Part shown: positions 1 through 64,000 of the stretch, one piece after another
Layout: every line of letters starts with the position of its first letter
How positions within the stretch are numbered: the stretch's first letter is position 1
From: Victivallales bacterium
GTDB taxonomy: Bacteria > Verrucomicrobiota > Lentisphaeria > Victivallales > GWF2-50-93
Assembly: GCA_049297395.1 (NCBI GenBank)
Contig: JBAQUG010000455.1
Coordinates: forward strand, 16 to 64,015
Direction of reading: 5' to 3'
Length of the DNA: 64,000 nt
The notes under the pieces: generated by a model
Database searches by the model: none
What the model saw: only the letters and a program-made list of their open reading frames with translations
Told to the model about the DNA's origin: nothing
Made by a program: the position numbers and the translations under genes

Positions 1-511
1 AGTCGAACACATGCAGACGGATTTTGCTGCTGTCAGGACCGGCAAAGCGTCTCCTTCCCTGGTCGAAAACATCATGGTTGACTACTATGGAAATCCTACA
101 AGGCTCAAGGAACTTGCGGGAATCACCGCTCCCGAGGCGCGTCTTCTTGTCATACAGCCCTGGGATCCCTCCTCGATGGCAGCAGTTGAAAAGGGTATTA
201 TTGCATCAAATATCGGAATCTCACCTGTGAACGATGGGCGGGTTATCCGCCTTCCAATTCCCGAACTCAGCGAAGAGAGGCGTTCAGCGCTGGCCAAAAA
301 GGTCAAGTCACGCGCGGAAGAGGCCAGAGTCGCGGTGAGGAACGTGCGCCGCGATGGAAATGAAGCCGCCAAGAAGGCACAGAAGGACAGCCAGATCACG
401 GAAGATGAGCTGAAGGAGAAGCTTGACGGCATCCAGAAACTTACCGACACCTATATCAAGGAAGTCGACGATGTCCTGCTCAAGAAGGAAAAAGAACTGA
501 TGAGCATGTAG
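1..511 (+). CDS. frr: ribosome recycling factor, 5' end cut by window edge
   Basis: ORF 11..511 stays open to the window start. Sequence TGKASPSLVENIMVDYYGNPTRLKELA...VAVRNVRRDGNEA...KLTD matches the Frr pattern, aligning from about residue 20. Confidence 0.95.
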   Translation, partial: VEHMQTDFAAVRTGKASPSLVENIMVDYYGNPTRLKELAGITAPEARLLVIQPWDPSSMAAVEKGIIASNIGISPVNDGRVIRLPIPELSEERRSALAKKVKSRAEEARVAVRNVRRDGNEAAKKAQKDSQITEDELKEKLDGIQKLTDTYIKEVDDVLLKKEKELMSM

Positions 512-512
512 A

Positions 513-538
513 ATATTTTTTCCAGACGGGAAAAATAT
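513..538 (+). terminator. AT-rich hairpin between frr and the next gene (weak terminator or attenuator candidate)
   Basis: atattttttcc-agac-gggaaaaatat stem-loop directly after the frr stop. There is no clear U-tail. Confidence 0.35.
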
Positions 539-550
539 ATGACATAGCCA

Positions 551-2413
551 ATGATAAGAAAAAACTTCTATATCCTGCTTGTAATCATCGCCTCCGCAGG
601 ATTGCTGCTGCGCCTGCAGGTCTGCAGTGAACTTCTTGAAAACGATGCCCAGGTATCGCATCCCTCGGCATATACCGACATGGCGACATACAAGGATCTT
701 TCCGAGAAGATAGCCAGAGGCGAATTCCAAGGGAACTTCTATTACCAGCCTTTTTACTACGCTGTCTTCCTGCCCGTTGTCCATAAGATCATGGGTGACG
801 GGATATGGCCGGTAATGATTGCGCAGGCCTTGATTTCTGCGCTGACGATATTCCTTGCGGCAATCTCATCTGCGATGCTCTGGGGCAGAATGGCAGGGGT
901 GGTGACCGCCCTTCTCACGGCGTTTTCAGCGGTGCTCATCCTCTATGTGCCCTATCATCTCATTGAAACGCTGCAGGCGTTCTGGATCACGGCGATACTG
1001 TATGCTGCGATCATCGCATGGAGACGAGGGAGGATTTTCTACTGGGGGATCCTTGGATTCCTGGTTTCGCTTTCAATTCTCACGCGCGGGAATGTCTGGT
1101 TCTGCGTGCCGGGGCTGGTGCTTGCGGCGTTTTTCTCGGTCAGGATCAAGTCTGAAGCCAGGCCGTCCTGGAATTTAAATAACATCATGGCGAGACTTCT
1201 GCCGGTAATTGTTTTCCTTGTAATGGTCATCCTGCCCCAGCTTCCATTCGCGGCCAGGAACACGAAAGCGACAGGGAAGTTATGTGGGCCTTCGACGGCT
1301 GCAGGAGCTGTTCTAGCTCTGGGAAACACTCCGGAAGCGCCTCCGGGAGGGCGCAACCCCGGTACTGGACCTGGGCCGATGGAATATCCTGAGACCTATG
1401 GCGCGTGGATGGATAAGGAGAAGGAAATTCCGGTTTCATCCAGGATGTTCCAGTGGTTCAAGGCCGAGCCCCTCGCATTCATAGAGCTTCAATGCCGGAA
1501 AATGCTGCTCTTCTGGGACCGGCACGAGATCCCGAACAACATTGCGTTTGAGAGACAGGGGATGAAAAGCAGGACTTTCCGTCTTCTTGCTTTCATTCCG
1601 ACTGCGATCATAATGGCGATGGCCCTGGGCTGGCTTATGTATTATTTCGTCTCCAATGCAAGATCGGGATTCAAAAGGATCTCCAGGCATCCTGAACCTC
1701 TTATTCTCTTTTATCTTATTACAAGCCTGTTCCTCGCGACTGCCGCATTTTACATATTGGCAAGATTCAGACTTCCGATTGTTCCGCTCATGTCGGTAGG
1801 GGCAGGGGGGCTTGCTGCAACCTTGTTCATCAATCTCGCTAGGCGCAATTGGAAAAAAGTCATGAACAGGTCGCTGCTTCCATTCCTTGCTGCAACTTTC
1901 ATTGTCGTGTTCGGATATGACTTCTACAGATATTATTATGAACCTGCAGTTATGAAGGTTGTCCGTCCTGATGGGATAAGATCCGAAATCCGGGAAGGCA
2001 GGATACTTTATATGGACAATGGGCCTCTTTCATTTGGATCGTGGATGCCGGTGGGCATCAAGGAAGGCGATTCGATACGGAAGAAATTTGTCATAAGGGA
2101 TTCAATGGACAGGCGGACTGTAGAGCTGTCCATCCCATTTTTGTGCGATGTCCCGGGGAAGATGAAGATTGAGATCAACGGGAAGCCTCTGCAGCTTGAA
2201 CTCAGGCAGGGGATGGATGAAAAGCTTTTTCAGATTCAATTTTCAGCGTCGGATCCGCAGGTTGAAATTAAATTCCTGTTCATCGACTGCAAGGCTTATC
2301 CGATATTTGATTTCCAGAGGAATTACGGGAGGACGGAATTTAACGGGAAGAATCCCTGCGCCGAACTTGTGTCAAAGCTCTATCTTGTTCCGCAGAAAGA
2401 ACCAAAAGAATAG
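551..2413 (+). CDS. polytopic membrane glycosyltransferase, ArnT/PMT-like (GT39/GT83-type)
   Basis: 620 aa with many predicted TM helices in the N-terminal two thirds and a soluble C-terminal domain. Architecture and composition are typical of the ArnT/dolichyl-phosphate-mannose transferase family. No catalytic motif was verified. Confidence 0.55.
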   Translation: MIRKNFYILLVIIASAGLLLRLQVCSELLENDAQVSHPSAYTDMATYKDLSEKIARGEFQGNFYYQPFYYAVFLPVVHKIMGDGIWPVMIAQALISALTIFLAAISSAMLWGRMAGVVTALLTAFSAVLILYVPYHLIETLQAFWITAILYAAIIAWRRGRIFYWGILGFLVSLSILTRGNVWFCVPGLVLAAFFSVRIKSEARPSWNLNNIMARLLPVIVFLVMVILPQLPFAARNTKATGKLCGPSTAAGAVLALGNTPEAPPGGRNPGTGPGPMEYPETYGAWMDKEKEIPVSSRMFQWFKAEPLAFIELQCRKMLLFWDRHEIPNNIAFERQGMKSRTFRLLAFIPTAIIMAMALGWLMYYFVSNARSGFKRISRHPEPLILFYLITSLFLATAAFYILARFRLPIVPLMSVGAGGLAATLFINLARRNWKKVMNRSLLPFLAATFIVVFGYDFYRYYYEPAVMKVVRPDGIRSEIREGRILYMDNGPLSFGSWMPVGIKEGDSIRKKFVIRDSMDRRTVELSIPFLCDVPGKMKIEINGKPLQLELRQGMDEKLFQIQFSASDPQVEIKFLFIDCKAYPIFDFQRNYGRTEFNGKNPCAELVSKLYLVPQKEPKE

Positions 2414-2431
2414 ATCGAATTTAGTTGGTAG

Positions 2432-2905
2432 TCAAGCACGTGGGGGCTGTTCTTCCTGCCTTTCCTTTATCTTCATCAATATTATCATTCCGGCCAGGCT
2501 TGACGGCAGACCGAAGAGAATCAACCAGAGAAGGTTGACGTTGTATCTGATCAGTTCCCAACCATCGCCTCCATCGCAGAGCCATCCGAGACCAATATAA
2601 AGTCCGTTCCCGATAAGGCATACAGCACAGAATAAAACCAAGATTTCCTTAACGTTCTTCCTGGCGGGAATCAGCAGCAACAGAAATGGCAATAGTATTC
2701 CAATAATCGACCCCATCCATATGTCTGCTACAGGATGAAGCGAGCCTTCGCGGATTGTTTCCGTAAAGATGTTGAAATGGAATGCGATTTTCTGGACAAT
2801 GCCACCGTTGAGCTTACAGGAGATTATGTGCCCGACTTCATGAAGCAACTGCAGCGGGAACCAGCCAATAACTATAACCAAGATAAATTTTAAATAGAAC
2901 TTCAT
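2432..2905 (-). CDS. small integral-membrane protein with HExxH zinc-metalloprotease motif (M50B-like)
   Basis: 157 aa with about 4 TM segments. The LLHEVGHII motif lies in the first TM region. Confidence 0.5.
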   Translation of the reverse strand: MKFYLKFILVIVIGWFPLQLLHEVGHIISCKLNGGIVQKIAFHFNIFTETIREGSLHPVADIWMGSIIGILLPFLLLLIPARKNVKEILVLFCAVCLIGNGLYIGLGWLCDGGDGWELIRYNVNLLWLILFGLPSSLAGMIILMKIKERQEEQPPRA

Positions 2906-3194
2906 TGGTTAATATGGAGCTTGAAATGCAAAATTAGAAATTGGGAATCATAATGGAGCGCCGGCGTCTCGCCGGCAATTGTTTAAGAACAGCCCTTGCG
3001 GGCTTAATCCGCCTGAGGCGAATTAACTGGACGGCGCTCGGAAATGGGGTAGCGCGGACATTCCTGCGTGCCGTGCCATAGCCCTGGTCGCCTTCGGCGC
3101 TGCCATAGGCAGGTAAGCGTCCCGCCGGCAATAATAAATCGGAAACTTAGGGTTACCTTGATTTTTTCCGGCGGCCCGACTACCTTTAAAGCAT

Positions 3195-3788
3195 ATGAAA
3201 ATCAAAATTCCAGTCAGTGCATTTACCGTTATCTTGAGAAGGCCTATAGCCATTTTAGTTATACTTTGTATTTTCTCTCTTATCACAATTTCTATCTGCT
3301 TCATGTGCCTTCATAAGCCGAATAATACTGATGAGATGACTGGGCAGGAAGCTGTTCCATTCAAATCGACTAGGGTCAAGCAGAGAGATCCCAATAGCAA
3401 CACATATAAACTAAAAATGATTGCTTTAGGCTGCCGATTATATGCTGAAAAAACACAAAAGAATTTTCCTGTTGATTTGGATGAGCTTGTAAAAGGCGGA
3501 TATGTTGAAAACAATGAAATTATAATTTGGGTAAACAAGGAAGATTCCAGCAGGAGAAAATTCATCTACTGTCAAGGATTAAACGAAAAGTCCCCTGAAG
3601 ACTTCATTCTCGCAGCGGCACCGAGGCCGGAAAACGGGAAAAGGGAAATTGTTCATGTGGACGGACATGCGGCAACAATCAAAGAGGAAGAGTTTCAGAG
3701 CACCGCACAGAATCAGAAATGGAAAATTCCATCCTCGTTGGAACCTGATGATAAGAATATGCCAGGTAAGGGTTCAGTTTTTTTTTAA
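3195..3788 (+). CDS. membrane-anchored hypothetical protein with a pseudopilin-core/DUF1559-like segment
   Basis: N-terminal TM (ILVILCIFSLITISICF). The segment LKMIALGCRLYAEKTQKNFPVDLDELVKGGYVEN resembles the conserved core of DUF1559/type II pseudopilin-like proteins, but the N-methylation signal is absent. Confidence 0.4.
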   Translation: MKIKIPVSAFTVILRRPIAILVILCIFSLITISICFMCLHKPNNTDEMTGQEAVPFKSTRVKQRDPNSNTYKLKMIALGCRLYAEKTQKNFPVDLDELVKGGYVENNEIIIWVNKEDSSRRKFIYCQGLNEKSPEDFILAAAPRPENGKREIVHVDGHAATIKEEEFQSTAQNQKWKIPSSLEPDDKNMPGKGSVFF

Positions 3789-3828
3789 CATTGCAGTTGT
3801 CAAAAGATTTTCGCGCTTCGCGAAAATC

Positions 3829-6438
3829 TTACCGCATCAGCCTTTCCGCTGCGTCAGCCTTTATCCAGCCTTCCGAACCGTTGCCTGTCCGGACTCGGAG
3901 CCAGTTGTCCCTTTCCTCCTCGATGAAGAGCTTCTCGCCGCAGTTGATCCGGAAGTCGGTCTGCTTGGAAGTTTCCGAAGGCAGGAGATATACCTGCATG
4001 TTCTTGATGACGGCGTAGGCTGTCTTTGGACTATATGAACTTGCCGACTGGCTTATCGGAGCGATCAGCAGCAGCACGAAGACGATGCCTGCCGCTGAAA
4101 TGCTTGTGTAGAATCTGGCTTCTGATGCAAACCTGCGGCGGAGCGCGAGGATTATTCCTGCAAAGGCCCAGACTATGGCGGCGATGAACATCCACTCGTC
4201 CGGACGCAGCAGGTCCCTGGCAAATGTGACGAGATCCTTTGGCGATTCAATGTCACCTATCTCAGGAAGCATGAATTTCCTGTGGACCAGGTTCAGGTTC
4301 TCCCTGATGTCGGAATCCCTAGGTGAAAGATGAAGCGCCCGCTCATACATTACCAGCGCCTTTGCGGGTTCTCCTAGCTGGTAGAGGCAGTTCCCGAGGT
4401 TGTAGAGCAGGGCGGGATCAGGAGCGGTCATGTCGAGCTGCTTCCGGTAGAATTCAGCCACCTTTATGAATTCCCCGTGGTTGTAGGCTGTCAACGGGTT
4501 GAACTGCCGAGCCGTCTCGGTTTCTGCTGGAAGTGCAAGAGGAAGCACGAAAAGGACAAGCAGCATCGAAAATTTCTTCAGTGATGCCAGCAGGGAACTG
4601 CGGAGCTCTGACTTGTTGGAGCCATGTGCTCCTGGCATATAGGCGGAATCGGCTCCCGCCTTCAGCAGCGAAGCCAGTTCGTTGTCGTCTATTTTTCCTG
4701 CGAGTTCGCCTGCGGAGGTCCCGGGAGGCAGGCCCTTGAGGTCGTTCAGGTATGGGACGACTTTATTCTGGATCAATGCGTTCAGTTTCCCAGGATCTGA
4801 TTTGCGGATTTCGCGGAGGAGATTGTTCTTGCCGGAAATCGCCTTTATTTTCCTGCGCAGCGCCGGATCGTTTTCCAGGCGCAGCCTCCTGAAGTGGCTG
4901 AATTCGCTGAATCCCCATAGGGCTGGGCCGAGGATGGACAGCAGGAGGACCAGGATGACATGGTTTTTCCATAATGGAAGAACTACCTGCCCGGAAAGAT
5001 TCTTCTTGAGATAGAGGATGTCGTTTATCTTTTTGCCATTGGCCTTCTTGTCCATGAACGTAGGTACAGGGACCGGACTGCCGGAATCGGACACGACCGG
5101 CGCCTGCGGATTGTCCGATTTCTCGATCTTCATTTTACGGCTGAAGGGGACTTCTGCATATTTTCCGGAGGCTGTGGAGAAATAGGATACCGGAAGATTG
5201 ATTTCCGTGCTGCCTTCCTGCAGGGGGATCATTACATACCTGACTTCGAACGAGTCGGTAGTCGATGAAGGAGACTTCTTTATTTCCGGTGGATAGACGC
5301 GGAATCCATCCAGTCTGAACTCAGGTGCCTTGAGGGTATCGAGGGTCCCATCGCCGGAACCGCTTATCTTCAAGGTCGCAGGTTCGCCGGTCTTGAGATT
5401 TTCCTGGCTTATTTCCGTCCGGATCTTCCAGTTCCCGATAAGCCCCAGATAATTGACTGTTCCTGCAGGGGCCGGAAGCGATAACGCTTCAAGTTCAGGA
5501 AATGCGCAGGTCAGGTTCTGCTCCGCCTGCCTGTAGTTCGCGAAGGGGCTTGCGAACATATCTTCAAACGGATCGCTGGAACGGTTGCCCCGCCTGTTGT
5601 CGTTCGGGATCTTCACTATGCATGCGATATTCACCTTGCCGGACATTTTTCCGGCTGCTATCGGACGGAACGCCGAACGGAAGGTGTACACATTGAAGAT
5701 CTGTCCGTTGAGTTTCTCATTGGATGTCTGCGCTGAAGCGAAATGGGCGTTCTGCGGATTTGTCGGACTGAAATCGTGGAATGCCACGTTTTCCATGCTG
5801 ATCTCCGGCCAGCTCCTTATGTCGAAGTTAAGCCCGCGAACGCCGAAGACTTTTATTTCAAACGATATTTCCTCTCCTACGTATATGCTTTTCCTGTCGG
5901 TCAGAAGTGAGCATTTCGCAAAGAGGATTTCATCAAGTCCGGCATTCTTCTTTTCTGTTTTGCCGTCATTGGAACTTACCGTGTATTTCCTGGTCATGAC
6001 CTTGAACGCCACGGGATCTGTCAATGTCTTTTTTTTGCCGCACTGGATTTTCAGGGCAGGTAGCTTAAGCTCACCCTCCTTCCCGGGAACGAACTCGTAA
6101 ACAGCTATATAGGTGGATGCCCTTTTGAAATTTATGATTGATGTCTGCATGCTTTTTGAGACTCCCTGATGCCAAGATATACCTTCGACTTTCGGGAACT
6201 CGGTCACTTCTGGATAGTCTTCAGAGGAGACAAGCTGGAGCTGCACGGGTTCGCCGACCATGGCCGGCTGCGGGGCTATTGTCATGTTTATGTCGCCTGC
6301 GGAAAAAACCTGGAGCGAAAAGAAGAGAAGAAAAGACAAGACAAGAAGCGAAGCCGCCCGGCCCGACAGGGCATGAACCGTATTATTGAAATGTGAAATT
6401 GTCTTATTCATTGTATTCTTGGAACCTGTAAAGAGCAC
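3829..6438 (-). CDS. BatD-like protein fused to TPR, TM segments and a C-terminal SH3-like domain (BatD-BatE-like fusion)
   Basis: 869 aa. It has a signal/TM N-terminus, a long beta-rich BatD-like body, a central TM, a TPR-like stretch (YNLGNCLYQLGEPAKALVMYERALHLSPRD), 2 TMs and a C-terminal DNWLRVRTGNGSEGWIKADA segment. It lies directly downstream of the VWA gene. Start uncertain (GTG 6438 or ATG 6411). Confidence 0.65.
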   Translation of the reverse strand: MLFTGSKNTMNKTISHFNNTVHALSGRAASLLVLSFLLFFSLQVFSAGDINMTIAPQPAMVGEPVQLQLVSSEDYPEVTEFPKVEGISWHQGVSKSMQTSIINFKRASTYIAVYEFVPGKEGELKLPALKIQCGKKKTLTDPVAFKVMTRKYTVSSNDGKTEKKNAGLDEILFAKCSLLTDRKSIYVGEEISFEIKVFGVRGLNFDIRSWPEISMENVAFHDFSPTNPQNAHFASAQTSNEKLNGQIFNVYTFRSAFRPIAAGKMSGKVNIACIVKIPNDNRRGNRSSDPFEDMFASPFANYRQAEQNLTCAFPELEALSLPAPAGTVNYLGLIGNWKIRTEISQENLKTGEPATLKISGSGDGTLDTLKAPEFRLDGFRVYPPEIKKSPSSTTDSFEVRYVMIPLQEGSTEINLPVSYFSTASGKYAEVPFSRKMKIEKSDNPQAPVVSDSGSPVPVPTFMDKKANGKKINDILYLKKNLSGQVVLPLWKNHVILVLLLSILGPALWGFSEFSHFRRLRLENDPALRRKIKAISGKNNLLREIRKSDPGKLNALIQNKVVPYLNDLKGLPPGTSAGELAGKIDDNELASLLKAGADSAYMPGAHGSNKSELRSSLLASLKKFSMLLVLFVLPLALPAETETARQFNPLTAYNHGEFIKVAEFYRKQLDMTAPDPALLYNLGNCLYQLGEPAKALVMYERALHLSPRDSDIRENLNLVHRKFMLPEIGDIESPKDLVTFARDLLRPDEWMFIAAIVWAFAGIILALRRRFASEARFYTSISAAGIVFVLLLIAPISQSASSYSPKTAYAVIKNMQVYLLPSETSKQTDFRINCGEKLFIEEERDNWLRVRTGNGSEGWIKADAAERLMR

Positions 6439-6528
6439 GGCAACAGAGTGCCGTGGCTACATTTAATCCAAGCTGTAGCCGCGTCACTCTGCTGACGCGT
6501 CCTTCTCTAACGCATGCAGCTTGGATTA
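6436..6528 (-). promoter_or_regulatory. cluster of three hairpins in the spacer between the two Bat-like genes
   Basis: cacggca-acagag-tgccgtg (6436-6455); gcgtca-ctctgc-tgacgc (6481-6498); and a 12-bp perfect inverted repeat taatccaagctg / cagcttggatta (6464-6475 / 6517-6528) that encloses the second hairpin. Confidence 0.45.
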
Positions 6529-6561
6529 TGTTAATGTTATAAATTTGCGCCAGCAAATTTA

Positions 6562-8796
6562 TCACCAGTCCTTCTCGACCGTGTTTGCTCTTGAATTCTG
6601 TTTGTTCTGCTCCTTCATTTCCTGCTGGAGCTTCTTCTCGTCGTTCGCCATCTGGTCAAGCAGCGCCTCGGCCTGTTCAGGATCTATTTCCTTCTCGTCC
6701 TTGGGTTGTTCCTTCTGGGGCTTGGCCTTCTGCTTCTCCTGGTTCTTCTGATCCTGGTCCTGCCTGCCCTTCTGCTCCTGTTTGTCCTTGTCCTTATTCT
6801 GCCCCTCATCCTTTGACATTCCAAGTTCGTTCAGTGCATTTTTCAGATTTTCTTCGGCCTTCTGTCCATTCCCCTTCTTCTGCTCCTCCTGGGCCTTCTC
6901 AATTTCCTTTTCGGCCTTGGATGCGGATTCCTCCGACTGCTTCGAATCCTGTTTCTTCGCTTCTTCCTTGTAGTCCTCAACAGACTTCTTAGCCTCTTCG
7001 GTCTTCTTCTGGGCATCATCCTGTTTGGTCTGCTGGCCGCCCTTGTCCTGCTGCTCATTCTTCTTATCCTGCTTGCCATCTTTCTGGCTCTGCTGATCCT
7101 TCTGCTTTTGCTGTCCATTCTGTTCATTCTTCTGGTCTTGTTTCTGATCCTGTTTCTTGTCCTGCTGGGATTTGCCTTCGTTCTTGTCCTTCTGCGAGTC
7201 GTGGGCCTCCTTGGTCTTCTGCTGGGCCTCCTGCTTTTTCTGCTCGAGTTTTTTCTGCTGTTCCAGTATCTTCTTCGCCAGTTCCCTGTCCTTCAGGAGC
7301 TTCTGCTGGTTCATCGCGACTTCAAGCGGTTTTGGAGTTGCACGCATTGATTCCCTATACATCTCCTCGGCTGACTCCAGCGCTTTTATCGCGTCTTCAG
7401 GCTTGGTCTGGATGAGTGCCCTGGCATTCTCATGTTTGATCACTCCGAGGTTCTGGCAGGCTTTCGAAACAAGTTCGTGGTCGCCGGGATCCACGCTTAT
7501 TGCATTCTCATAAAGAGCCGCAGCCTTGTCGAATTCCTTGTTCTTCTGCAGTTCAAGCGCCTTGTTGTATATCTCATGAGGGGTCTTGATGTCTGTGGAT
7601 TTCTTGCCTCCGTTCTTAGCCGGAGACTTGTCATCAGGCATTGGAACCGCAGTGTCCAGGAGCTGGTCGCCGGGAACGGCTTGCTTGTTGACGGCCATCG
7701 GCGGCTGTGTTTTGTCATCCACTGGAATCTTGTCCTGTGCGCCCGCGAAATTCGCAAAGCACATGATTGTGAGGAGGATGAGGACGTTCCTGCGTTCGTT
7801 CACCGCGAAATACGCAAAGAGCAGGAACAATGCGGCGAACAGCGGGATATGGAACCGTTCGATGGGCCTTGTCTGGTTGCCCTGGTCGTATTGTTCCGGT
7901 ATCAGCGCCTTTACTCTCTTGAGAACCGAGTCAAGTCCGGTGCTTGTCGCTGTCGACCTCACATATATTCCCGAAGTCTCCATCGCGAGGGCGTTGAGCT
8001 GTTTCTCGTTGAGAGGACTCTTTACAAGTTCGCCGTTCTTGTCCCTGAGGAAAGTCTGTTCGCCGGGTTTTGCCCCTGGAAGCACGATAAGTCCGGGCTG
8101 CGACGGATCGCCTATCCCGACGACAAATATCGGTATCTTTGTCTTCTTTAGTTCTTCAAGAGCTACGGAACTTGAACCCTGCAGCTCATCTCCGTCGGTG
8201 AGGAGGATTATCGCCCTGTGCCCGCCTTCGGCCGCCTTGAACGCCTCCATCGACGCCTCAATGGCCCGCTGAATGTTCGTCCCGCCCAGCGGGATGCTTT
8301 CGACGGACATCTCGTTAATGGACTGGAAGAGCGTAGTCTTGTCTGCCGTCATCGGGCATTGCAGGAAGGCTGTTCCCGCGAAGTCGATTATCCCGAACCT
8401 GTCGCCCGTGCAGTTCTTGATCAGTTCCCTCAGGAACCATTTGGAATGTTCAAGGCGTGACGGCTGCACATCCTGCGAGAGCATGCTTTTCGAGACGTCC
8501 TGGACTATGAGCAGATCCCTTCCTTTGCCTGTGAACGGAAGGATCTTGGTGCCCCAGCTCGGACGGGCTGCTGCTACAAGCAGTACAAGTATCGCCGACG
8601 CGAGCAGGATATTGCGGATGGTCCGCTTGCGGGTTGACAGCGTCGTATAGGCAGGATTTACCGCCCGCTCACCGAGAATCAGGGACAGCTGTTTTTTCCT
8701 TCGCTGGTACGACAGCACCCAGAAAAAAACTAGAAGCGGTATGATCCACAGGATATTCCAAAAGTATTCCGGTTTCAAGAAAATCATTTTATCCAC
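6562..8796 (-). CDS. VWA-domain protein fused to TPR and a long K/Q/E/D-rich tail (BatB-BatC-like fusion)
   Basis: 744 aa. N-terminal TMs are followed by a VWA domain with a MIDAS-like DxSxS (VQDVSKSM), a second TM, a TPR-like stretch (YNKALELQKNKEFDKAAALYENAISVDPGD) and then about 270 aa of charged low complexity. Confidence 0.7.
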   Translation of the reverse strand: MDKMIFLKPEYFWNILWIIPLLVFFWVLSYQRRKKQLSLILGERAVNPAYTTLSTRKRTIRNILLASAILVLLVAAARPSWGTKILPFTGKGRDLLIVQDVSKSMLSQDVQPSRLEHSKWFLRELIKNCTGDRFGIIDFAGTAFLQCPMTADKTTLFQSINEMSVESIPLGGTNIQRAIEASMEAFKAAEGGHRAIILLTDGDELQGSSSVALEELKKTKIPIFVVGIGDPSQPGLIVLPGAKPGEQTFLRDKNGELVKSPLNEKQLNALAMETSGIYVRSTATSTGLDSVLKRVKALIPEQYDQGNQTRPIERFHIPLFAALFLLFAYFAVNERRNVLILLTIMCFANFAGAQDKIPVDDKTQPPMAVNKQAVPGDQLLDTAVPMPDDKSPAKNGGKKSTDIKTPHEIYNKALELQKNKEFDKAAALYENAISVDPGDHELVSKACQNLGVIKHENARALIQTKPEDAIKALESAEEMYRESMRATPKPLEVAMNQQKLLKDRELAKKILEQQKKLEQKKQEAQQKTKEAHDSQKDKNEGKSQQDKKQDQKQDQKNEQNGQQKQKDQQSQKDGKQDKKNEQQDKGGQQTKQDDAQKKTEEAKKSVEDYKEEAKKQDSKQSEESASKAEKEIEKAQEEQKKGNGQKAEENLKNALNELGMSKDEGQNKDKDKQEQKGRQDQDQKNQEKQKAKPQKEQPKDEKEIDPEQAEALLDQMANDEKKLQQEMKEQNKQNSRANTVEKDW

Positions 8797-8932
8797 GCCC
8801 TTTTTATGACTCTACAGGATGTCTTCTACAAAGCTAGAGATTCTAGCTCCTTACTTCTTTGTTTCATTTGACATTTGAAATAAGGGTTTTGTTCCATAAC
8901 TTATTAAAAACCCGATAATATGAGGCTTGACC

Positions 8933-10039
8933 ATGCATAAAATCAAGGTGAATCTGAAAGAACGTGGATATGACATACTCATAGACACGGGGATTGTCGG
9001 CAGTTCCCGGACCTTGAAAGATCATGTCGCAGGACGCAGATGCCTGGTCATAACCGACAGCAACGTCGCAAAAATCTATGGCCTGTCGGTCCTGAAGACT
9101 CTCAGGAATGCCGGCGCCGACGCTGAGATGATCTTCTTCAAGGCAGGTGAATCCTCGAAAAACCTGGAAACCTATGGAAAGCTCCTCAGGCAGTCTTGCC
9201 GTGCGGGACTTGACCGTTCATCCCTGATTGTCGCCCTCGGAGGAGGAGTTCCCGGCGATGTGGCCGGATTTGTCGCGGCAAGCTACATGAGGGGCATTGA
9301 TTTCATCCAGATTCCGACAACCCTTCTTGCCATGGTGGATTCGAGCGTAGGCGGAAAGACCGGCATTGATCTTCCCGAAGGCAAGAACCTCGTCGGCGCT
9401 TTCTGGCAGCCGAGCCTTGTCCTGATAGATCCCGCGGTTTTGACTACGCTCCCGAAACGCGAAATTCGCTGCGGGCTGGCGGAAGTCGTGAAGTACGGAA
9501 TCATAATGGATGGAAATTTTTTCTCGTTCCTGGAGAAAAATTTAAATGGGATAAGGAATATGGATCAGGGAACATACGGTAGGATAATCGCCAGGTGCTG
9601 CGAACTCAAGGCGAAAGTCGTATTTGCCGATGAACGCGAGACAAGCGGACTGCGCGCAATTCTGAACTACGGACACACTTTCGGTCATGCGGTCGAGACC
9701 GTCACGGAATACGGGAAGTACGCGCACGGCGAAGCGGTGTCAATCGGAATGTGCATGGCTGCGAATCTCGCAGCAGCCTGTAATGAATTTTCACCTGATA
9801 ATAAATTTGCGCTTGAGATGAAGGAGCGTCAAACTAAGCTGCTCAAGGCACTTGGTCTGCCGACTGCTCTCGACAGGGGGATAAAACCTGCGCAAATTTA
9901 TAAGGCCATGTTCAAGGACAAGAAAGTCTCGAAGGGAAAGCTGCGCCTGGTCTTGCCTGACCGCATTGGAAAAGTTTCCATCGTGAAAGACGTGAAACCG
10001 GAAGACGTGTTGAAGGCGATTGAAGCAGTTATCAATTGA
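8933..10039 (+). CDS. aroB: 3-dehydroquinate synthase
   Basis: GGGVPGDVAGFVAASYMRGIDFIQIPTTLLAMVDSSVGGKTGID and HTFGHAVE motifs. The ATG at 8933 has a GAGG 7 nt upstream; the track start at 8927 is TTG. Confidence 0.9.
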   Translation: MHKIKVNLKERGYDILIDTGIVGSSRTLKDHVAGRRCLVITDSNVAKIYGLSVLKTLRNAGADAEMIFFKAGESSKNLETYGKLLRQSCRAGLDRSSLIVALGGGVPGDVAGFVAASYMRGIDFIQIPTTLLAMVDSSVGGKTGIDLPEGKNLVGAFWQPSLVLIDPAVLTTLPKREIRCGLAEVVKYGIIMDGNFFSFLEKNLNGIRNMDQGTYGRIIARCCELKAKVVFADERETSGLRAILNYGHTFGHAVETVTEYGKYAHGEAVSIGMCMAANLAAACNEFSPDNKFALEMKERQTKLLKALGLPTALDRGIKPAQIYKAMFKDKKVSKGKLRLVLPDRIGKVSIVKDVKPEDVLKAIEAVIN

Positions 10040-10057
10040 AAGTCGCGAAGAATTTTT

Positions 10058-10129
10058 GACAGGATAACAGGATTAACAAGATAGAATGCCAAGATGTATT
10101 CAATACCCTGAAAATCCTGTTATCCTGTC
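10058..10129 (+). terminator. 17-bp perfect inverted repeat after aroB (long-loop hairpin, terminator-like element)
   Basis: gacaggataacaggatt (10058-10074) pairs with aatcctgttatcctgtc (10113-10129), leaving a 38-nt loop. Confidence 0.5.
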
Positions 10130-10160
10130 AAGTCTCCATTCTTAAATTAAAAAGCTGAAA

Positions 10161-10673
10161 ATGGAAATAAACGACGAAATCTTCGAAATAGTCGACGAGA
10201 ACAACAAAGTGATCGGCACGGCCAAGCGCAGCGAGTGCCATGGGAATCCTGCGCTTTTACACAGGACCGTGCATGTTATCGTATTCCATCCGGACGGACG
10301 CATGCTGCTGCAGAAGCGTTCGATGGACAAGGACATCCAGCCGGGCAAATGGGATACCGCAGTCGGCGGGCACCTGATGCCAGGCGAGGATTTCGAAATT
10401 GCAGCACACCGGGAAATGCAGGAGGAACTCGGAGTTCCCGTGAACCTGCCTCTGAAATATCTTTTCGATTCCAAGATAAGAAACAGGATCGAATCCGAAA
10501 ACACAAGAGTCTACTCGACCACCTATGAAGGCCCGTTTGATTTCCCAAAGGAAGAGATCGACGATGTGAAGTTCTGGACAGTATTCGAACTCCGCAATGG
10601 ATTGTCCGAAGATTATTTCACTGAAAACCTGAAGGTAGAGTTGGGAAAGATTTTTGAGATGGGGATTATTTAA
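10161..10673 (+). CDS. NUDIX hydrolase
   Basis: Nudix box GGHLMPGEDFEIAAHREMQEELGV fits Gx5Ex7REUxEExGU. Confidence 0.85.
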   Translation: MEINDEIFEIVDENNKVIGTAKRSECHGNPALLHRTVHVIVFHPDGRMLLQKRSMDKDIQPGKWDTAVGGHLMPGEDFEIAAHREMQEELGVPVNLPLKYLFDSKIRNRIESENTRVYSTTYEGPFDFPKEEIDDVKFWTVFELRNGLSEDYFTENLKVELGKIFEMGII

Positions 10674-11152
10674 TAGAAGTTACTTTTTATCGGTCCCGTT
10701 TCTTTTTGTCCAACGACATAAACATAATCTGTCGTCTCTTCGGTTATCTCGTGGTTGTCTTCAAGGAAAGGTCTGGAAACGGATGGACATGTAAACATTT
10801 TTACATTTTCGAGATAACCACCCGAACGTAGCATCTCCAGTCCTTCGGCACCGGTTCTGTCAGGGAATTGTTCTTTGTATTCCTGTGAATACATCCTTAA
10901 CGCAAGCCCGATTGATTGAATATTGCTGGCGCAGCTGAATTTTCTGAATTCCTCGCGATAGGATGGAAATATTAGTGGAATAGATACCAGTGCTATTAAA
11001 CCAAGAACTAATCCAGCAATGAAAAAGTGCCAGTATTTTTGATTTTTCAGATGAATCTTTAGAGCGCCAAAACCAATTCCAATTGCTACTAAAGCGCAAG
11101 GGATAACAAAAAGACCTTCCAAAAGCAGAAGCAGGAGGGAATTGTCTATCAA
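10670..11152 (-). CDS. membrane-anchored pseudopilin-core/DUF1559-like protein
   Basis: TM-rich N-terminus, then CASNIQSIGLALRMYSQEYKEQFPDRTGAEGLEMLRSGGYLENVKMFTCPS, typical of the DUF1559 core. The track start is TTG, and the frame stays open and TM-like for about 60 more codons upstream. Confidence 0.45.
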   Translation of the reverse strand: MIDNSLLLLLLEGLFVIPCALVAIGIGFGALKIHLKNQKYWHFFIAGLVLGLIALVSIPLIFPSYREEFRKFSCASNIQSIGLALRMYSQEYKEQFPDRTGAEGLEMLRSGGYLENVKMFTCPSVSRPFLEDNHEITEETTDYVYVVGQKETGPIKSNFY

Positions 11153-11582
11153 AATCCGGAAGAGGCTATTAACAAGTGGCAGGCAGCTTATGATGCCGGA
11201 TAAAAAGCCAATTGCGGCGGCAATCTGCCAGGAAGTATTGTTTTTCCAGGAAACTGGCGGCTGACACCGCGCACTCCAAAAGATTGCTACGCAATCATAA
11301 AGAAAACTAAAAATAAGATTTCTATGTTCTTAAATTATCCCGATTTGATAATTGCACAAGGAATGCGATTTTTAATACACGCGAGATTTAAGAGGATTTT
11401 CCCGTTTAGGGATGAAAATTACAGAAGCTCTAAGTATTGTAAACGATTATCTTGTTTTTATTTCCAAGTATGGCGTTCCGAGCGCCCAAAACAGCCTCGG
11501 GACGCCTGAGCCAGTTTCGGCGAAACTGGCATACTGGGAACATCTACAAAAACGTTTAATGTAATATTTTCGTAAGAGACTA

Positions 11583-12773
11583 ATGAATCAATCAGATGTA
11601 AAAGCAGCATATCCTTCTCCGGGGGCGCAGGTCTGGGAGAGGTTCAAGAACGACAAGGTCGCACTTGTCGGGACAGGCGGGGTACTTTTTCTTATCCTTG
11701 TCGCCGTTGTTGCTCCGTTCATTGCGAACGGCAGACCGCTGCTGATGTTCCGCGATGGACATCTTTCGTTACCATTCCTGAGATATCTTTTCGCGCCGGA
11801 CACGATTGAAGTGATTGTCGAGAAGTTCTTCAATTATATCCTCTTTTTTTCAGTACCGTCCGCCATTGCATGGCTGGTGTTGAAGAAAAGAAAAGAGTTG
11901 ATGCTCAAGCTTGTCGCCATTTGGGCATTGATACTTGTAGTCCCTTTCATATTTGTGAATCCGCGTCTGGACAAGACCGACTGGCGCCAGGCGTGTTCGA
12001 GCTTGAAGGCAGGCGAATTTGCGATATTCGCAGTGGTTCCCTACGGCCCTTTTGAAAATTGCGCGGAACCTCATTTGAGGCCGGACCGCACACATTATTT
12101 CGGCACGGACCAGATTGGAAGAGATGTATTGTCGAGAATGGTCTACGGGGCGAGGGTCTCGCTCGCCGTCGGATTCCTTGCAACAGGGCTTACGATGTTC
12201 TTCGGCATATTGATTGGGATGATATGCGGATATTTCGGAGGCAGGTTCGATTTTCTGATGATGAGGATTGTCGAGATCATAATGTGTTTCCCCACGTTCC
12301 TCCTCCTTCTCATTCTGATGGCGATAATGATGGACAGGAAATACCAGCAGTCCATACTCCTGGTGATTGCCGTAATAGGTCTTACTTCCTGGACAGGACT
12401 GAGCAGGATTGTCAGGGGCGAGACTCTTCAGCAGCGCAGCCTGCCTTACATCAAAGCCTGTGAATCCATCGGGGTTTCCCTTTGGAATATCATGTTCCGA
12501 CACATCCTTCCGAACATCACCGGACCGATACTTGTGAGCTTTACGTTTGGAATAGCCGGTTCAATTCTCGCGGAAAGTGGACTGAGCTTCCTGGGGTTCG
12601 GTGTCCAAGCCCCGACTGCAAGCTGGGGCGAACTTCTTCGGCAGGCATTTTCAGATCCTCTGAGGTACTGGCATCTGACTCTGTGGCCCGGCCTCGCCAT
12701 TTTCATCGCAGTGGTTTCGTTCAATTTCGCCGGTGAAGGCCTGCACCGCGCATTCGATCCCAAAAGCGATTAA
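11583..12773 (+). CDS. ABC transporter permease, OppC/DppC-like, with a long N-terminal extension
   Basis: The C-terminal 200 aa carry the binding-protein-dependent transport inner-membrane signature region (ACESIGVSLWNIMFRHILPNITGPILV) and YFGTDQIGRDVLSRMVYGARVSL. Confidence 0.8.
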   Translation: MNQSDVKAAYPSPGAQVWERFKNDKVALVGTGGVLFLILVAVVAPFIANGRPLLMFRDGHLSLPFLRYLFAPDTIEVIVEKFFNYILFFSVPSAIAWLVLKKRKELMLKLVAIWALILVVPFIFVNPRLDKTDWRQACSSLKAGEFAIFAVVPYGPFENCAEPHLRPDRTHYFGTDQIGRDVLSRMVYGARVSLAVGFLATGLTMFFGILIGMICGYFGGRFDFLMMRIVEIIMCFPTFLLLLILMAIMMDRKYQQSILLVIAVIGLTSWTGLSRIVRGETLQQRSLPYIKACESIGVSLWNIMFRHILPNITGPILVSFTFGIAGSILAESGLSFLGFGVQAPTASWGELLRQAFSDPLRYWHLTLWPGLAIFIAVVSFNFAGEGLHRAFDPKSD

Positions 12774-12778
12774 AAAAT

Positions 12779-12903
12779 AGGCACAGAGGCACAGAGGCAC
12801 AGAGGCACAGAGTAATAGATTAAAAGGAGAGCCAGGAATAAGTAAAGGCTAGAATTCAAAAGTGTTGAGCTTGCTTTGTGCCTTTGACACTATGTGCCTT
12901 TGA
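12779..12903. repeat. gcacagag x4 tandem 8-mer plus a partly complementary duplicated 14-mer (convergent-gene spacer element)
   Basis: 12781-12812 is gcacagag repeated four times. ctttgtgcctttga (12874-12887) and ctatgtgcctttga (12890-12903) contain near reverse complements of the 8-mer. Confidence 0.8.
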
Positions 12904-12905
12904 AC

Positions 12906-14006
12906 CTATCTGTTCTTCCGGCAGATCTTGATTGCCAGCGCCTCCAGCTCCATCCTTGGAACTGTTGCACCTGACACGAGCGCCTTGTTGACCTCCAGGA
13001 CTTCTGAGATGATGCTTGCGAGCTCCTTGTCGGTGAATCGTTCTGAGGACTCGAATATTTTCCATGCGCGGTAGGGGTTGAGCTTGAAGATGGTGTTGTC
13101 ATTCATGGAGTTCTTGACTTCAGGGGAGGCACTTTGCACCTTTGAAGAAAAATCATTATACTGCGACCGGGGCCTTATTGAAAGTTTCTGGGCCGCAGCC
13201 TTAATCTTTATAAGATCCTGGAAGTGATTCATGACGGCATAGATGACTTTCATTTCTGGATTCTTGCTGTCCATGTTCACAAAGACGTTCAGAATGCCGA
13301 TCGCCTCCTTGAGATTGCGTTCGCCCAGCGCGTTGGAAAACGACCAGCCTGCAGTTTCCGGAGTCCTGCTGCAGATATCCTTGCAGTCGGCCAGCGAGAT
13401 TTCGTTCCTGGGGGTGATATACGCGAAAAGCTTCTGCAGTTCGGATTTCACCCTGCCAGCATCCACGCCTGCTGTTTCAGACACGAATGCGACTGCGTCT
13501 TCGGAGATCCTGACCTTGTTATCGCGGCATGATTCATAGATGACCGAGCGGAGCTTCTCGTTCCAGTCCTTTGACATGATGTCCACCTTCTCGAAGAAAT
13601 GGACCTCACCTGATTTCTGGCATGCCTTGAAGAGGGCTGAACGCCTGTCGACCGACAAGATGCTGAGTATGAGGTCAGTGTCTCCCGGAAGCTCCTTCTT
13701 CAGCGCATCCGTGAAGGACTCCATTATTTCCTCGAACTCCTCGGAATCCTTGAGCTTGCTTATTTTTTCGAAGTCGAGATTCTTCAGCCAGACAGTTTTC
13801 TTCGCGCCCAGGAATGCGGGCGTAGACAGTGACTCGACGATCATGCTGATCGCCTGGACCGGCTTTATGCCATCATTGTCGCCATGGATGATCTCGAGGC
13901 ACGGATCACTTTCGTAGTCCTTGCCGCAGAGTGAAATGATGATCTCGCGCGCCTTGCTCTTGGACGCGTATTCATCGGAACCGGTTATTAAATATAGTTT
14001 TCCCAT
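12906..14006 (-). CDS. holA: DNA polymerase III subunit delta
   Basis: 366 aa. N-terminus MGKLYLITGSDEY, with overall length and helical C-terminal layout typical of HolA. No sharp motif, so moderate confidence. Confidence 0.7.
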   Translation of the reverse strand: MGKLYLITGSDEYASKSKAREIIISLCGKDYESDPCLEIIHGDNDGIKPVQAISMIVESLSTPAFLGAKKTVWLKNLDFEKISKLKDSEEFEEIMESFTDALKKELPGDTDLILSILSVDRRSALFKACQKSGEVHFFEKVDIMSKDWNEKLRSVIYESCRDNKVRISEDAVAFVSETAGVDAGRVKSELQKLFAYITPRNEISLADCKDICSRTPETAGWSFSNALGERNLKEAIGILNVFVNMDSKNPEMKVIYAVMNHFQDLIKIKAAAQKLSIRPRSQYNDFSSKVQSASPEVKNSMNDNTIFKLNPYRAWKIFESSERFTDKELASIISEVLEVNKALVSGATVPRMELEALAIKICRKNR

Positions 14007-14039
14007 AGTCTGTGTAAGTCTGTGGCAGATCCTTTTCTC

Positions 14040-15113
14040 TTAGTCTATTCCCGGGATGAAGGTCTGTCCGGGCTTGAGGGTCAAGATTGTCTCGACCAAC
14101 AGCTTTATAGCGGCTTCCACATCCCTCAGATCGCACATTTCCACGGGTGTGTGCATGTAGCGGTTCGGAATGCTTACCAGGGATGTGGCGACTCCGCCGC
14201 GGGTCAGCTGGATGATCGCGGTATCAGTTCCACCGCTCGCCCTGTAGCCGGCCTTGTCCTGATATTTGATGTTCTTCTTCTTTGCGGTCGCCCTGAGGAT
14301 CTTTGAGAGGACAGGATTGTCGTCGGCGCTCCTGCAGAGTATTGGTCCTTTCCCGAGAGATACGCTGCCAAGGGTCTTCTTTTCTATGTCGGGAGTGTCG
14401 GTGGCGAACCCAACATCGATCGCGAACCCTACGTTGGGGGCGATGCCGAATGCGCTGGTTGTCGCGCCGCGGAGTCCGAGTTCCTCCTGGACGGTTCCCA
14501 CTCCGTAGACCGCGACATTAATCTTCCTTGTGCTGAGTTCGCGCAGGGTTTCGGCGACTACGAATGCTCCGATCTTGTCGTCCATGCCTTTTGAAACGAT
14601 CCTGTTTTTGCCCATCCTGGTAAAGTTGGATTTGACGGCGACCGGATCTCCGACGCGGACGATCTTCTCGGCTTCCTTCTTGTTTTCAACGCCGATGTCG
14701 ACCCAGAGGTTCTTGATCTCAATAGCCTGGCTGCGGTCTTTCTCCTCGGTGAGATGGATAGGTTTTTTGCCGATGACGCCGTGGACTCTCCCTTTCTCAG
14801 TGAGCAATTCGACCTCGGTGCCGGGGACGGTCAGCTTGTCGATTCCGCCTACATTCCTTATATAAAGGAGCCCTTCATCGGCGATATGCACGACCTGGAA
14901 TCCGATCTCGTCGTAGTGCCCGGCAAGCATCACCTTGAAATCCGACTTTTCATTGAGGATTCCGATTGTATTGCCGGTGACATCGGTATACACTTTGCCG
15001 GCGAACTGGGAAAGGTATTTCCTGAAGACTGCTGCGGTTTCTATTTCAAATCCGGACGGGCCGGAGCATTTCATCAGCTGTTCAAGAAAATTCAAACTCT
15101 TTTCAGAAAGCAT
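14040..15113 (-). CDS. M42 family metallopeptidase (FrvX/glutamyl aminopeptidase-like)
   Basis: LAGHYDEIGFQVVHIADEGLLYIRNVGGID, a DDKIG motif and C-terminal HTPVEM are characteristic of M42. Confidence 0.85.
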   Translation of the reverse strand: MLSEKSLNFLEQLMKCSGPSGFEIETAAVFRKYLSQFAGKVYTDVTGNTIGILNEKSDFKVMLAGHYDEIGFQVVHIADEGLLYIRNVGGIDKLTVPGTEVELLTEKGRVHGVIGKKPIHLTEEKDRSQAIEIKNLWVDIGVENKKEAEKIVRVGDPVAVKSNFTRMGKNRIVSKGMDDKIGAFVVAETLRELSTRKINVAVYGVGTVQEELGLRGATTSAFGIAPNVGFAIDVGFATDTPDIEKKTLGSVSLGKGPILCRSADDNPVLSKILRATAKKKNIKYQDKAGYRASGGTDTAIIQLTRGGVATSLVSIPNRYMHTPVEMCDLRDVEAAIKLLVETILTLKPGQTFIPGID

Positions 15114-15220
15114 TTTCTATTCTCCTTGGATTAATTATATTATGGAGGCCGCCCATGGAATCAAGTTGCCTGTGGCCGTCCTGTTTAATATTCCGTATAA
15201 TATAATAAGGATTGTATAAT

Positions 15221-16327
15221 ATGACATTCGATGAACTGAAAGTTTTCCATAAAGATGCGCTGGACCGCATAAAGTATCTGGAGGAGTTCCTCAAGATAAA
15301 GCAGAAACGCCAGGACAAGGCGGATATCGAGACGAAGATGGCCGCTCCTGATTTCTGGGACAGCCGTGAAAGGGCACAGGCGACCGTCGCACAGCTCAGC
15401 CAGTGCAAGAACATCATCGAGCCTTATGAGACCGTAATGAAGAAGGTCCACGACTTCGCCGCGCTTGCGGAACTCGCAGATGAATGCAAGGATGAGGACA
15501 TGCTCAAGGAGGCCGGAAGCACCTGGGAGCTTATCGCAGGGGCGCTCGACAAGCTGGAGCTTGTAAGCTTCCTTTCAGGCAAGTTCGACCGGAACAATGC
15601 TTTCTTCACGATCCATGCCGGGGCAGGGGGTACGGAATCCTGCGACTGGGCTTCAATCCTCCTCCGTATGTACCGCCGCTGGTTTGAAAGACGCGGTTTC
15701 CAGGATGAGATAGTGGAAATGCAGCCCGGCGATGAAGCCGGAATAAAAAGTGTCACACTAAGGGTCTCAGGTGATTTCGTATACGGCAACCTCAAGGCGG
15801 AACGCGGTGTCCACAGGCTTGTGCGGATCTCGCCGTTCGACAGCAATGCGCGCCGTCACACTTCCTTTGCCTCCGTCGAAGCATTCCCCGAGATCGAAGA
15901 AGACATTGAAATCACAATTGATGAAAAGGATTTGAGGGTCGACACATACCGTTCAAGCGGTGCAGGCGGCCAGCACGTCAACAAGACCGACAGCGCGATC
16001 CGTCTGACACATCTTCCCACCGGAGTAGTTGTCTCCTGCCAGATCGAGCGTTCGCAGCATAAGAACCGCGCCACAGCCATGAAGATGCTGCAGGCCAGGC
16101 TCTATGAACTCGAAGAGGAGAAGCGCCGCAAGCAGGCCGAGAAATTCAGCGGTGAAAAAACCGACATGGCCTGGGGCAACCAGATCCGCTCATACGTGCT
16201 GCATCCATATCAGATGGTCAAGGATCTCAGGACCGATGTCGAGACCAGCAATACTCAGGGCGTACTCGACGGCGACCTTGACAAGTTTGTCGAGGCATGG
16301 CTGAAGTCCGGAGGCAAAGGGAAGTAG
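15221..16327 (+). CDS. prfB: peptide chain release factor 2 (single uninterrupted frame)
   Basis: SPF tripeptide (RISPFDS) and GGQ (SSGAGGQHVNKTDSAIR). The ATG at 15221 follows AAGGA at 15207-15211. Confidence 0.93.
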   Translation: MTFDELKVFHKDALDRIKYLEEFLKIKQKRQDKADIETKMAAPDFWDSRERAQATVAQLSQCKNIIEPYETVMKKVHDFAALAELADECKDEDMLKEAGSTWELIAGALDKLELVSFLSGKFDRNNAFFTIHAGAGGTESCDWASILLRMYRRWFERRGFQDEIVEMQPGDEAGIKSVTLRVSGDFVYGNLKAERGVHRLVRISPFDSNARRHTSFASVEAFPEIEEDIEITIDEKDLRVDTYRSSGAGGQHVNKTDSAIRLTHLPTGVVVSCQIERSQHKNRATAMKMLQARLYELEEEKRRKQAEKFSGEKTDMAWGNQIRSYVLHPYQMVKDLRTDVETSNTQGVLDGDLDKFVEAWLKSGGKGK

Positions 16328-16372
16328 CAATCTTTATGTATGGTTTGAATTATTGTCGAGTGAAGCGAGACA

Positions 16373-16503
16373 CTTGGAGTGCGGTAACTTGTTACCGCTT
16401 TGTTTCGCGAAATTCATTTCGCGGTTTATATCTTGGACGGAATGAATTCCGTCATTAAAGGCGGCAATAAATTGCCGCACTCCAAGGTCAGGCTCTGCCT
16501 GAC
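16373..16503. repeat. array of five distinct perfect palindromes at about 26-nt spacing, bracketed by a 12-bp inverted repeat
   Basis: Palindromes: gcggtaac-tt-gttaccgc (16381-98); cgcgaaat-tc-atttcgcg (16406-23); gacggaat-ga-attccgtc (16436-53); gcggcaat-aa-attgccgc (16461-78); gtcaggc-tct-gcctgac (16487-503). Outer repeat: cttggagtgcgg (16373-84) / ccgcactccaag (16475-86). Confidence 0.85.
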
Positions 16504-16539
16504 GTTTAGAAATCAGATTTAATGTTGAAGATATTTTAA

Positions 16540-17829
16540 TTGATAGTGAACTTTATGTTGGTTTTTTATAATTTACTTTTCCCCATAATCCTCCTCCTCT
16601 TCCTGCCCGGGCTGATCTACAAGCTGATAAGGCGCGGCGGAAAAAAAAGGGGATATCTTGAAAGGTTCGGAATTTATTCTGATGAGACGAAGATGTCGCT
16701 GGTGGCGCTGAAGGATCCGGTATGGATACACGCCGTCAGCGTCGGTGAAACCCAGATCGCCCTTAACTTCATTCAGAAGTGGAAAAAACGTAATCCCGTC
16801 CAGGACTTCGTGCTTTCGACCACTACCACTACGGGACAGGAAATCGCCTTCACAAAGGCGCCTGAGGGGACTGTCGTTATCTTCTCCCCGCTGGACTTCT
16901 TCCTGTTCGTAAAGCTCGCGGTCAATTTCATCAGGCCGAAGATGCTTGTGATATTTGAGACCGAACTCTGGCCGAACATGGTCTGCGAAGTTCGCAGGAC
17001 CGGCGCGAAAGTCGCACTTGTGAACGCCAGGATATCCGACAGGTCCGCCGGAAGATACGAAACCTTCAGATGGTTCTTCGGCCCTATTCTCAGACAGATG
17101 ATCTGCATCTGTGCCCAAACAGAACAGGATAAGGTCAGGCTTGACGCCATTTCCGGGAAACTGCCCGTCCAAATACTCGGCAATATGAAATTCGATCAGG
17201 AACTTCCTGCGAAGTTCGCAGAAATTGATTTCGAACAGTATTTCGGAAAAGGCAACTTTATCATCCTTCTCGGAGCAAGCACTCATCCGCGAGAGGAAAA
17301 ACTCATCGCCGGAGCATTCCTGAATCTCAAGAAGAAATATCCAGACCTTCGCTTCATATCCGTGCCGCGCCACGCGGAAAGAGGTGCGGAGATCGCAGCT
17401 GAATTTAATGGCCTTGGATTGTCATTTGCCAGACGCTCTGAAAAGACCATTCCCGAAAAGCCTGTCGAATGCCTGCTTGCCGATACGACCGGCGAACTGC
17501 TGGGCATCATGTCGAAGTCTGACATAGTCATTGTAGGAAAATGTTTTGCCGGACATGACGAGGGGCAGAACATAATTGAGCCCGCCATCCTCGGGAAGGC
17601 TATTGTTACCGGGCCGGAAATGAAGAACTTCAGGTTTGTACACAGAGTACTCAAGGGTGTTCATGGGGTTTTCGCCGTTGAGTCCGACGATAAGCTTGAA
17701 AGCGCCATCGATAAACTTGTTTCAGACGAAAACCACAGGCTCGAGATGGGCGAAAAAGCCAGGAGTGAAATCGCGAAGCACAGAGGGGCGACCGAAAAGA
17801 CAATTCAAGCTTTGGAAAAGATTTTATAA
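16540..17829 (+). CDS. waaA: 3-deoxy-D-manno-octulosonic acid (Kdo) transferase
   Basis: The WIHAVSVGETQIALNFIQ motif and overall GT30 layout. Start is TTG 16540 or ATG 16555. Confidence 0.88.
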   Translation: MIVNFMLVFYNLLFPIILLLFLPGLIYKLIRRGGKKRGYLERFGIYSDETKMSLVALKDPVWIHAVSVGETQIALNFIQKWKKRNPVQDFVLSTTTTTGQEIAFTKAPEGTVVIFSPLDFFLFVKLAVNFIRPKMLVIFETELWPNMVCEVRRTGAKVALVNARISDRSAGRYETFRWFFGPILRQMICICAQTEQDKVRLDAISGKLPVQILGNMKFDQELPAKFAEIDFEQYFGKGNFIILLGASTHPREEKLIAGAFLNLKKKYPDLRFISVPRHAERGAEIAAEFNGLGLSFARRSEKTIPEKPVECLLADTTGELLGIMSKSDIVIVGKCFAGHDEGQNIIEPAILGKAIVTGPEMKNFRFVHRVLKGVHGVFAVESDDKLESAIDKLVSDENHRLEMGEKARSEIAKHRGATEKTIQALEKIL

Positions 17830-17862
17830 AGACGTGATTAGCTACGAACATGAGGTTGTTTT

Positions 17863-18789
17863 ATGATATTTATTCAAGACAAAACAGAAAAAAACATGAT
17901 CAGAATCAGGATGGAACTTCCATCCGGCGCAGAACGGCTGAAATACTCGAGCAGTCTTGTTGTCTGTGAAAATCCATTTTGTCACTGCATGGAGCTGACC
18001 CTTCACCTGACTCTTGACAAAGAACTTTCCAGCGCAAGCGGACAAGAGAAAGCGGTCGTGTCATTTGATCTTCGTAACAATAGGCTGGACATGAGAAAGA
18101 CTCCGGCTGACGATATTCCATTTGCCAGCCGGATACTGGAACAGATGGATGAAAGCGACTGGGAAATACTTTGTCAGGCCTTCTATGCGTTAAAGCGCGA
18201 ATATGCAGCGAATACGCCCATGGAGGCAATGGACTTTGACTTCAATTCGATACGTGGTGATTATTATAATTCCATTGACGACGGCAGGCTGGTGCCCTTC
18301 CACGAGGTTTTTCCTTTCCTGGATGAACTCTGCTTCGATATCAACGGTGAAGAATGCATCGCCTTGCCCATGTTCTGTCTGGCGCGCGCCTGCAAATGCA
18401 CGACAGCCAACATCGAGATACATGATCTGAAAGACCAGAAAATAGACTTGTCTGTTTTCGTTGACTATAAAAAAGGCACGTTCAACGGTTTTGAAAAACA
18501 TCGTTGGAATGGGAAGGAATTGACACAGGAAAGGCTGGCCTTCATCCTGCTGGGAGCATTTCCTGACCTGTTCGCGAGGCTTCAGGAAAAACACAGGCAG
18601 CTGTCGAAACTTTATAAAATTTCACACTTGAAATATTACAGGGCAAATGCCCATCACGACAGCTGGAATTCCAACAGCCCTTTTGAGCTCCCGGCAGGAC
18701 CTTTCCTGCGGGAAAAGGAAAAAGTCGGCAGAAACGATCCATGCCCCTGCGGCAGCGGGAAAAAATATAAGAAGTGCTGCCTGAAATGA
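17863..18789 (+). CDS. hypothetical protein with C-terminal SEC-C metal-binding motif
   Basis: The C-terminus [18 protein letters not shown] is a SEC-C motif. The rest is unrecognised. Confidence 0.55.
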
Positions 18790-18916
18790 TTTCCGGAAAA
18801 ATATTCTTGCCGAGCTGAAGGTCAGGCATGCTGATACTAGGAAGGCAATTGGCATATGGGTTGACAATATTGAAAAATCCCTGTGTATGTTGTTTTTAAT
18901 ATTAAAGGAAGCATCT

Positions 18917-21220
18917 ATGAAAAAAAACAGACTCTGGTACAAGACGTTTTCAGAAGAATATATGAGCGGACTTCCAATCGGTACGGGCCGTCTTGCCGCA
19001 ATGATACTCGGACTTCCCGGCAAGGAGCGGATCGCCCTCAACCACGAATGGCTCTGGAGGGGTAAAAACAGGAACCGTGAAAATAAGAAATCCGCGCATC
19101 TGCTGAATGAAGTCCGTGAACTTCTTCTTGCAGGGAAGTATGAGGAAGGCACAATTAAGGGAAATGAGGCATTCGGCGGGCCTGGAGGCGTTTCCGGGAA
19201 ACCTAATACCGTGGATCCGTTCCAGCCGGCCGGAGATCTATTCATTGCGACAGGACATTCCTCGGTTACGGATTATACAAGGGAACTTGATCTTGACAAT
19301 GCGGTGGTGACGGTAAAATACAGATGTGACGGCACACTCTTCAAAAGGGAATACATTGCCCATATCGGCTGCGATCTGATTATCGGACGGCTTACATCTG
19401 AAAAGCCGTTCTCTCCTGAATTCCGTCTTTCCAGAAATGAACAGGACAAGGAATGCTTCCTGCGTTTTGACGGCAACCACGAATCAATTGTGATGGACGG
19501 ACAGTTCGAAGGCGGCATCGGGTTCCGAAATGAATTAAGAATCATTTCCTGCAACGGGCAAAAAACTTTCAGCGGCTGCTGCATAAAAATATCCGATGCG
19601 ACAGAAATAATCTTTGCGGTCAATATTGGAACTTCAGCCAAGGCGTCTGCACCCGCCGATGAGATTGCCTCATATCCGTGGCCGGACAAGAACTGGAAGA
19701 CAATTCTCAGGACGCACAAGACAGCATATAAGAAGTTCTACGGCGGTTTGAGCCTGGATATTGATCTCAAGGAAAGCAACAAGCCCGTGGATGAAAGAAT
19801 GCAGGCAATGAAAAACGGGGCGTCGGATCCCGGAATTGCGGAGCTTTATTTCAAATACGGTCGATATCTCCTGACTGCCTCCACGGCGACCGGAGAACTT
19901 CCTCCTAACCTCCAGGGAAAATGGAACGAGGATCTTCGTCCCCCATGGGAATCGGATTATCATCATGACATCAATCTCCAGATGAATTTCTGGCCGGCCG
20001 AGGCTGGCGGTCTCCAGTATACGACCGAAGCACTGTTCAAGTATCTGGAGCGTTTTGTTCCGCATGGAAGAAAAGCCGCGAAGGATCTGTACGGATGTGA
20101 CGGAATATATCTGCCCATCCAGACGGATCCATGGGCAAGAGCAACTCCGGAATCGTTCGGATGGGCTGTCTGGGTTGGCGCCGCTCCATGGCTGGCGCAG
20201 CATTTCTGGTGGCATTATGAATTTGAACAGGATAATGAATTCCTGCGGAAGCGGGCCTATCCTTTCTTCAAGGAAGTCGCAGCGTTTTTCGAGACGTATC
20301 TGATAGAGGACAGGAGCGGTACCCTTCAGATAGTCCCCTCGCAGTCGCCGGAAAACCGTTTTGTCGGAGGGGGTAAGCTTGCTTCCACGCTCTGCGTGTC
20401 GGCGACAATGGATGTGATTCTTGTGAAAAACGCTTTGGAATATGCGCTTAGTTCTGCAAGGATCCTTGATGTAGACCATGACAGGCAGAAGGTATGGGAG
20501 GCTATAATAAAAAAACTTCCGGCGCTCAAGATCGGAAAGCACGGACAGCTTCTTGAGTGGAACGAGGAGTTCGAAGAGGTTGAGCCGGGACATCGTCATT
20601 TGTCCCATCTCATCGGACTCTATCCCGGCGACAATCTTGATCCGGCAGAAACTCCAGAACTCTGGAAGGCCGCCCTTGTTTCCCTTGATAGGAGACTCTC
20701 TGCGGGCGGCGGGCACACTGGCTGGAGCCGTTCCTGGGTGGCCTGCCTGTTTGCGAGGATTGGAAAGCAGGCCGAGGCGTGGGACCACTTGAATCATCTG
20801 ATTGCGGACTTCGCAACTGTTACGCTCCTCGATCTTCATCCTCCGCGGATTTTCCAGATTGACGGGAATTTCGGAGGGACAGCAGCGGTGCTGGAGATGC
20901 TCATGCAGAGCTATCACGGCGAAATCCATCTTCTTCCGACATTGCCGGAGGCCTGGCCGAAAGGATCGGTAAAAGGTCTCCGCGCAAGAGGCGCCTTCAG
21001 CGTAGATATTGAATGGGTGGGCGGGAAACTCGAAAAAGCTGTCATACGATCCCTGAAAGGAAACCTTTGCAGAATAAAAAATGCATCAGGTGATTTAATG
21101 GTACAAGATGACAGCGGGAATCAGATTTTACTTGAAAGATCCGGAAATTGCATTTCATTCCCTACTGCGAAAGATGGAAGATATATTTTATTGGAAGAAA
21201 CAAAGACGACGTCGATATGA
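18917..21220 (+). CDS. glycoside hydrolase family 95 (alpha-L-fucosidase-like)
   Basis: [36 protein letters not shown] and the downstream GH95-type (alpha/alpha)6 region. The ATG at 18917 follows AAGGA. Confidence 0.85.
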
Positions 21221-22038
21221 ATAAAAAACGAACAATAAGCGTAAAAGGTTCTTCAATCTCGGTCATTGAAATCAATGGCCAGGATTATATATCGTTGACG
21301 GACATGGTGAGGAACTATGAGGATGGTTTATCCCTGATTGAAAAATGGTTGCGCAATAAAAACACTGTGGAGTTTCTCGGAATCTGGGAGAGAATAAACA
21401 ACCCGGATTTTAATTCCCCCGAATTCGAGGGAATTATGTTGGAAGCCGGTCTAAACCGATTTACTCTATCTGTTAAAAAATGGATTTCTACGACAAATGG
21501 AATTGGATTGCTTGCTAAAACAGGCAGGTACGCAAGTGGAACTTTTGCACACAAGGATATAGCCTTTGAATTTGGCTCCTGGCTTAGTGCTGAGTTTAAA
21601 TTATATCTAATCAAGGAATTCCAGAGGCTAAAAGAGGAGGAAGGCGGCCGTCTCAAACTCGAGTGGAGCCTTCAACGGACACTTGCAAAGATAAATTATC
21701 GTATCCATACCGACGCTATAAAGGATAATCTAGTGCCTTCTTGTTTGACCAAACAGCAGATTTCAACTGTATATGCTAACGAAGCAGATACTCTTAATGT
21801 CGCCTTGTTCGGCAAAACGGCATTGGAATGGCGTGAGCTGAATCTTGAAAAAGAAGGCAATATTCGGGATAACGCGAGCCTCGAACAGCTTGTGGTTCTT
21901 ACAAATCTTGAAAGCATAAACGCGTTGTTGATCAGGCAAGGTCTTCCTCAAGGGGAAAGGCTTGTAAAGCTCAACGAGGTGGCCATATCCCAGATGAAAT
22001 CGTTGTTATGCAATAAAACTCTTAAAAAACTAAAATGA
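21217..22038 (+). CDS. KilA-N domain-containing DNA-binding protein
   Basis: The N-terminus [28 protein letters not shown]...[17 protein letters not shown] is typical of KilA-N. ATG 21217 overlaps the GH95 stop (ATGA). Confidence 0.75.
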
Positions 22039-22057
22039 ATGTCATAGATTGGAACAC

Positions 22058-23353
22058 ATGAAAATAAATACGCAGATAGCCAGGGCGAAGAGGGGCGAGA
22101 TTAGTTCTGAAATGAAGAAGGTAGCGAAGAGTGAATTCCTTTCGCCTGAACTCATACGCAAGCAGGTCGCAACCGGAAAGATCGTGATCCCAGCCAACCC
22201 CAGGCATAAGAACCTCCAGCCGGTTGGAATAGGAAAAATCCTTCGTACGAAGATTAATGCTAACATCGGTAATTCAGGTCTGTCCAGCTGTCTCAACGAG
22301 GAGATTGCAAAACTCAAGATCGCCTTGAAGTATGGTGCCGATACCGTGATGGACCTCAGCACTGGCGAGAACATTTGCGAAATTCGCAAGAAAATTGTCC
22401 AGATTAGTGTTGCACCTGTCGGAACTGTTCCTATCTATGAGGCGGTAAGCCTTGTGGAGAAACCTGAAGACCTCACGATCGATCTTCTTCTTGAAGTCGT
22501 AGAGCGTCAGGCGGAGCAGGGGGTGGACTACATGACTATCCATGCCGGACTTCTCAGGAGCCATGTCCCGCTGGCGATGAAGAGGATGCTTAGGATCGTA
22601 AGCCGCGGCGGTGCGATCCTCGCAAAATGGATGACTGTCCACAAAAAAGAAAATCCATTCTATGAGCACTTCGACAGGCTTCTCGCGATATGCCAGAAAT
22701 ATGATGTGACTCTTTCGCTTGGCGACGGACTGCGTCCGGGTTGTCTTGCGGATGCCAGCGACAAGGCGCAGTTTGCGGAACTCGCAACTCTCGGCGAGCT
22801 TGTGAAGCGCTGCCACAAGGCTGGAGTCCAGGTGATGGTCGAGGGTCCGGGACATGTTCCCCTCGATGAGATCGAGATGAACATGAAGATTGAGGACAAG
22901 ATTTGCGGTGGTGCGCCGTTCTACATTCTTGGTCCGGTTGTTGCCGACTGTGCGCCGGGATACGACCATATCTCGAGCGCTATTGGTGGAGCTCTAGGAG
23001 CTTTCCACGGAGCCGCGATGCTCTGCTATGTGACTCCGAAGGAACATCTCGGACTTCCCGAGCTTGAAGACGTTAGGAACGGAGTGATCGCATACAAGAT
23101 CGCTGCGCATGCTGCTGATGTCGCGCTCAAGAAGCCGCATGCCAGATGCCGTGACGACGCCATAAGCAAGGCGCGCGCTGATTTCGACTGGGAAAAACAG
23201 TTCGAACTTGCGCTTGATCCTGAGCGCGCCCGCGAATATCGCGAACAGGCGCTGAAGAAGTCGGTTACGAAAAAAGGCAAGGACGAAGCGTTCTGCACGA
23301 TGTGCGGCCCGAAGTTCTGCTCGATGCGCCTGAGCAAGGAAATAGCGAAATAG
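22058..23353 (+). CDS. thiC: phosphomethylpyrimidine synthase (short anaerobe-type ThiC)
   Basis: [25 protein letters not shown], and a C-terminal [11 protein letters not shown] Fe-S motif. Confidence 0.93.
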
Positions 23354-23437
23354 GCACAGAGGGCGGAAGTGCGTAAGTTCGTAAGTTCTAGAGTTCGGGA
23401 GTTTTTAGACTTAAAACTTAAAACATAAAGCTTAAAA
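23352..23437. repeat. short-period degenerate tandem repeats directly after the thiC stop
   Basis: aggcacagagg at 23352-62, identical to 12779-89. Four 8-mers cgtaagtt/cgtaagtt/ctagagtt/cgggagtt at 23372-23403. Four 7-mers cttaaaa/cttaaaa/cataaag/cttaaaa at 23410-23437. Confidence 0.8.
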
Positions 23438-23442
23438 CTATT

Positions 23443-24708
23443 ATGAAACATTTTGGGGATGGGCGGGACTGGTTTTTCAAAAATCGTTATGGGATGTTCA
23501 TACACTGGGGGCTTTATGCCATTGATGGCTGGCACGAGCAGGTGCAGTGGCGCCGGAACATTCCCAAGGAGACATACGTAAGACGTGTCGGCCAGTTCAA
23601 TCCGGTGAAATACAATCCCGATGCGTGGGTGCGGCTTGCCAAGGAGTCCGGCATGGACTACATGATTTTCGTCACCAAGCACCATGATGGATTCTGCATG
23701 TGGGACACGAAGGAGACGGATTACAATGTGATGCGCACTCCTTACGGCAAGGATCTCCTTGCGATGCTCGCAAAGTCATGCAGGAAAGCCGGAATCAAGC
23801 TGTGCCTCTATTATTCATGTCCTGACTGGAATCATCCCAACTCGATCAACCAGGGCGGCGATCATGAGCTGCTGAAGCAGAACTTCGGCGACGAACCTGA
23901 TATAAGGAAATATATCTCCTACGTGAAACGACAGGTAACGGAACTTTGTTCGAACTATGGCAGGATACATGGATTTTTCTGGGACATCCCGCCCCGTGTC
24001 AAAGATTCTTCGATAAACAAATTGCTGAGGACGCTTCAGCCGGGGATCATGATAAACGACCGCGGCTACGACAAGGGGGATTATGACACTCCGGAGCGGA
24101 AAGTCCCGGAAGGTGGTGAGTTTTCGCGTCCGACGGAGGCGTGCCAGTCAGTCGGTGACCAGAGCTGGGGCTACCGGAAGAATGAGGATTATTATACACG
24201 GCGATTCCTGATGCAGGGCATTGCAAAGATAATCTCCATGGGCGGGAACTATGTATTGAATGTCGGACCGAAGCCTGATGGGACAATTCCCGGGGAGTCG
24301 GCTGAGGTTCTCCGGGACATCGGGAAATGGTATAGGCGGGTGAAGCCTGCGATCACTGCCACGCCAGCGTCGAAATATCTTGATCACGAGAACTTCATGC
24401 TGACCCGAGACGGCAATAAGTTGTATGTCGTCTGCCACAAGGATCTGCCGACATCCGGGATTGTCCTCTCTCCAATAGGAATCATGCCAGAGCGGGCATC
24501 GCTTCTCAACAATGGCGGGAAGCTTGCTGTGAAGCTTGAGATAACTCCGAAGCATTATCGCAGCCGGCCGTTCTTGCACGTCCAGGGTATTCCTGTGGAG
24601 AGCTTTGCCAATGAACCGGTAGTGATAAAACTGGAATTCAAATCCCTTTCCGACAAGATCCTTGACGGGATGGCGGCAAGGGCGAAGAGCAAGGAATATA
24701 TTTTCTGA
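23443..24708 (+). CDS. glycoside hydrolase family 29 alpha-L-fucosidase
   Basis: RYGMFIHWGLYAI, YMIFVTKHHDGFCMWDT and the YYS..DW pattern are typical of GH29. Confidence 0.85.
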   Translation: MKHFGDGRDWFFKNRYGMFIHWGLYAIDGWHEQVQWRRNIPKETYVRRVGQFNPVKYNPDAWVRLAKESGMDYMIFVTKHHDGFCMWDTKETDYNVMRTPYGKDLLAMLAKSCRKAGIKLCLYYSCPDWNHPNSINQGGDHELLKQNFGDEPDIRKYISYVKRQVTELCSNYGRIHGFFWDIPPRVKDSSINKLLRTLQPGIMINDRGYDKGDYDTPERKVPEGGEFSRPTEACQSVGDQSWGYRKNEDYYTRRFLMQGIAKIISMGGNYVLNVGPKPDGTIPGESAEVLRDIGKWYRRVKPAITATPASKYLDHENFMLTRDGNKLYVVCHKDLPTSGIVLSPIGIMPERASLLNNGGKLAVKLEITPKHYRSRPFLHVQGIPVESFANEPVVIKLEFKSLSDKILDGMAARAKSKEYIF

Positions 24709-24841
24709 CAAGATGCGCGGGTGGGTGAAGTCAGGAGAATGTAGACCAGGACTCCAACGTCCAGCAGCTCCAGTGGTATTACCAGCACAGGCGCGCGATT
24801 TAGTGTCTTTATTTCACAGTTCTATGTCTTAAGCGTATATA

Positions 24842-24972
24842 AAATCCGAATCTCGAAGCACGAAAACCGAAACAAGCTCGAAATAATGAAAACATCAATT
24901 CTTAAAACAATGTTTGAAACATTTGAAAATTCATTAATTCCCAGTTTGTTTCGAATTTCGATATTCGGATTT
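24842..24972. repeat. 131-bp inverted-repeat element in an intergenic region
   Basis: aaatccgaatctcgaa (24842-57) versus ttcgatattcggattt (24957-72) pair at 15 of 16 positions. The AT-rich core carries an internal aaaca-a-tgttt palindrome. Confidence 0.7.
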
Positions 24973-25081
24973 GAGTTTGGGTTGCGGGCAGAGCCCGCCT
25001 CAGAGGTTGCCTTTGGAAATTGAAATTGCAGCTCTCCGCCTGTAGATTAAGGCTCCCAATATTAATTTAAATCAAGGTTCC

Positions 25082-25693
25082 ATGAAAAGATTATCATATT
25101 TGTCAATGATTGTGTGTTGTTCAGTGTTCCTCGTGTCATGTGCCCTGTTCAATTCTGATGACGACAGCCCCCTGGATGTAAACAGCATCCTGAAATTGAA
25201 GCCTGGAGACAAAATCTATACTGCGCACAATATGTGGTTTGATGATAGCAATCAGATTTTCCAGATACACTACCATAAGGGAAAGATCCTGCCATTCGGA
25301 TCCGAAGTGAATATCATTGAGGCGCATCAGTTTGAGATTACGTTCAAGGATGTCGCGGGCGGGGAGACCTACAAGCTTTCGGTCCTGAAGAAATTCGCGA
25401 TGTTCAAGACGGAAGGCTATATGAAGCGGCTGTTCACCACAAAGTCCCCGGAGAAGCTTGTTGAAGGGATCGCCCCTGCCGTCCTTGAGAATATAAGGAA
25501 AGGTGCAGTTGGAAAGGGCATGTCCAAGAATGAAGTTCTTCTCTGCTATGGATATCCATCGCCCCACAGGACTCCTTCCATCAGCGAGGACTCCTGGATA
25601 TACTTCAAATCACCGTCCGAGACGGTGAGGGTTTTATTCAGCAGAAAAGGACAGGTAATAGACATCATCAAACAGGAAGAGGTGAAAAAGTGA
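25082..25693 (+). CDS. putative lipoprotein, function unknown
   Basis: Signal peptide with a lipobox-like FLVSC. The stop overlaps the next gene's start (GTGA). Confidence 0.55.
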
Positions 25694-26640
25694 GAAGGAA
25701 GAACCAGACGATACTGATAACCGGCGGCGGTGGATTTCTCGGTTCCCACCTCTGCGAGAGGCTTCTCGACGACGATCACGACGTGATATGCCTGGATAAT
25801 TTCTTCACCGGTTCAAAGGAGAACATAAGGCATCTGCTCAACCATACGGGATTTGAACTCATCCGCCACGATATCACCTGGCCGATCTACCTCGAAGTCG
25901 ATGCGATATACAATCTGGCGTGTCCGGCCTCTCCGGTTCATTACCAGCACGATCCTGTGCAGACGACGAAGACGAGCGTTCTCGGCGCGATAAACCTTCT
26001 GGGAATGGCGAAGCGCCTCAAGGCTCCGATAATGCAGGCCTCGACTTCCGAAGTCTACGGCGATCCGGCAATGCATCCGCAGAGGGAGGAATACTGGGGC
26101 AATGTCAATCCGATCGGCACGAGAAGCTGCTATGACGAAGGCAAGCGCTGCGCTGAAACATTGTTCTTCGACTATTACAGGCAGCTGAACGTGTCGGTCA
26201 AGGTCGTCAGGATCTTCAACACCTATGGCCCCAGGATGCAGATCAACGACGGCCGCGTCGTAAGCAACTTCATCGTACAGGCGTTGAAGAACGAGGATAT
26301 TACAATATATGGCGAAGGGCTTCAGACCAGGAGCTTCTGTTTCGTGACGGATATGATCGAGGGGTTCGTGAAGATGATGCATACGCCGCATGGCATTACG
26401 GGTCCCATCAACCTCGGGAATCCCGGTGAGTTCACGATGATAGAACTTGCCGAAAAGGTCATCAAGCTGACAAAATCAAAGTCCAGGCTTGTTTATAAAC
26501 CTTTGCCGAAGGACGATCCTGTCAGGAGGAAGCCCGACATTTCCAAGGCCCAGAAAATACTCGACTGGCATCCGACCGTCCCTCTCGACGAGGGGCTTGA
26601 TCGGACCATTGCATATTTCCGGACGCTGCTGAAGAAGTGA
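25690..26640 (+). CDS. UDP-glucuronate decarboxylase (UDP-xylose synthase), SDR family
   Basis: [19 protein letters not shown] Rossmann motif, [11 protein letters not shown] catalytic region, DGRVVSNF. Confidence 0.88.
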
Positions 26641-26738
26641 TGGTAAGTATTCACATGAATATTTACATGTGAAGGAAATTGCATAAATCCAGTTGCAGTA
26701 ATGCAAACTTGCATTATAATATGTCCCCTGTGTGTTTA

Positions 26739-26766
26739 TTGACGCGGCTTTTCTGGAAGGTATACT
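26739..26766 (+). promoter_or_regulatory. sigma70-like promoter candidate upstream of rpsP
   Basis: TTGACG (26739-44), 16-nt spacer, TATACT (26761-66), about 130 nt upstream of the rpsP ATG. Confidence 0.4.
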
Positions 26767-26898
26767 GGATACGAAATCCAGGATGCGGGGCAGGTAAAAT
26801 ACGAGGAAAACGACATCTGTTTCCGAGTTCTGGCTGCAATCCTCCGGGGCGCGGAAAATAGCACAGTCACAACAAATATTGGTTAAAAAGAGGACAGT

Positions 26899-27198
26899 AT
26901 GGTAAGAATCAGGTTGAAGAGAGTTGGCGGCAAGAATGAGCCCAGGTTCCGTCTTGTAGTCGCAGACGTCCGCCATCAGAGGGACGGAAAATTCATCGAG
27001 GAAGTTGGATTCTACAATCCGGTGAAGAATGAACGTAAAATCGAAATGGACAGGATCGAATACTGGCTTTCAAAGGGGGCGAAACCTTCAGAGACAGTCC
27101 AGAGCATGATCAATTATGCGCGCAAGCAGGCCGGCAAAGTTGAAGCCGCAGCGGTTGCTGCGATCCAGCCGAATGCTGAAGCCGAGAAGAAAAGCTGA
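26899..27198 (+). CDS. rpsP: 30S ribosomal protein S16
   Basis: MVRIRLKRVGGKNEPRFRLVVADVRHQRDGKFIEEVGFYNP. Confidence 0.95.
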   Translation: MVRIRLKRVGGKNEPRFRLVVADVRHQRDGKFIEEVGFYNPVKNERKIEMDRIEYWLSKGAKPSETVQSMINYARKQAGKVEAAAVAAIQPNAEAEKKS

Positions 27199-27222
27199 AA
27201 ATAAATTAGGGGAAATTCCACC

Positions 27223-27558
27223 GTGTTAAGCAAACTGATGCAGATGTTCGGAAAGAAAGACAAGGACAGCAGTTCAGCTCCTGTAGCGGCGAAATCTGAG
27301 AAGAAGGCTCCTGCGGGGTCGCACGACCTCGAAAATTTTGTAGACTATGTTGTCAGGGCTCTCGTCGACCAGCCGGATTCTGTCAAAATCCAGATTGAAA
27401 AGCTAGAGAATTCCACAGTTATCAAGATTAACTGCGCAAAAGAGGATATGGGTAAGGTAATTGGAAAGAACGGCAAGACCATCATGGCGATCCGTTCACT
27501 TGTAAGCGGAGCAGGCGGACGCCTTGGGCAGAAGTTCTCCGTCGAGGTTGTTGAGTGA
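27223..27558 (+). CDS. KH domain RNA-binding protein (YlqC/UPF0109-like) with an N-terminal extension of about 35 aa
   Basis: The [20 protein letters not shown] motif and its position between rpsP and trmD. Confidence 0.8.
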
Positions 27559-27559
27559 T

Positions 27560-28261
27560 TTGAGAATAGATATCATCACAATTTTCCCTCAGGTGTTTTT
27601 CGGGCCGTTCGCGGAAAGTGTCATAGCCAGGGCGGTCGAGCGGAGGATTGTCGAGATAAATGCTGTGAATCTGCGTGATTTCACGCATGACAAGCACAGG
27701 TCGGTCGATGACAAGCCGTACGGCGGCGGGCCGGGGATGCTGATGAAGCCCGAACCGATTTTCGAGGCTGTTGAAAGCCTGAGGACTGCTGGATCATGTG
27801 TGATCCTGCCAAGTCCGGGGGGTGAAGTTTTCACCCAGAGGATCGCGAGGGAGTTTACGAAGCAGGAGCATCTGATATTTCTCTGCGGCCATTACGAGGG
27901 TATTGATGAAAGAGTTCGCGAAGGCCTTGCGGCGCGCGAGATTTCCATAGGTGATTATGTGCTGACCAACGGCAATCTTGCCGCGATGGTTGTGGTTGAC
28001 GCAGTGGTCAGGCTTCTGCCGGGAGTGCTGGGATCGGAGGAATCCAGAGTGACAGAGTCATTCAGCGAGGATCTGCTCGAGTATCCGCAGTATACGAGGC
28101 CGGAAGTTTTCAGGGGAATGAAGGTGCCGGAAGTTCTCCTCTCCGGGAATCACGGAGAGATCGATATGTGGAGAAGGGGACAGGCAGTTGAAAAAACAAA
28201 AAAAGTCAGGCCGGATCTCATACGCCCGGCGATAAAAAAGAAAACAGAGGAGAGAGACTGA
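27560..28261 (+). CDS. trmD: tRNA (guanine37-N1)-methyltransferase
   Basis: [40 protein letters not shown]. The start is likely one of the TTG codons at 27548-27560, after the KH stop. Confidence 0.92.
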
Positions 28262-28262
28262 T

Positions 28263-28628
28263 ATGAACATCATGGATAAGATTAAAGCCAGCCAGTGCAA
28301 GACAAGCGTACCCGAGTTCTTTCCGGGGGACGCAGTGAAAGTCTATACCAAGATCAAGGAAGGCGACAGCGAGCGAATCCAGGTATTCGCAGGCACTGTA
28401 ATCGCAAGAAAAGGTTCCGGTATCGGGGCGACCTTCACCGTCCGCAGGATCGCCTTCGGACAGGGAATGGAACGCATATTCCCGTTGAACTCTCCCAGGA
28501 TCGACAAGATAGAAGTTGAAAGACACGGAAAGGTGCGCCGTGCAAAACTCTACTACCTCAGGGAAAAAGTCGGTAAATCAGCTCGTGTCAAAGAGCAGAG
28601 ATACGATGCGCAGGAAGCCAAGGCCTGA
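28263..28628 (+). CDS. rplS: 50S ribosomal protein L19
   Basis: [45 protein letters not shown]. Confidence 0.95.
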
Positions 28629-29280
28629 TTTCCTCAAACCTAACTCCAAGCTCCTGTCTTTCGAAAGGGAGCTCTGGAGGAGCGGTGTCAAATTCATCGC
28701 CGGTGTTGACGAAGCTGGAAGAGGTCCTCTCGCGGGACCGGTAGTCGCCGCCGCGGTCATCTTTCCGTATGGTTTTCGGATACCCTCGGTTGACGATTCA
28801 AAAAAACTTTCAGAAAAGCAGCGCTGCGAACTCCGCAGGCTCATCATGGATCTCCCCGGCGTCATATATGCCATATCCGAGGTGCAGGCCGAAGAGATTG
28901 ACAGAATCAACATCCTCAGGGCCACCCATCTGGGAATGCGGAATTCTCTTATGAACCTCACTAAGGCGCAGATCGCCCTCGTGGACGGACTCAAAGTTCC
29001 GAACCTGCCGGTCGAGGCCAGATTCATCGTAAAGGGCGATTCAAAGTCCGCGAGCATCGCAGGCGCAAGCATCCTAGCAAAAGTCCACAGGGACGAAATA
29101 ATGATGATGTACGCCGAAAAATATCCGCAGTACGGATTCGACAGGCATAAGGGATATGGCACGGAAGAGCATCTCAAGGCGTTGAAGAAGCACGGACCGT
29201 GCCCGATCCACAGGAAATCCTTCGCCCCGGTAAGGGACATAACCAATCCACATCCACTGCAGGGCGAATTTGCCCTTTGA
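28606..29280 (+). CDS. rnhB: ribonuclease HII
   Basis: [21 protein letters not shown] and DSKKLS motifs. ATG 28606 overlaps the rplS 3' end; the track start 28516 is probably too early. Confidence 0.9.
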
Positions 29281-29322
29281 TTGTCATGAATTTTTTCATT
29301 GCCATGAAAAACTTATAAATAA

Positions 29323-29352
29323 TTGACATAATCAGGACAAGAAGTATATTAT
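29323..29352 (+). promoter_or_regulatory. sigma70-like promoter candidate upstream of thrS
   Basis: TTGACA at 29323-28, followed after 16-18 nt by TATATT/TATTAT (29345-52). Confidence 0.4.
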
Positions 29353-29449
29353 CCCTCTCAAATTTAAACAGCATGAGGATTTATATTTTTTAAATGTCAG
29401 TAATCATTTGTTCCTACCAGATAGATGCCGGACGGGAGTTCTTCCTGTC

Positions 29450-31177
29450 ATGAGCACTTTTCCACTTGAAACTGTCCGCCACAGCTGCTCCCATATTATG
29501 GCTGCCGCCGTTAAAAGGCTATACCCCGACACCAGGTTCGATATCGGTCCCTCAACCGACGACGGGTTCTACTATGATTTCGACATGGAGCACCGCCTTG
29601 GTCCGGAGGATCTTGAGGCCATTGAAGCGGAAATGCAGAAGATAGTTTCCGAGAAGCTTCCCTTCAAGAGGATGGAGCTTTCACGTGCGGAATCTGAAGA
29701 CATCCTGAAGAAGGAGAAGCAGAACTTCAAACTGGAACGCCTTGCCGACATACCTGAAGGCGAAAGCATAACTTTCTTCCAGTGCGGGGATTTCGTGGAT
29801 CTCTGCCGTGGTCCGCATGTAGAGCACAGCGGTCAGGCCGGTTCTTTCAAGCTGCTTTCAATTGCGGGCTCATACTACCGGGGCAAGGAAACCAATCCAA
29901 TGCTCCAGCGCGTCTACGGAACTGCGTTTGCGAACGACAAGGAGCTCAGGAAATATCTCACGCTCGTTGAAGAGGCGAAGAAGCGCGACCACCGCAAGCT
30001 TGGAAAAGAGCTTGAGCTTTACACTGTTGCCGAAGATGTGGGACCCGGTCTCATCATCTGGCAGCCGAAGGGTGGCAGGATCAGGAACCAGATAGAGAAT
30101 TTCTGGCGCGAGGAGCATTACAAGAACGGATACGAACTGCTTTACACGCCCCATATCGGCCTTGCAAAGCTCTGGCAGACCAGCGGGCATCTCGACTTCT
30201 ACAAGGATGCGATGTATTCGCCGATGGAAATCGACAAGAACAATTATTATGTGAAGCCGATGAACTGTCCGTTCCACATACAGGCCTACCAGACGAGGAA
30301 CCGTTCATACCGCGAACTTCCTCTTCGCTGGGCGGAACTCGGCACGGTATACCGCTACGAAAAAGGCGGAGTCCTGCATGGGCTCCTGCGTGTCCGCGGA
30401 TTCACCCAGGACGACGCCCATATCATATGCACCCCTGAACAGATTGAGGACGAAATAGAGAGGGTTCTCAAGTTCAGTCTCTATATATGGAAATGTTTCG
30501 GCTTCAAGGAAGTCAATGCGTACCTTGCGACCAGGCCGGAAAAGGCTGTCGGCGAGGAATCGCGCTGGGCACAGGCCATCGTCTCGCTTGAGAAGGCTGT
30601 CAACAAATGCGGGCTCAAATGCGAAGTCGACAAGGGCGGCGGGGCATTCTACGGGCCAAAGATCGACTTGAAGGTCAAGGATGCGATCGGACGCGAATGG
30701 CAGACCACCACCATACAGTTCGACTTCAATCTGCCGGAACGTTTCGACATGAATTATATTGCGGCCGACGGACAGAAGCACCGTCCATACATGGTCCACC
30801 GCGCCCTGTTCGGTTCGCTTGAAAGATTTTTTGGAATACTGATCGAGAACTGCGCGGGAGCATTCCCGCTATGGCTCGCTCCTGAACAGATCAGGATTCT
30901 TCCGATAACCGAAGAACAGCATGAAGCGACGTTGAACCTGGCGAACAGGCTCAAGGAGCTTGGATTCAGGGTCGACTACGATCTGCGCACCGAGAAGATC
31001 GGCGCAAAGATCAGGGATGCAAGAAATCTCCGCATACCCATGATTGCCGTCATCGGTGAAAAGGAAGTCGCGGCCGGGACTGTATCGGTCAGAAGCCGCA
31101 GGGAGGGCGAGCTTGGCGCCATCAGCATCGACACTCTCATTGAGAAGATGAAGATGGAAGTGGCGGAAAAACTCTGA
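29450..31177 (+). CDS. thrS: threonine--tRNA ligase lacking the N-terminal TGS domain
   Basis: Begins at the editing-domain motif VRHSCSHIMAAAV. Also has CRGPHV, RDHRKLG, FTQDDAHI and the class II core. Confidence 0.93.
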   Translation: MSTFPLETVRHSCSHIMAAAVKRLYPDTRFDIGPSTDDGFYYDFDMEHRLGPEDLEAIEAEMQKIVSEKLPFKRMELSRAESEDILKKEKQNFKLERLADIPEGESITFFQCGDFVDLCRGPHVEHSGQAGSFKLLSIAGSYYRGKETNPMLQRVYGTAFANDKELRKYLTLVEEAKKRDHRKLGKELELYTVAEDVGPGLIIWQPKGGRIRNQIENFWREEHYKNGYELLYTPHIGLAKLWQTSGHLDFYKDAMYSPMEIDKNNYYVKPMNCPFHIQAYQTRNRSYRELPLRWAELGTVYRYEKGGVLHGLLRVRGFTQDDAHIICTPEQIEDEIERVLKFSLYIWKCFGFKEVNAYLATRPEKAVGEESRWAQAIVSLEKAVNKCGLKCEVDKGGGAFYGPKIDLKVKDAIGREWQTTTIQFDFNLPERFDMNYIAADGQKHRPYMVHRALFGSLERFFGILIENCAGAFPLWLAPEQIRILPITEEQHEATLNLANRLKELGFRVDYDLRTEKIGAKIRDARNLRIPMIAVIGEKEVAAGTVSVRSRREGELGAISIDTLIEKMKMEVAEKL

Positions 31178-31331
31178 TAAAAATTGAAACGGAGTCTCGG
31201 CGAACCGGAGATACGGAGCTTGAAACTTGAAGTTGGGAATTTGTTGGAGTTCACAGCTTTAGCGTGTCTTGGGATTTGTTTTGGATTAAAAAATTCGTTT
31301 TTAGTAGTTAATAATATAGGAGGGCCTGCTT

Positions 31332-31847
31332 ATATCTAGGTTAGTCAAAGCCGGCGATCGTTTTCTCAGCGGTCGGGAAATTCGTCTTATTGGTGCCGAT
31401 GGAAGTCAGCTTGGGGTAATGACTTTTACGCGGGCGCTCGAACTTGCGAAGCAGGGCGGGCTGGATCTTGCGCTTGTTGCGGACAATGCGACTCCGCCTG
31501 TATGCAGGATTGTCAATTTCGGCAAGCTTATCTACGAGCAGAAGAAGAAGGAGAAGGAGCAACGGAAACTCCAGCACGCACACAAGGCGAAGGAGATAAA
31601 ATTCAGCTGCAACATAGATCCTCATGATTATTCGATAAAAATTAATCATGCAATTGAATTTTTACAGAAGAGCTATAATCTAAAGGCCTCCATGATGTTT
31701 AAGGGGCGTGAAATGGCCCACAAGGAACTCGGCTTTGGCATAATGCAGAAGGTCGTAAAGGACCTTGAGGGACATGGAATAGCTGAGGCCCCCCCTAAAC
31801 TTATGGGAAGAAGCATTATAATTAACTTTAATCCTGCACATCACTGA
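31332..31847 (+). CDS. infC: translation initiation factor IF-3, probable non-canonical ATA start
   Basis: The track ORF (31419) starts inside the N-domain. The frame is open back to the TAG at 31317-19 and encodes ...GREIRLIGADGSQLGV, the conserved IF3 N-terminus. AGGAGG lies at 31318-23, 8 nt before the ATA at 31332. No ATG, GTG or TTG is available in this stretch. Confidence 0.8.
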   Translation: MSRLVKAGDRFLSGREIRLIGADGSQLGVMTFTRALELAKQGGLDLALVADNATPPVCRIVNFGKLIYEQKKKEKEQRKLQHAHKAKEIKFSCNIDPHDYSIKINHAIEFLQKSYNLKASMMFKGREMAHKELGFGIMQKVVKDLEGHGIAEAPPKLMGRSIIINFNPAHH

Positions 31848-31906
31848 GAATGGCTGGCATCTGCCTTCGCAGCAGCATGAGCGGAAAAAAACAAAGGAGA
31901 CAAACG

Positions 31907-32107
31907 ATGCCCAAGATGAAGACAAGGAAATGCGCTGCGAAGCGTGTGAAAATGACCGGGACAGGCAAATTCACTCATTTCAGGGCCGGATCCAGACACC
32001 TCAAGACGGGAAAGAGCGGCAAGCGTTCACGCCGTCTAAAAAAGAACACTCTGGTCAGAAGCACTGAAATGGCGAGAATCCGCGCGGCTCTGCCTTACGG
32101 AGTCTGA
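31907..32107 (+). CDS. rpmI: 50S ribosomal protein L35
   Basis: MPKMKTRKCAAKRVKMTGTGKFTHFRAGSRHL, with AAGGAG upstream of ATG 31907. Confidence 0.93.
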   Translation: MPKMKTRKCAAKRVKMTGTGKFTHFRAGSRHLKTGKSGKRSRRLKKNTLVRSTEMARIRAALPYGV

Positions 32108-32152
32108 TTTCATTAATTTCAAAAACAACTACTATTTTCAGGAGATATCACA

Positions 32153-32509
32153 ATGCCAAGAGTAACATTTGCAGTTCCGTCACGCAAACGCCGTAAGCGC
32201 GCGCTGGATCGGGCGAAGGGGTTTTATGGTGCAAGCAGCAAGCAGATCCGTACGGTCTATGACGCGATCGACAAGGCTGATGCCAACGCTTATATCGGCA
32301 GGAAGCTGAAGAAGCGCGAGTACAGGGGGCTCTGGACCATCAGAATAAATGCAGCTTGCCGTTCACTCGGCACGACCTACAGCAAGTTCATGAATGGTCT
32401 CAAGAAGGCCCAGATCAATGTCAACCGCAAAGTCCTCGCGGATGTGGCGGTCAAGGATCCTGAAGCATTCAAGGTGTTTGTCGAGAAGGCAATGGCAGCT
32501 CTCAAATAG
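32153..32509 (+). CDS. rplT: 50S ribosomal protein L20
   Basis: MPRVTFAVPSRKRRKRALDRAKGFYGA...YRGLWTIRINAACR. Confidence 0.95.
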   Translation: MPRVTFAVPSRKRRKRALDRAKGFYGASSKQIRTVYDAIDKADANAYIGRKLKKREYRGLWTIRINAACRSLGTTYSKFMNGLKKAQINVNRKVLADVAVKDPEAFKVFVEKAMAALK

Positions 32510-32535
32510 CAGCTTCTGTAATAATCATACTGAAA

Positions 32536-32565
32536 AGCGCGGGTTTCATCCCGCGCTTTTTTTTT
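32536..32565 (+). terminator. Rho-independent terminator after rplT
   Basis: agcgcggg-tttcat-cccgcgct followed by a run of 9 T. Confidence 0.85.
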
Positions 32566-32648
32566 GATAAAAAGTCAATTATTTTCAAAATTCCGCCAAT
32601 AGTGCCGCGTTCCGTCCGTTATAACTTATAAAACACGGATGATATATT

Positions 32649-33236
32649 ATGATTGCAGCACTATCAAACAATGTTTTATCAGATTGCATGATGGAAGAAA
32701 ATTCAGACAGGGATCATCTGAGGAAATTTTCGAATGGCGACAATGACGCCTTCTACGCTATTTTCCGCAAGTACGAGAAGTCCCTCATTAAATACATCTA
32801 TGGATTCACCTTTGATTCCGAACTGAGCAAGGACATCTGCCAGGAAACCTTCCTCCGGCTGATCAACAGGCCTCCACTGTTTTTTCTTGGAGATTCAATA
32901 AAGCCCTGGCTTTTCAAGGTCGCGAGGAACAAGTCCATAGATGCGCTGCGGAGCCGGCATAGCAAGGGCGCGAGTGAAACAGAGCTTTACAACCAGTCGA
33001 AGAATTGCGAGGAACACCCCTCTGAGCTTCTTTCCCAAGATGAGAATATCGGCAGGTTGAAGTCTGCCATGAAGAATATCCCGGAAATGTACAGGGAGAT
33101 AGTTTCACTCCGCGTATATGGCAGGCTGACATTCAATGAAATATCGAAGCTTCATGGGATCCCTATGGGTACGGCGCTGTGGAGAATGCAGAAGGCGGTA
33201 TCTCTTCTGAGAGAGGAAATGGAGAAACAAAAATGA
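32649..33236 (+). CDS. ECF-type RNA polymerase sigma factor
   Basis: Region 2 (DICQETFLRLI ... ARNKSIDALR) and region 4 (YREIVSLRVYGRLTFNEISKLHGIPMGTALWRMQKA). The start may be an internal ATG near 32688. Confidence 0.85.
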   Translation: MIAALSNNVLSDCMMEENSDRDHLRKFSNGDNDAFYAIFRKYEKSLIKYIYGFTFDSELSKDICQETFLRLINRPPLFFLGDSIKPWLFKVARNKSIDALRSRHSKGASETELYNQSKNCEEHPSELLSQDENIGRLKSAMKNIPEMYREIVSLRVYGRLTFNEISKLHGIPMGTALWRMQKAVSLLREEMEKQK

Positions 33237-33745
33237 GCCAGCAGGAAAAATGCAGCCAGCTTGAGCAGAGGGCCCTGTCGCTCGGGGAATTAGGGGAATG
33301 GGAGGAGCACGCTTCAGGCTGCGAGGACTGCATGGGAAGGATCCGGATACTGAAGATGCTTGATGAAGATTCCAGAGAGCTGGATCTCAGGCTGGATCGT
33401 AAAGGCATTGCCGAACTCGAAAAAGCTCTCGCCCAAAGGCCTGATTCCGGCAAACTCATGTTTTTAAGGCTTTCCTATGCGCTTCAGTTCATGGCCATTA
33501 TTGCGGCAATAATCCTTGTTATTCATTTTTCATCCAGGGCGCCGGCCGTGGAAAAGACACATTCAACAGATAAAAATATTCTTGCATGGGATATGAAGGT
33601 TTCAAGCCAGGATATCGGCAGGAGGATCAGTAATGCGCTTAAGACCAGACATCCTGTGACTAAAAATCTTAATCCTGTCAACAAGGCTACAAACTCGTTG
33701 AAGAGGAAGGTGATTGAGCTTAGGAAGAACATGGAAAAAGTTTGA
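33233..33745 (+). CDS. anti-sigma factor (zf-HC2 type, single TM)
   Basis: The ATG overlaps the sigma stop (ATGA). HASGCEDC fits Hx3Cx2C. TM segment LSYALQFMAIIAAIILVIHF. Confidence 0.6.
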   Translation: MSQQEKCSQLEQRALSLGELGEWEEHASGCEDCMGRIRILKMLDEDSRELDLRLDRKGIAELEKALAQRPDSGKLMFLRLSYALQFMAIIAAIILVIHFSSRAPAVEKTHSTDKNILAWDMKVSSQDIGRRISNALKTRHPVTKNLNPVNKATNSLKRKVIELRKNMEKV

Positions 33746-33801
33746 GGTTCCCTTGAGGAATATGTTTAGAGGTTCACTAAAAATAACAAAAGGAGTTGAA
33801 G

Positions 33802-34446
33802 ATGAAGATCTCAAAACTGATGGCCCTGATCCTATGCGTGGGAATGTTTGGCTCGATGAGCCTGATGGCTCAGGAGGACAAAGACAAGGATGACGGAGGT
33901 GCTAATCAGGTGAAAACCATGGAACAGGCCTGGAAGGCGGCGCTTGAACAGCTTGAAGACGACCAGGACAGCGCCAAGAAGGTTGTTGAGTTCTACAAGG
34001 CGAACTTTGCTGAAAAGATAAAATTCCTGGAGAAGGAGCTGAAGGATGATTCAACGGAGGTTGTTTCGGAACTCACCAGCGACCTTTTAGAATGCAATCT
34101 AATCCTGACGACGAAGGATGACAGCCCTGAGAAGTTTAAGGAAGAGCTTGAATATATGAAGCTTGAGGTGAATACGGATTTGCTCGGAGAGAAGATTCAG
34201 GATCTCAAGGAGAAGGAAGCCGACAAGAATAAGGCTGAGATCGAGAAGAATGAGAAGGAACTCAAGAGCGAGTTGGGAAAGCTCTTCGACATGAAGCTCC
34301 TGAGGGAGAAGGAGGAGCTAAAGGATCTTGAAAAGGATATTGAAGAACTGAAACAGCATATAAGGCAGAGGGAGGAGAACCGCGACAAGATTGTCGATAA
34401 GAAACTCGAGGAACTTACGGGAGTTGACGAGGATCTCGAGTTTTAA
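33802..34446 (+). CDS. secreted acidic coiled-coil protein, function unknown
   Basis: Signal peptide MKISKLMALILCVGMFGSMSLMAQE and a K/E-rich heptad-like body. AAAGGAG lies 6 nt before ATG 33802. Confidence 0.5.
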   Translation: MKISKLMALILCVGMFGSMSLMAQEDKDKDDGGANQVKTMEQAWKAALEQLEDDQDSAKKVVEFYKANFAEKIKFLEKELKDDSTEVVSELTSDLLECNLILTTKDDSPEKFKEELEYMKLEVNTDLLGEKIQDLKEKEADKNKAEIEKNEKELKSELGKLFDMKLLREKEELKDLEKDIEELKQHIRQREENRDKIVDKKLEELTGVDEDLEF

Positions 34447-34478
34447 GCGTAGCTGTTTTTTTACATTTAGGTCAATCA

Positions 34479-34512
34479 GGGGCATGACATAAAAATCATG
34501 CCCCGTTTTTTT
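34479..34512 (+). terminator. Rho-independent terminator
   Basis: ggggcatga-cataaaaa-tcatgcccc followed by gttttttt. Confidence 0.85.
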
Positions 34513-34624
34513 GAGAAACTATTTAGGCCCATGAAGAAATAAAATTACTTCTTCCTCATAAATCTTGATTCTTCCCCGTCCCAGGACTATCTTTCCGGTC
34601 ATTAAATAAATCAGAAAATACAAC

Positions 34625-34909
34625 ATGCAACTTATGGCCAACCACAAGACCAAGCTTGAACTCGCCTGGATAGGCAAGGAGAACCGGCCGAAGCTGGAGC
34701 CGAGAATCCTCATAGAGGAACCGGAAAAATCCTATCATGACGATTACAGCCTTGAGATCAAGAACCTCCCGATGAAAGCTCCTGAGCCGGAGATAGCCAA
34801 AGAAGACAGGGGTGTGAAAGGTGCAAGGACGAAAGAGGAAAGAAGAAAACTGGCGCCGGATCAATCTTCGTTATTCGACTGGTCAGAAGGAAAGGAAGGG
34901 AAACCGTGA
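34625..34909 (+). pseudogene. 94-aa stub carrying only the N-terminal signature of a type III-like Mod DNA methyltransferase
   Basis: KTKLELAWIGKENRPKLEPRILIEEPEKSYH is recognised as the conserved Mod N-terminus. No SAM-binding or (D/N)PPY motif follows. The stop overlaps the next gene's GTG (GTGA at 34906-09). Confidence 0.55.
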
Positions 34910-36165
34910 AGCGTAAAACCTCTATTGCACGTCCGGCGGCGTCTGTTTACGAGCGCATACGGAATATCCTGGATTCCGCCAGGAGCAACGTTGCCCGTTC
35001 GGTGAACACAACCCAGGTCGTCGCGAACTGGCTGATTGGGCGCGAGATCGTGGAGGAGGAACAGAATGGAAGTCGCCGTGCAGAATATGGTGAGAGATTG
35101 CTCCGAAATCTCGTAGCCCAGCTCCAGGAGGATTATGGTGCTGGGTATAGCCTTGCAAATTTAAAATTTTTCCGCAAGTTCTATTTGGAATATCCTCACT
35201 TATGCGATGGAACAAAAGGCTACGCAGTGCGTAGCCTTTTGGCTGACTCCATGTCGAAGGATGCCGATGGAAAAGGCTACGCACTGCGTAGCCAATCTGG
35301 AAGTTCTTCAAAAACAATTAGTTGCGAGAAAAATCACGCACTGCGTGATTTTCCTATTCCGAGTGCTTTTCCCGCTGCAGTTGGCTACGCAGCGAGTAGC
35401 CAATCATGGTTGCCGGGCCAGATTCATCCTAATCTTTCCTGGACCCATTACCGTACACTGCTGCGTGTTGACAAGGCTGAGATCAGAGCTTTTTACGAGA
35501 TAGAGGCGATCAAGAGCAGTTGGTCGGCGAGGGAACTGGAACGGCAGATCAACAGTCCTCTTTACGAGCGGCTGGCATTGAGCAAGGACAAGAAAGGCCT
35601 GATGCGGCTGGCGACAAAGGGGCATGAGGTTCAGAAACCGGCTGACGTATTCAAGGATCCGGTGGTCATAGAGTTCCTGGGGATGCCGGAGTCATCCAAG
35701 CTGGTCGAGACCGATCTGGAAACCGCCCTCATCAGCAACCTGCAGACTTTTCTGCTGGAGCTTGGCAAGGGATTTGCCTTTGTGTCCCGTCAGGAACGCC
35801 TTACCTTGGATGGCGACCACTTTTATATTGACCTGGTTTTCTACCACACCATCTTGAAGTGTTATGTAATCATTGACCTCAAGGCGGGAAAGCTGACGCA
35901 TCAGGATCTTGGACAGCTTCAGCTGTATGTGAACTACTACGACCGTGAACGCCGGACCAAGGGGGACGGGCCTACGCTCGGATTGATCCTGTGTGCGGAC
36001 AAGAATGATGCCGTGGTGCGGTACACACTGGGAGAAGACCAGCAGAAAACAATATTTGCCAGCCGCTACAAGCTCCATCTTCCCAGTGAGACCGAGCTAA
36101 AGAACGAACTGCGGCGCGAAGTTAGAGTGCTGTCAGCGCCAATGAAGAAGGGAGATGCGAAATGA
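34906..36165 (+). CDS. DUF1016 (YhcG-like) PD-(D/E)xK nuclease domain protein
   Basis: N-terminal VVANWLIGREIVEEEQNGSRRAEYGERLL...LKFFRKFYLEYP. Then LSWTHYRTLLRV, WSARELERQI, and a C-terminal nuclease core FYIDLVFYH...VIIDLKAGK. Confidence 0.85.
   Translation: MKRKTSIARPAASVYERIRNILDSARSNVARSVNTTQVVANWLIGREIVEEEQNGSRRAEYGERLLRNLVAQLQEDYGAGYSLANLKFFRKFYLEYPHLCDGTKGYAVRSLLADSMSKDADGKGYALRSQSGSSSKTISCEKNHALRDFPIPSAFPAAVGYAASSQSWLPGQIHPNLSWTHYRTLLRVDKAEIRAFYEIEAIKSSWSARELERQINSPLYERLALSKDKKGLMRLATKGHEVQKPADVFKDPVVIEFLGMPESSKLVETDLETALISNLQTFLLELGKGFAFVSRQERLTLDGDHFYIDLVFYHTILKCYVIIDLKAGKLTHQDLGQLQLYVNYYDRERRTKGDGPTLGLILCADKNDAVVRYTLGEDQQKTIFASRYKLHLPSETELKNELRREVRVLSAPMKKGDAK
35214..35401 (+). 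repeat. four in-frame DNA palindromes at 57/57/51-nt spacing inside the DUF1016 linker
   Basis: Palindromes: aaaaggctacgc-agt-gcgtagcctttt (35214-40); ggctacgc-act-gcgtagcc (35275-93); aaaatcacgc-act-gcgtgatttt (35330-52); ggctacgc-agc-gagtagcc (35383-401). They translate to KGYAVRS, KGYALRS, KNHALRD and VGYAASS. Confidence 0.9.
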
Positions 36166-38702
36166 ATCCTGTTGTCAACGTCATCGCCAACCGGCTGAGC
36201 CTCCGTCCTCCGCAACGCAATTCGTTGGAGATTCTTTCACGGCTCTGTGACATCATTCCTCTCGAAAAAGATGCGGACGTGGCGCGATCCCTGGAAACAA
36301 TCCGGGCGGAATTTCCGATGGTAACGGATTTCGAGCGGGATTTTCCGTCACTTTGCTTCGCCCTGGCGACAGGTGTGGGCAAGACGCGGCTAATGGGGGC
36401 GTTCATCTCCTATCTTTTCAAGGCCGAAGGCATGCGGCACTTCTTCGTGCTTGCGCCGAACCTGACCATATACAATATCTCTAAAATTACGAGCACGGAA
36501 ACACCCAAGGGGGCAGTGAAGACCAATGTTCCCCGTTTCCGCCGCCTGCAGGAATACCTTGGGCAGAGCTACTTTGAATACCTGTCGAAGCTTGACGATC
36601 TTGTCCTGCTCATGGATGAATCCCACCGTTACCGGGCATCGGCAGGCATGAGGGCTATCAGCGAGTTGAAACCTATCATAGGACTTGAGCTTACCGCTAC
36701 ACCGCAAATTGAGACCGGTGGACGCAACATTCCTTTCAATAACGTCATATACAGTTATCCGCTATCAAGCGCCATGGAGGATGGGTTCGTCAAGGAGCCC
36801 GCCGTAGCAACGCGTGAGAACTTCAACGTGAAGAGCTACGATGAAGACAGTTTGGAAAGGCTGAAGCTGGAGGACGGGGTTAGAATCCACGAGAACACAA
36901 AGGTCGAACTGGAAATATATGCACGCGAAAACGGCAAGTCTCTAGTAAAACCATTCATGTTGGTCATTGCCAGGGATACAGGCCACGCCAATGAGCTTGT
37001 GAAGATAATAGAAGATCTGGCGTTTTTTGAGGGTAGGTACAAGGGAAAGGTCATCCAAGTCCATTCGAAACAGACCGGCGAGGAGCGTGACGAGACTGTT
37101 GAACAGCTCATCAATGTAGAGAAATCAGACAACCCTACGGAAATAGTCATCCATGTGAACATGCTCAAAGAAGGTTGGGATGTAACGAATCTCTATACCA
37201 TCGTTCCTCTCCGGGCGGCTAACTCGCAGACGCTGGTCGAGCAATCCATCGGACGCGGTCTCCGGCTTCCTTACGGTAAACGCACGGGAGTGGGTGCGGT
37301 GGATCGGCTGACCATAGTATCCCATGACAAGTTCCAGGAGATTGTTGACTACGCCAACAGTCCTGACTCGATCATCCGAGGCGGAATGAAAGTGATTTAT
37401 GTCAGCGATGAGAAATCCAAGGTTGTTGTAGCTCAACCCCGGATAATGGAGCATATTACGGCTTCTGGTGAGTATAAGGCCAGCGGTGCCAAGCAGCAGC
37501 CCGTGCTGTTCAAGAGTCCGAAGGAGCAGGAAGCTGCGAGGGCTACGCTGGATGTCATACACAGGGAATTTGAAAGGCTGCCAAGTTCTGCGGATCTCGC
37601 AAAACCTGAAATTAGGAAGCAGATTGTCGAAAAAGTGAAAGAGAGTATTACTCCGGCACAGCAGGAAATCGAAGGCGTAGCTGAGAAAATTGATGTGGAA
37701 GGAATCGTATCAAAGACTATTAAACTTCATAATGAACTTTCTATTGATATCCCCCGTATCAGCATTCAGCCTAAAGGCGAAGTGTCACGCGGCTTCAGTG
37801 AGTTCAAACTCGATCTGTCGGGAGTGCGGCTTCAGCCTGTGGACAACGAAATTCTGATACAGGAGCTTCATCGCCGCGAACAGCATCGTCTATTGAGCGG
37901 AAGTGGTGTTGATACTGAAGAGCATCCTGAGGATTATCTCGTGAACGGACTCATTGACTTCAATGACATCTGCTATGACAATCATGCAAAACTGCTCTAC
38001 AAGCTTTCAAGTCAGACAGTGGCGCACTTGAGATCCTATCTGAAGAGTGAGGAGGAGGTTCTGAACGTGCTGCAGTATCACCAAAAGATGCTGGTAGATT
38101 TGATACATGCACAGATGCAGGAACACTATGAGGAGAAGGCCACCGGCTACGGGATTCATGTGAGCAAGGGCTTTACATCTCTACGACCCAGCAATTACTC
38201 GGCCCCTGCCGGGGAAGTTGAGCGGGACTTCCGAGCCCCGGTTTCCGATAGGCAGGAGATTCGGAAAATGTTATTTGTCGGATTCAGCAAATGCCTATAT
38301 CCGCTTCAGAAGTTCGATTCAGATACCGAAAGGAGATTTACGGTTATCTTGGAAAACGACAAGGAAGTCCTCAAGTGGTTCAAACCGCCCAAGGGAGTGT
38401 TCCAAATCCAATATGACAAGCGCAGCGGGGAGATGTACGAACCTGATTTTGTGCTTGAAACTAAAAAGGCCAAGTTCCTTTGTGAGATAAAAGCTGCAAA
38501 CGAGATGAATGACGGGCAAGTGCTGGCAAAGGCCAAGGCAGCGGCGGAATGGTGTACTCACGCCACAGCTCATGAGAAGGAGCATAAAGGCAAGCCGTGG
38601 ACTTGCTTGCTTATCCCACACGATGCGATTTCCGACAACAAGACGCTTCAAGGGCTGGCAGCGACATATACCCATGCTTTTGCACGCGGTGGCAAAAAGT
38701 GA
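36162..38702 (+). CDS. type III restriction enzyme Res subunit (SF2 helicase plus C-terminal PD-ExK nuclease)
   Basis: Walker A ALATGVGKTRLMG, DEAH-variant LLMDESHRY, LELTATP, QSIGRGLRLPYG, and a C-terminal EPDFVLE...FLCEIKA. The start overlaps the DUF1016 stop (ATGA). Confidence 0.85.
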   Translation: MNPVVNVIANRLSLRPPQRNSLEILSRLCDIIPLEKDADVARSLETIRAEFPMVTDFERDFPSLCFALATGVGKTRLMGAFISYLFKAEGMRHFFVLAPNLTIYNISKITSTETPKGAVKTNVPRFRRLQEYLGQSYFEYLSKLDDLVLLMDESHRYRASAGMRAISELKPIIGLELTATPQIETGGRNIPFNNVIYSYPLSSAMEDGFVKEPAVATRENFNVKSYDEDSLERLKLEDGVRIHENTKVELEIYARENGKSLVKPFMLVIARDTGHANELVKIIEDLAFFEGRYKGKVIQVHSKQTGEERDETVEQLINVEKSDNPTEIVIHVNMLKEGWDVTNLYTIVPLRAANSQTLVEQSIGRGLRLPYGKRTGVGAVDRLTIVSHDKFQEIVDYANSPDSIIRGGMKVIYVSDEKSKVVVAQPRIMEHITASGEYKASGAKQQPVLFKSPKEQEAARATLDVIHREFERLPSSADLAKPEIRKQIVEKVKESITPAQQEIEGVAEKIDVEGIVSKTIKLHNELSIDIPRISIQPKGEVSRGFSEFKLDLSGVRLQPVDNEILIQELHRREQHRLLSGSGVDTEEHPEDYLVNGLIDFNDICYDNHAKLLYKLSSQTVAHLRSYLKSEEEVLNVLQYHQKMLVDLIHAQMQEHYEEKATGYGIHVSKGFTSLRPSNYSAPAGEVERDFRAPVSDRQEIRKMLFVGFSKCLYPLQKFDSDTERRFTVILENDKEVLKWFKPPKGVFQIQYDKRSGEMYEPDFVLETKKAKFLCEIKAANEMNDGQVLAKAKAAAEWCTHATAHEKEHKGKPWTCLLIPHDAISDNKTLQGLAATYTHAFARGGKK

Positions 38703-38787
38703 TTTGGAGAAGCAATCCGTAATTCGATTTTATATCCAAGTGCATTTTTCCGGGCTGTAGACTTATTAATTTTAAGGATGAAGTATA

Positions 38788-40878
38788 ATGCCAGATAAAT
38801 TATCCAAATTGGAGCTGCTTGCTCCTGCGGGGGGACCGAAGGCGCTGTTTGCGGCAGTTGAAGCCGGCGCTGATGCGGTCTATTTCGGCCTAAAGGAGCT
38901 GAATGCACGCCGTGGAGCTGAAAATTTCACGCAGGATAACCTTGCTGAAAATGTAGGTTTCGTGCATGGAAGAGGGGCGAAGGCCTATCTTGCACTTAAC
39001 ATAGATGTTTCACAGCGGGAACTTGGCGAGGCTGCAAGACAGCTTGAGCTTGCGAGGCAGTGCAAGGTAGACGCGGTTCTTGTCAAGGATCCGGCGATTT
39101 TGAAAATGATGCCATACTTCCCCGGGATCGATTTCCATTTCAGTACCCAGGCCGGGATATCATCTTCCGCAGGGGTGAGGGCGGCCAGGGAACTGGGGAT
39201 AAAGCGCGTTGTTCTTGCCAGGGAGCTTTCAATTGATGAGATCAGGGCTGCTTCTTCTGTTGAAGGGGTTGAGACAGAGGTCTTCGTCCAGGGAGCGCTT
39301 TGTTTCTGCATGTCCGGATATTGCCTGCTGTCAAGCTGGCTTGGCGGGCGGAGCGGGAACCGTGGCTTATGCGCCAGCCCCTGCAGGTTCGAATGGAAGA
39401 TCGGGAGCAGTGGAGGCGGACGTTTCCTTTCGATGCACGACCTGTCCCTCCTGGAGAGGCTTGAGGATTTGCAGCAGGCTGGAGCAAGGGCGCTTAAAAT
39501 AGAAGGCAGGCTGAAAAGCCCGGAATGGATCTCGAAAGCCGTGTCGGTCTATCGCAGGGGCATTGACAATGGTGTTGATGATCAGCTTAGGAAAGAGGTG
39601 CTCGAGCTAGGCGAGTATACCGGCAGGAGCCTGACGGATGGCTACTTGAAAGGCTGCAGGAGAAAACTGACTGGTGATTCCGGAAGAATATCAACAGTTC
39701 CGGAGGAGCTTGAAGATGCAGTCAGCCAGCCTGAAAGTGAACCGGCTGCAGAGCCGGATGGGACATATGGCATTGATATTAAAATTGAAAACGGCAGGCT
39801 GGCATGCGTGTTCAGCCATGGCGGTTCCTCCAGGAAATATCTTTACCCTGTCAGCTTGGTGCGTTCACCCGAAAGGGCTGTGGCGCTAGGGGCGGTCGGA
39901 GAGATGATCTCGGAAGTTCCGGTCCAGGGGCTTTTGCTTGGAAACTTCTCAGTTGAAGACGGAGATATGCAAATGCCGCGGAACATCCTGAAGAAGCTCA
40001 GAGAGGATCTGTCATCGTTCCTGCGTCTCGCCCGGAAGGGGGGCGATGAGAAAATCAAGGTTAGGATTCCTGTTGATGTCCAGTCGATCCTGGACGGCTG
40101 CAGGAATGAAATTCCCGATAATCCAAACAAGTTGAAGCTCGGCGGAGGAATCGACGTTGTCCGAATTCCGGGATACGGAGATGCGTGCGAATTCCGCAGG
40201 AAGTGCGCCGGCTACAGGATCATCATCGACGGCGCCGGATCGCACGAGATACTCAATTCTGATTTTGAATGGGGACGCAGCCTTCCAGTTATCGCACTGC
40301 CGCCAGTGTTTTTCGAAGATGACATTGTACGGGTCAGAGCCCTTCTGGACGTCTGCAAGGAGAGGGGGCTTGCCGTCGAAGTTAACAGCTGGGATGGATG
40401 GTTCCTTGCAAGGGAGGCCGGAGCAAGGCTGGAGGCAGGGCCGGGAATGGCGGTCTTGAATTCCATTGCCGCCGGATTCCTTAATGAGAAAGGGTGCGGA
40501 TCTGCCGTGGTTTCACTTGAGGCGGACAAGCGCCAGATGGAAGATATTGCATCGAGGAGTTTTGTTCCATTGCGCATATACAGTTACGGACGTCCAGTTC
40601 TTATGGTAAGCCGTGCCGAGCTCCCACCTGAATTCACTGGCAAAGTTTTCCAGGACAGGAGGAACTGTTCAATGAGGCTCGGTCTTGAATGGAATCTGAG
40701 TGTCTTCCGGCCGACAGAGCCCTTTGACCTCCGGCGCGAGGTCAAAGGGGGGCTCGTGGCCGCGGGCTTCGCCGCGGATCTTTCAGGTTCCGGTGATTTC
40801 TCCAGTGAACTTAAAAGAGCCGGTTCTGCCTGCGGGTCCGCTGTTAAAACATTTAATTATCTGAGGAAGCTGAGATGA
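38788..40878 (+). CDS. peptidase U32 family protein (long form)
   Basis: LELLAPAGGPKALFAAVEAGADAVYFG, ARELSIDEI, and the Cys cluster GNRGLCASPCR typical of U32 proteins. Confidence 0.85.
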   Translation: MPDKLSKLELLAPAGGPKALFAAVEAGADAVYFGLKELNARRGAENFTQDNLAENVGFVHGRGAKAYLALNIDVSQRELGEAARQLELARQCKVDAVLVKDPAILKMMPYFPGIDFHFSTQAGISSSAGVRAARELGIKRVVLARELSIDEIRAASSVEGVETEVFVQGALCFCMSGYCLLSSWLGGRSGNRGLCASPCRFEWKIGSSGGGRFLSMHDLSLLERLEDLQQAGARALKIEGRLKSPEWISKAVSVYRRGIDNGVDDQLRKEVLELGEYTGRSLTDGYLKGCRRKLTGDSGRISTVPEELEDAVSQPESEPAAEPDGTYGIDIKIENGRLACVFSHGGSSRKYLYPVSLVRSPERAVALGAVGEMISEVPVQGLLLGNFSVEDGDMQMPRNILKKLREDLSSFLRLARKGGDEKIKVRIPVDVQSILDGCRNEIPDNPNKLKLGGGIDVVRIPGYGDACEFRRKCAGYRIIIDGAGSHEILNSDFEWGRSLPVIALPPVFFEDDIVRVRALLDVCKERGLAVEVNSWDGWFLAREAGARLEAGPGMAVLNSIAAGFLNEKGCGSAVVSLEADKRQMEDIASRSFVPLRIYSYGRPVLMVSRAELPPEFTGKVFQDRRNCSMRLGLEWNLSVFRPTEPFDLRREVKGGLVAAGFAADLSGSGDFSSELKRAGSACGSAVKTFNYLRKLR

Positions 40879-40941
40879 AAGATACATATCCTGCTATATT
40901 ATCAAGGTAACTGCCGTTGACAGACTCTGGGAGCATGTGTA

Positions 40942-42267
40942 ATGGCCTTCACAAAAAAAGTCAAGAAGGATAACCTGAAGACGAAAGTCCTGGTTGTCGA
41001 TGATGAAGAAGGTATCCGCAGCCTTCTTGAAAGGGTGTTGGAGGGAAACTATGATGTCCGGACAGCATCCTCCGCCGCCGAAGCCCTCGCTCATCTGAAA
41101 AACAATAAATATGAGATTGCCATAAGCGATGTGCTCATGCCCGGAGGTTCCGGCAAGGATTTCCTCAAGGCATGCCGGAAGGAGTATCCTGAAATGCAGG
41201 TCATCCTTGTTACAGGGATGCCTGAATTGAGCGATGCCGTGGATACTGTGAAAGAGGGCGCATATTATTATCTCCAGAAACCACTTGACATCAAGTTCCT
41301 CCTGGCGCTGATGAAAAAAGCCGAAAGAGACCTGGAGAAGAATGTCGAGTCGAATGATACCGGCGTAATAAGGAATATCTCCTCCGGGTATAAGATCGTC
41401 AAATCCCTTGGGAGCGGCGGCACTGGAGTTGTTCTCCTAGTTGAACGGGACGGGGTACAATATGCGATGAAAGTATTAAGATGGACTGGGGCGGCGGATG
41501 AAACCCATGGAATCAAGCTCAAGAGGTTCAAGCGTGAAGCCGAGATCCTGATGAAGATCCAGAATGATCATATTGTCAAAATATATGAGCACAACCTGGA
41601 CAAGCAGGATGAGAACCCATACATAATAATGGAATACGTGAAAGGTGTCGACCTCTCAAAGTACATGGGCCAGGCCGGTGTTCATGGGCTCCAGGAGAAG
41701 ATTTCAATAATACGCCAGATCTCCGAAGCGCTCGACTGCGTGCACAACCATGGCGTGCTGCACCGGGATATCAAGCCGGAAAATATCATCGTCATGGAGG
41801 ATAACGTGGTGAAGGTGACGGATTTCGGCATATGCCACGTATCAAATTCATCGTTGACCATGACCGAGGATATCATAGGGTCGCCGGCTTACATGTCCCC
41901 GGAAAGTTTTGACTCCGGCAAGACGAACGACCAGCGTTCCGATATTTTTTCGCTCGGGGCGATAAGCTATGAACTCTTAACTGGGGTAAAGGCCTTTGAT
42001 GGCGAGAACATTTTCCAGATAATGGAGCTGATCCGTACCAGGAGGCTGCCCGCCCCGGTGAAGCTCAACGGGGAGATACCTGTGTGGATGCAGGACATCA
42101 TGTCCAAGATGCTCAACAAGAAGCCACAGGGCAGATTCAATAATGCCGGGGAGATCGTAAAGGCGATCGACCATTATCTCTCAGCAGGAATGGAATGGAA
42201 ATCTGCGCAGACTTTGACACAGAGGATACTCAGGAGCATGCTGTTCATCGAAGATGTATGGAAGTGA
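40942..42267 (+). CDS. response-regulator receiver domain fused to a Ser/Thr protein kinase
   Basis: REC: KVLVVDDEEGIRSLL...AISDVLMPGGSG. Kinase: GSGGTGVV...AMKVL, HRDIKPENIIV, DFG, SPAYMSPE. Confidence 0.85.
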   Translation: MAFTKKVKKDNLKTKVLVVDDEEGIRSLLERVLEGNYDVRTASSAAEALAHLKNNKYEIAISDVLMPGGSGKDFLKACRKEYPEMQVILVTGMPELSDAVDTVKEGAYYYLQKPLDIKFLLALMKKAERDLEKNVESNDTGVIRNISSGYKIVKSLGSGGTGVVLLVERDGVQYAMKVLRWTGAADETHGIKLKRFKREAEILMKIQNDHIVKIYEHNLDKQDENPYIIMEYVKGVDLSKYMGQAGVHGLQEKISIIRQISEALDCVHNHGVLHRDIKPENIIVMEDNVVKVTDFGICHVSNSSLTMTEDIIGSPAYMSPESFDSGKTNDQRSDIFSLGAISYELLTGVKAFDGENIFQIMELIRTRRLPAPVKLNGEIPVWMQDIMSKMLNKKPQGRFNNAGEIVKAIDHYLSAGMEWKSAQTLTQRILRSMLFIEDVWK

Positions 42268-42311
42268 CCGCTGCATTCATCCGCTTGCCCTTAGGACGAC
42301 TCGGCAGGAGA

Positions 42312-43544
42312 TCATTTGTAGATCAGATACCTGCTTCTCTTCTGGATGAATGAGTCGAGGTTCTTCTGGTATCCCTGGACTATCTGCCTGTAGTCCCATC
42401 CTGCATCAATTTCCCTCCTGATGGATGAGGAGCCCATGGCCTTGTCGAATTTCAAAAGCCTTTCCTTTTTCCCGTCGGCGGTCCAGCTGAAATTCCTGGC
42501 ATAATATTTTTTAAACAGGCAGAGTATCGCTATTTCGGTTGTCGCCGGCCTGTAGATCGCCGGATTGGTTACAACTATCCTTACGGCATAGTCGCTTGCC
42601 ATTCCGTCTCCGACAGCCCTGTATTTAACTGCCTGGAAAACAACCCCTGGAAGCCGCAGTGAATTTAAAGCGTTTGCGGCGAATGATCCGTTGAACCACG
42701 GTGCTGCCACGATCTGGAACGGCAGGGAGCCTATCCCTATGTTGATTCCTCCTGTTTCACCGAGGGTTCCAGTGGAGGCATAGGAATATGCCGATTCCGG
42801 CGTGGGGATATTCGGAGATGGAGGAACCCATGGAAGACCTGTCTGCGCCCATGCCATTCCCCTTCGATAGTTCATCATGGGGACGACATAAAGCCTGCAT
42901 CTGATCTTTTCCTCGGTGTTGAGGTAGAGGGCGAGTTCTCCGACCGTCATGCCGTATACGCGTGGAATCGGATAGAGGCCGATGAATGATTTCAGTTCCG
43001 GATCGACGAGGGGGCCGTCTACGGTGTATGCCCCATAGGGATTCGGCCTGTCCAGGACGATGATGGTCTTTCCGTTTTCCGCGCATGCGCTCATGCATTC
43101 CGCGAGATGCCAGATGTAGGTGTAGGTGCGGCTTCCGACGTCCTGGATGTCGTAGACCATGACATCTATCCGCGAGAGCGCCTCCCTTGTCGGCCTGTGC
43201 CCGTTTGCTCCGTAGAGCGTGTATACCGGAAGGCCAGTGACAGGATCCTTTCCCCCTGGTACGTTTTCTCCCGCCTTGAGGTTCCCGCGTATCCCGTGTT
43301 CAGGGGCGAAAAGGGCGACCAGTCTGATATTCGGATTCTTGTAGAAGAGGTTTACGGTTGAAACACGGGCGGAGTTGACACCTGTCTGGTTTGTCACAAG
43401 CCCGACCCTCTTGCCCTGGACCAGGCTGGTATATTTTGAGAGGAATACTTCGACTCCTGGATAGACTCTGGCGTTGGTTTGAACGCAGAACGAAACGCAG
43501 ATGGCGAAGAATGCAGTTTTAAGTATGCTACTGTGCCTGGACAT
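42312..43544 (-). CDS. namZ: DUF1343 family exo-beta-N-acetylmuramidase (NamZ-like)
   Basis: VGLVTNQTGV, FAPEHGIRG, DIQDVGSRTYTYIW, plus an N-terminal signal sequence. Confidence 0.82.
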   Translation of the reverse strand: MSRHSSILKTAFFAICVSFCVQTNARVYPGVEVFLSKYTSLVQGKRVGLVTNQTGVNSARVSTVNLFYKNPNIRLVALFAPEHGIRGNLKAGENVPGGKDPVTGLPVYTLYGANGHRPTREALSRIDVMVYDIQDVGSRTYTYIWHLAECMSACAENGKTIIVLDRPNPYGAYTVDGPLVDPELKSFIGLYPIPRVYGMTVGELALYLNTEEKIRCRLYVVPMMNYRRGMAWAQTGLPWVPPSPNIPTPESAYSYASTGTLGETGGINIGIGSLPFQIVAAPWFNGSFAANALNSLRLPGVVFQAVKYRAVGDGMASDYAVRIVVTNPAIYRPATTEIAILCLFKKYYARNFSWTADGKKERLLKFDKAMGSSSIRREIDAGWDYRQIVQGYQKNLDSFIQKRSRYLIYK

Positions 43545-44217
43545 TTAATTCCCGGATGGAGTTCTGGTTTTTCTGGACGAAGATCTTCTTTTCTGTTTCG
43601 GCGATTATGAGGTTGTAGACCGACACGAGGAAGCACGATACGACTCCGCCGAGTACGAAATAGTTCCTGGTGTCGAAGAAAAATATCAGGAGGTATGAGA
43701 GCGCGAAGATCGCGAATTCGGTGAAGCTGTTCCTGAGCGTGATCCATTTCGGTATCGCTATGCACCCGTAGAGCCCGCTGCCTTTTTTCGCCAGTGAGAA
43801 GAGGGCGACATTCCTGACATGCCTGAAGTGTATGCATGCTTCAAGAAGGACGAAAGTACCGCAGAAGAACTCGTAGATGTTCCAGCTTGACATGAGCCTG
43901 CAGGAATAGAGCATGATCCAGATTCCCGTGGAGGAGATGATGAGTTCTGAGAAGAACCGTATGATCAGTTTTGACGGATTCCTGATCTCATCCTCCGATA
44001 TTGACTTCAGATAATATCCTTTTTCAAAGAGCCAGAAGCTTCTGACCCTGTTGTGGTAGAGCCTGGCGCCGATATAGTTCATCAGCCAGTCCGACGCGAA
44101 TACTATAATCCAGATGAGCACCATTGTCACCGGTTCGTAGAAGAAGGAGCTGTCTATGGTCGCCGGCTGGAATAAGAAAGTCGTCTCTGTTTCGATTATA
44201 TTTGCCATATAGTTCAT
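43528..44217 (-). CDS. integral membrane protein, function unknown
   Basis: 229 aa with about 6 hydrophobic segments. Its 3' end overlaps the namZ start by 17 nt. No recognised motif. Confidence 0.45.
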   Translation of the reverse strand: MNYMANIIETETTFLFQPATIDSSFFYEPVTMVLIWIIVFASDWLMNYIGARLYHNRVRSFWLFEKGYYLKSISEDEIRNPSKLIIRFFSELIISSTGIWIMLYSCRLMSSWNIYEFFCGTFVLLEACIHFRHVRNVALFSLAKKGSGLYGCIAIPKWITLRNSFTEFAIFALSYLLIFFFDTRNYFVLGGVVSCFLVSVYNLIIAETEKKIFVQKNQNSIRELNVQAQ

Positions 44218-44233
44218 AATTGGTATCCATTCC

Positions 44234-45610
44234 CTACATAGTTCTTAAAAAAACAAGATACAGCGTAAGTATAGCACCTGTAAGGTATGTAAGCCAGGAA
44301 ATCTCCCTTCCTTTTCCGGTTAAAAGTTTAATCGCCGGATAGCTTATGAGTCCGAGGGCGAGGCCGTCTCCAATGTTGGTGCAGGCCGGAATTCCGATCA
44401 GTATCAGGAATGCCGGAATTGATTCAGTATGGTCGTCCCAGCTTATTTTCGAGACGTTCCTGAGCATCATGGCTCCGACGATCACGAGCGCAGGTGCGGT
44501 GATTGGATTGAATGGCGGAGGATAGTTTGCGATCATGCCGATGAAAGGAGTGAAGAAGACCGCGAGCAGGAAGCACACCCCGGTTATTACTGCGGTAAAA
44601 CCAGTACGCCCTCCGTTTTCCACTCCTGCCGCGCTTTCAATGTAGCTCGTTACGGTGCTGTGCCCGAAAAGCGCGCCAACAGCCGTTCCGCATGCGTCGG
44701 CGGCGAAGGCCTTCTCGCAGTTCGGAAGCTTGCCGTCCTTCATGAGGCCAGCCTGTGTGCCGACTCCGACGAGGGTGCCCAGATTGTCGAAGACATCCAT
44801 GACCGTGAAAATCAGTATGAAAGGTATCAGGAGCGGCAGATGCGAGCACAGGTTTGAAAAATCCATCTTCATGAACACAGGTGATATGTCCGGAGGGGCG
44901 CTGACCAGGGCGGGGGGGATATGTATTTTCCCGAAGGCGAGCGCTGCTGCCGAGGCGATAAGGATTCCCCAGAGTATGCTTCCCCGTATCTTGAGCGACT
45001 GCAGTGCCGCCGTCGATATCAGCCCTATCGCGAATATCAGCAGCGTCTTGCTGTGGAAGTCGCTCGTCAGGAAAAGTCCCCCGCTGTTCGCCACGATGAG
45101 ACCGCTGTTCCTGAGTCCAAGAAGCGCAATGAAGAGCCCAATTCCTCCGGCGATGGCGTATTGGAGGCTCGGACTTATTATTGTAAGGAGCATTTTCCGG
45201 ATGTTGAGGGCGGTTATGATCAGGAAAAGTATTCCGGACATGAAGACGACCGCCAGCGCTGTCTGCCATGCGGCTTCTCCGGAAAGTCCTATGCTGGGAG
45301 CGGCGCATGCGGCGATCACTGAAACAAAAAAGAAATTCTCGCCCATGCCGGGGGCCAGGGCTACAGGATAGTTCGCAAGCATGCCCATAAGTATGCTTCC
45401 AAGGGCGGAGGCGATGCAGGTGGTGACCATGAGCGCCTTGAAATCCATTCCTGTGGGCTGGGAGCCCGGCATGGTTCCGGAAAGGATGCTCGGCTGCAGG
45501 AATATTATGTAGGACATCGTCATGAAGGTTGTGATGCCGGCGATTATCTCCACCGGAATCCTGCTTCCGCGTTCCTCGATCCTGAAGAATGAAATCAGCG
45601 CCTTCTTCAT
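44234..45610 (-). CDS. NCS2 family nucleobase permease (AzgA/PbuG-like)
   Basis: N-terminus FFRIEERGSRIPVEIIAGITTFMTMSYIIFLQPSIL and 12-14 TMs, typical of adenine/guanine/hypoxanthine permeases. Confidence 0.88.
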   Translation of the reverse strand: MKKALISFFRIEERGSRIPVEIIAGITTFMTMSYIIFLQPSILSGTMPGSQPTGMDFKALMVTTCIASALGSILMGMLANYPVALAPGMGENFFFVSVIAACAAPSIGLSGEAAWQTALAVVFMSGILFLIITALNIRKMLLTIISPSLQYAIAGGIGLFIALLGLRNSGLIVANSGGLFLTSDFHSKTLLIFAIGLISTAALQSLKIRGSILWGILIASAAALAFGKIHIPPALVSAPPDISPVFMKMDFSNLCSHLPLLIPFILIFTVMDVFDNLGTLVGVGTQAGLMKDGKLPNCEKAFAADACGTAVGALFGHSTVTSYIESAAGVENGGRTGFTAVITGVCFLLAVFFTPFIGMIANYPPPFNPITAPALVIVGAMMLRNVSKISWDDHTESIPAFLILIGIPACTNIGDGLALGLISYPAIKLLTGKGREISWLTYLTGAILTLYLVFLRTM

Positions 45611-45639
45611 CTTGACCTGCCTGTAATCCTGAGCATCTC

Positions 45640-45672
45640 AAAAAAAGAGCCTGCGAACTTCGCAGGCTCTTT
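45640..45672 (-). terminator. Rho-independent terminator for the 45693..46223 gene
   Basis: The minus strand reads aaagagcctgcg-aagtt-cgcaggctcttt followed by ttttt. Confidence 0.8.
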
Positions 45673-45692
45673 CTGATTGTATTAAAATATCC

Positions 45693-46223
45693 CTATTTGG
45701 CCTGGTCGCCTGCGGGAGCCTCTTTGGCTTTTTCAGCCGGGACAGCCATGGGATCGACTGCCGGGGTATCAGTCTTGGCGTCATCCTTTGGGGCATCCTT
45801 GTTAGCAGGGGCCGGAGCGGGAGGAGGGGTTTTCGCAGGATCCTTCGGCATTTCTGCGGTTTTGCCGGAAGAAAGATCGTTGTAATACTGTATCAGCTTG
45901 TCGAGATAGTCAAGCCTGGCCTGCTTTACGGTGACATCCGCGTTCTTTTCCTTTGCCTTGTCGATATCAGCTATGAGCTTCTCCCTTTCCGTTTCCATGG
46001 GAGTTGTCAGCTTCTTGAGTTCCTTGTCCTTCTTTGCTTCTATCTTCTTGATATCGGCCCTCATGGCATCCAGCTTTTTCGAATCCTTTTCCTTCGACTG
46101 CTTATCCTCGATTTTCTTGATGTCCCTGTCATATTTGTCAAAGGGGTTGACCGGTGCGTCGGCCGCGGATGTCATGCCGGCAAGGAAAAAAGACAGAACA
46201 ATAGCGAGTCCGAGTTTCTTCAT
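45693..46223 (-). CDS. secreted K/D/E-rich coiled-coil protein with a Pro/Ala-rich C-terminus
   Basis: Signal peptide MKKLGLAIVLSFFLAGMTSAADA, with GGAGG upstream of ATG 46223. Confidence 0.55.
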   Translation of the reverse strand: MKKLGLAIVLSFFLAGMTSAADAPVNPFDKYDRDIKKIEDKQSKEKDSKKLDAMRADIKKIEAKKDKELKKLTTPMETEREKLIADIDKAKEKNADVTVKQARLDYLDKLIQYYNDLSSGKTAEMPKDPAKTPPPAPAPANKDAPKDDAKTDTPAVDPMAVPAEKAKEAPAGDQAK

Positions 46224-46301
46224 TTCGTGTGCCTCCATTTTTTTAATTTTCAGAATTTTCAAATTTAAGCCAAGATGCAGGTTTGTCAAGCAGTTTGGCA
46301 G

Positions 46302-46829
46302 TTATTCCGGCAAGGTGGAACGCGTGGCTGATATGAGCGTGAATTCCCTGGTGCACTTTTCCTGTTCCAGCATCTCTCCGACAGTGGTATCTCTTCCTGG
46401 AAAAGTCCTGTCTCCTGCCAGTTCTGCAAGCGGTATCAGGACGAAGAGCCTTCTGGCAGCCTCCTTGTGCGGGATGCTTATATTCTGATCGGAATATACG
46501 AGATCTCCGAAGAATATTATGTCGATGTCCAGCGGACGTGAATCGAACCTCGCGTGATCCCCGGGCCTGCCGGCGTTCACTTCAATCTTCTTGCATAGCG
46601 CGTGCAGTTCTTCGAGGGTGCCGCGCCACTGGCCGGCGGCTGCGGCATTGATGAAGTCCGGCGTGCCGGGTTTGCAGCCTACTGGAGGCGTCGTGTAGAG
46701 CGATGAGATCCGGACGCCGGCAAGCCCCCCTGATTCCAGTTCCCCGAGGGCCTTCCTGAAGGTATCCGGTACATCCCCCAGGTTGCCGCCAAGGGAGAGC
46801 ACTGCTTCTGTCTCTTTAGTTCCAGCCAT
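46302..46829 (-). CDS. folK: 2-amino-4-hydroxy-6-hydroxymethyldihydropteridine diphosphokinase
   Basis: LSLGGNLGD, YTTPPVG, RPLDIDIIFFGD and IPHKEAARRLFVLIPLAE are typical of HPPK. Confidence 0.85.
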   Translation of the reverse strand: MAGTKETEAVLSLGGNLGDVPDTFRKALGELESGGLAGVRISSLYTTPPVGCKPGTPDFINAAAAGQWRGTLEELHALCKKIEVNAGRPGDHARFDSRPLDIDIIFFGDLVYSDQNISIPHKEAARRLFVLIPLAELAGDRTFPGRDTTVGEMLEQEKCTREFTLISATRSTLPE

Positions 46830-46911
46830 GATCGTCCATCTAATATCGTTTAAATAAAATTGATTTTGCGCTGTATTTTTAACATATGTGCATTATATTA
46901 GACTTCCATTG

Positions 46912-47874
46912 ATGAATTGTGACAAACTAAAAGTTTATTTTCTTGGTTCAGGTAGAATTGCCGTACCCATTCTTTCCAGCCTAAAAGACTCCCCTAGAAT
47001 TTCTCTTGCCGGTATCGGCACGCAGATGGACAGGCCAGCTGGACGGAAAAACCTTGTTACGCCGACCCCTGTCGGCGACTGGTGCAGGGAACACGGAATT
47101 GCTCCTGACAAGCCCGCATCGGTGAATTCCCCGGAATTCCTGGAAAAACTCAAAGGGATGGACGGACTCGATATGATATTCGTATCCAGTTTCGGCCAGC
47201 TCCTGAAACAGGAAATCCTGTCCCTGCCGCTGAGGGGATGCATAAACCTTCATGCATCTCTCCTGCCGGCATACAGGGGGGCCTCACCATTGCAGGCTGC
47301 AATTCTCAATGGCGATTTGAAGACAGGCGTGTGTTTCATGCAGATGGAGAAGGGGCTTGATACAGGCCCGGTCTTCTCGACATCGGAATATCGGATCCAG
47401 GCAGGACAGAAGGCCGATGAACTGGAATACGCACTGGGAGTGCTTGCCGCCTCAAGCACAGGAAATGTACTTCTTGATATCGCGTCCGGCTTGTTGAAAC
47501 CTGTTCCACAGGACAACTCCAAAGCAACCTATGCCGGTAAGATCAGGAAGGGACATGGCGAGATAAACTGGAACAGTCCTGCCATTGAAATAGAGAGGAA
47601 GCTCAGGGCATATCACCCATGGCCTGGAGTTTTCTTCAATCTTCAGCTTGGAGTAAGGAAGATCAGGATGGCAATAACCGAACTTGCCTGTCTTGACGTT
47701 TCCGGTATGCCAGGGCAGATATTGAAGGCCGACAAGAAGGATCTGATTGTCGCATGCGGTGCCGGAGCCGTCTCCCTGAAAAAAGTTGTTCCCGAAGGGA
47801 AAAGGGAAATGTCAGGGACGGAATTCGTGCGCGGATGCCAGGGGATTGAAGGTATCGTCCTGGCGAATGCATGA
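46912..47874 (+). CDS. fmt: methionyl-tRNA formyltransferase
   Basis: KVYFLGSGRIAVPIL, and NLHASLLPAYRGASPLQAAILNGDLKTGVCFMQMEKGLDTGPV. Confidence 0.92.
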   Translation: MNCDKLKVYFLGSGRIAVPILSSLKDSPRISLAGIGTQMDRPAGRKNLVTPTPVGDWCREHGIAPDKPASVNSPEFLEKLKGMDGLDMIFVSSFGQLLKQEILSLPLRGCINLHASLLPAYRGASPLQAAILNGDLKTGVCFMQMEKGLDTGPVFSTSEYRIQAGQKADELEYALGVLAASSTGNVLLDIASGLLKPVPQDNSKATYAGKIRKGHGEINWNSPAIEIERKLRAYHPWPGVFFNLQLGVRKIRMAITELACLDVSGMPGQILKADKKDLIVACGAGAVSLKKVVPEGKREMSGTEFVRGCQGIEGIVLANA

Positions 47875-47892
47875 ATCGGGGGATTTTTATTT

Positions 47893-47935
47893 GAAACTTG
47901 TAACTCGTAACTGGAAAACTGGAAGTTAGAAATCG
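47893..47935. repeat. short-period (7-8 nt) degenerate tandem repeat after the fmt stop
   Basis: cttgtaa ctcgtaa ctggaaaa ctggaagt tagaaat. Confidence 0.6.
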
Positions 47936-48046
47936 TATATAGGACGAAACATAGGTCAACTAGCCTTATCGGTCCTATCGTAAAAACAAAACTTGTCCGC
48001 CATAACAATTGAAATGGCCGGCAGAAAATCGAAAATTGGAATCAAC

Positions 48047-49681
48047 ATGAACATATTAATGAAATTATTCAGGCCCGTTAAAAAGGCCAAAGTGCTCGTA
48101 ATCAACTGTGAAAAACTTGAGACCAGGGTCGCTCTTATGAACAATGGGCGTCTCGAAGAGTACCAGATTGAACGCAAGGAGGACAAGCAGTTTGTCAACT
48201 CCGTCTACCTCGGAAAAATAACACATCTCGAAAACTCGCTTCAGGCCGCCTTTGTTGACATCGGCTCTGAAAAGAACGCCTTCCTTCACTACAAGGACAT
48301 GCTTCCGGCTACCTACGACATGATTGAAAAGGTGAAGAGCGACGGACACCGCCGCCAGCACCCCCAGGGCAGGAAGAACCCGCTGGGCAACTTCACCAAA
48401 CGCTTTGCGGAACTTGAACGCAAGCGCAGAAGCAGCAGGATAAGGGTCGAGGACGTCCCGAAACTCTTCACCGATGGCTCGGAAATCCTCGTACAGGTCA
48501 CCAAGGGGCCGATTGGCACCAAGGGGCCGCGCGTAAGCACGAACATCTCGATCCCGGGACGTTATCTCGTACTCCTTCCCTTCTCCGACCATATCGGCCT
48601 TACAAAGAAGATAGAGGATCCGAAGGAGCGAGACAGGCTCCGCAAGATCATGAACGACCTTGAAATCCCGGACGGCATGGGCTGCATATGCAGGACCGTC
48701 GGCGAAGACCGCAAGGATATTTTCTTCAAGCGCGATCTTGACATGCTCCTCGAACTCTGGCAGCGCGTCGAACACATCCAGAAGAATCCCAAGGCTCCAT
48801 GCATCGTGTATGAGGAACCCAGTCTTATCCTGAGGACAATGAGGGACTTCCTCACCGAGGAAATAGACGAGATCGTCGTAGATGACGAGCAGGAATACAA
48901 CTATATCAAGGAGTTCCTTGCGAAGATCGCAGGCCCCGAGATGATCGAGAAGGTTACCCTTTACAAGAAGCCGACGCCGGTCTTTGAAAGCTTCGGAATT
49001 GAAAAGCAGATCAGCGAGGTCTTCAACAGGAAGATCGGTCTTCCTTCAGGCGGCTATATCTGCATTGACGAGACCGAGGCCCTCATCTCGATCGATGTGA
49101 ACACGGGAAGCACCAGGGGCAAGGCGCAGCCGGAAATAATCCTCAAGACAAACCTCGAGGCGGCAAACGAAATCGCGCGCCAGCTCAGACTCCGGAACAT
49201 AGGCGGACTCGTCGTGATCGACTTCATCGACATGGATCACGCCCGCGACCGCGACGCAGTATACAAGCAGATGAGGACTCTTGTCCGCGATGACAGCGCC
49301 AAGACGAGCATGCTGCCGATAAGCAAGTTCGGCCTTATGGAAATGACGCGCCAGCGCGAACATGAAAGCCTGAGCGATGCGGTCTATGATGCGTGTCCAT
49401 ACTGCCATGGCGGAGGCAAGGTGAAATCAGCCCTCAGCATGAGCGTTGAAATCCAGCGCCGTCTGCAGGAAGTGCTGAAGAAGCACAAGAGCGAAAGAGG
49501 GCTTGCAATAAAAGTCCTCATGCATCCGAGCATTCTCGCGCGTCTGAAGAACGAGGATGCCGCCCATCTTACCGAGATGGAAAGCAAGCATGGCAAGGAG
49601 CTGAGCTTCCGTGCCGATCCGGCGCTCCACCTCGAGGAGTTCAAGCTCATCGACCCGGAAACTGGAGTGGAATATAAGTAA
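48047..49681 (+). CDS. rng: ribonuclease E/G family endoribonuclease
   Basis: S1 domain (GKITHLENSLQAAFVDIGSEKNAFLH) and catalytic region GGYICIDETEALISIDVNTG, GGLVVIDFIDM. The start is one of the ATGs at 48047/48059. Confidence 0.88.
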   Translation: MNILMKLFRPVKKAKVLVINCEKLETRVALMNNGRLEEYQIERKEDKQFVNSVYLGKITHLENSLQAAFVDIGSEKNAFLHYKDMLPATYDMIEKVKSDGHRRQHPQGRKNPLGNFTKRFAELERKRRSSRIRVEDVPKLFTDGSEILVQVTKGPIGTKGPRVSTNISIPGRYLVLLPFSDHIGLTKKIEDPKERDRLRKIMNDLEIPDGMGCICRTVGEDRKDIFFKRDLDMLLELWQRVEHIQKNPKAPCIVYEEPSLILRTMRDFLTEEIDEIVVDDEQEYNYIKEFLAKIAGPEMIEKVTLYKKPTPVFESFGIEKQISEVFNRKIGLPSGGYICIDETEALISIDVNTGSTRGKAQPEIILKTNLEAANEIARQLRLRNIGGLVVIDFIDMDHARDRDAVYKQMRTLVRDDSAKTSMLPISKFGLMEMTRQREHESLSDAVYDACPYCHGGGKVKSALSMSVEIQRRLQEVLKKHKSERGLAIKVLMHPSILARLKNEDAAHLTEMESKHGKELSFRADPALHLEEFKLIDPETGVEYK

Positions 49682-49715
49682 CTGATGATTGTTTACGCTA
49701 TTTAGTATTTTTGGG

Positions 49716-49753
49716 AAAAGTAACGCGTCATTGAATTGACGCGTTACTTTTTT
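49716..49753 (+). terminator. Rho-independent terminator after rng
   Basis: aaaagtaacgcgtca-ttgaat-tgacgcgttactttt followed by tt. Confidence 0.85.
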
Positions 49754-49791
49754 CCGCGTAAATCAATAAAGTTAAGGATTGTCATCATATA

Positions 49792-50829
49792 ATGAAAAAA
49801 CACACGAAAGAACAAGTGGCCAGCGATAAGTCCATGGACGGGCTGATCGATGAGCTTGCCAGGATGTCCGCTTCCGCGGAGACACAGGAAATATTCCGGG
49901 AAATACTAACTACTGCGGTCAAGCTGGGAAGGGAATCCGGTGACAAGGGCGATTTGAAGGTGGTCAACAGCGCGCTGAAGGAACTGCGGTATTCGTTCAA
50001 GATATTCTCTCCTTATCGGAAGACCAAGAAGGTGATAATCTTCGGTTCGGCCCGCTCAAAGGAGACTTCATCCGAATACAGGATGGCCGAGGAATTCTCC
50101 GGTAAAATCACGCGCAAGGGCTTCATGGTGGTCACCGGAGGAGGGCCCGGGGTCATGGAAGCGGGGAACAAAGGCGCCGAGCCCGGCAAGGATTTCGCCT
50201 TGAACATCCGTCTTCCCTTCGAGCAGGAACCAAACCCCTACATAGATGAGAAGCAGAGGCTGATCAGTTTCAAGTATTTCTTCACCAGGAAGCTGATCTT
50301 CATAAAGGAGACTGATGCCACCACCCTTTTCCCCGGAGGGTTCGGCACCAATGACGAAGGTTTTGAAGCTCTCACCCTGATCCAGACCGGGAAATCCATG
50401 CCAAGGCCGATAATCCTGATGGAACCGCCGGGTTCAACATACTGGACCGACTGGGATCGCTTCGTGAGGAAGCAGCTGGTGGGGGAAGGCTATGTCAGCA
50501 AGGAGGATTTGAACCTCTACTGCATCATGCATGATGTCGATAAGGCGGTCAAGTATATAGAAGACTTCTACAGGGTGTACCATTCTGTAAGGTATGTCAA
50601 AGGCTTGACCGTGATCCGTCTCAATCATGAGCTTTCCCAGGCGAAGATGCTTCTCATGAACAGGGCGTTCAAGGATATCCTTGTCAGCGGCGAAATCAAA
50701 CCGTCGCCTCCTGTCGATGAAGAGCTAAAAAAGGGCGAACATCCCGCCTTGCCACGACTTGTGATGAAGTTCAACATGCGCAATTTCGCCCGGCTATGCG
50801 CCATGATACATGAGATCAACAGGTCTTAA
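49792..50829 (+). CDS. LOG family protein (nucleotide 5'-monophosphate nucleosidase, PpnN-like) with N- and C-terminal extensions
   Basis: VIIFGSARS, VVTGGGPGVMEAGNKGA, PGGFGTNDEGFEALTLIQTGK. Confidence 0.8.
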   Translation: MKKHTKEQVASDKSMDGLIDELARMSASAETQEIFREILTTAVKLGRESGDKGDLKVVNSALKELRYSFKIFSPYRKTKKVIIFGSARSKETSSEYRMAEEFSGKITRKGFMVVTGGGPGVMEAGNKGAEPGKDFALNIRLPFEQEPNPYIDEKQRLISFKYFFTRKLIFIKETDATTLFPGGFGTNDEGFEALTLIQTGKSMPRPIILMEPPGSTYWTDWDRFVRKQLVGEGYVSKEDLNLYCIMHDVDKAVKYIEDFYRVYHSVRYVKGLTVIRLNHELSQAKMLLMNRAFKDILVSGEIKPSPPVDEELKKGEHPALPRLVMKFNMRNFARLCAMIHEINRS

Positions 50830-51129
50830 AGGAAGGATGATATTTACTATGCAGGCAAATTTATTTCATAGGTACTGAAAACATGGGCGATTGTTCGCTT
50901 CTCGGACAGTTCGGGCACATCTTACCAATATCCTTGACTTTCCCACCCCGCATGTTCTACTCTTAAGGTTCCCTTGATATTGCAACCGGCAAAGTCGTAG
51001 AGGCCGAAAACCAATGACTTCCTTCTAAGGCATTGAAGGACTGCATAAATTTGGAAGGACAGAGAAGAAGCAAATTTGCAAGATGTTTTACTGCGTAAAT
51101 AACATTGAAAAATAAAAAGGATAATTAAA

Positions 51130-51420
51130 ATGGCTGTTAAAGTTGCACATAATGCTGGTATGGCGAAGGAATTTTTCGGAACTAAAAAAGAGTGGCTTGT
51201 AGGCAAGAATCCAAATTCACAGACAGGCGGTGAGTTTAGTGGTGCCTGTGATGTCATCGCAAAAGACACCAAAGGATATTACTTCACTAACTCAGCTTGT
51301 GTTGGCAGTGGTTTGCTCGATCAAAACCGGATATGCAAACGGGTAGTTCCTACGGAGGCTGAAGTTAAGGCAGTGTTAATACTCCAGGAAGCTGTCAGTG
51401 CTGCAGCTGTGAAGGTTTAA
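51130..51420 (+). CDS. orphan 96-aa hypothetical protein
   Basis: ATG preceded by AAGGA, in an AT-rich gene-poor islet. I recognise no family, so coding status is uncertain. Confidence 0.35.
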   Translation: MAVKVAHNAGMAKEFFGTKKEWLVGKNPNSQTGGEFSGACDVIAKDTKGYYFTNSACVGSGLLDQNRICKRVVPTEAEVKAVLILQEAVSAAAVKV

Positions 51421-51444
51421 ACGGGGGGAATGCTGCATAATGAG

Positions 51445-51495
51445 CAAAGGCATATATTCACTGAAGGACGGGGTTCGGTGAATATTTGCCTTTTG
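51445..51495. terminator. imperfect long hairpin between the orphan ORF and the convergent pyrH
   Basis: caaaggcatatattcac ... gtgaatatttgccttttg. Confidence 0.5.
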
Positions 51496-51524
51496 TCGTA
51501 AAAAAGGTTATCAATCCGTCACGC

Positions 51525-52253
51525 CTACTCAGGATTCCCCACGACTGTTGCGATGCTGGTGTCGCCCTGGAGGACGCGTTCGAGGCTTTCGGGTTCGGAG
51601 AAATTGAAGACTATTATTGGAAGATTGTTGTCCCTGCACATTGAGAACGCCGTTGAGTCCATTACTTTCAACTGCTGGGAAAGCGCGTCGTCGTAGCTGA
51701 TCTTCTCATATCTTCTGGCGTTAGGGTTTTTCTTCGGATCTTCGGTATAGATGCCATCAACTTTTGTAGCCTTGAGGACTGCCTCGGCATCGATCTCGAG
51801 AGCCCTGAGGGCTGCAGTCGTGTCGGTGGTGAAGAACGGCGAGCCTGTACCGCCGGCAAAGATCATTATCTTTCCTTCGTTCAGAGACTTCACGGCTTTT
51901 TCACGGTCAAAAAGAGGTGCTATGGGAGCCATTGAGATCGATGACTGCACCTCGGCGATAAAGCCTGCGGCGTTGAAGGCGTCACGGAGGCAGATGGCGT
52001 TCATTACGGTTCCCAGCATGCCCATGTAGTCGGCGGTCACCCTGTCCATGCCGGTATTGACGCCGCGCACACCGCGCCAGATGTTTCCACCGCCGATGAC
52101 GATGGCGAGTTCGATTCCTTTGTCGGCGACGGAGCCGATCCTGTTGACGATCACGTTTATAGCATCCGCGTCATAGCCGCTTTCCGCATCGCCCTTCAAG
52201 GCCTCGCCGCTGAGCTTGATAAGAACCCGGTTGTATACGTATAGTGAGTCCAT
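51525..52253 (-). CDS. pyrH: UMP kinase
   Basis: RVLIKLSGEAL, VIGGGNIWRG, FAGGTGSPFFTTDTTAALRA. ATG 52253 has AGGAG 9 nt upstream. Confidence 0.93.
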   Translation of the reverse strand: MDSLYVYNRVLIKLSGEALKGDAESGYDADAINVIVNRIGSVADKGIELAIVIGGGNIWRGVRGVNTGMDRVTADYMGMLGTVMNAICLRDAFNAAGFIAEVQSSISMAPIAPLFDREKAVKSLNEGKIMIFAGGTGSPFFTTDTTAALRALEIDAEAVLKATKVDGIYTEDPKKNPNARRYEKISYDDALSQQLKVMDSTAFSMCRDNNLPIIVFNFSEPESLERVLQGDTSIATVVGNPE

Positions 52254-52358
52254 GGTAATCCGCTCCTGTTTTGTTTTCATAAAATAGCCATAGTTTCAGA
52301 AAATGAAAACCCCCTTAGGAGTCGTGCAGAAATAACTTTAGAGAATTCTACCGTTGAA

Positions 52359-53231
52359 TCAGTTAATCTTCGGGAAGACGAAATCCGGCTTGAAGGAAGG
52401 CTTGGCCTTCCGGAGATGGTCCCGGTTGGTGATGCCGGTGAGGACGAGGCCGGACGTGAATCCGAAATTGTTCGCCCCATGGATATCCGACGCCAGGGAA
52501 TCTCCCAGCATGAGGACGCGCTTCCTCTGGATGTTTCCGGAAATATCAAATCTGTCTTTCAGTATGTCAAAGGCATAATTGAAGACTGCGCCATACGGCT
52601 TGCCGAGATAGGCCGGTTTTATCTTTATCCCATAGTCGGAGAGGATCGTGCAGATGAACCGTGCCTTGCCTCCTGCTCCTATTCCGAGTTCGCCATTCGG
52701 GCCGTTCGGCCAGTAACTGTCGGGATTAGGAACTATGAGGAAGCGGTCCGGATACTTTATGAAGAAGTTCATCGCCGCACTTATGTTCGACTGCCAGTTG
52801 TACGTGCCTTCTCCAATGATCACACCGGAGCATTCGCAGATCTTCCTGGTGTTCCGTTCAACCTTCAGGCCTGCCCTCTCCGCATAGTTTGGATTTCCGA
52901 GATCGCCCATGACAAAGAATTTCCTGCCTGTCAGCCCGTACTTTTCAGCGAACGGCTTCAATGCATCGCTGCACGAGACGATCTCATCCGGACGGATGTC
53001 GAGTCCGGCGCGCTTGAGCATCCAGCTCTTCTCCTCGGTGGAATGATTGCCGTCATTGGTCAGAAGAAAGAACGGAAAACCCGAGTCTTCCAGGCGTTTT
53101 ATCAGGGTGGACGCTCCGGGCATGACCTTCCGGCCAGCGATAAGCGTGCCATCAATATCGAAAAGCAGCGCACGATATTCGCAGCTGTTCTTCTTCCACC
53201 ATTCGAGAAAAGTATTATTCAATATTTTCAT
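52359..53231 (-). CDS. HAD superfamily hydrolase, subfamily IIA (NagD-like)
   Basis: LLFDIDGTL motif I, LLTND motif II, and C-terminal MLGDSLASDIHGA. Confidence 0.8.
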   Translation of the reverse strand: MKILNNTFLEWWKKNSCEYRALLFDIDGTLIAGRKVMPGASTLIKRLEDSGFPFFLLTNDGNHSTEEKSWMLKRAGLDIRPDEIVSCSDALKPFAEKYGLTGRKFFVMGDLGNPNYAERAGLKVERNTRKICECSGVIIGEGTYNWQSNISAAMNFFIKYPDRFLIVPNPDSYWPNGPNGELGIGAGGKARFICTILSDYGIKIKPAYLGKPYGAVFNYAFDILKDRFDISGNIQRKRVLMLGDSLASDIHGANNFGFTSGLVLTGITNRDHLRKAKPSFKPDFVFPKIN

Positions 53232-53255
53232 ATGATTTTTTACCCGTAGGAAATA

Positions 53256-53777
53256 TCACTTCTCAATCCCGACCCTCGCCATCACACCCTTCTTATAATA
53301 ATGCTTCACTTCTTTCATTTCAGTTGCCAGGTCGGCGGCCTTTATGAGTCTAGGGTCGGCATTCCTGCCGGTGAGGACGAGTTCGACTGCGCCCGGCTTT
53401 GATTTTATTATCCCGAGGACGTCCTCAACTGAAACCAAGCCATACTTGGTGGCTGTCATGATCTCGTCGAGGATCACGACGTCGTAATCGCCGGAAGAGA
53501 CAGCAGCCCTGATCTCATCAAAGCCTTTTTTTGCGAATTCAATATCCTTTTCATCGGGCGTTTTCCCGATGAAGCAGCTTCTGCCGAACTGTTTCACCCT
53601 GATATTTGCGAATTTCGCAAGGCTTACGTGCTCGCTTGACTTGACGCCTTTCGCGAACTGGCCGAAGTAAACTTGAAGGCCCGAACCGGCGGCGCGGACA
53701 GCCAGGCCGATCGCAGCAGTGGTCTTGCCCTTGCCGTTCCCGGTATAAATTTGGACATAGCCTTTTTTAAGTTTCAT
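53256..53777 (-). CDS. cobO: cob(I)yrinic acid a,c-diamide adenosyltransferase
   Basis: GYVQIYTGNGKGKTTAAIGLAVRAAG P-loop and VVILDEI. The start is probably ATG 53777. Confidence 0.88.
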   Translation of the reverse strand: MKLKKGYVQIYTGNGKGKTTAAIGLAVRAAGSGLQVYFGQFAKGVKSSEHVSLAKFANIRVKQFGRSCFIGKTPDEKDIEFAKKGFDEIRAAVSSGDYDVVILDEIMTATKYGLVSVEDVLGIIKSKPGAVELVLTGRNADPRLIKAADLATEMKEVKHYYKKGVMARVGIEK

Positions 53778-53864
53778 GGTGGATTGTCTCGGTTGAGTTG
53801 ACAGGAATTCCATTTAAACGGCTCATGAAAGATAATCTGGAAACGTTGAAGAATCAAGGATGGC

Positions 53865-55877
53865 TCATCTTTTCACTTCCCATTTCCCCTTCTTCAGATC
53901 TTCGGAAAGCTTTCCGAAGAGGTCCTTGTACTCAGCGCTGTTCGGGAAAAGAATGCAGGCCTTGCGCATGTTCTCAAGTGCTTCCTGTTTCTTCCCCTGC
54001 ATAATCTGGGCTGTGGCGAGATGATGGTAGAAGCTTGAGCGCTCTGGGGAAAGCGCCAGGGCGTTTGCATAGAATATTTCGGTCATCGTCCAGTTCCTTG
54101 AAGCCTGGGTATAGTTCCCAGCTGTCGCCCAGGGGAACGGTGAGTATGGGATTTCGCCGACGGCGTTTTTAAGGGCCGCCTCAATTTGCGACTGGGTGGC
54201 AGGTTCATGGCTGCCCTGGGTGGAGATGCTGGGTTCGCAGAGCTGGATAAGCTCCCACATGTAGAATTCACCGCTGAGTCTTTTTGCACTAATGCACAGC
54301 GTGGATGCGGCGAGCAGGCATGCTGCGGTTTTTAAGACAATGCTGAACATCCTGCGGCGGGCTGGCGAAAGATCAATTGTGGAATCTGTGTCATCGGGTT
54401 TTAAAAGCATTATCATCAGCAGCGCGGTCGCTACTGTTCCGGGAACCTGGATGTTTATATCTGATAGTGAATGAAGTGTCCAGGCTGTCCATCCCAGTAT
54501 CAAGGCGAAGTTCAAGGCGAAATCAGGCAAAGCCGTTTTCTTTTTCGTTTTGAGCAATATCAGGATCAAGGGGAATAGGATTGCGGCAAGTGACGCGGAC
54601 AATCCAACTATTCCCGCCTGGGATGCAAAGTCAAGTATGAAGTTATGGGAGGTGTGCGGAGCTTCTGTGCCAGGGAAGCTTTTCAACATGGTGTACTTAT
54701 GGAAGAAGTCGCCCCAGCCAGTTCCCAGGAGGATGTTCTCCTTGAATATTTTCAGGGCAACTGAGAAATAATCCAGCCGGACCCTCATCGAATCGAGATG
54801 GCGCCCCGCATTTATGAAATAAAGCCCTGCGGATGTGGCGGCAATAACGGAGATGGCGCAGGCAATCCTGATTTTCAAATTGAATGGGAAAATTGCAGCG
54901 CTCACTGCTATTGCAAGTCCGAACGCGAGGACCGCGCCACGGCTTCCGGTGAAATAAAGTATTGTGAACATGAGCACCGCGCAGAGGAGGCACAGGGCAA
55001 ATGATATCCGCCTTGTATGTTTTTCCGGAAATTTGAAGAGCGTGACCAGTACGGCTGCGGCCCATGCGGTTGCAAGCAGGACGAATCCAAGCTGGCCGCA
55101 GTACCCGGCCAGACTCAGGAATACGATTGTCACAGACATGGCAATTACAGATTTCAGGACTGTTGCGCTTTTCCAAATCATCAGGATGCACAGGGGGATT
55201 GTGAGCACCAGGTGTGCCGCAAGGCTGTTGCAGATGGTGAATGGGGAATATACCCTTGTCTGGCCCAGCCTGTTCTGGAGATTGGCCGTGGTCTTCAGTC
55301 CTGTCTTCAATTCCTGCTGGTAGACGTAGTCGAGTGTTTCCCTGAATCCCCAGAGCAGCTGCTGAAGTCCCATGAATGCTGAAAATACTGCCGAAAGGAC
55401 TATGGCATTGATCAGCAGATCCTTCATGTCGGGTCTGGACTCAACAAGGAAGTATACCGCCAGGCAGAAGGAGGCGATTCCAAGGAGATGTGCAATCTCC
55501 AGTATTGGAAAATCCTTGGTGCTTGCATTTACATATCCAATAAGTGAAGCCAATGCGAGGAAAACCCAGATCAGCGAGATTGCCAGTCTGAAATTAAGCC
55601 TTGGGCCGGAAGCGAGCACTGCTGCAAGCAGCAGCAGCAACGCGGATATTGCAGGGAACATCAGCACGGGCCAGGTGAATATGAACCAGGTGATGAGGCT
55701 GTCAGGGAAGAAAATGACCTCCGGAACTCCGACTATTCCTCCGAACTTGAGAGGAAGCAGGAAGATGATGAATGCTGAAAGGATGCAGAGCCAGCCGGCG
55801 AGCCTGTGCCTCAGGACGGAAATGCTGCCGTTGTTCTCCGCAGCTGTTTTTCCGATTGGGTCGGGATTACTCATCAT
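53865..55877 (-). CDS. O-antigen ligase (Wzy_C) domain membrane protein with a C-terminal TPR region
   Basis: At least 10 TMs, FTGSRGAVLAFGLAIAV and HTSHNFILDFASQAGIVG, which are typical of Wzy_C, and a C-terminal TPR-like YANALALSPERSSFYHHLATAQIMQGKKQEALENM. Confidence 0.75.
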   Translation of the reverse strand: MMSNPDPIGKTAAENNGSISVLRHRLAGWLCILSAFIIFLLPLKFGGIVGVPEVIFFPDSLITWFIFTWPVLMFPAISALLLLLAAVLASGPRLNFRLAISLIWVFLALASLIGYVNASTKDFPILEIAHLLGIASFCLAVYFLVESRPDMKDLLINAIVLSAVFSAFMGLQQLLWGFRETLDYVYQQELKTGLKTTANLQNRLGQTRVYSPFTICNSLAAHLVLTIPLCILMIWKSATVLKSVIAMSVTIVFLSLAGYCGQLGFVLLATAWAAAVLVTLFKFPEKHTRRISFALCLLCAVLMFTILYFTGSRGAVLAFGLAIAVSAAIFPFNLKIRIACAISVIAATSAGLYFINAGRHLDSMRVRLDYFSVALKIFKENILLGTGWGDFFHKYTMLKSFPGTEAPHTSHNFILDFASQAGIVGLSASLAAILFPLILILLKTKKKTALPDFALNFALILGWTAWTLHSLSDINIQVPGTVATALLMIMLLKPDDTDSTIDLSPARRRMFSIVLKTAACLLAASTLCISAKRLSGEFYMWELIQLCEPSISTQGSHEPATQSQIEAALKNAVGEIPYSPFPWATAGNYTQASRNWTMTEIFYANALALSPERSSFYHHLATAQIMQGKKQEALENMRKACILFPNSAEYKDLFGKLSEDLKKGKWEVKR

Positions 55878-56769
55878 TGAGCTTTTTCAATTCGCGCTTT
55901 TGGTCGTCGTTGAGACCGTCAAATACGTCGCCCTGTTCCGGCGACAGCTTGTATTTGTCGAGATAGACTATCCTGACATCCTCCTTCGGGTATGTGGCTG
56001 TCTTTCCGGTCTCATCTATGTGGAGCGTGACTTTCTGGGTCAGCAGATTGCGGTCGATGACACGTCCTCTGCCTTCGGCGCATTCGCAGCATGCACCCCT
56101 GCGGGGCATGTCCCTGTCCAGCTCCTGATATCCTGCATGCTCGTATTTGAGGCAGCATTTGAGCCTGCCGCAGATGCCGGAGATGTTGTTGGGATTCAAT
56201 GAAAGATCCTGCTCCTTGGCCATCCTGACATTTATAGATGCGAACGTGCGGAGGAACTTGCAGCAGCAGAGCTCAAGTCCGCAGACTCCGAATCCGCCTA
56301 TGAGTGCGGTTTCATCCCTTACGCCTATCTGTCGCAGTTCAATCCTGGTGTTCAGGCCCTGGGATAGCTGTTTTACAAGCTCGCGGAAATCAACCCGCCC
56401 GTCGGATGTGAACTGGAAGGTCACCAGCTTCATGTCGAATGAATAATGGGCGTTCAGAAGCTTCATCGGGAGCTTCAGGTTCTGGATATACTGCATGGCG
56501 GTCCTGAACGCGGACTTGCTGCGCATCAGGTTTTCATTGGCCTTGCCCTGATCTATGACAGTCGCCTTGCGGTCGATGCAGGGGAGCTCCTCCTTGTCCT
56601 TGTCGTTGAGCTTGACCTTCTCGCCGAGGCACGTGATTATCTGTCCGTAGTCGAGGGTCTTGTCCTTGCGGACGACGACCCAGTCCTTCACCTTGAGGCT
56701 CATCGAGGGCGGGGCGCTCGCTACGTAAGTCGCGCCAGTTTCAAGCTTTATATCGTATAATGGATCCAT
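55867..56769 (-). CDS. PSP1 domain protein (RicT/YaaT-like)
   Basis: RVDFRELVKQLSQGLNTRIELRQIGVRDE, and the Cys cluster CGLELCCCKF...GICGRLKCCLKYEH. Confidence 0.85.
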   Translation of the reverse strand: MDPLYDIKLETGATYVASAPPSMSLKVKDWVVVRKDKTLDYGQIITCLGEKVKLNDKDKEELPCIDRKATVIDQGKANENLMRSKSAFRTAMQYIQNLKLPMKLLNAHYSFDMKLVTFQFTSDGRVDFRELVKQLSQGLNTRIELRQIGVRDETALIGGFGVCGLELCCCKFLRTFASINVRMAKEQDLSLNPNNISGICGRLKCCLKYEHAGYQELDRDMPRRGACCECAEGRGRVIDRNLLTQKVTLHIDETGKTATYPKEDVRIVYLDKYKLSPEQGDVFDGLNDDQKRELKKLNDE

Positions 56770-56941
56770 TGGATTTTTTTTGTTAAATGATTATGGAAAT
56801 AAAATCAAACGCTAACAATATCATCCAACGCGTAACTTTCAACACGGCGTGGGTGAAATAACTGCCGCTGTTTTGACCTTGCGCAGTTCCTGTCGGACTT
56901 TTACCGGGAGAATGTTCCGGCAATCCGGACTTTTGCTATAA

Positions 56942-57241
56942 CCTTTCCTGGAATCAAAGCTTAAGATAGTCGACACCTGCGGTGTCCATAACCTGCACGG
57001 AATGCCCGGGCTCATGGGCGGACTGATTGCCATTGCGGTTGTCCCAGGTGTTGCAGTCGCCCAGCTGGCTGGCATTCTTTTCACAGTAGTGATTGCCCTT
57101 GCCTGCGGCCTCTGCGCAGGTGCGCTTATCAAAGCCACTGGAACGAAGAGCCTGGCATATGAGGACACCGATGAATTTGGAGCAGGTGAATCTGCTCTGG
57201 CTCTTGAAACCATAGAGATTGATGATAATGATAAAGATTAA
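56942..57241 (+). pseudogene. 3' remnant of an Rh-type (Rh50-like) ammonium transporter gene
   Basis: The frame is open from the TAA at 56939-41 and encodes ...[26 protein letters not shown]..., the Rh-family signature around the second pore histidine. Only about 100 codons remain, with no upstream body. Confidence 0.7.
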
Positions 57242-57273
57242 CAGGGGGGTGAAATCTTAAAGTTCCCTTGAAT

Positions 57274-57369
57274 CTGAATATCCAATGGCCAACAAGGGAT
57301 TTTCAATGTCCAAGTTAGTTTTCCGGCCTTCATCGGTTGGACATTGAGTGTTGGAGCTTGGATATTCAG
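57274..57369. repeat. nested inverted repeats forming a long composite hairpin
   Basis: Outer pair ctgaatatccaa (57274-85) / ttggatattcag (57358-69). Inner pair tcaatgtccaa (57303-13) / ttggacattga (57337-47). Confidence 0.75.
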
Positions 57370-57420
57370 GTATTGGATGATACCCCGAGATACCTATGGT
57401 CTCCGTGAGGAGTGCAGTCG

Positions 57421-58176
57421 ATGCTTGCAAACAAACATAAGGCTCTGATAAAATCCCTCTACACGAGGCATGGCAGGAAAAAGCATGACCTCTGCGTCTG
57501 CGAGGGATTGAGATGCTGCCGCGAACTCCTGGCGCTGCGCCCGGAGCTTGTCAGCCTCCCGGTCTGCTCGGAGGACTTCGATGTCTCCTCGCTCGGCAAT
57601 GTCACCTTCGAGAAGATTTCAAGAAGTGAATTCGATTCGCTTTCCGCCACAGTCATTCCGCAGGGATGCCTTATCGTCGTCCGGAAACCGGCGATGGCTG
57701 CGAACGATGTCCCGCCTGCCGATCCTTTCATCATGGCGCTTGACCGTGTGTCGGATCCGGGCAACCTTGGCACTATCATAAGGACGGTGCGGGCGGTAGG
57801 GCTGAAGGAACTGTGGCTGACAGAGGGAACCGCCGATCCTTTCAGCGACAAGGTGATCCGCTCGGCCCTGGCGTCCCAGTTTGCAGTGAGAATGCGTCTC
57901 TTTCCGGGGCTTGACGAGATGGTCTGCGAACTTCGCGGATTTGGATATGACAGGGTTTACAAGACTGATCCGGATGGCAAGGCCAGTTGCTTCGATGAGA
58001 AAAATCTTTTCCTTAAGTCTGCGCTTGTCTTTGGAAGCGAGGCCCATGGGGCAGGGGATGTCGAAGGCGCAATTCCGCTTGTGATCCCGATGCCGGGGAA
58101 GATCGAGTCCATCAATGTCGCACAGGCCGCGACCGTCATACTCTTTGAAGCTGTGAGGCGGGGGATTTTCAAGTAG
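57421..58176 (+). CDS. TrmH/SpoU family RNA 2'-O-methyltransferase
   Basis: DRVSDPGNLGTIIRTVRAVG, FGSEAHG, ESINVAQAATVILFE. Confidence 0.85.
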   Translation: MLANKHKALIKSLYTRHGRKKHDLCVCEGLRCCRELLALRPELVSLPVCSEDFDVSSLGNVTFEKISRSEFDSLSATVIPQGCLIVVRKPAMAANDVPPADPFIMALDRVSDPGNLGTIIRTVRAVGLKELWLTEGTADPFSDKVIRSALASQFAVRMRLFPGLDEMVCELRGFGYDRVYKTDPDGKASCFDEKNLFLKSALVFGSEAHGAGDVEGAIPLVIPMPGKIESINVAQAATVILFEAVRRGIFK

Positions 58177-58222
58177 GTACGGGCTTTAGCCTGTATCATC
58201 TTTCAAGAAAAAAGAAAACTAT

Positions 58223-59224
58223 ATGAAGATTTATCCTGACAACAGCATCGTCCTCGCTCCGCTTGCCGGCTTCACGGATCTTCCCTACAGAAGTTCCGCA
58301 CGACGGCACGGCTGTCTTTTCGCATTCACTGAAATGATTGATGCAGGCTCGCTTGTTTTCGGGCATGGCAAGACTCTTTCAATGCTCAAGCGCGGTGAAA
58401 ATGAGACCTGGCTCGGTGTCCAGATTGTCGGGTCGGAACATGAAATCCTGAAGAAAGCCGCCCGGATAATATGCCAGCATGATGTGAACATAATTGATTT
58501 CAACCTGGGATGTCCGGCAAGGAAAGTTATCAAGAAAGGCGAAGGGGCCGCTCTGGCTAGGAAGACGGAAGAGGCTATAAGGGCTTTTGAGATTATCGTG
58601 ATGAACTCGCAGGTGCCTGTGACTGTCAAGACGAGGATCATCGACGAGGATGATCCTGAGCCAACCATTCATCTCGTGAAAAGACTTGTCGAGGCGGGTG
58701 CAGCCGCAGTGACTCTCCACGGAAGGGTGATGTCGAAAGTTTATTCTGGCGATGTAAAGTTCAATATCATCTCGGAAGTAAGGAAGAACGTGAAGACCCA
58801 ACTCATAGCTAATGGAGGTATCTTCAGCTTTTCGACTTGTGAAACACTGCGGAACGAGACCGGATGCGGCTGTGTGATGATCGCCCGTGGTGCCATGGGC
58901 AATCCCTGGATTTTCGAGGAGATCAGGGATGGATCCGCCTTCAATCCGCCCACCCCTGATGATCTTGCCGACGAAATAGGAACGCATGTTGCTGGAATGG
59001 CCGAGCTCTGCGGAGAGGAGATAGGCGTGCGCATTTCGCGTAAACTCATGATTGATTATGTGAAAGGACGCGGTTATCCTGGCGAGCTCAGGAACTCAGT
59101 CTGCAAGATAAAAACCCTTCAGGAGATGAAGCCATTCCTTGATAATGTCAGGCTCGGCCCGACACCCAGATACAGCAAATGGATTGAGGCGAATCCTGAC
59201 GCCCCGCGACGGCTGATGGTATGA
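58223..59224 (+). CDS. tRNA-dihydrouridine synthase
   Basis: LAPLAGFTDLPYR, IDFNLGCPARKV, VTVKTR, and the ANGGI pattern. Confidence 0.9.
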   Translation: MKIYPDNSIVLAPLAGFTDLPYRSSARRHGCLFAFTEMIDAGSLVFGHGKTLSMLKRGENETWLGVQIVGSEHEILKKAARIICQHDVNIIDFNLGCPARKVIKKGEGAALARKTEEAIRAFEIIVMNSQVPVTVKTRIIDEDDPEPTIHLVKRLVEAGAAAVTLHGRVMSKVYSGDVKFNIISEVRKNVKTQLIANGGIFSFSTCETLRNETGCGCVMIARGAMGNPWIFEEIRDGSAFNPPTPDDLADEIGTHVAGMAELCGEEIGVRISRKLMIDYVKGRGYPGELRNSVCKIKTLQEMKPFLDNVRLGPTPRYSKWIEANPDAPRRLMV

Positions 59225-59381
59225 CGGCATTTTCAATTTATGATTTTCGACTGCCGATTTTTATTGATTTTTTAATTTTTGATTCAATTATTGCGGAGTC
59301 CAGATTGAAAATAAGCTTTCGGCAAGTATTTAAATTCAAATACAACTGTAGATGCTGTTTAAACGATAAGGATTAAAATAA

Positions 59382-60782
59382 ATGTCAGTAAAATTCATCT
59401 CCTACGGGGCGAACAGGGAAGTTACCGGTTCAACGCATATGCTGGAAGTGGACGGCGTGAAACTGCTTGTCGACTGCGGGATGTTCCAGGGAAAGCGAGT
59501 TGTTGCAGAAGAGAAGAACAGGCAGTTCTTCTTTGATCCGGCAACTATAGAGACCGTAATTCTCACGCATGGCCACTGCGATCATTCCTGCCGCCTTCCA
59601 TATCTTTCCGCCTGTGGATTCAAGGGGAATATTTACGCGACGCCGGCAACCCGCGATATCGCCGGGCTGATCATGTCCGATACCGCTCACATCCAGGAGA
59701 AGGATGCCGAATGGATGCGCAAGAAGAAGATTTACGGGGAGAAGGAGCCGTTCCAGCCGCTCTTCGGCATCAAGGATGTCCTCAAGGTTCTCGAGCAGTT
59801 CATAACAATAAGCTATCATCGGGACTTCTTCGCGTCGGACTCTGTGAAATGCAAGTTCTACAATGCCGGACATATCCTTGGTTCGGCAATGCCGATGATT
59901 GACGTCGGGCAGGGGCGCAAGATCGCCTTTACCGGAGACCTTGGAAGAAAAGGCACGCCGATAATCCATGATCCCGAACAGATCCCTTCGGCAGACTACC
60001 TTGTCTGCGAGGCCACCTACGGCAACAGGCTCCATGATCCCATAGAGGACGCCTGCAGGCAGCTATGCGAAGTCATCCGCGAGACCGTCGAACGCGGTGG
60101 AAAGATTATCATTCCTGCCTTCGCCGTCGAAAGGACCCAGGATCTCATATATTACCTGCACCAGCTTGTTGACGCCAGGAGGATCCCGAGAATCGATATC
60201 TATGTCGACAGTCCCATGGCATTCAACGCGACCAGTATTTTCAGGGTCCATCAGGAATGTTTCGATGACTCTGTCAGGGAGGAATTCCTTGTACAGGACA
60301 AGAATCCCTTTGGATTTGAGACTCTGCATTACATCACCAACGTAGCCGAATCCAAGCAGCTCAATGAGAAGGATGAGCCCTGCATCATCATTTCCAGCAG
60401 CGGCATGTGCGAAGCCGGAAGAATCCTGCATCATCTTAAGAACAACATCCAGGATCCACGCAATACCATACTCGTCGTAGGTTTCATGGCCGAGGACACC
60501 CTCGGAAGGAAGATTGCTGAAAGAGAGCCGGAGGTCAAGATTTTCGGACAGCTCTACAAGCTGAAGGCCAGGGTGAAGATCCTCAATACATTCAGCGCCC
60601 ATGCCGACTATAATGACATTAAGCAGTTTGTCGGCAACATGGATCTCAACAGGCTCAGGAAGGTCTTCCTGGTACATGGCGAGGATGAGGAACTCGAAAA
60701 GATGAAGGGCCATCTCCTCGGAATCGGAGTCAAGGAGGTCGAGATCGTCGAGACCGCCAAGGAATACCAGCTTTTCGACTGA
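59382..60782 (+). CDS. MBL-fold beta-CASP family RNA-metabolising hydrolase
   Basis: VILTHGHCDH motif 2, a beta-CASP region, and C-terminal SAHADYNDI plus VHGE. Confidence 0.85.
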   Translation: MSVKFISYGANREVTGSTHMLEVDGVKLLVDCGMFQGKRVVAEEKNRQFFFDPATIETVILTHGHCDHSCRLPYLSACGFKGNIYATPATRDIAGLIMSDTAHIQEKDAEWMRKKKIYGEKEPFQPLFGIKDVLKVLEQFITISYHRDFFASDSVKCKFYNAGHILGSAMPMIDVGQGRKIAFTGDLGRKGTPIIHDPEQIPSADYLVCEATYGNRLHDPIEDACRQLCEVIRETVERGGKIIIPAFAVERTQDLIYYLHQLVDARRIPRIDIYVDSPMAFNATSIFRVHQECFDDSVREEFLVQDKNPFGFETLHYITNVAESKQLNEKDEPCIIISSSGMCEAGRILHHLKNNIQDPRNTILVVGFMAEDTLGRKIAEREPEVKIFGQLYKLKARVKILNTFSAHADYNDIKQFVGNMDLNRLRKVFLVHGEDEELEKMKGHLLGIGVKEVEIVETAKEYQLFD

Positions 60783-60807
60783 TTAATAATATGTATATGA
60801 TGGGCGC

Positions 60808-61542
60808 TTACAGGTCTTTCGAATCACCCTCTCCTGGCGTTTCATCTTCCAGCATGATTGCAGGAGGCTGCGGCTCATTCTCTCCTGTCACCTGCCGGAA
60901 AAGCTTGTATGCGGCGCAGATTGAGATTGGAGCGGTAACCAGTACTCCGACGATGCAGAAAAGTATTCCAAGAGCTGCGAAGAGCATGAAAACAAGATTC
61001 CAGAGTATTAAGACGGGATTGCTCTTCAAGGTTTCCACGGCCTTTGCCAGGGCGCTGAATCCGATTGTTTCACCTTTGGCTAGGAAGTAGATCGTCAGAC
61101 AGGGCAGAGGTGCGAGCAGTATGCCTGGGATGATGCAGCATATGCATCCGGCAATGAATATCAGGCTTGCCACCGCATAATTGGCTACGCTCGGAGTGAG
61201 TACGTCGACGCCCAGCAGGATATCCAGTGGTTCGGCTTTTCCACCGTCATATTCCTTTTTCATCCCCCTGAAATAACCTACAAGGAACGGCGCAAGGAAG
61301 AATCCAAGGACAATGCCGGTAATTACCGAAATTATGTATTCTGGTAATATGGCGGAGCGCTGGCTTATGCCAAGAATGCTCTGGAGAACTACGAGATTGA
61401 AGATAAAGCCGAAACCCTGTGCAATAAGCTTTATTGCTACGCCAATGCCCGCGAGTAGAAAGAATCCGAGAATGTAGAATAACGGATTATCCTTGACCTT
61501 CTCGAATCCGTAGCTGAAACAGCTCCTGATGTCAGGTTTCAT
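60808..61542 (-). CDS. integral membrane protein, function unknown
   Basis: 244 aa with about 6 TMs and an acidic C-terminal tail. No motif recognised. Confidence 0.45.
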   Translation of the reverse strand: MKPDIRSCFSYGFEKVKDNPLFYILGFFLLAGIGVAIKLIAQGFGFIFNLVVLQSILGISQRSAILPEYIISVITGIVLGFFLAPFLVGYFRGMKKEYDGGKAEPLDILLGVDVLTPSVANYAVASLIFIAGCICCIIPGILLAPLPCLTIYFLAKGETIGFSALAKAVETLKSNPVLILWNLVFMLFAALGILFCIVGVLVTAPISICAAYKLFRQVTGENEPQPPAIMLEDETPGEGDSKDL

Positions 61543-61804
61543 AGGTATTCCCCTTTGGAATTGATTTAGATTGGGATTAAAGGATGTTCCGGATAATCAC
61601 GAATGCGTTTTATAATCCAGTTCCCTTCCTACATATATATTACCGCAGGAGAGCTTAAAAACAAACGTATTAATTGCCGTGCAGGCTGTTCTCGGAAGTT
61701 ACCTTATGTCGAGAGGTCCTCAGGCAGGCTGATTTCAAACTCCGGTTCTGAATTCTCAGGGAAGAGTTCGGCGTTGATGTTCTGGATTCCTAGTTCAAGC
61801 TCGG

Positions 61805-62029
61805 TCATGAAGACAAGGAGTTCCTTCTCCATGTCTGCTGGAAGATTTCATCCACCAGTGCATGCTGTCCGGGAAGGAGCCTGTGCAGATATGAATAAAG
61901 CTGTTTCCTATATCGCCCATACAATGCCTCGAATGCTGATAGTCCGCCGTCTAGAAAACTGTCGATCAATTCCGAATCGGACAATTCTCTTTTCGGATCC
62001 TGTTCCATATTAGACAACGCATTGGGCAT
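61805..62029 (-). pseudogene. truncated ECF sigma factor gene (region 2 N-terminal part only)
   Basis: SDSELIDSFLDGGLSAFEALYGRYRKQLYSYLHRLLPGQHALVDEIFQQTW is a sigma70_r2 beginning. The stop comes after 74 aa, and no region 4 is present in any downstream frame. Confidence 0.55.
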
Positions 62030-62047
62030 TAATATTATTGTGCATGA

Positions 62048-62839
62048 TCAGTATTTTTCCCACCACTTCCTGGACACGTTCGAATCGAAGTCCTGCCAGT
62101 CCTTCTCGGCGACAATCGAGTCGGTACCCCAGACTTCAATGTGGTAGGCGAGCAAATTGCGGCTCTTGACGCCTTTCAGCTCAAATTTGACTTTCTCGTC
62201 GCCCATGTTCTTGAGCTCGGATTTCAAATTACGGTCTCTTTCGCCCTCATCGATTATCTTCCTGTCGAATCCGTTGACTTTCTCCTTTATGGCAGCTTCG
62301 TCATATCCCTTGCCCTTGGGTTTTGCGGCATCAGGGAAGCAGAATCTGAGAACTTCCCTTTCCCCTGAATCATTGTTCGGAGGGACAAGCACATAAATAT
62401 ATACATACGGGGCCTTTATCTTTTTGATTTCAGGATTCAACCTCGTCAGGGAATATTCAACTTCAATGGTCGCCGTCTTTTCAGTCGCCGCTGAGTTCCT
62501 GGAACCTGAACCAGCTACCCTCTCAGTGCCCTTGTCCGGAGCTTTCACGTTCGCAATTGTAACCTTGTAGTCGCTGAATTCTCCAGGCAGCGATTTGTCC
62601 CCTCCGGCTGAGCTTGCGTCGGTCTGGGAATATGAAGCTATGCTGCTGAGGGGGAAGGAACGCCTTTTCTTGTCCTTTTCTATAACTATCGAACCGTCCT
62701 TGATGGATATGATTTCAGCATTCGATATCGTCGTCGTGCTTCCATCCTTCTCCTTGAATGTGATCGTGCTGGCCACCGCCCCTTGGGAAATGGCAAGCGA
62801 TAAGACGCATATTATTGCAAGTGTGTACAGGGTATTCAT
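62048..62839 (-). CDS. secreted hypothetical protein
   Basis: Signal peptide MNTLYTLAIICVLSLAISQGAVAS. No family recognised. Confidence 0.5.
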   Translation of the reverse strand: MNTLYTLAIICVLSLAISQGAVASTITFKEKDGSTTTISNAEIISIKDGSIVIEKDKKRRSFPLSSIASYSQTDASSAGGDKSLPGEFSDYKVTIANVKAPDKGTERVAGSGSRNSAATEKTATIEVEYSLTRLNPEIKKIKAPYVYIYVLVPPNNDSGEREVLRFCFPDAAKPKGKGYDEAAIKEKVNGFDRKIIDEGERDRNLKSELKNMGDEKVKFELKGVKSRNLLAYHIEVWGTDSIVAEKDWQDFDSNVSRKWWEKY

Positions 62840-62930
62840 ATGTCCTCCTTTAGATTTTCCTTTTCCATATAATACGCAGGAGAGCCTCAGTTATTATGGA
62901 ATACCTGTAATCTACACGGGGATGTACAAA

Positions 62931-62968
62931 ATAAAAGGGATACCGGAAGAACCCGGTATCCCTTTTGA
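62931..62968 (-). terminator. Rho-independent terminator after the small basic protein gene
   Basis: The minus strand reads aaaagggataccgg-gttctt-ccggtatccctttt followed by attttg. Confidence 0.75.
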
Positions 62969-62985
62969 AATCTCTGGGTAGTTTC

Positions 62986-63144
62986 TTACTCTACAGCCTT
63001 GGTCTTTGGAATTCCAAGGACCTTGTCCCCGGGTTTCCAGCGTCCGCCCTTGGTCAGGATGTCAATGCGCTCGAATCTCTTGAGCACATTCCTCTTTGCT
63101 CTTATCTTACCTGTGCTTTTCAGGCTTGAATGTCTTCCGCCCAT
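62986..63144 (-). CDS. 52-aa small basic protein (PVC-type small basic protein, TIGR04137-like)
   Basis: Not in the ORF track because it is under 60 aa. My translation is MGGRHSSLKSTGKIRAKRNVLKRFERIDILTKGGRWKPGDKVLGIPKTKAVE. GAGGAG lies upstream of the ATG and a terminator lies downstream. Confidence 0.7.
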   Translation of the reverse strand: MGGRHSSLKSTGKIRAKRNVLKRFERIDILTKGGRWKPGDKVLGIPKTKAVE

Positions 63145-63309
63145 GTTCTTACTCCTCAAGTTAACGTGATTATCCGTGAAGCCTCATAATATTGAACGAA
63201 ATTCCATTTAGTCAAATATAAATTTGTAAAAATCCTCTTATACGGCTTGTCTATCCCTGCATAGAGCTTATTTTCTGCTTTTGCTCCGAACAGTTTCTCA
63301 GGGGGTGTC

Positions 63310-64000
63310 TTGATAAAAATTCATGCAATCCTATTGGTTTTATGTTTTTCAGCCCTGTCTGCTTCTGCGGACGATCTGAAAAAAATAACCATTCTCCAGA
63401 CTTCCGACATCCATTCCCGGACCGGAACCGATTCACTTCCAGGCATCCGCCAGCTTGCCTCTGCCTTGAACTATGCCAGAAACAATGCCGGCGGATCTGG
63501 AAAATGCCTCCTTGTCGACTGCGGTGACATCCTCCAGGGCTCCTTTGCAGGAAGTGCTTCCCGCGGTGCCGTCGGCCTCGGCTTCCTCAATGAGCTCAAA
63601 TACGATGTCTGGATACCGGGAAACCATGACTTTGATTTCGGGACGGCCCGGTTCCTTGATATAATGAAACAGTGTTCGCCGGCCATCGTCGCCGCCAACC
63701 TCTATTTTGATGGCAAAAGACTAGCCTGCCCATGGAAAGTAATTGAAAAGAACGGTGTCAGGATTGCCATAATAGGCATGACTTCTCCTTCCCTTGACAA
63801 GTGGCACTGGGGCAAAAACTCTTCCGGCATTTATTCCAGCCTCTTCAGCGGCCCGCTCGATGAGATAATCCCCAAGGTCATGGAATCGAAATGCGATATT
63901 ATCATCCTCGCAGTACACCAGGGCTTATTCCAGACCGACAAAAGCGAATTGAATCTGAACAGGATTGCGGAGATGTATCCGCAGATCGATCTCGTACTCG
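63310..64000 (+). CDS. secreted metallophosphoesterase / 5'-nucleotidase family protein, 3' end beyond the window
   Basis: My translation from TTG 63310: a signal-like ILLVLCFSALSASA, then ITILQTSDIHS, DCGDILQGS, GNHDFDFG and IILAVHQG, the calcineurin-like phosphoesterase motifs. Absent from the track because no stop lies within the window. Confidence 0.8.
   Translation, partial: MIKIHAILLVLCFSALSASADDLKKITILQTSDIHSRTGTDSLPGIRQLASALNYARNNAGGSGKCLLVDCGDILQGSFAGSASRGAVGLGFLNELKYDVWIPGNHDFDFGTARFLDIMKQCSPAIVAANLYFDGKRLACPWKVIEKNGVRIAIIGMTSPSLDKWHWGKNSSGIYSSLFSGPLDEIIPKVMESKCDIIILAVHQGLFQTDKSELNLNRIAEMYPQIDLVL

Follow-up and report, generated by a model that had tools for sequence, protein, structure and literature searches.

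[quoted passage not shown]

The island described here occupies positions 34625–38702 of the window (the whole 64,000-nt stretch of Victivallales DNA that was analysed) and comprises three forward-strand open reading frames chained by overlapping stop and start codons (GTGA at 34906–34909 between ORF1 and ORF2, ATGA at 36162–36165 between ORF2 and ORF3). An earlier note on this sequence had described the chain and the terminator preceding it, and the coordinates, the overlaps and the hairpin with its T-run were all verified. The terminator-like hairpin closes the upstream gene (33796–34446) and sets the 5' limit of the relic. The features are:

34479..34512, + strand: intrinsic-terminator-like hairpin (34479–34504; 9-bp stem with 6 GC pairs) and T-run, GTTTTTTTGA
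34625..34909, + strand: ORF1, mini-Mod, 94 aa; the ATG at 34634 is the probable true start (MANHKTKLEL, as in homologues)
34634..34738, + strand: Mod N-terminal segment (…KLELAWIGKENRPKLEPRILIEEPEKSYH), 74–86% identical to the first ~29–38 residues of full-length Mods
34733..34745, + strand: mod deletion junction, TAT CAT/GAC GAT TAC, with CATG microhomology
34739..34906, + strand: Mod C-terminal tail (DDYSLEIKNLP…SLFDWSEGKEGKP), with 55–56% identity to the final ~55 residues of the Mods at L005 and L006
34906..36165, + strand: ORF2, DUF1016/YhcG-family PD-(D/E)xK nuclease (the guest gene), 419 aa, GTG start
35213..35401, + strand: variable linker of the DUF1016 gene, with four short palindromes, three of them at 57-nt spacing
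36162..38702, + strand: ORF3, type III Res, 846 aa, with one in-frame internal deletion and the remaining motifs kept
36465..36479, + strand: res deletion junction, ATA TAC/AAT ATC TCT (NLTIY/NISKI, aa 104/105), break at nt ~36473/36474

The GC fraction of the island (0.508, against 0.501 for the window) rules out a foreign base composition. A sigma-70 promoter scan, which is uninformative for this phylum, gave nothing resembling a promoter ahead of the mini-Mod frame.

The product of ORF1 was recognised by the PADLOC type III methyltransferase (MTase_III) profile alone (PDLC03636, first 40 positions, E = 1.6e-10), with no significant match to the 94 residues in Pfam or NCBIfam. This agrees with the earlier description of an N-terminal Mod stub as far as the N-terminus is concerned, a segment unusually conserved across phyla, but that description is incomplete: residues 1–38 are the Mod N-terminus and residues 39–94, joined to it in frame, are the Mod C-terminal tail, so that ORF1 is an in-frame internal-deletion allele of mod. 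The two abutting pieces correspond to aa 1–38 and aa ~514–566 of full-length Mods, which align to the window solely through the first ~38 residues and the final ~55, and the tail keeps the original stop codon, overlapping the next gene. The loss amounts to ~480 codons (~1.45 kb), and with them went the target-recognition domain and every methyltransferase motif. In intact relatives, CATG is present at each of the two break points, which lie ~480 codons from one another (in L005, TCGTATCATGCA on the N side and GGACATGACGATTAC on the C side). As the earlier note had reported for the island, a methyltransferase motif is missing: neither a Mod body nor a (D/N/S)PP(Y/F/W) motif was present in any frame, whether within the island or across the 64-kb window, and Pfam N6_N4_Mtase was undetected in the island. 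[quoted passage not shown] Nor does the window hold a second mod, a weak recurrent match at 63505–63576 being a chance similarity inside a metallophosphoesterase-like frame (GNHDFDFG).

ORF2 belongs to the DUF1016 nuclease family, as had been proposed. Pfam assigned both DUF1016_N and YhcG_C above their curated thresholds (PF06250, 192.6 bits against a cut-off of 32.5, positions 2–156 of 157; PF17761, 123.2 bits against 32.8), and the PADLOC model of the candidate system PDC-S02 (PDLC04807) matched with E = 4e-138. The protein is full length, aligning end to end with its orthologues at loci L083, L031 and L059 (72, 68 and 57% identity); the catalytic core (DGDHFYIDLVFYH…IDLK.GKL) is the same in all three, and the linker alone differs in length. 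The palindromes in this linker caused the only Rfam match in the region, a sub-threshold microRNA hairpin. The protein may be regarded as a candidate defence or accessory nuclease. When one PDC-S02 representative was challenged with T7, T5 and T4 in E. coli B, it did not feature among the systems that protected (bioRxiv 10.1101/2024.09.26.614923).

The product of ORF3 is a type III Res (PADLOC PDLC03648, E = 5e-200). It has helicase motifs I, Ia, II, III, V and VI, together with a C-terminal PD-(D/E)xK nuclease motif (EPDF at aa 760, CEIK at aa 774) that aligns with that of homologues; Pfam gave weak sub-threshold matches to TnsA-like and RE_endonuc domains at residues 710–799. The earlier impression of an intact protein was nonetheless wrong: at 846 aa it is shorter than its homologues (883–904 aa), and comparison with L005, L006, L007 and L082 placed the difference in a single loss of 56–61 codons between motifs Ia and II, with a short microhomology (TAYAAYA / TTYAAYA) at the junction. 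The deleted segment is kept in 80 of 80 homologous loci, with 23 residues conserved at ≥90%, two of them invariant. The AlphaFold model for one intact homologue, whose N-terminal region found its closest PDB match in the Res subunit of EcoP15I (4zcf_C), shows the segment as most of helix 101–111, helix 124–128 and strands 132–134 and 157–162 of RecA1, in a region of moderate model confidence (pLDDT 57–78). The complete SF2 ATPase core (RecA1 plus RecA2) of a type III Res is therefore not present. The deletion would cost RecA-like domain 1 a core beta-strand with the helices flanking it, and, judging from conservation and this moderate-confidence model, the ATPase/translocase is very probably dead as a result. 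The deletion aside, 1 of 192 near-invariant positions is changed, which equals the family median and rules out diffuse pseudogenisation of Res. With no excess of substitutions and every motif in place, either both losses happened recently or what is left of Res remains under constraint.

We considered whether one or both deletions might be an assembly or binning artefact of the genome, or minority alleles, in an organism whose real mod-DUF1016-res operon is intact. The sequence comes from a metagenome-assembled genome, neither the Res nor the DUF1016 product has an exact record in the protein collection, and the Res junction was not found elsewhere: protein searches centred on it (220 aa and 66 aa) returned no near-identical allele (P0230 has a smaller gap only, in the same Res loop), an exact-match scan of JGI metagenome contigs with the res-junction 33-mer returned nothing, and confirmation of the Res deletion in an independent assembly was sought but not obtained. 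The mini-Mod, however, was recovered as the same 94-aa product in the same chromosomal context in two independent Logan assemblies from different runs (SRR28062683 and SRR28062512), and the mini-Mod/DUF1016 junction was reproduced exactly in both. Moreover, the microhomologies (4–7 nt) are too short for assembly collapse, and both junctions are clean and in frame, making an artefactual origin very improbable.

Related loci allowed the arrangement to be placed in context. Intact mod-DUF1016-res triads were found in a Planctomycetota MAG (L031), a Gammaproteobacteria MAG (L059) and a MAG of the PVC group (L083), encoding Mods of 543–570 aa (counted from the start methionine) and Res proteins of 893–896 aa, with ATGA or GTGA overlaps at both junctions. 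Such overlaps occur in these triads and in plain mod-res pairs alike, implying that the coupling in the island was inherited; the mod-res order, with res translationally coupled to the gene upstream, persists here as a relic of the same kind, and the earlier argument that preserved coupling speaks against neutral decay does not hold. DUF1016 begins right at the old stop codon of mod, just as it does in the intact triads, and the mod deletion lies wholly inside mod; the notion that DUF1016 had replaced the mod body is accordingly ruled out, although the decaying R-M locus of which it formed part in the earlier note is supported. The gene instead sits in a usual guest slot, the mod body having been lost by a separate deletion. 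Across this Res family the mod-res junction accommodates Zeta-toxin, DUF4258, MNT/HepT, RhuM, DUF6883, Abi_2, ORF6N, Fic and PDDEXK_3 genes, and the DUF1016 family is known to be statistically enriched beside R-M genes and to occur between the core genes of type I systems (PMC3424549; PMC9881135). Guest and backbone have different histories, since the Res proteins of the three triads are only ~52–55% identical to that of the window while the closest Res/Mod backbones (L005 and L006, 71%) are without DUF1016.

Mini-Mod frames recurred at other loci, each time with a different guest. A mini-Mod is followed by Fic and a C-terminal Res remnant in L087 (Marinimicrobia), by RhuM and an N-terminal Res remnant in L089, and by a 23S_rRNA_IVP-family gene in L092; L093 also has an in-frame mini-Mod. 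In L001 (Nitrospira) a probably in-frame stub precedes a toxin-antitoxin pair (DUF4258/MqsA), and in L002 a frameshifted mod remnant precedes a DUF1016 fragment. Elsewhere, then, a DUF1016 gene between mod and res goes with a full-length mod, and a mod reduced to a mini-ORF goes with a res remnant; none of the other loci compared combined a mini-Mod with a full-length Res, so that conservation of a methylase-less triad outside this genome is effectively nil.

These comparisons bear directly on the reading to which the earlier note leaned, a functional, undescribed methylase-less nuclease-helicase module in which mini-Mod and DUF1016 take the place of Mod beside Res, whether for recognising targets or for regulation. 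Three open, chained frames, a Res with helicase and nuclease motifs and no excess of point substitutions, and a mini-Mod keeping both terminal Mod segments, including the highly conserved N-terminal one, are what such a module might look like. Yet the Res is not intact, lacking a RecA1 core segment found in each of the 80 homologous loci, the coupling is ancestral rather than specially preserved, DUF1016 accompanies a full-length Mod in the intact triads, and mini-Mods are found elsewhere with a Res remnant and a varying guest. We regard such a module as highly unlikely.

The island is most probably the relic of a horizontally spread type III R-M operon (mod, guest DUF1016, res) in early deletional decay, a reading supported by the microhomology at both the mod and res junctions and by the later decay stages seen in L087, L089, L001 and L002. 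Illegitimate recombination or slippage between the two CATG microhomologies removed ~480 codons of mod and left the in-frame 94-codon frame, and a second, independent in-frame deletion took away the 56–61 conserved res codons between motifs Ia and II. Both deletions are in frame, an outcome with a chance of roughly 1 in 9, which is not significant yet notable; likewise, set against decay, the near-invariant sites of Res show no excess of substitutions and all its helicase and nuclease motifs are there. Type III Res, even when intact, is inactive without Mod (EcoP1I/EcoP15I). Because Res cannot act alone, the locus is predicted from its gene content to be without restriction or modification activity, and both site-specific m6A and Mod- and ATP-dependent cleavage would be absent. 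DUF1016 is probably the only functional gene left in the island, and its transcription may still start at the promoter that once served mod, with translation coupled to the mini-Mod frame.

A possible addition to decay, compatible with it but which we hold only tentatively, is that selection has kept the in-frame mini-Mod as a leader ORF for translation of the guest: by retaining the mod promoter, start site and stop/start overlap, it would allow the guest to be translated after the death of the R-M system. In-frame fusions of the Mod N- and C-termini abut or overlap intact guests in unrelated genomes (the window, L087, L089, L092, L093 and probably L001), and in L002 the guest is fragmentary where the mod remnant is frameshifted. 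Against this, the sample is small and was partly picked after the sequences had been seen, an in-frame outcome has a prior of 1 in 3, and among all short Mod-N-terminus proteins compared, out-of-frame tails, many of them on short contigs, outnumber in-frame fusions by roughly 40 to 8 (counted by eye). A broader claim, that the mini-Mod is a retained functional unit acting as a coupling leader or even as a peptide that docks to or regulates the guest effector (in its strongest form, together with DUF1016 and the shortened Res), appears improbable. If true, selection would repeatedly have led to the same end state, a mini-Mod with a guest, and guest defence genes would outlast the R-M operon that hosts them and turn it to their own use.

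The chief value of the analysis is a correction: what appeared to be a type III-like system of a new, methylase-less kind is one already known, in early deletional decay, a relic with a surviving DUF1016 guest, and ought not to be listed among new defence architectures. Defence annotators would call the Res, given its profile score, despite the missing core segment; the presence of motifs by itself overstates intactness. The series of decay stages suggests that guests lodged in R-M operons outlast the host genes, perhaps alongside an in-frame mini-Mod frame that preserves their expression signals.

With type III R-M systems (EcoP15I and EcoP1I; PDLC03648 plus PDLC03636) the island shares mod 5' of res, overlapping stop and start codons, SF2 motifs with a C-terminal PD-(D/E)xK domain, and mini-Mod ends that match those of the partner Mod family. 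It differs in the deleted catalytic and target-recognition body of Mod and the missing conserved RecA1 residues of Res; the locus therefore descends from type III R-M but no longer fits its definition. The triads at L031, L059 and L083 have the same gene order, both overlaps and a DUF1016 protein with the same catalytic core, but keep full-length Mod and Res. Unlike guest-bearing R-M operons in general (with DUF1016, RhuM, Abi, Fic or toxin-antitoxin genes), here the host R-M system decays while the guest is intact. Decayed relatives are L087, L089, L092 and L001, where R-M function has been lost and an intact guest directly follows an in-frame, or probably in-frame, mini-ORF joining the Mod N- and C-termini. 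Those loci carry other guests and have lost most or all of res, whereas the res of the window is nearly full length, which places the window at an earlier stage of decay.

The island is very likely a relic type III restriction-modification (R-M) operon lacking restriction and modification activity, in which a DUF1016 guest gene lodged between mod and res has survived. As the earlier note described, its three ORFs are linked by GTGA and ATGA overlaps downstream of a terminator-like hairpin. At 0.508, the island's G+C content matches the window's (0.501), and upstream of it lies a coiled-coil protein gene, which in turn follows thrS-infC-rpmI-rplT and a sigma factor gene.

Features of the island and its flanks
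34479-34504: terminator-like hairpin, then a T-run, upstream of the island
34625-34909, + strand: ORF1 (mini-Mod), 94 aa
34730-34745, + strand: mod deletion junction, TAT CAT GAC GAT TAC
34906-36165, + strand: ORF2 (DUF1016), 419 aa, GTG start
35213-35401: four short palindromes in the DUF1016 linker between the two N-domain halves
36162-38702, + strand: ORF3 (Res), 846 aa
nt ~36473/36474, + strand: res deletion junction, short microhomology TAYAAYA / TTYAAYA
38788-40878: large ORF on the other flank of the island

ORF1, on record as NCBI protein WAX69_20850 on a 64,026-bp contig of a Victivallales MAG, had no match in Pfam or NCBIfam profile searches; in PADLOC, the type III methyltransferase profile aligned its residues 7-44 to profile positions 3-40 of 575 (E = 1.6e-10). 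The mechanical start is ATG 34625 (MQLMANHK…); since homologues begin MANHKTKLEL…, the biological start is probably ATG 34634, giving a 91-aa product. ORF2 carries DUF1016_N and YhcG_C well over Pfam thresholds and corresponds to the PADLOC candidate PDC-S02, and ORF3 belongs to the type III Res proteins (PADLOC PDLC03648, E = 5e-200; Pfam ResIII and Helicase_C) with weak, below-threshold nuclease-domain Pfam matches at its C-terminus.

We took from reference genomes 80 loci that encode relatives of Res and queried them with the three proteins of the island (L numbers denote loci). ORF1 matched twice in several loci, among them the nearest relatives, L005 and L006 (Res 71% identical): residues ~4-41 resembled the mod start, ~1.7 kb upstream of res, and residues ~38-93 resembled the final ~55 mod codons, directly before res. 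The earlier description of ORF1 as a Mod N-terminal stub thus applies to its first part, while the remainder is the Mod C-terminal tail. Full-length Mods (543-570 aa counted from the start methionine) follow the order …EKSYHA…[motif X FGDNLLALKAL, DPPY, TRD, motif I]…CEWGHDDYSLEIKNLP…LFD…, and the mini-Mod reads …EKSYH|DDYSLEIKNLP…SLFDWSEGKEGKP. Intact relatives have TAT CAT GCx on the N side and xxA CAT GAC GAT TAC on the C side; the window junction is an in-frame deletion of ~480 codons at a CATG microhomology. Only the two abutting pieces were recovered in the window by tblastn with eight full-length Mods, and no DPPY-type motif occurs in any island ORF, as had been claimed. Weak spurious matches to the Mod queries came from an ORF with metallophosphoesterase-like motifs (DCGDILQG, GNHDFDFG) at 63000-64000 (+ strand), which runs off the window end. 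The N-terminal ~35 residues of Mod (KLELTWIGKENRPKLEPRILIEDPEKSYH; window 34634-34738) are 75-90% identical across phyla, versus ~50% for the remaining Mod, and are the portion kept in nearly every remnant.

That the deletions are assembly artefacts is highly improbable. The identical 94-aa product, with the same DUF1016 start and chromosomal context, is present in two Logan assemblies from different runs, which excludes an artefact for the mod deletion; the Res junction was looked for in a second assembly and was not found.

Full-length mod, DUF1016 and full-length res occur in this order in L031 (Planctomycetota MAG), L059 (Gammaproteobacteria MAG) and L083 (PVC group MAG), with DUF1016 68%, 57% and 72% identical to that of the window, respectively. 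In all three, DUF1016 and res share a stop/start overlap (ATGA or GTGA), as do mod and DUF1016 in L031 and L083 (ATGA); in L005 and L006 it is mod and res that overlap directly. In the Mod/Res family such overlaps are thus the norm, and their preservation, which the earlier note took as an argument against simple neutral decay, does not count against it; both deletions are internal to genes and so left them untouched. From end-to-end alignment with orthologues, in which the catalytic core is identical and the linker alone varies in length, the window DUF1016 is an intact guest gene. The closest backbones (L005 and L006) are without DUF1016, and the closest DUF1016 (L083) lies in a backbone with Res just 52% identical, indicating that guests move between backbones. 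The mod-res junction of this family frequently hosts guest genes (L009, L013, L015, L017, L018, L025, L032, L033, L050, L051, L053, L055, L078, L080, L081 and L082), often joined by precise stop/start overlaps; guests in this slot include Zeta toxin, DUF4258 with antitoxin, MNT/HepT, RhuM, DUF6883, Abi_2, ORF6N, Fic and PDDEXK_3. This arrangement suggests that cassettes are exchanged through the conserved 3' end of mod and 5' end of res. Co-occurrence of DUF1016 with restriction methyltransferases and ResIII was already known (PMC3424549), and DUF1016, like RhuM, is enriched beside and embedded within R-M loci (PMC9881135). One PDC-S02 representative gave no protection against T7, T5 or T4 in E. 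coli B (bioRxiv 10.1101/2024.09.26.614923).

The first three linker palindromes of the window DUF1016 are perfect or nearly so, with 13-14-nt arms and a spacing of exactly 57 nt (19 codons), for example CAAAAGGCTACGCA-G-TGCGTAGCCTTTTG, and each codes for a peptide resembling GYA(V/L)RS. The linker of each orthologue examined likewise contains one perfect palindrome, with arms of 12-14 nt; that of L083 equals the first window palindrome over 27 nt, and those of L031 and L059 differ in sequence. This recurrence far exceeds chance; a hairpin in DNA or RNA, a site bound by protein and a small element inserted here are all conceivable explanations.

Linker palindromes in orthologues
L083: 7155-7181
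L031: 7092-7118
L059: 7166-7194

Res had been read as intact, and all its motifs are indeed found, outside the deletion; yet it is 846 aa long versus 883-904 aa in 12 aligned homologues, and lacks the block NLTIY|NKLIADFTPNTPKYVFQGI…ITGDNYE…IHINIF|NISKI. Relative to L005, L006, L007 and L082, 56-61 codons are missing in frame. The block is kept in 80/80 loci, with extra insertions in six and a deletion in none, and an alignment of 44 database fragments gave 23 residues at least 90% conserved, two of them invariant. In an AlphaFold model of the N-terminal 329 residues of an intact homologue (pTM 0.73; pLDDT 57-78 across the block), the block forms most of helix 101-111, helix 124-128 and strands 132-134 and 157-162, between the motif Ia (93-98) and motif II (199-204) strands of RecA-like domain 1. 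Among PDB structures the model matched EcoP15I Res (4zcf_C) best, with SNF2 ATPase lobes next. Judging from this model, loss of a core strand very probably abolishes Res ATPase function. Beyond the deletion, Res has one change in 192 near-invariant columns, the family median, so that either the deletion is recent or the remainder of the protein is still constrained.

Type III Res needs Mod for DNA recognition, so losing Mod is not suicidal and either gene may go first. The alternative in the earlier note, a functional methylase-less nuclease-helicase module, is very unlikely, because a core segment conserved universally is missing from Res, the coupling is an ancestral trait, a mini-Mod is paired with full-length Res in no other genome examined, and mini-Mods recur beside unrelated guests; the note's decay reading stands.

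Searching with ORF1 returned 108 short proteins with a Mod N-terminus, most continuing into out-of-frame sequence or a contig end; in-frame N+C fusions like that of the window were P0002, P0042, P0043, P0044, P0077, P0084 and P0102. The window fits an early stage in a decay series, with the mod body lost, a first res deletion and the guest intact.

Decayed relatives
L087 (Marinimicrobia): mini-Mod of 79 aa, Fic, then Res residues ~797-901 only
L089: mini-Mod of 83 aa, RhuM, then Res residues ~4-32 only
L092: mini-Mod of 94 aa, overlapping a 23S_rRNA_IVP-family gene
L093: Mod with several deletions, 150 aa, overlapping the next gene
L001 (Nitrospira): stub whose end overlaps (ATGA) a DUF4258/MqsA pair, without res
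L002: mod pieces frameshifted, then a DUF1016_N fragment
L004: mod (up to ~aa 367) joined to the res 3' end by one deletion
L091: disrupted by an IS element

As an addition to decay, in-frame mini-Mods might persist by preserving the promoter, start site and stop/start coupling for the guest. We hold this only tentatively and consider it somewhat doubtful: five to six loci with different guests speak for it, but the sample is small and partly hand-picked, and an in-frame outcome has a prior of one in three. Mini-Mod leaders and guest-gene survival make a small testable idea.

Directly upstream of the mod family, several unrelated contigs carry an AAA_15/AAA_21 ATPase and DUF4276 gene pair (the DUF4276 partner in L093 is unannotated), which may be an additional linked defence module; the window lacks it. 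In three further loci the Mod N-terminus is matched twice ahead of res, at a distance of ~1.6-1.8 kb, which suggests two tandem mod genes before one res.

AAA_15/AAA_21-DUF4276 pairs
L002: 6266-8001
L092: 37-1797
L093: 22-1916
L091: 6294-6999

Double Mod N-terminal matches
L030: 4502 and 6328
L039: 4484 and 6259
L072: 4417 and 6007

The island also carries a caution, in that the presence of motifs does not make a protein intact. The value of the correction is that a locus resembling a novel system is a decayed, known one: a degraded member of the type III R-M kind.

What the first reader, a model, noticed from the sequence alone, without database searches (positions are those of the whole stretch)
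35214..35401. Four phase-locked DNA palindromes inside the DUF1016 coding sequence
Seen in sequence. Four palindromes with 8-12-bp arms and a 3-nt centre lie at 35214-40, 35275-93, 35330-52 and 35383-401. They are spaced 57, 57 and 51 nt apart, always in the same codon phase. They fall in the linker between the N-terminal helical domain (ends FYLEYP) and LSWTHYRTLLRV.

Three share the core ggctacgcNNNgcgtagcc. The third uses a different sequence (aatcacgcactgcgtgatt) but the same architecture. The peptides they encode (GYAVRS, GYALRS, NHALRD, GYAASS) are what self-complementary codons force.

That pattern suggests selection on a DNA or RNA hairpin, or on a dimeric protein-binding site, rather than on the peptide. 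From memory (unverified), homologues carry Q-T-x-S repeats in this linker. Those would back-translate to CAGACA-N-TGTCTG, a different palindrome with the same design. Possible roles are autoregulatory operator sites, RNA processing or pausing hairpins, and recombination hot spots.
Basis: partly seen in the sequence, partly recalled or inferred. Interest (0 to 1): 0.7.

Follow-up and report, generated by a model that had tools for sequence, protein, structure and literature searches.

The report
Conserved DNA hairpins inside nuclease gene
The four palindromes are real copies of a 25-base hairpin-forming element found at the same spot in nearly every gene of a widespread, uncharacterised nuclease family (including E. 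coli K-12 yhcG), kept as a nucleic-acid structure and not for the peptide it encodes.

Summary
Four hairpin units (centres 35227, 35284, 35341, 35392) score 11, 9, 10 and 9 of 11 stem pairs. All sit in codon phase 0, spaced 57/57/51 nt, and they are the only such hairpins in the gene.

Synonymous-codon shuffles never reproduce them (39/44 pairs against 19.9±2.8; 0 of 5000). The same element, ATT-N8-(R-S-Y loop)-N8'-AAT, occurs in 171 of 212 distinct DUF1016/YhcG genes from many phyla, phages and plasmids. I found 105 different stem sequences with heavy compensatory change.

In 17 of 197 distinct units the same nucleotides are read in another frame. E. coli K-12 has two further copies in non-coding DNA. 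G·T pairs are not favoured, so the signal looks like DNA or strand-symmetric selection and not a sense-RNA hairpin.

In E. coli the units vary in copy number (1–3). They also sit exactly at the ends of an 8.3-kb present/absent segment, and the empty site keeps one copy.

My best reading, which is inferred, is a cis-acting hairpin or cruciform site for the gene's own structure-specific nuclease. I found no prior description.

The parts
34906..36165 (+). DUF1016/YhcG-family gene (419 aa). It has an N-terminal helical domain split by the linker, and a C-terminal PD-(D/E)XK nuclease domain.
   Evidence: Pfam PF17761 (residues 18-98 plus a second stretch) and PF06250 (residues 247-402). PADLOC PDC-S02. 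100% identical to a Victivallales MAG protein. The nuclease domain resembles NucS/EndoMS (Foldseek).
35215..35239 (.). Hairpin unit 1: AAAGGCTACGC agt GCGTAGCCTTT (11 of 11 pairs). The palindrome extends to 35213-35241. It encodes KGYAVRSL.
   Evidence: (I4). Covariance-model hit of 37.3 bits.
35272..35296 (.). Hairpin unit 2: AAAGGCTACGC act GCGTAGCCAAT (9 of 11 pairs). It encodes KGYALRSQ. It is a perfect 23-nt inverted copy of unit 1.
   Evidence: (I1).
35329..35353 (.). Hairpin unit 3: AAAAATCACGC act GCGTGATTTTC (10 of 11 pairs). It has a different middle stem but the same ACGC/GCGT top. It encodes KNHALRDF.
   Evidence: (I5). 28.4 bits.
35380..35404 (.). Hairpin unit 4: GTTGGCTACGC agc GAGTAGCCAAT (9 of 11 pairs). 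This is the last unit. It encodes VGYAASSQ and is followed by SW.
   Evidence: 25.0 bits.
34625..34909 (+). Context: remnant of the type III methyltransferase (mod) gene. Only the N-terminal ~40 aa and C-terminal ~50 aa are present, fused together.
   Evidence: PADLOC MTase_III match to residues 7-44 only. In homologous loci the two pieces lie about 1.45 kb apart.
36162..38702 (+). Context: type III restriction subunit (res). Its start overlaps the DUF1016 stop codon.
   Evidence: Pfam ResIII/Helicase_C. PADLOC REase_III E = 5e-200. At least 30 of 80 homologous loci show the same mod-DUF1016-res order.

Best explanation
Each palindrome is one copy of a family-wide 25-nt element, 5'-ATT(or AAA)-N8-[R-S-Y]-N8'-AAT(or TTT)-3'. 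It folds into an 11-12-bp stem with a 3-nt loop. It is an ancestral part of DUF1016/YhcG genes, sitting in a disordered loop of the N-terminal domain just before the (L)SW[ST]HY helix. In this subfamily it has been amplified in frame to arrays of 1-6 or more units.

I propose that it acts at the DNA level, as a hairpin or cruciform-forming cis site recognised by the gene's own product. That product is a PD-(D/E)XK nuclease of the NucS / Holliday-junction-resolvase-like type.

Under this model:
- The constant features are the recognition points: the A:T, T:A, T:A base of the stem, A:T at position 5, the C:G pair closing the loop, and the R-S-Y loop.
- The other stem positions only need to pair.
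- Placing the site inside the ORF keeps the site and the enzyme together during horizontal transfer, as with the lambda origin inside gene O or the pT181 origin inside repC.
- Binding or cutting would then give autoregulation and/or local recombination.

Shown here: the element, its covariation, its independence of reading frame, its confinement to these genes, and its association with recombination.

Inferred, not shown: that the DUF1016 protein is the partner, that the active form is DNA, and what the biological outcome is.
For: Nucleic-acid element, not a peptide
- In 139 units of the window's subfamily, pairs at distances 6-9 from the centre are 68-87% Watson-Crick against 29-42% expected (mutual information 0.7-1.1 bits).
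- In 28 'last units' taken family-wide, distances 3-9 are 75-100% Watson-Crick (93-100% except distance 9) against 34-41% expected.
- On 97 units, 13 of 14 pairs show double-sided change. The covariation score is 0.665 against 0.169 in shuffles and 0.06-0.15 in slid controls.
- Of the 197 distinct units, 17 are read in phase 1 or 2, giving unrelated peptides such as EFARQCLTN.
- Non-coding copies exist, and one shows a compensatory G:C to C:G change between E. coli strains.

Sequence-specific and symmetric constraint on top of pairing
- ACGC/GCGT is 92-97% invariant, and Arg is almost always CGT.
- The ATT/AAT ends, C:G closing pair and R-S-Y loop hold across subfamilies.

DNA-like signature
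- Among single mismatches, G:T = 18, A:C = 39, other = 43.
- In the window's subfamily the counts are 34, 55 and 95.
- Both strands fold equally well.

The gene itself is the only constant partner
- The element is found with type III R-M operons, integrases, resolvases, tra genes or no conserved neighbour, and across many phyla, phages and plasmids.
- It is confined to the gene: 1.6 per kb inside the canonical region against 0.057 per kb outside.
- E. coli genomes hold at most 6 matches.

The nuclease domain is related to structure-specific enzymes
- Foldseek matches NucS/EndoMS structures 2vld and 5gke.
- A published analysis places it near YraN and archaeal Holliday-junction resolvases (PMC1189080).

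Recombinogenic behaviour
- E. coli alleles of 349, 362 and 375 aa carry 1, 2 and 3 units.
- Family hairpins lie at both ends of the 8.3-kb gltF-yhcG segment. Genomes lacking the segment (946 of 5426 match the empty-site junction query over at least 80% of its length) have one hairpin there in the two inspected, and homology breaks exactly at the hairpin edge.
- In L030 the gene is bracketed by hairpins.
Against: - There is no evidence that DUF1016 proteins bind or cut this element. The N-terminal domain has no recognisable nucleic-acid-binding fold, and the structure model is only moderate (pLDDT 59.8).
- Most genes have a single internal copy and no flanking copies. The E. coli island pattern may therefore be a local accident, such as deletion between two repeats.
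- Four DUF1016-less mod-res operons show no solitary 'empty-site' hairpin.
- The lack of G·T tolerance could partly reflect codon constraints.
- An 11-bp-arm cruciform needs substantial negative supercoiling to extrude.
- Arm symmetry could be kept by quasi-palindrome template switching and not by selection for pairing.
Confidence: 0.4

Rival explanations
1. The hairpins work in the mRNA. They would act as cis structures controlling translation, decay or processing of the DUF1016 message. In mod-DUF1016-res operons they could set the ratio of upstream mod to downstream res. Alternatively they are an RNA operator bound by the protein, giving translational autoregulation in the manner of rnc, rne or type III toxin-antitoxin systems.
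For: - The linker RNA folds far better than shuffled controls (z = -5.7).
- AAA...TTT-type first units look like weak intrinsic terminators.
- Extra copies lie in the 5' UTR or at the start codon (L030, L218), and 16 nt after the yhcG stop codon in E. coli, positions typical of mRNA elements.
- The gene sits between mod and res with overlapping start and stop codons.
Against: - G·U-equivalent pairs are not enriched. There are fewer G:T than A:C mismatches (18 against 39, and 34 against 55), which is unusual for a selected RNA helix.
- The loop and the constant positions are strand-symmetric.
- No U-tract follows the common ATT...AAT form.
- No Rfam family matches.
- Solitary genes such as E. 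coli yhcG carry the element as well, so operon tuning cannot be the ancestral role.
- This reading does not explain the element at indel boundaries.
Confidence: 0.25
2. The element is a tolerated or selfish mini-palindrome with no function for the gene. It sits in a disordered loop where any peptide is accepted. It duplicates by slippage. Its arms are kept complementary by quasi-palindrome (template-switch) correction and not by selection.
For: - The linker has pLDDT 30-44 and no predicted secondary structure.
- Unit number varies from 1 to at least 6 between homologues and from 1 to 3 within E. coli.
- Identical 25-mers occur inside yhcG and downstream of gltD, which points to copying.
- The ±1 positions do not covary.
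Against: - A neutral passenger should have been lost or moved. Instead one copy sits at the same position, ending 6 nt before the W codon, in genes from Proteobacteria, Actinobacteria, Bacteroidota, PVC, Cyanobacteria, phages and plasmids.
- Sequence-specific invariant positions (ATT/AAT, A5, C2, R-S-Y) are kept across subfamilies and across reading frames.
- It does not spread through genomes.
Confidence: 0.15
3. The palindromes are sites for a separate site-specific recombinase, such as a neighbouring integrase, resolvase or invertase. They would mediate inversion, deletion or integration at the locus.
For: - Tyrosine integrases or a serine recombinase lie immediately upstream, overlapping the DUF1016 start, in several plasmid and prophage loci.
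- DUF1016 genes are enriched next to targets of programmed inversion (PMC9881135).
- The hairpins sit at indel boundaries in E. coli.
Against: - Most loci, including this window and E. coli yhcG, have no recombinase nearby.
- A 1-3-nt centre is too short for known tyrosine (6-8 bp) or serine (2 bp, even-numbered) crossover regions.
- Covarying arms are not expected for recombinase-binding arms.
- The frame that an inversion between units would create is open in only 72% of spacers, against 58% and 49% for the other antisense frames.
Confidence: 0.07
4. The repeats are a functional peptide motif (x-[Y/H/D]-A-x-R-x), and the palindromy is a by-product of that motif.
For: A recurring peptide pattern is visible in 120 homologues.
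Against: - The residue couplings (Y with S/K, H with G/D/E, D with R/Q) follow base complementarity, not chemistry.
- Codon choice is fixed, with CGT and GCA/GCG.
- Other subfamilies encode unrelated peptides from the same design, such as IVQTLSAQ, IVVSLIRQ and IGQQAVDQ.
- Copies exist in shifted frames and in non-coding DNA.
Confidence: 0.02

Closest known systems
Lambda origin iterons inside gene O (likewise the pT181 origin inside repC and the phiX174 origin inside gene A). From established knowledge, not tested here.
   Same: An array of dyad-symmetric cis sites lies within the coding sequence of a protein, in lambda in the inter-domain linker. This guarantees that site and protein are inherited together. 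The number of sites varies between relatives.
   Different: - Iterons are conserved protein-binding sequences whose arms do not covary freely.
- Those proteins are replication initiators.
- Here the stems differ between units of one gene, the protein is a PD-(D/E)XK nuclease, and no binding has been shown.
REP/REPIN elements and their RAYT transposases
   Same: Both are short palindromic hairpins with conserved ends and covarying stems. Each type is tied to one nuclease or transposase gene, and copies sometimes flank that gene.
   Different: - REPs are extragenic and dispersed in tens to hundreds of copies, and RAYTs are HUH enzymes.
- Here copies are intragenic and in frame, and E. coli genomes hold at most 6.
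- There are none elsewhere in the window.
- The associated enzyme is PD-(D/E)XK.
Integron attC sites
   Same: The structure is conserved more than the sequence, with short conserved ends. They are recombinogenic. In E. coli one copy sits just after the stop codon of the gene.
   Different: - attC sites are 57-141 nt long and imperfect, with extrahelical bases, and are recognised by IntI on one strand.
- Here the element is a perfect 25 nt, it is strand-symmetric, no integron integrase is present, and most copies lie inside the ORF.
Type III toxin-antitoxin RNA repeats (ToxI/ToxN)
   Same: Both are tandem repeat arrays physically linked to a nuclease gene in defence contexts.
   Different: - ToxI consists of non-coding direct repeats upstream of the toxin, processed by an RNase.
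- Here the repeats are palindromes inside the ORF, most genes have a single copy, there is no G·U signature, and the nuclease has a DNA-type fold.
CRISPR arrays
   Same: Both have palindromic repeats at regular spacing (39-57 nt centre to centre).
   Different: - Repeats within one array here differ from each other through compensatory changes.
- The 'spacers' are translated in frame.
- No leader or cas genes are present.
- Most family members have only one unit.

Membership tests
DUF1016 / YhcG (COG4804, PADLOC PDC-S02) protein family (the host gene) | DUF1016_N plus YhcG_C PD-(D/E)XK domains scoring above the curated thresholds | tested here: met
   PF17761 scores 123 bits and PF06250 scores 193 bits. 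PDC-S02 has E = 4e-138.
REP / REPIN | Many dispersed, mainly extragenic copies per genome | tested here: not met
   There are no other copies in the 64-kb window. In homologous loci there are 111 core hits in 10.4 kb of linker against 15 in 408 kb outside. E. coli genomes have a median of 3 and a maximum of 6 matches.
REP / REPIN | An associated RAYT (HUH, IS200-like) gene | tested here: not met
   The only constantly associated gene is a PD-(D/E)XK nuclease.
Intrinsic terminator | GC-rich stem followed directly by a U-tract | tested here: inconclusive
   Unit 1 (+ strand) and unit 2 (- strand) are followed by TTTT, and the scan flags only unit 2 on the minus strand. The common ATT...AAT form in the family has no T-run.
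CRISPR array | Near-identical repeats separated by unique non-coding spacers, with a leader and/or cas genes | tested here: not met
   The repeats differ in the middle of the stem. The array is translated in frame. No cas genes were found among the neighbours examined.
Any Rfam RNA family | Score at or above the family's gathering threshold | tested here: not met
   Only sub-threshold generic hairpin matches were found (mir-5856 at 40 against 90 bits; mir-266 at 21 against 80 bits).
Structured RNA element (generic) | Compensatory changes with G·U tolerated more than A·C | tested here: not met
   Compensation is strong. However, G:T mismatches are fewer than A:C mismatches: 18 against 39, and 34 against 55.
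Initiator-gene-embedded origin (lambda O / pT181 repC type) | The protein encoded by the gene binds or nicks the embedded sites | not testable with these tools
   This needs EMSA, footprinting or cleavage assays. Only the architecture is shared.
Integron attC | An imperfect 57-141-nt hairpin with extrahelical bases and R/L boxes, plus a nearby IntI | tested here: not met
   The units are 25 nt long, 97 of 197 are perfect, and no integron integrase was found.
Type III restriction-modification operon (context) | Intact mod plus res genes | tested here: not met
   res is full length, but mod is reduced to 94 aa by an internal deletion.

The most novel reading that the evidence does not exclude
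DUF1016/YhcG nucleases and their 25-nt hairpins may form a previously unrecognised, self-contained DNA-transaction module. In it, a PD-(D/E)XK structure-specific nuclease acts on hairpin or cruciform sites carried inside, and sometimes flanking, its own gene. The logic resembles REP-RAYT or integron attC systems but uses different chemistry. The module would drive insertion, deletion or rearrangement of adjacent DNA, such as the 8.3-kb gltF-yhcG segment of E. coli. It could also account for the family's scatter through R-M operons, plasmids and prophages.
Probability: 0.15. Interest if true: 0.92.

Novelty: new variant of a known kind. Interest (0 to 1): 0.82.

Why it matters
DUF1016/YhcG is a very common, uncharacterised nuclease family. 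It lies in defence islands, R-M operons, plasmids and prophages, and PADLOC lists it as the candidate defence system PDC-S02.

A frame-independent, covarying hairpin at a fixed place in nearly every member is a concrete handle on what these proteins recognise. Because E. coli K-12 yhcG carries three internal copies and two flanking copies, the idea can be tested at once with standard genetics and biochemistry.

The finding also shows that disordered 'linker repeats' in proteins can be the translated shadow of a DNA element. This matters for annotation and for interpreting low-complexity protein regions.

Tried and rejected
- **Peptide-motif reading.** Rejected because of couplings that follow base complementarity, fixed codon choice, and copies in shifted frames and in non-coding DNA.
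- **REP-like dispersed repeat.** Rejected.
- **In-frame inversion between units.** The post-inversion frame is open in only 72% of 88 spacers, against 58% and 49% for the other antisense frames. This gives no real support.
- **'Empty-site' hairpin at mod-res junctions.** Four type III operons without DUF1016 (Salmonella, Roseomonas, Sphingopyxis, Deinococcus) have none.
- **Rfam.** Scans of the window region and of E. coli yhcG found nothing above threshold.
- **Literature.** Searches for DUF1016, YhcG, COG4804, PDC-S02, and YhcG with palindrome/hairpin terms found no description of the element.
- **First AlphaFold run** on a shallow alignment was unusable (pLDDT 44).
- **Second AlphaFold run** reached pLDDT 59.8. 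Its Foldseek search was informative only for the nuclease domain and said nothing about the N-terminal domain.
- **PDB sequence search.** No hits.
- **DNA of the closest homologue** (P0002, 88% identity) was not available. A close-pair substitution analysis of this exact gene was therefore not possible.
- **Anchor-defined, pairing-blind extraction of the last unit.** It worked for single-unit subfamilies but mis-registered the window's subfamily, which has a 'W-x-PG-x-LHPN' insertion before LSWTHY.
Full report
**What is in the window**

The gene at 34906-36165 (+) encodes a 419-aa DUF1016_N + YhcG_C PD-(D/E)XK protein. It is 100% identical to a protein of a Victivallales MAG.

Between FYLEYP and LSWTHY lie four palindromic units centred at 35227, 35284, 35341 and 35392. 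They have 11, 9, 10 and 9 of 11 possible stem pairs, counted at distances 2-12 from the centre. All centres fall on the first base of a codon, and the spacing is 57, 57 and 51 nt.

- These are the only such centres in the gene.
- Shuffling synonymous codons gives 19.9±2.8 of 44 pairs against 39 observed. None of 5000 shuffles yields four hairpins.
- The shared core occurs nowhere else in the 64-kb window.
- The window has 19 generic hairpins with at least 9 of 11 pairs, against about 8 in shuffled sequence. Four of them are packed into these 166 nt.
- The segment folds with z = -5.7 on either strand. Units 1 and 2 are also perfect 23-nt complements of each other.

**Homologues of the same subfamily**

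I listed 120 protein homologues (65-88% identity, 364-474 aa). They differ mainly in the length of this linker, which is built of x-[Y/H/D/N]-A-x-R-x motifs.

Eighty genomic loci from Planctomycetota, Verrucomicrobiota, Nitrospirota, Cyanobacteria, Elusimicrobiota, Bacteroidota, Deltaproteobacteria and others gave the DNA.

- Their linkers hold 144 units with the core ACGC-N3-GCGT, and 141 of these are in phase 0.
- There are 111 exact core hits in 10.4 kb of linker against 15 in 408 kb outside. One of the outside hits (L006) lies in a second DUF1016 fragment and two (L024, L030) fall within the stop-to-stop DUF1016 ORF outside my linker bounds, one of them upstream of the start codon; most of the rest lie in flanking DNA.
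- Pair statistics on 139 distinct units are as follows:

| Distance from centre | Behaviour |
|---|---|
| 1 | Does not covary (63% against 59% expected), so it belongs to the loop |
| 2-5 | Nearly invariant |
| 6-9 | 68-87% Watson-Crick against 29-42% expected, three or four pair types each, mutual information 0.7-1.1 bits |
| 10-11 | T:A or A:T |
| 12 | A:T in 93% |
| 13 and beyond | Random |

The element is therefore an 11-12-bp stem with a 3-nt loop.

**The whole family**

E. coli K-12 yhcG has three units, all in phase 0 and 39 nt apart:
- ATTCACCAGACaatGTCTGGCGAAT
- ATTCCGCAGACaccGTCTGCAGAAT
- ATTTGGCAGACgctGTCTGCCAAAT

Further genes came from plasmids, 80 viral contigs and 80 metagenome contigs. 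The plasmid hosts were Paracaedimonas, Hymenobacter, Burkholderia, Klebsiella, Rhodococcus, Curtobacterium, Legionella, Rickettsia and Sulfurimonas. They show the same design with quite different stems. Examples are ATTGTCGTATCactGATACGACAAT, ATTGGTCAACAagcTGTTGACCAAT, ATTGCGTCCGCactGCGGACGCAAT and ATTATGCCACAgtcTGTGGCACAAT.

Over 212 distinct genes:
- 171 genes have at least one hairpin with 10 or more of 11 pairs in the canonical region.
- 245 of all 295 such hairpins in 1.03 Mb lie in that region. That is 1.6 per kb against 0.057 per kb elsewhere.
- Of 197 distinct units, 97 are perfect, and there are 105 different upper stems.
- The loop is R-S-Y.
- The ends are ATT/AAT in 144-146 of the 197 distinct units and AAA/TTT in 30-31.

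In single-unit genes the element ends exactly 6 nt before the Trp codon of (L)SW[ST]HY.

On 97 units, 13 of 14 proposed pairs show double-sided change. The covariation score is 0.665, against 0.169 in shuffles (0 of 500 reach it) and 0.06-0.15 when the partner columns are slid. One caveat applies: these units were picked for pairing at distances 2-12. The percentage paired is therefore circular, but the diversity of pair types is not.

**It is not the peptide**

- Seventeen of the 197 distinct units keep the same nucleotide element, at the same place, but read in phase 1 or 2. The peptides are then unrelated, for example EFARQCLTN and KFVRRCLTN.
- Copies also occur in a 5' UTR (L030), at N-terminal codons (L206, L177), in a C-terminal tail (L030), and in non-coding DNA.

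**DNA or RNA?**

Among 100 units with a single mismatch, G:T = 18, A:C = 39 and other = 43. In the window's subfamily the counts are 34, 55 and 95. A selected sense-RNA helix would normally tolerate G·U far better than A·C.

The constant positions and the R-S-Y loop are also symmetric under reverse complement. I therefore favour a DNA-level or strand-symmetric element. Codon constraints could bias these counts, so this is not proof.

**E. coli population data**

- YhcG alleles of 349, 362 and 375 aa carry one, two and three units. Some one-unit alleles look like a fusion of unit 1's left arm with unit 3's right arm.
- K-12 has two further perfect family hairpins outside the gene. One is ATTCGCCAGACtgtGTCTGGCGAAT, 15 nt after the gltD stop codon. 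The other is ATTCTGCAGACagtGTCTGCAGAAT, 16 nt after the yhcG stop codon.
- These two bracket the 8.3-kb segment gltF-yhcADEF-yhcG.
- In 946 of 5426 genomes the empty-site junction query matches over at least 80% of its length, so gltD and nanQ are adjacent; the two such strains I inspected (L255, L256) carry exactly one hairpin between them. That hairpin is identical to internal unit 1 of O157-type yhcG. BLAST homology between the two configurations ends at the last base of the hairpin.
- The hairpin downstream of yhcG shows a loop flip (agt to act) in O157. In another strain it shows a compensatory G:C to C:G change with otherwise identical flanks.
- Matches to the element number a median of 3 and at most 6 per E. 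coli genome, so it is not a dispersed repeat.

**Context**

At least 30 of the 80 subfamily loci have the order mod-DUF1016-res, with abutting or overlapping genes. In the window, mod is reduced to a 94-aa fusion of its two ends.

Elsewhere the gene follows integrases or a resolvase, sits between traW and traU, or stands alone. The only constant companion of the hairpin is therefore the DUF1016 gene itself.

PADLOC lists the family as candidate defence system PDC-S02. The nuclease domain resembles NucS/EndoMS. It was earlier placed near YraN and archaeal Holliday-junction resolvases (PMC1189080). The linker is predicted to be disordered (pLDDT 30-44), in a model of only moderate quality.

**Interpretation**

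What is shown:
- A conserved nucleic-acid hairpin element.
- Both pairing constraints and symmetric sequence-specific constraints on it.
- Confinement to one gene family.
- A clear association with recombination.

What I infer (confidence 0.4): it is the cognate cis site of the family's own structure-specific nuclease, most likely as a DNA hairpin or cruciform. It is embedded in the ORF so that site and enzyme travel together. The architecture is that of the lambda origin in gene O or the pT181 origin in repC. The behaviour in E. coli is reminiscent of REP-RAYT or attC systems. The outcome could be autoregulation, local recombination or mobility, and I cannot choose between these.

Rivals:
- An mRNA-level element (0.25).
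- A tolerated palindrome maintained by template switching (0.15).
- A site for a separate recombinase (0.07).
- A peptide motif (0.02).

**Prior knowledge**

I found no description of this element in Rfam or in the searchable literature. It is not annotated in the K-12 record.

Noticed in passing
window 34625-34909: The type III methyltransferase gene upstream of DUF1016 is an in-frame remnant. Residues about 4-38 and 39-85 are adjacent here, but about 1.45 kb apart in homologous mod-DUF1016-res operons. The window's R-M system therefore lacks a functional Mod, while Res looks intact.
   Followed up: partly
L081 (E. coli K-12) 633-657 and 8971-8995; L255/L256 empty site: Family-type hairpins lie in non-coding DNA at both ends of the 8.3-kb gltF-yhcADEF-yhcG segment. 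Strains lacking the segment keep exactly one hairpin between gltD and nanQ, and homology breaks at the hairpin edge. This looks like insertion or excision at the hairpin, or deletion between two copies.
   Followed up: partly
E. coli YhcG proteins P0122-P0157: Alleles of 349, 362 and 375 aa carry 1, 2 and 3 hairpin units of 39 nt each. The K-12-type allele also has Arg in place of the family-invariant Trp (PLPRSTY against PLPWSTY), so K-12 yhcG may be defective.
   Followed up: partly
L086, L137-L147, L247 (integrase-linked subfamily), codons about 11-19 of the gene: A second, different conserved palindrome, CC(N)GCAGCGCC-nnn-GGCGCTGCTGG (peptide PAAPxALLG), lies near the 5' end of DUF1016 genes that sit directly downstream of, and overlap, a P4-type integrase gene.
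   Followed up: no
window 35218-35240 with 35271-35293: Units 1 and 2 are perfect 23-nt reverse complements, including the loop (AGT against ACT). The RNA or ssDNA can therefore form one long 23-bp stem with a 30-nt loop instead of two local hairpins. The minimum-free-energy fold prefers this.
   Followed up: partly
window 34922-35317 (- strand): A 131-aa antisense ORF reads the palindromes as the mirror peptides GYAVRS and GYALRS. This is probably a by-product of the palindromes and not a gene.
   Followed up: no
L251 (Sulfurimonas), L249 (Legionella), L084, L086 and L247: DUF1016 genes often lie immediately downstream of site-specific recombinase genes (tyrosine integrase or serine resolvase next to a Tn3 transposase), frequently with overlapping stop and start codons.
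   Followed up: no
L236 about 1020-1330; L058 about 4560-4660; L006 about 1160-1745: Orphan hairpin units and DUF1016 N-terminal or linker fragments lie next to intact DUF1016 genes. This suggests repeated replacement or decay of these genes at the same locus.
   Followed up: no
window 45643-45673 and 3804-3830: Two unrelated perfect 11-bp/3-nt-loop hairpins (AGAGCCTGCGAactTCGCAGGCTCT and AGATTTTCGCGcttCGCGAAAATCT). They are probably ordinary terminators and are not of the ATT...AAT family.
   Followed up: no
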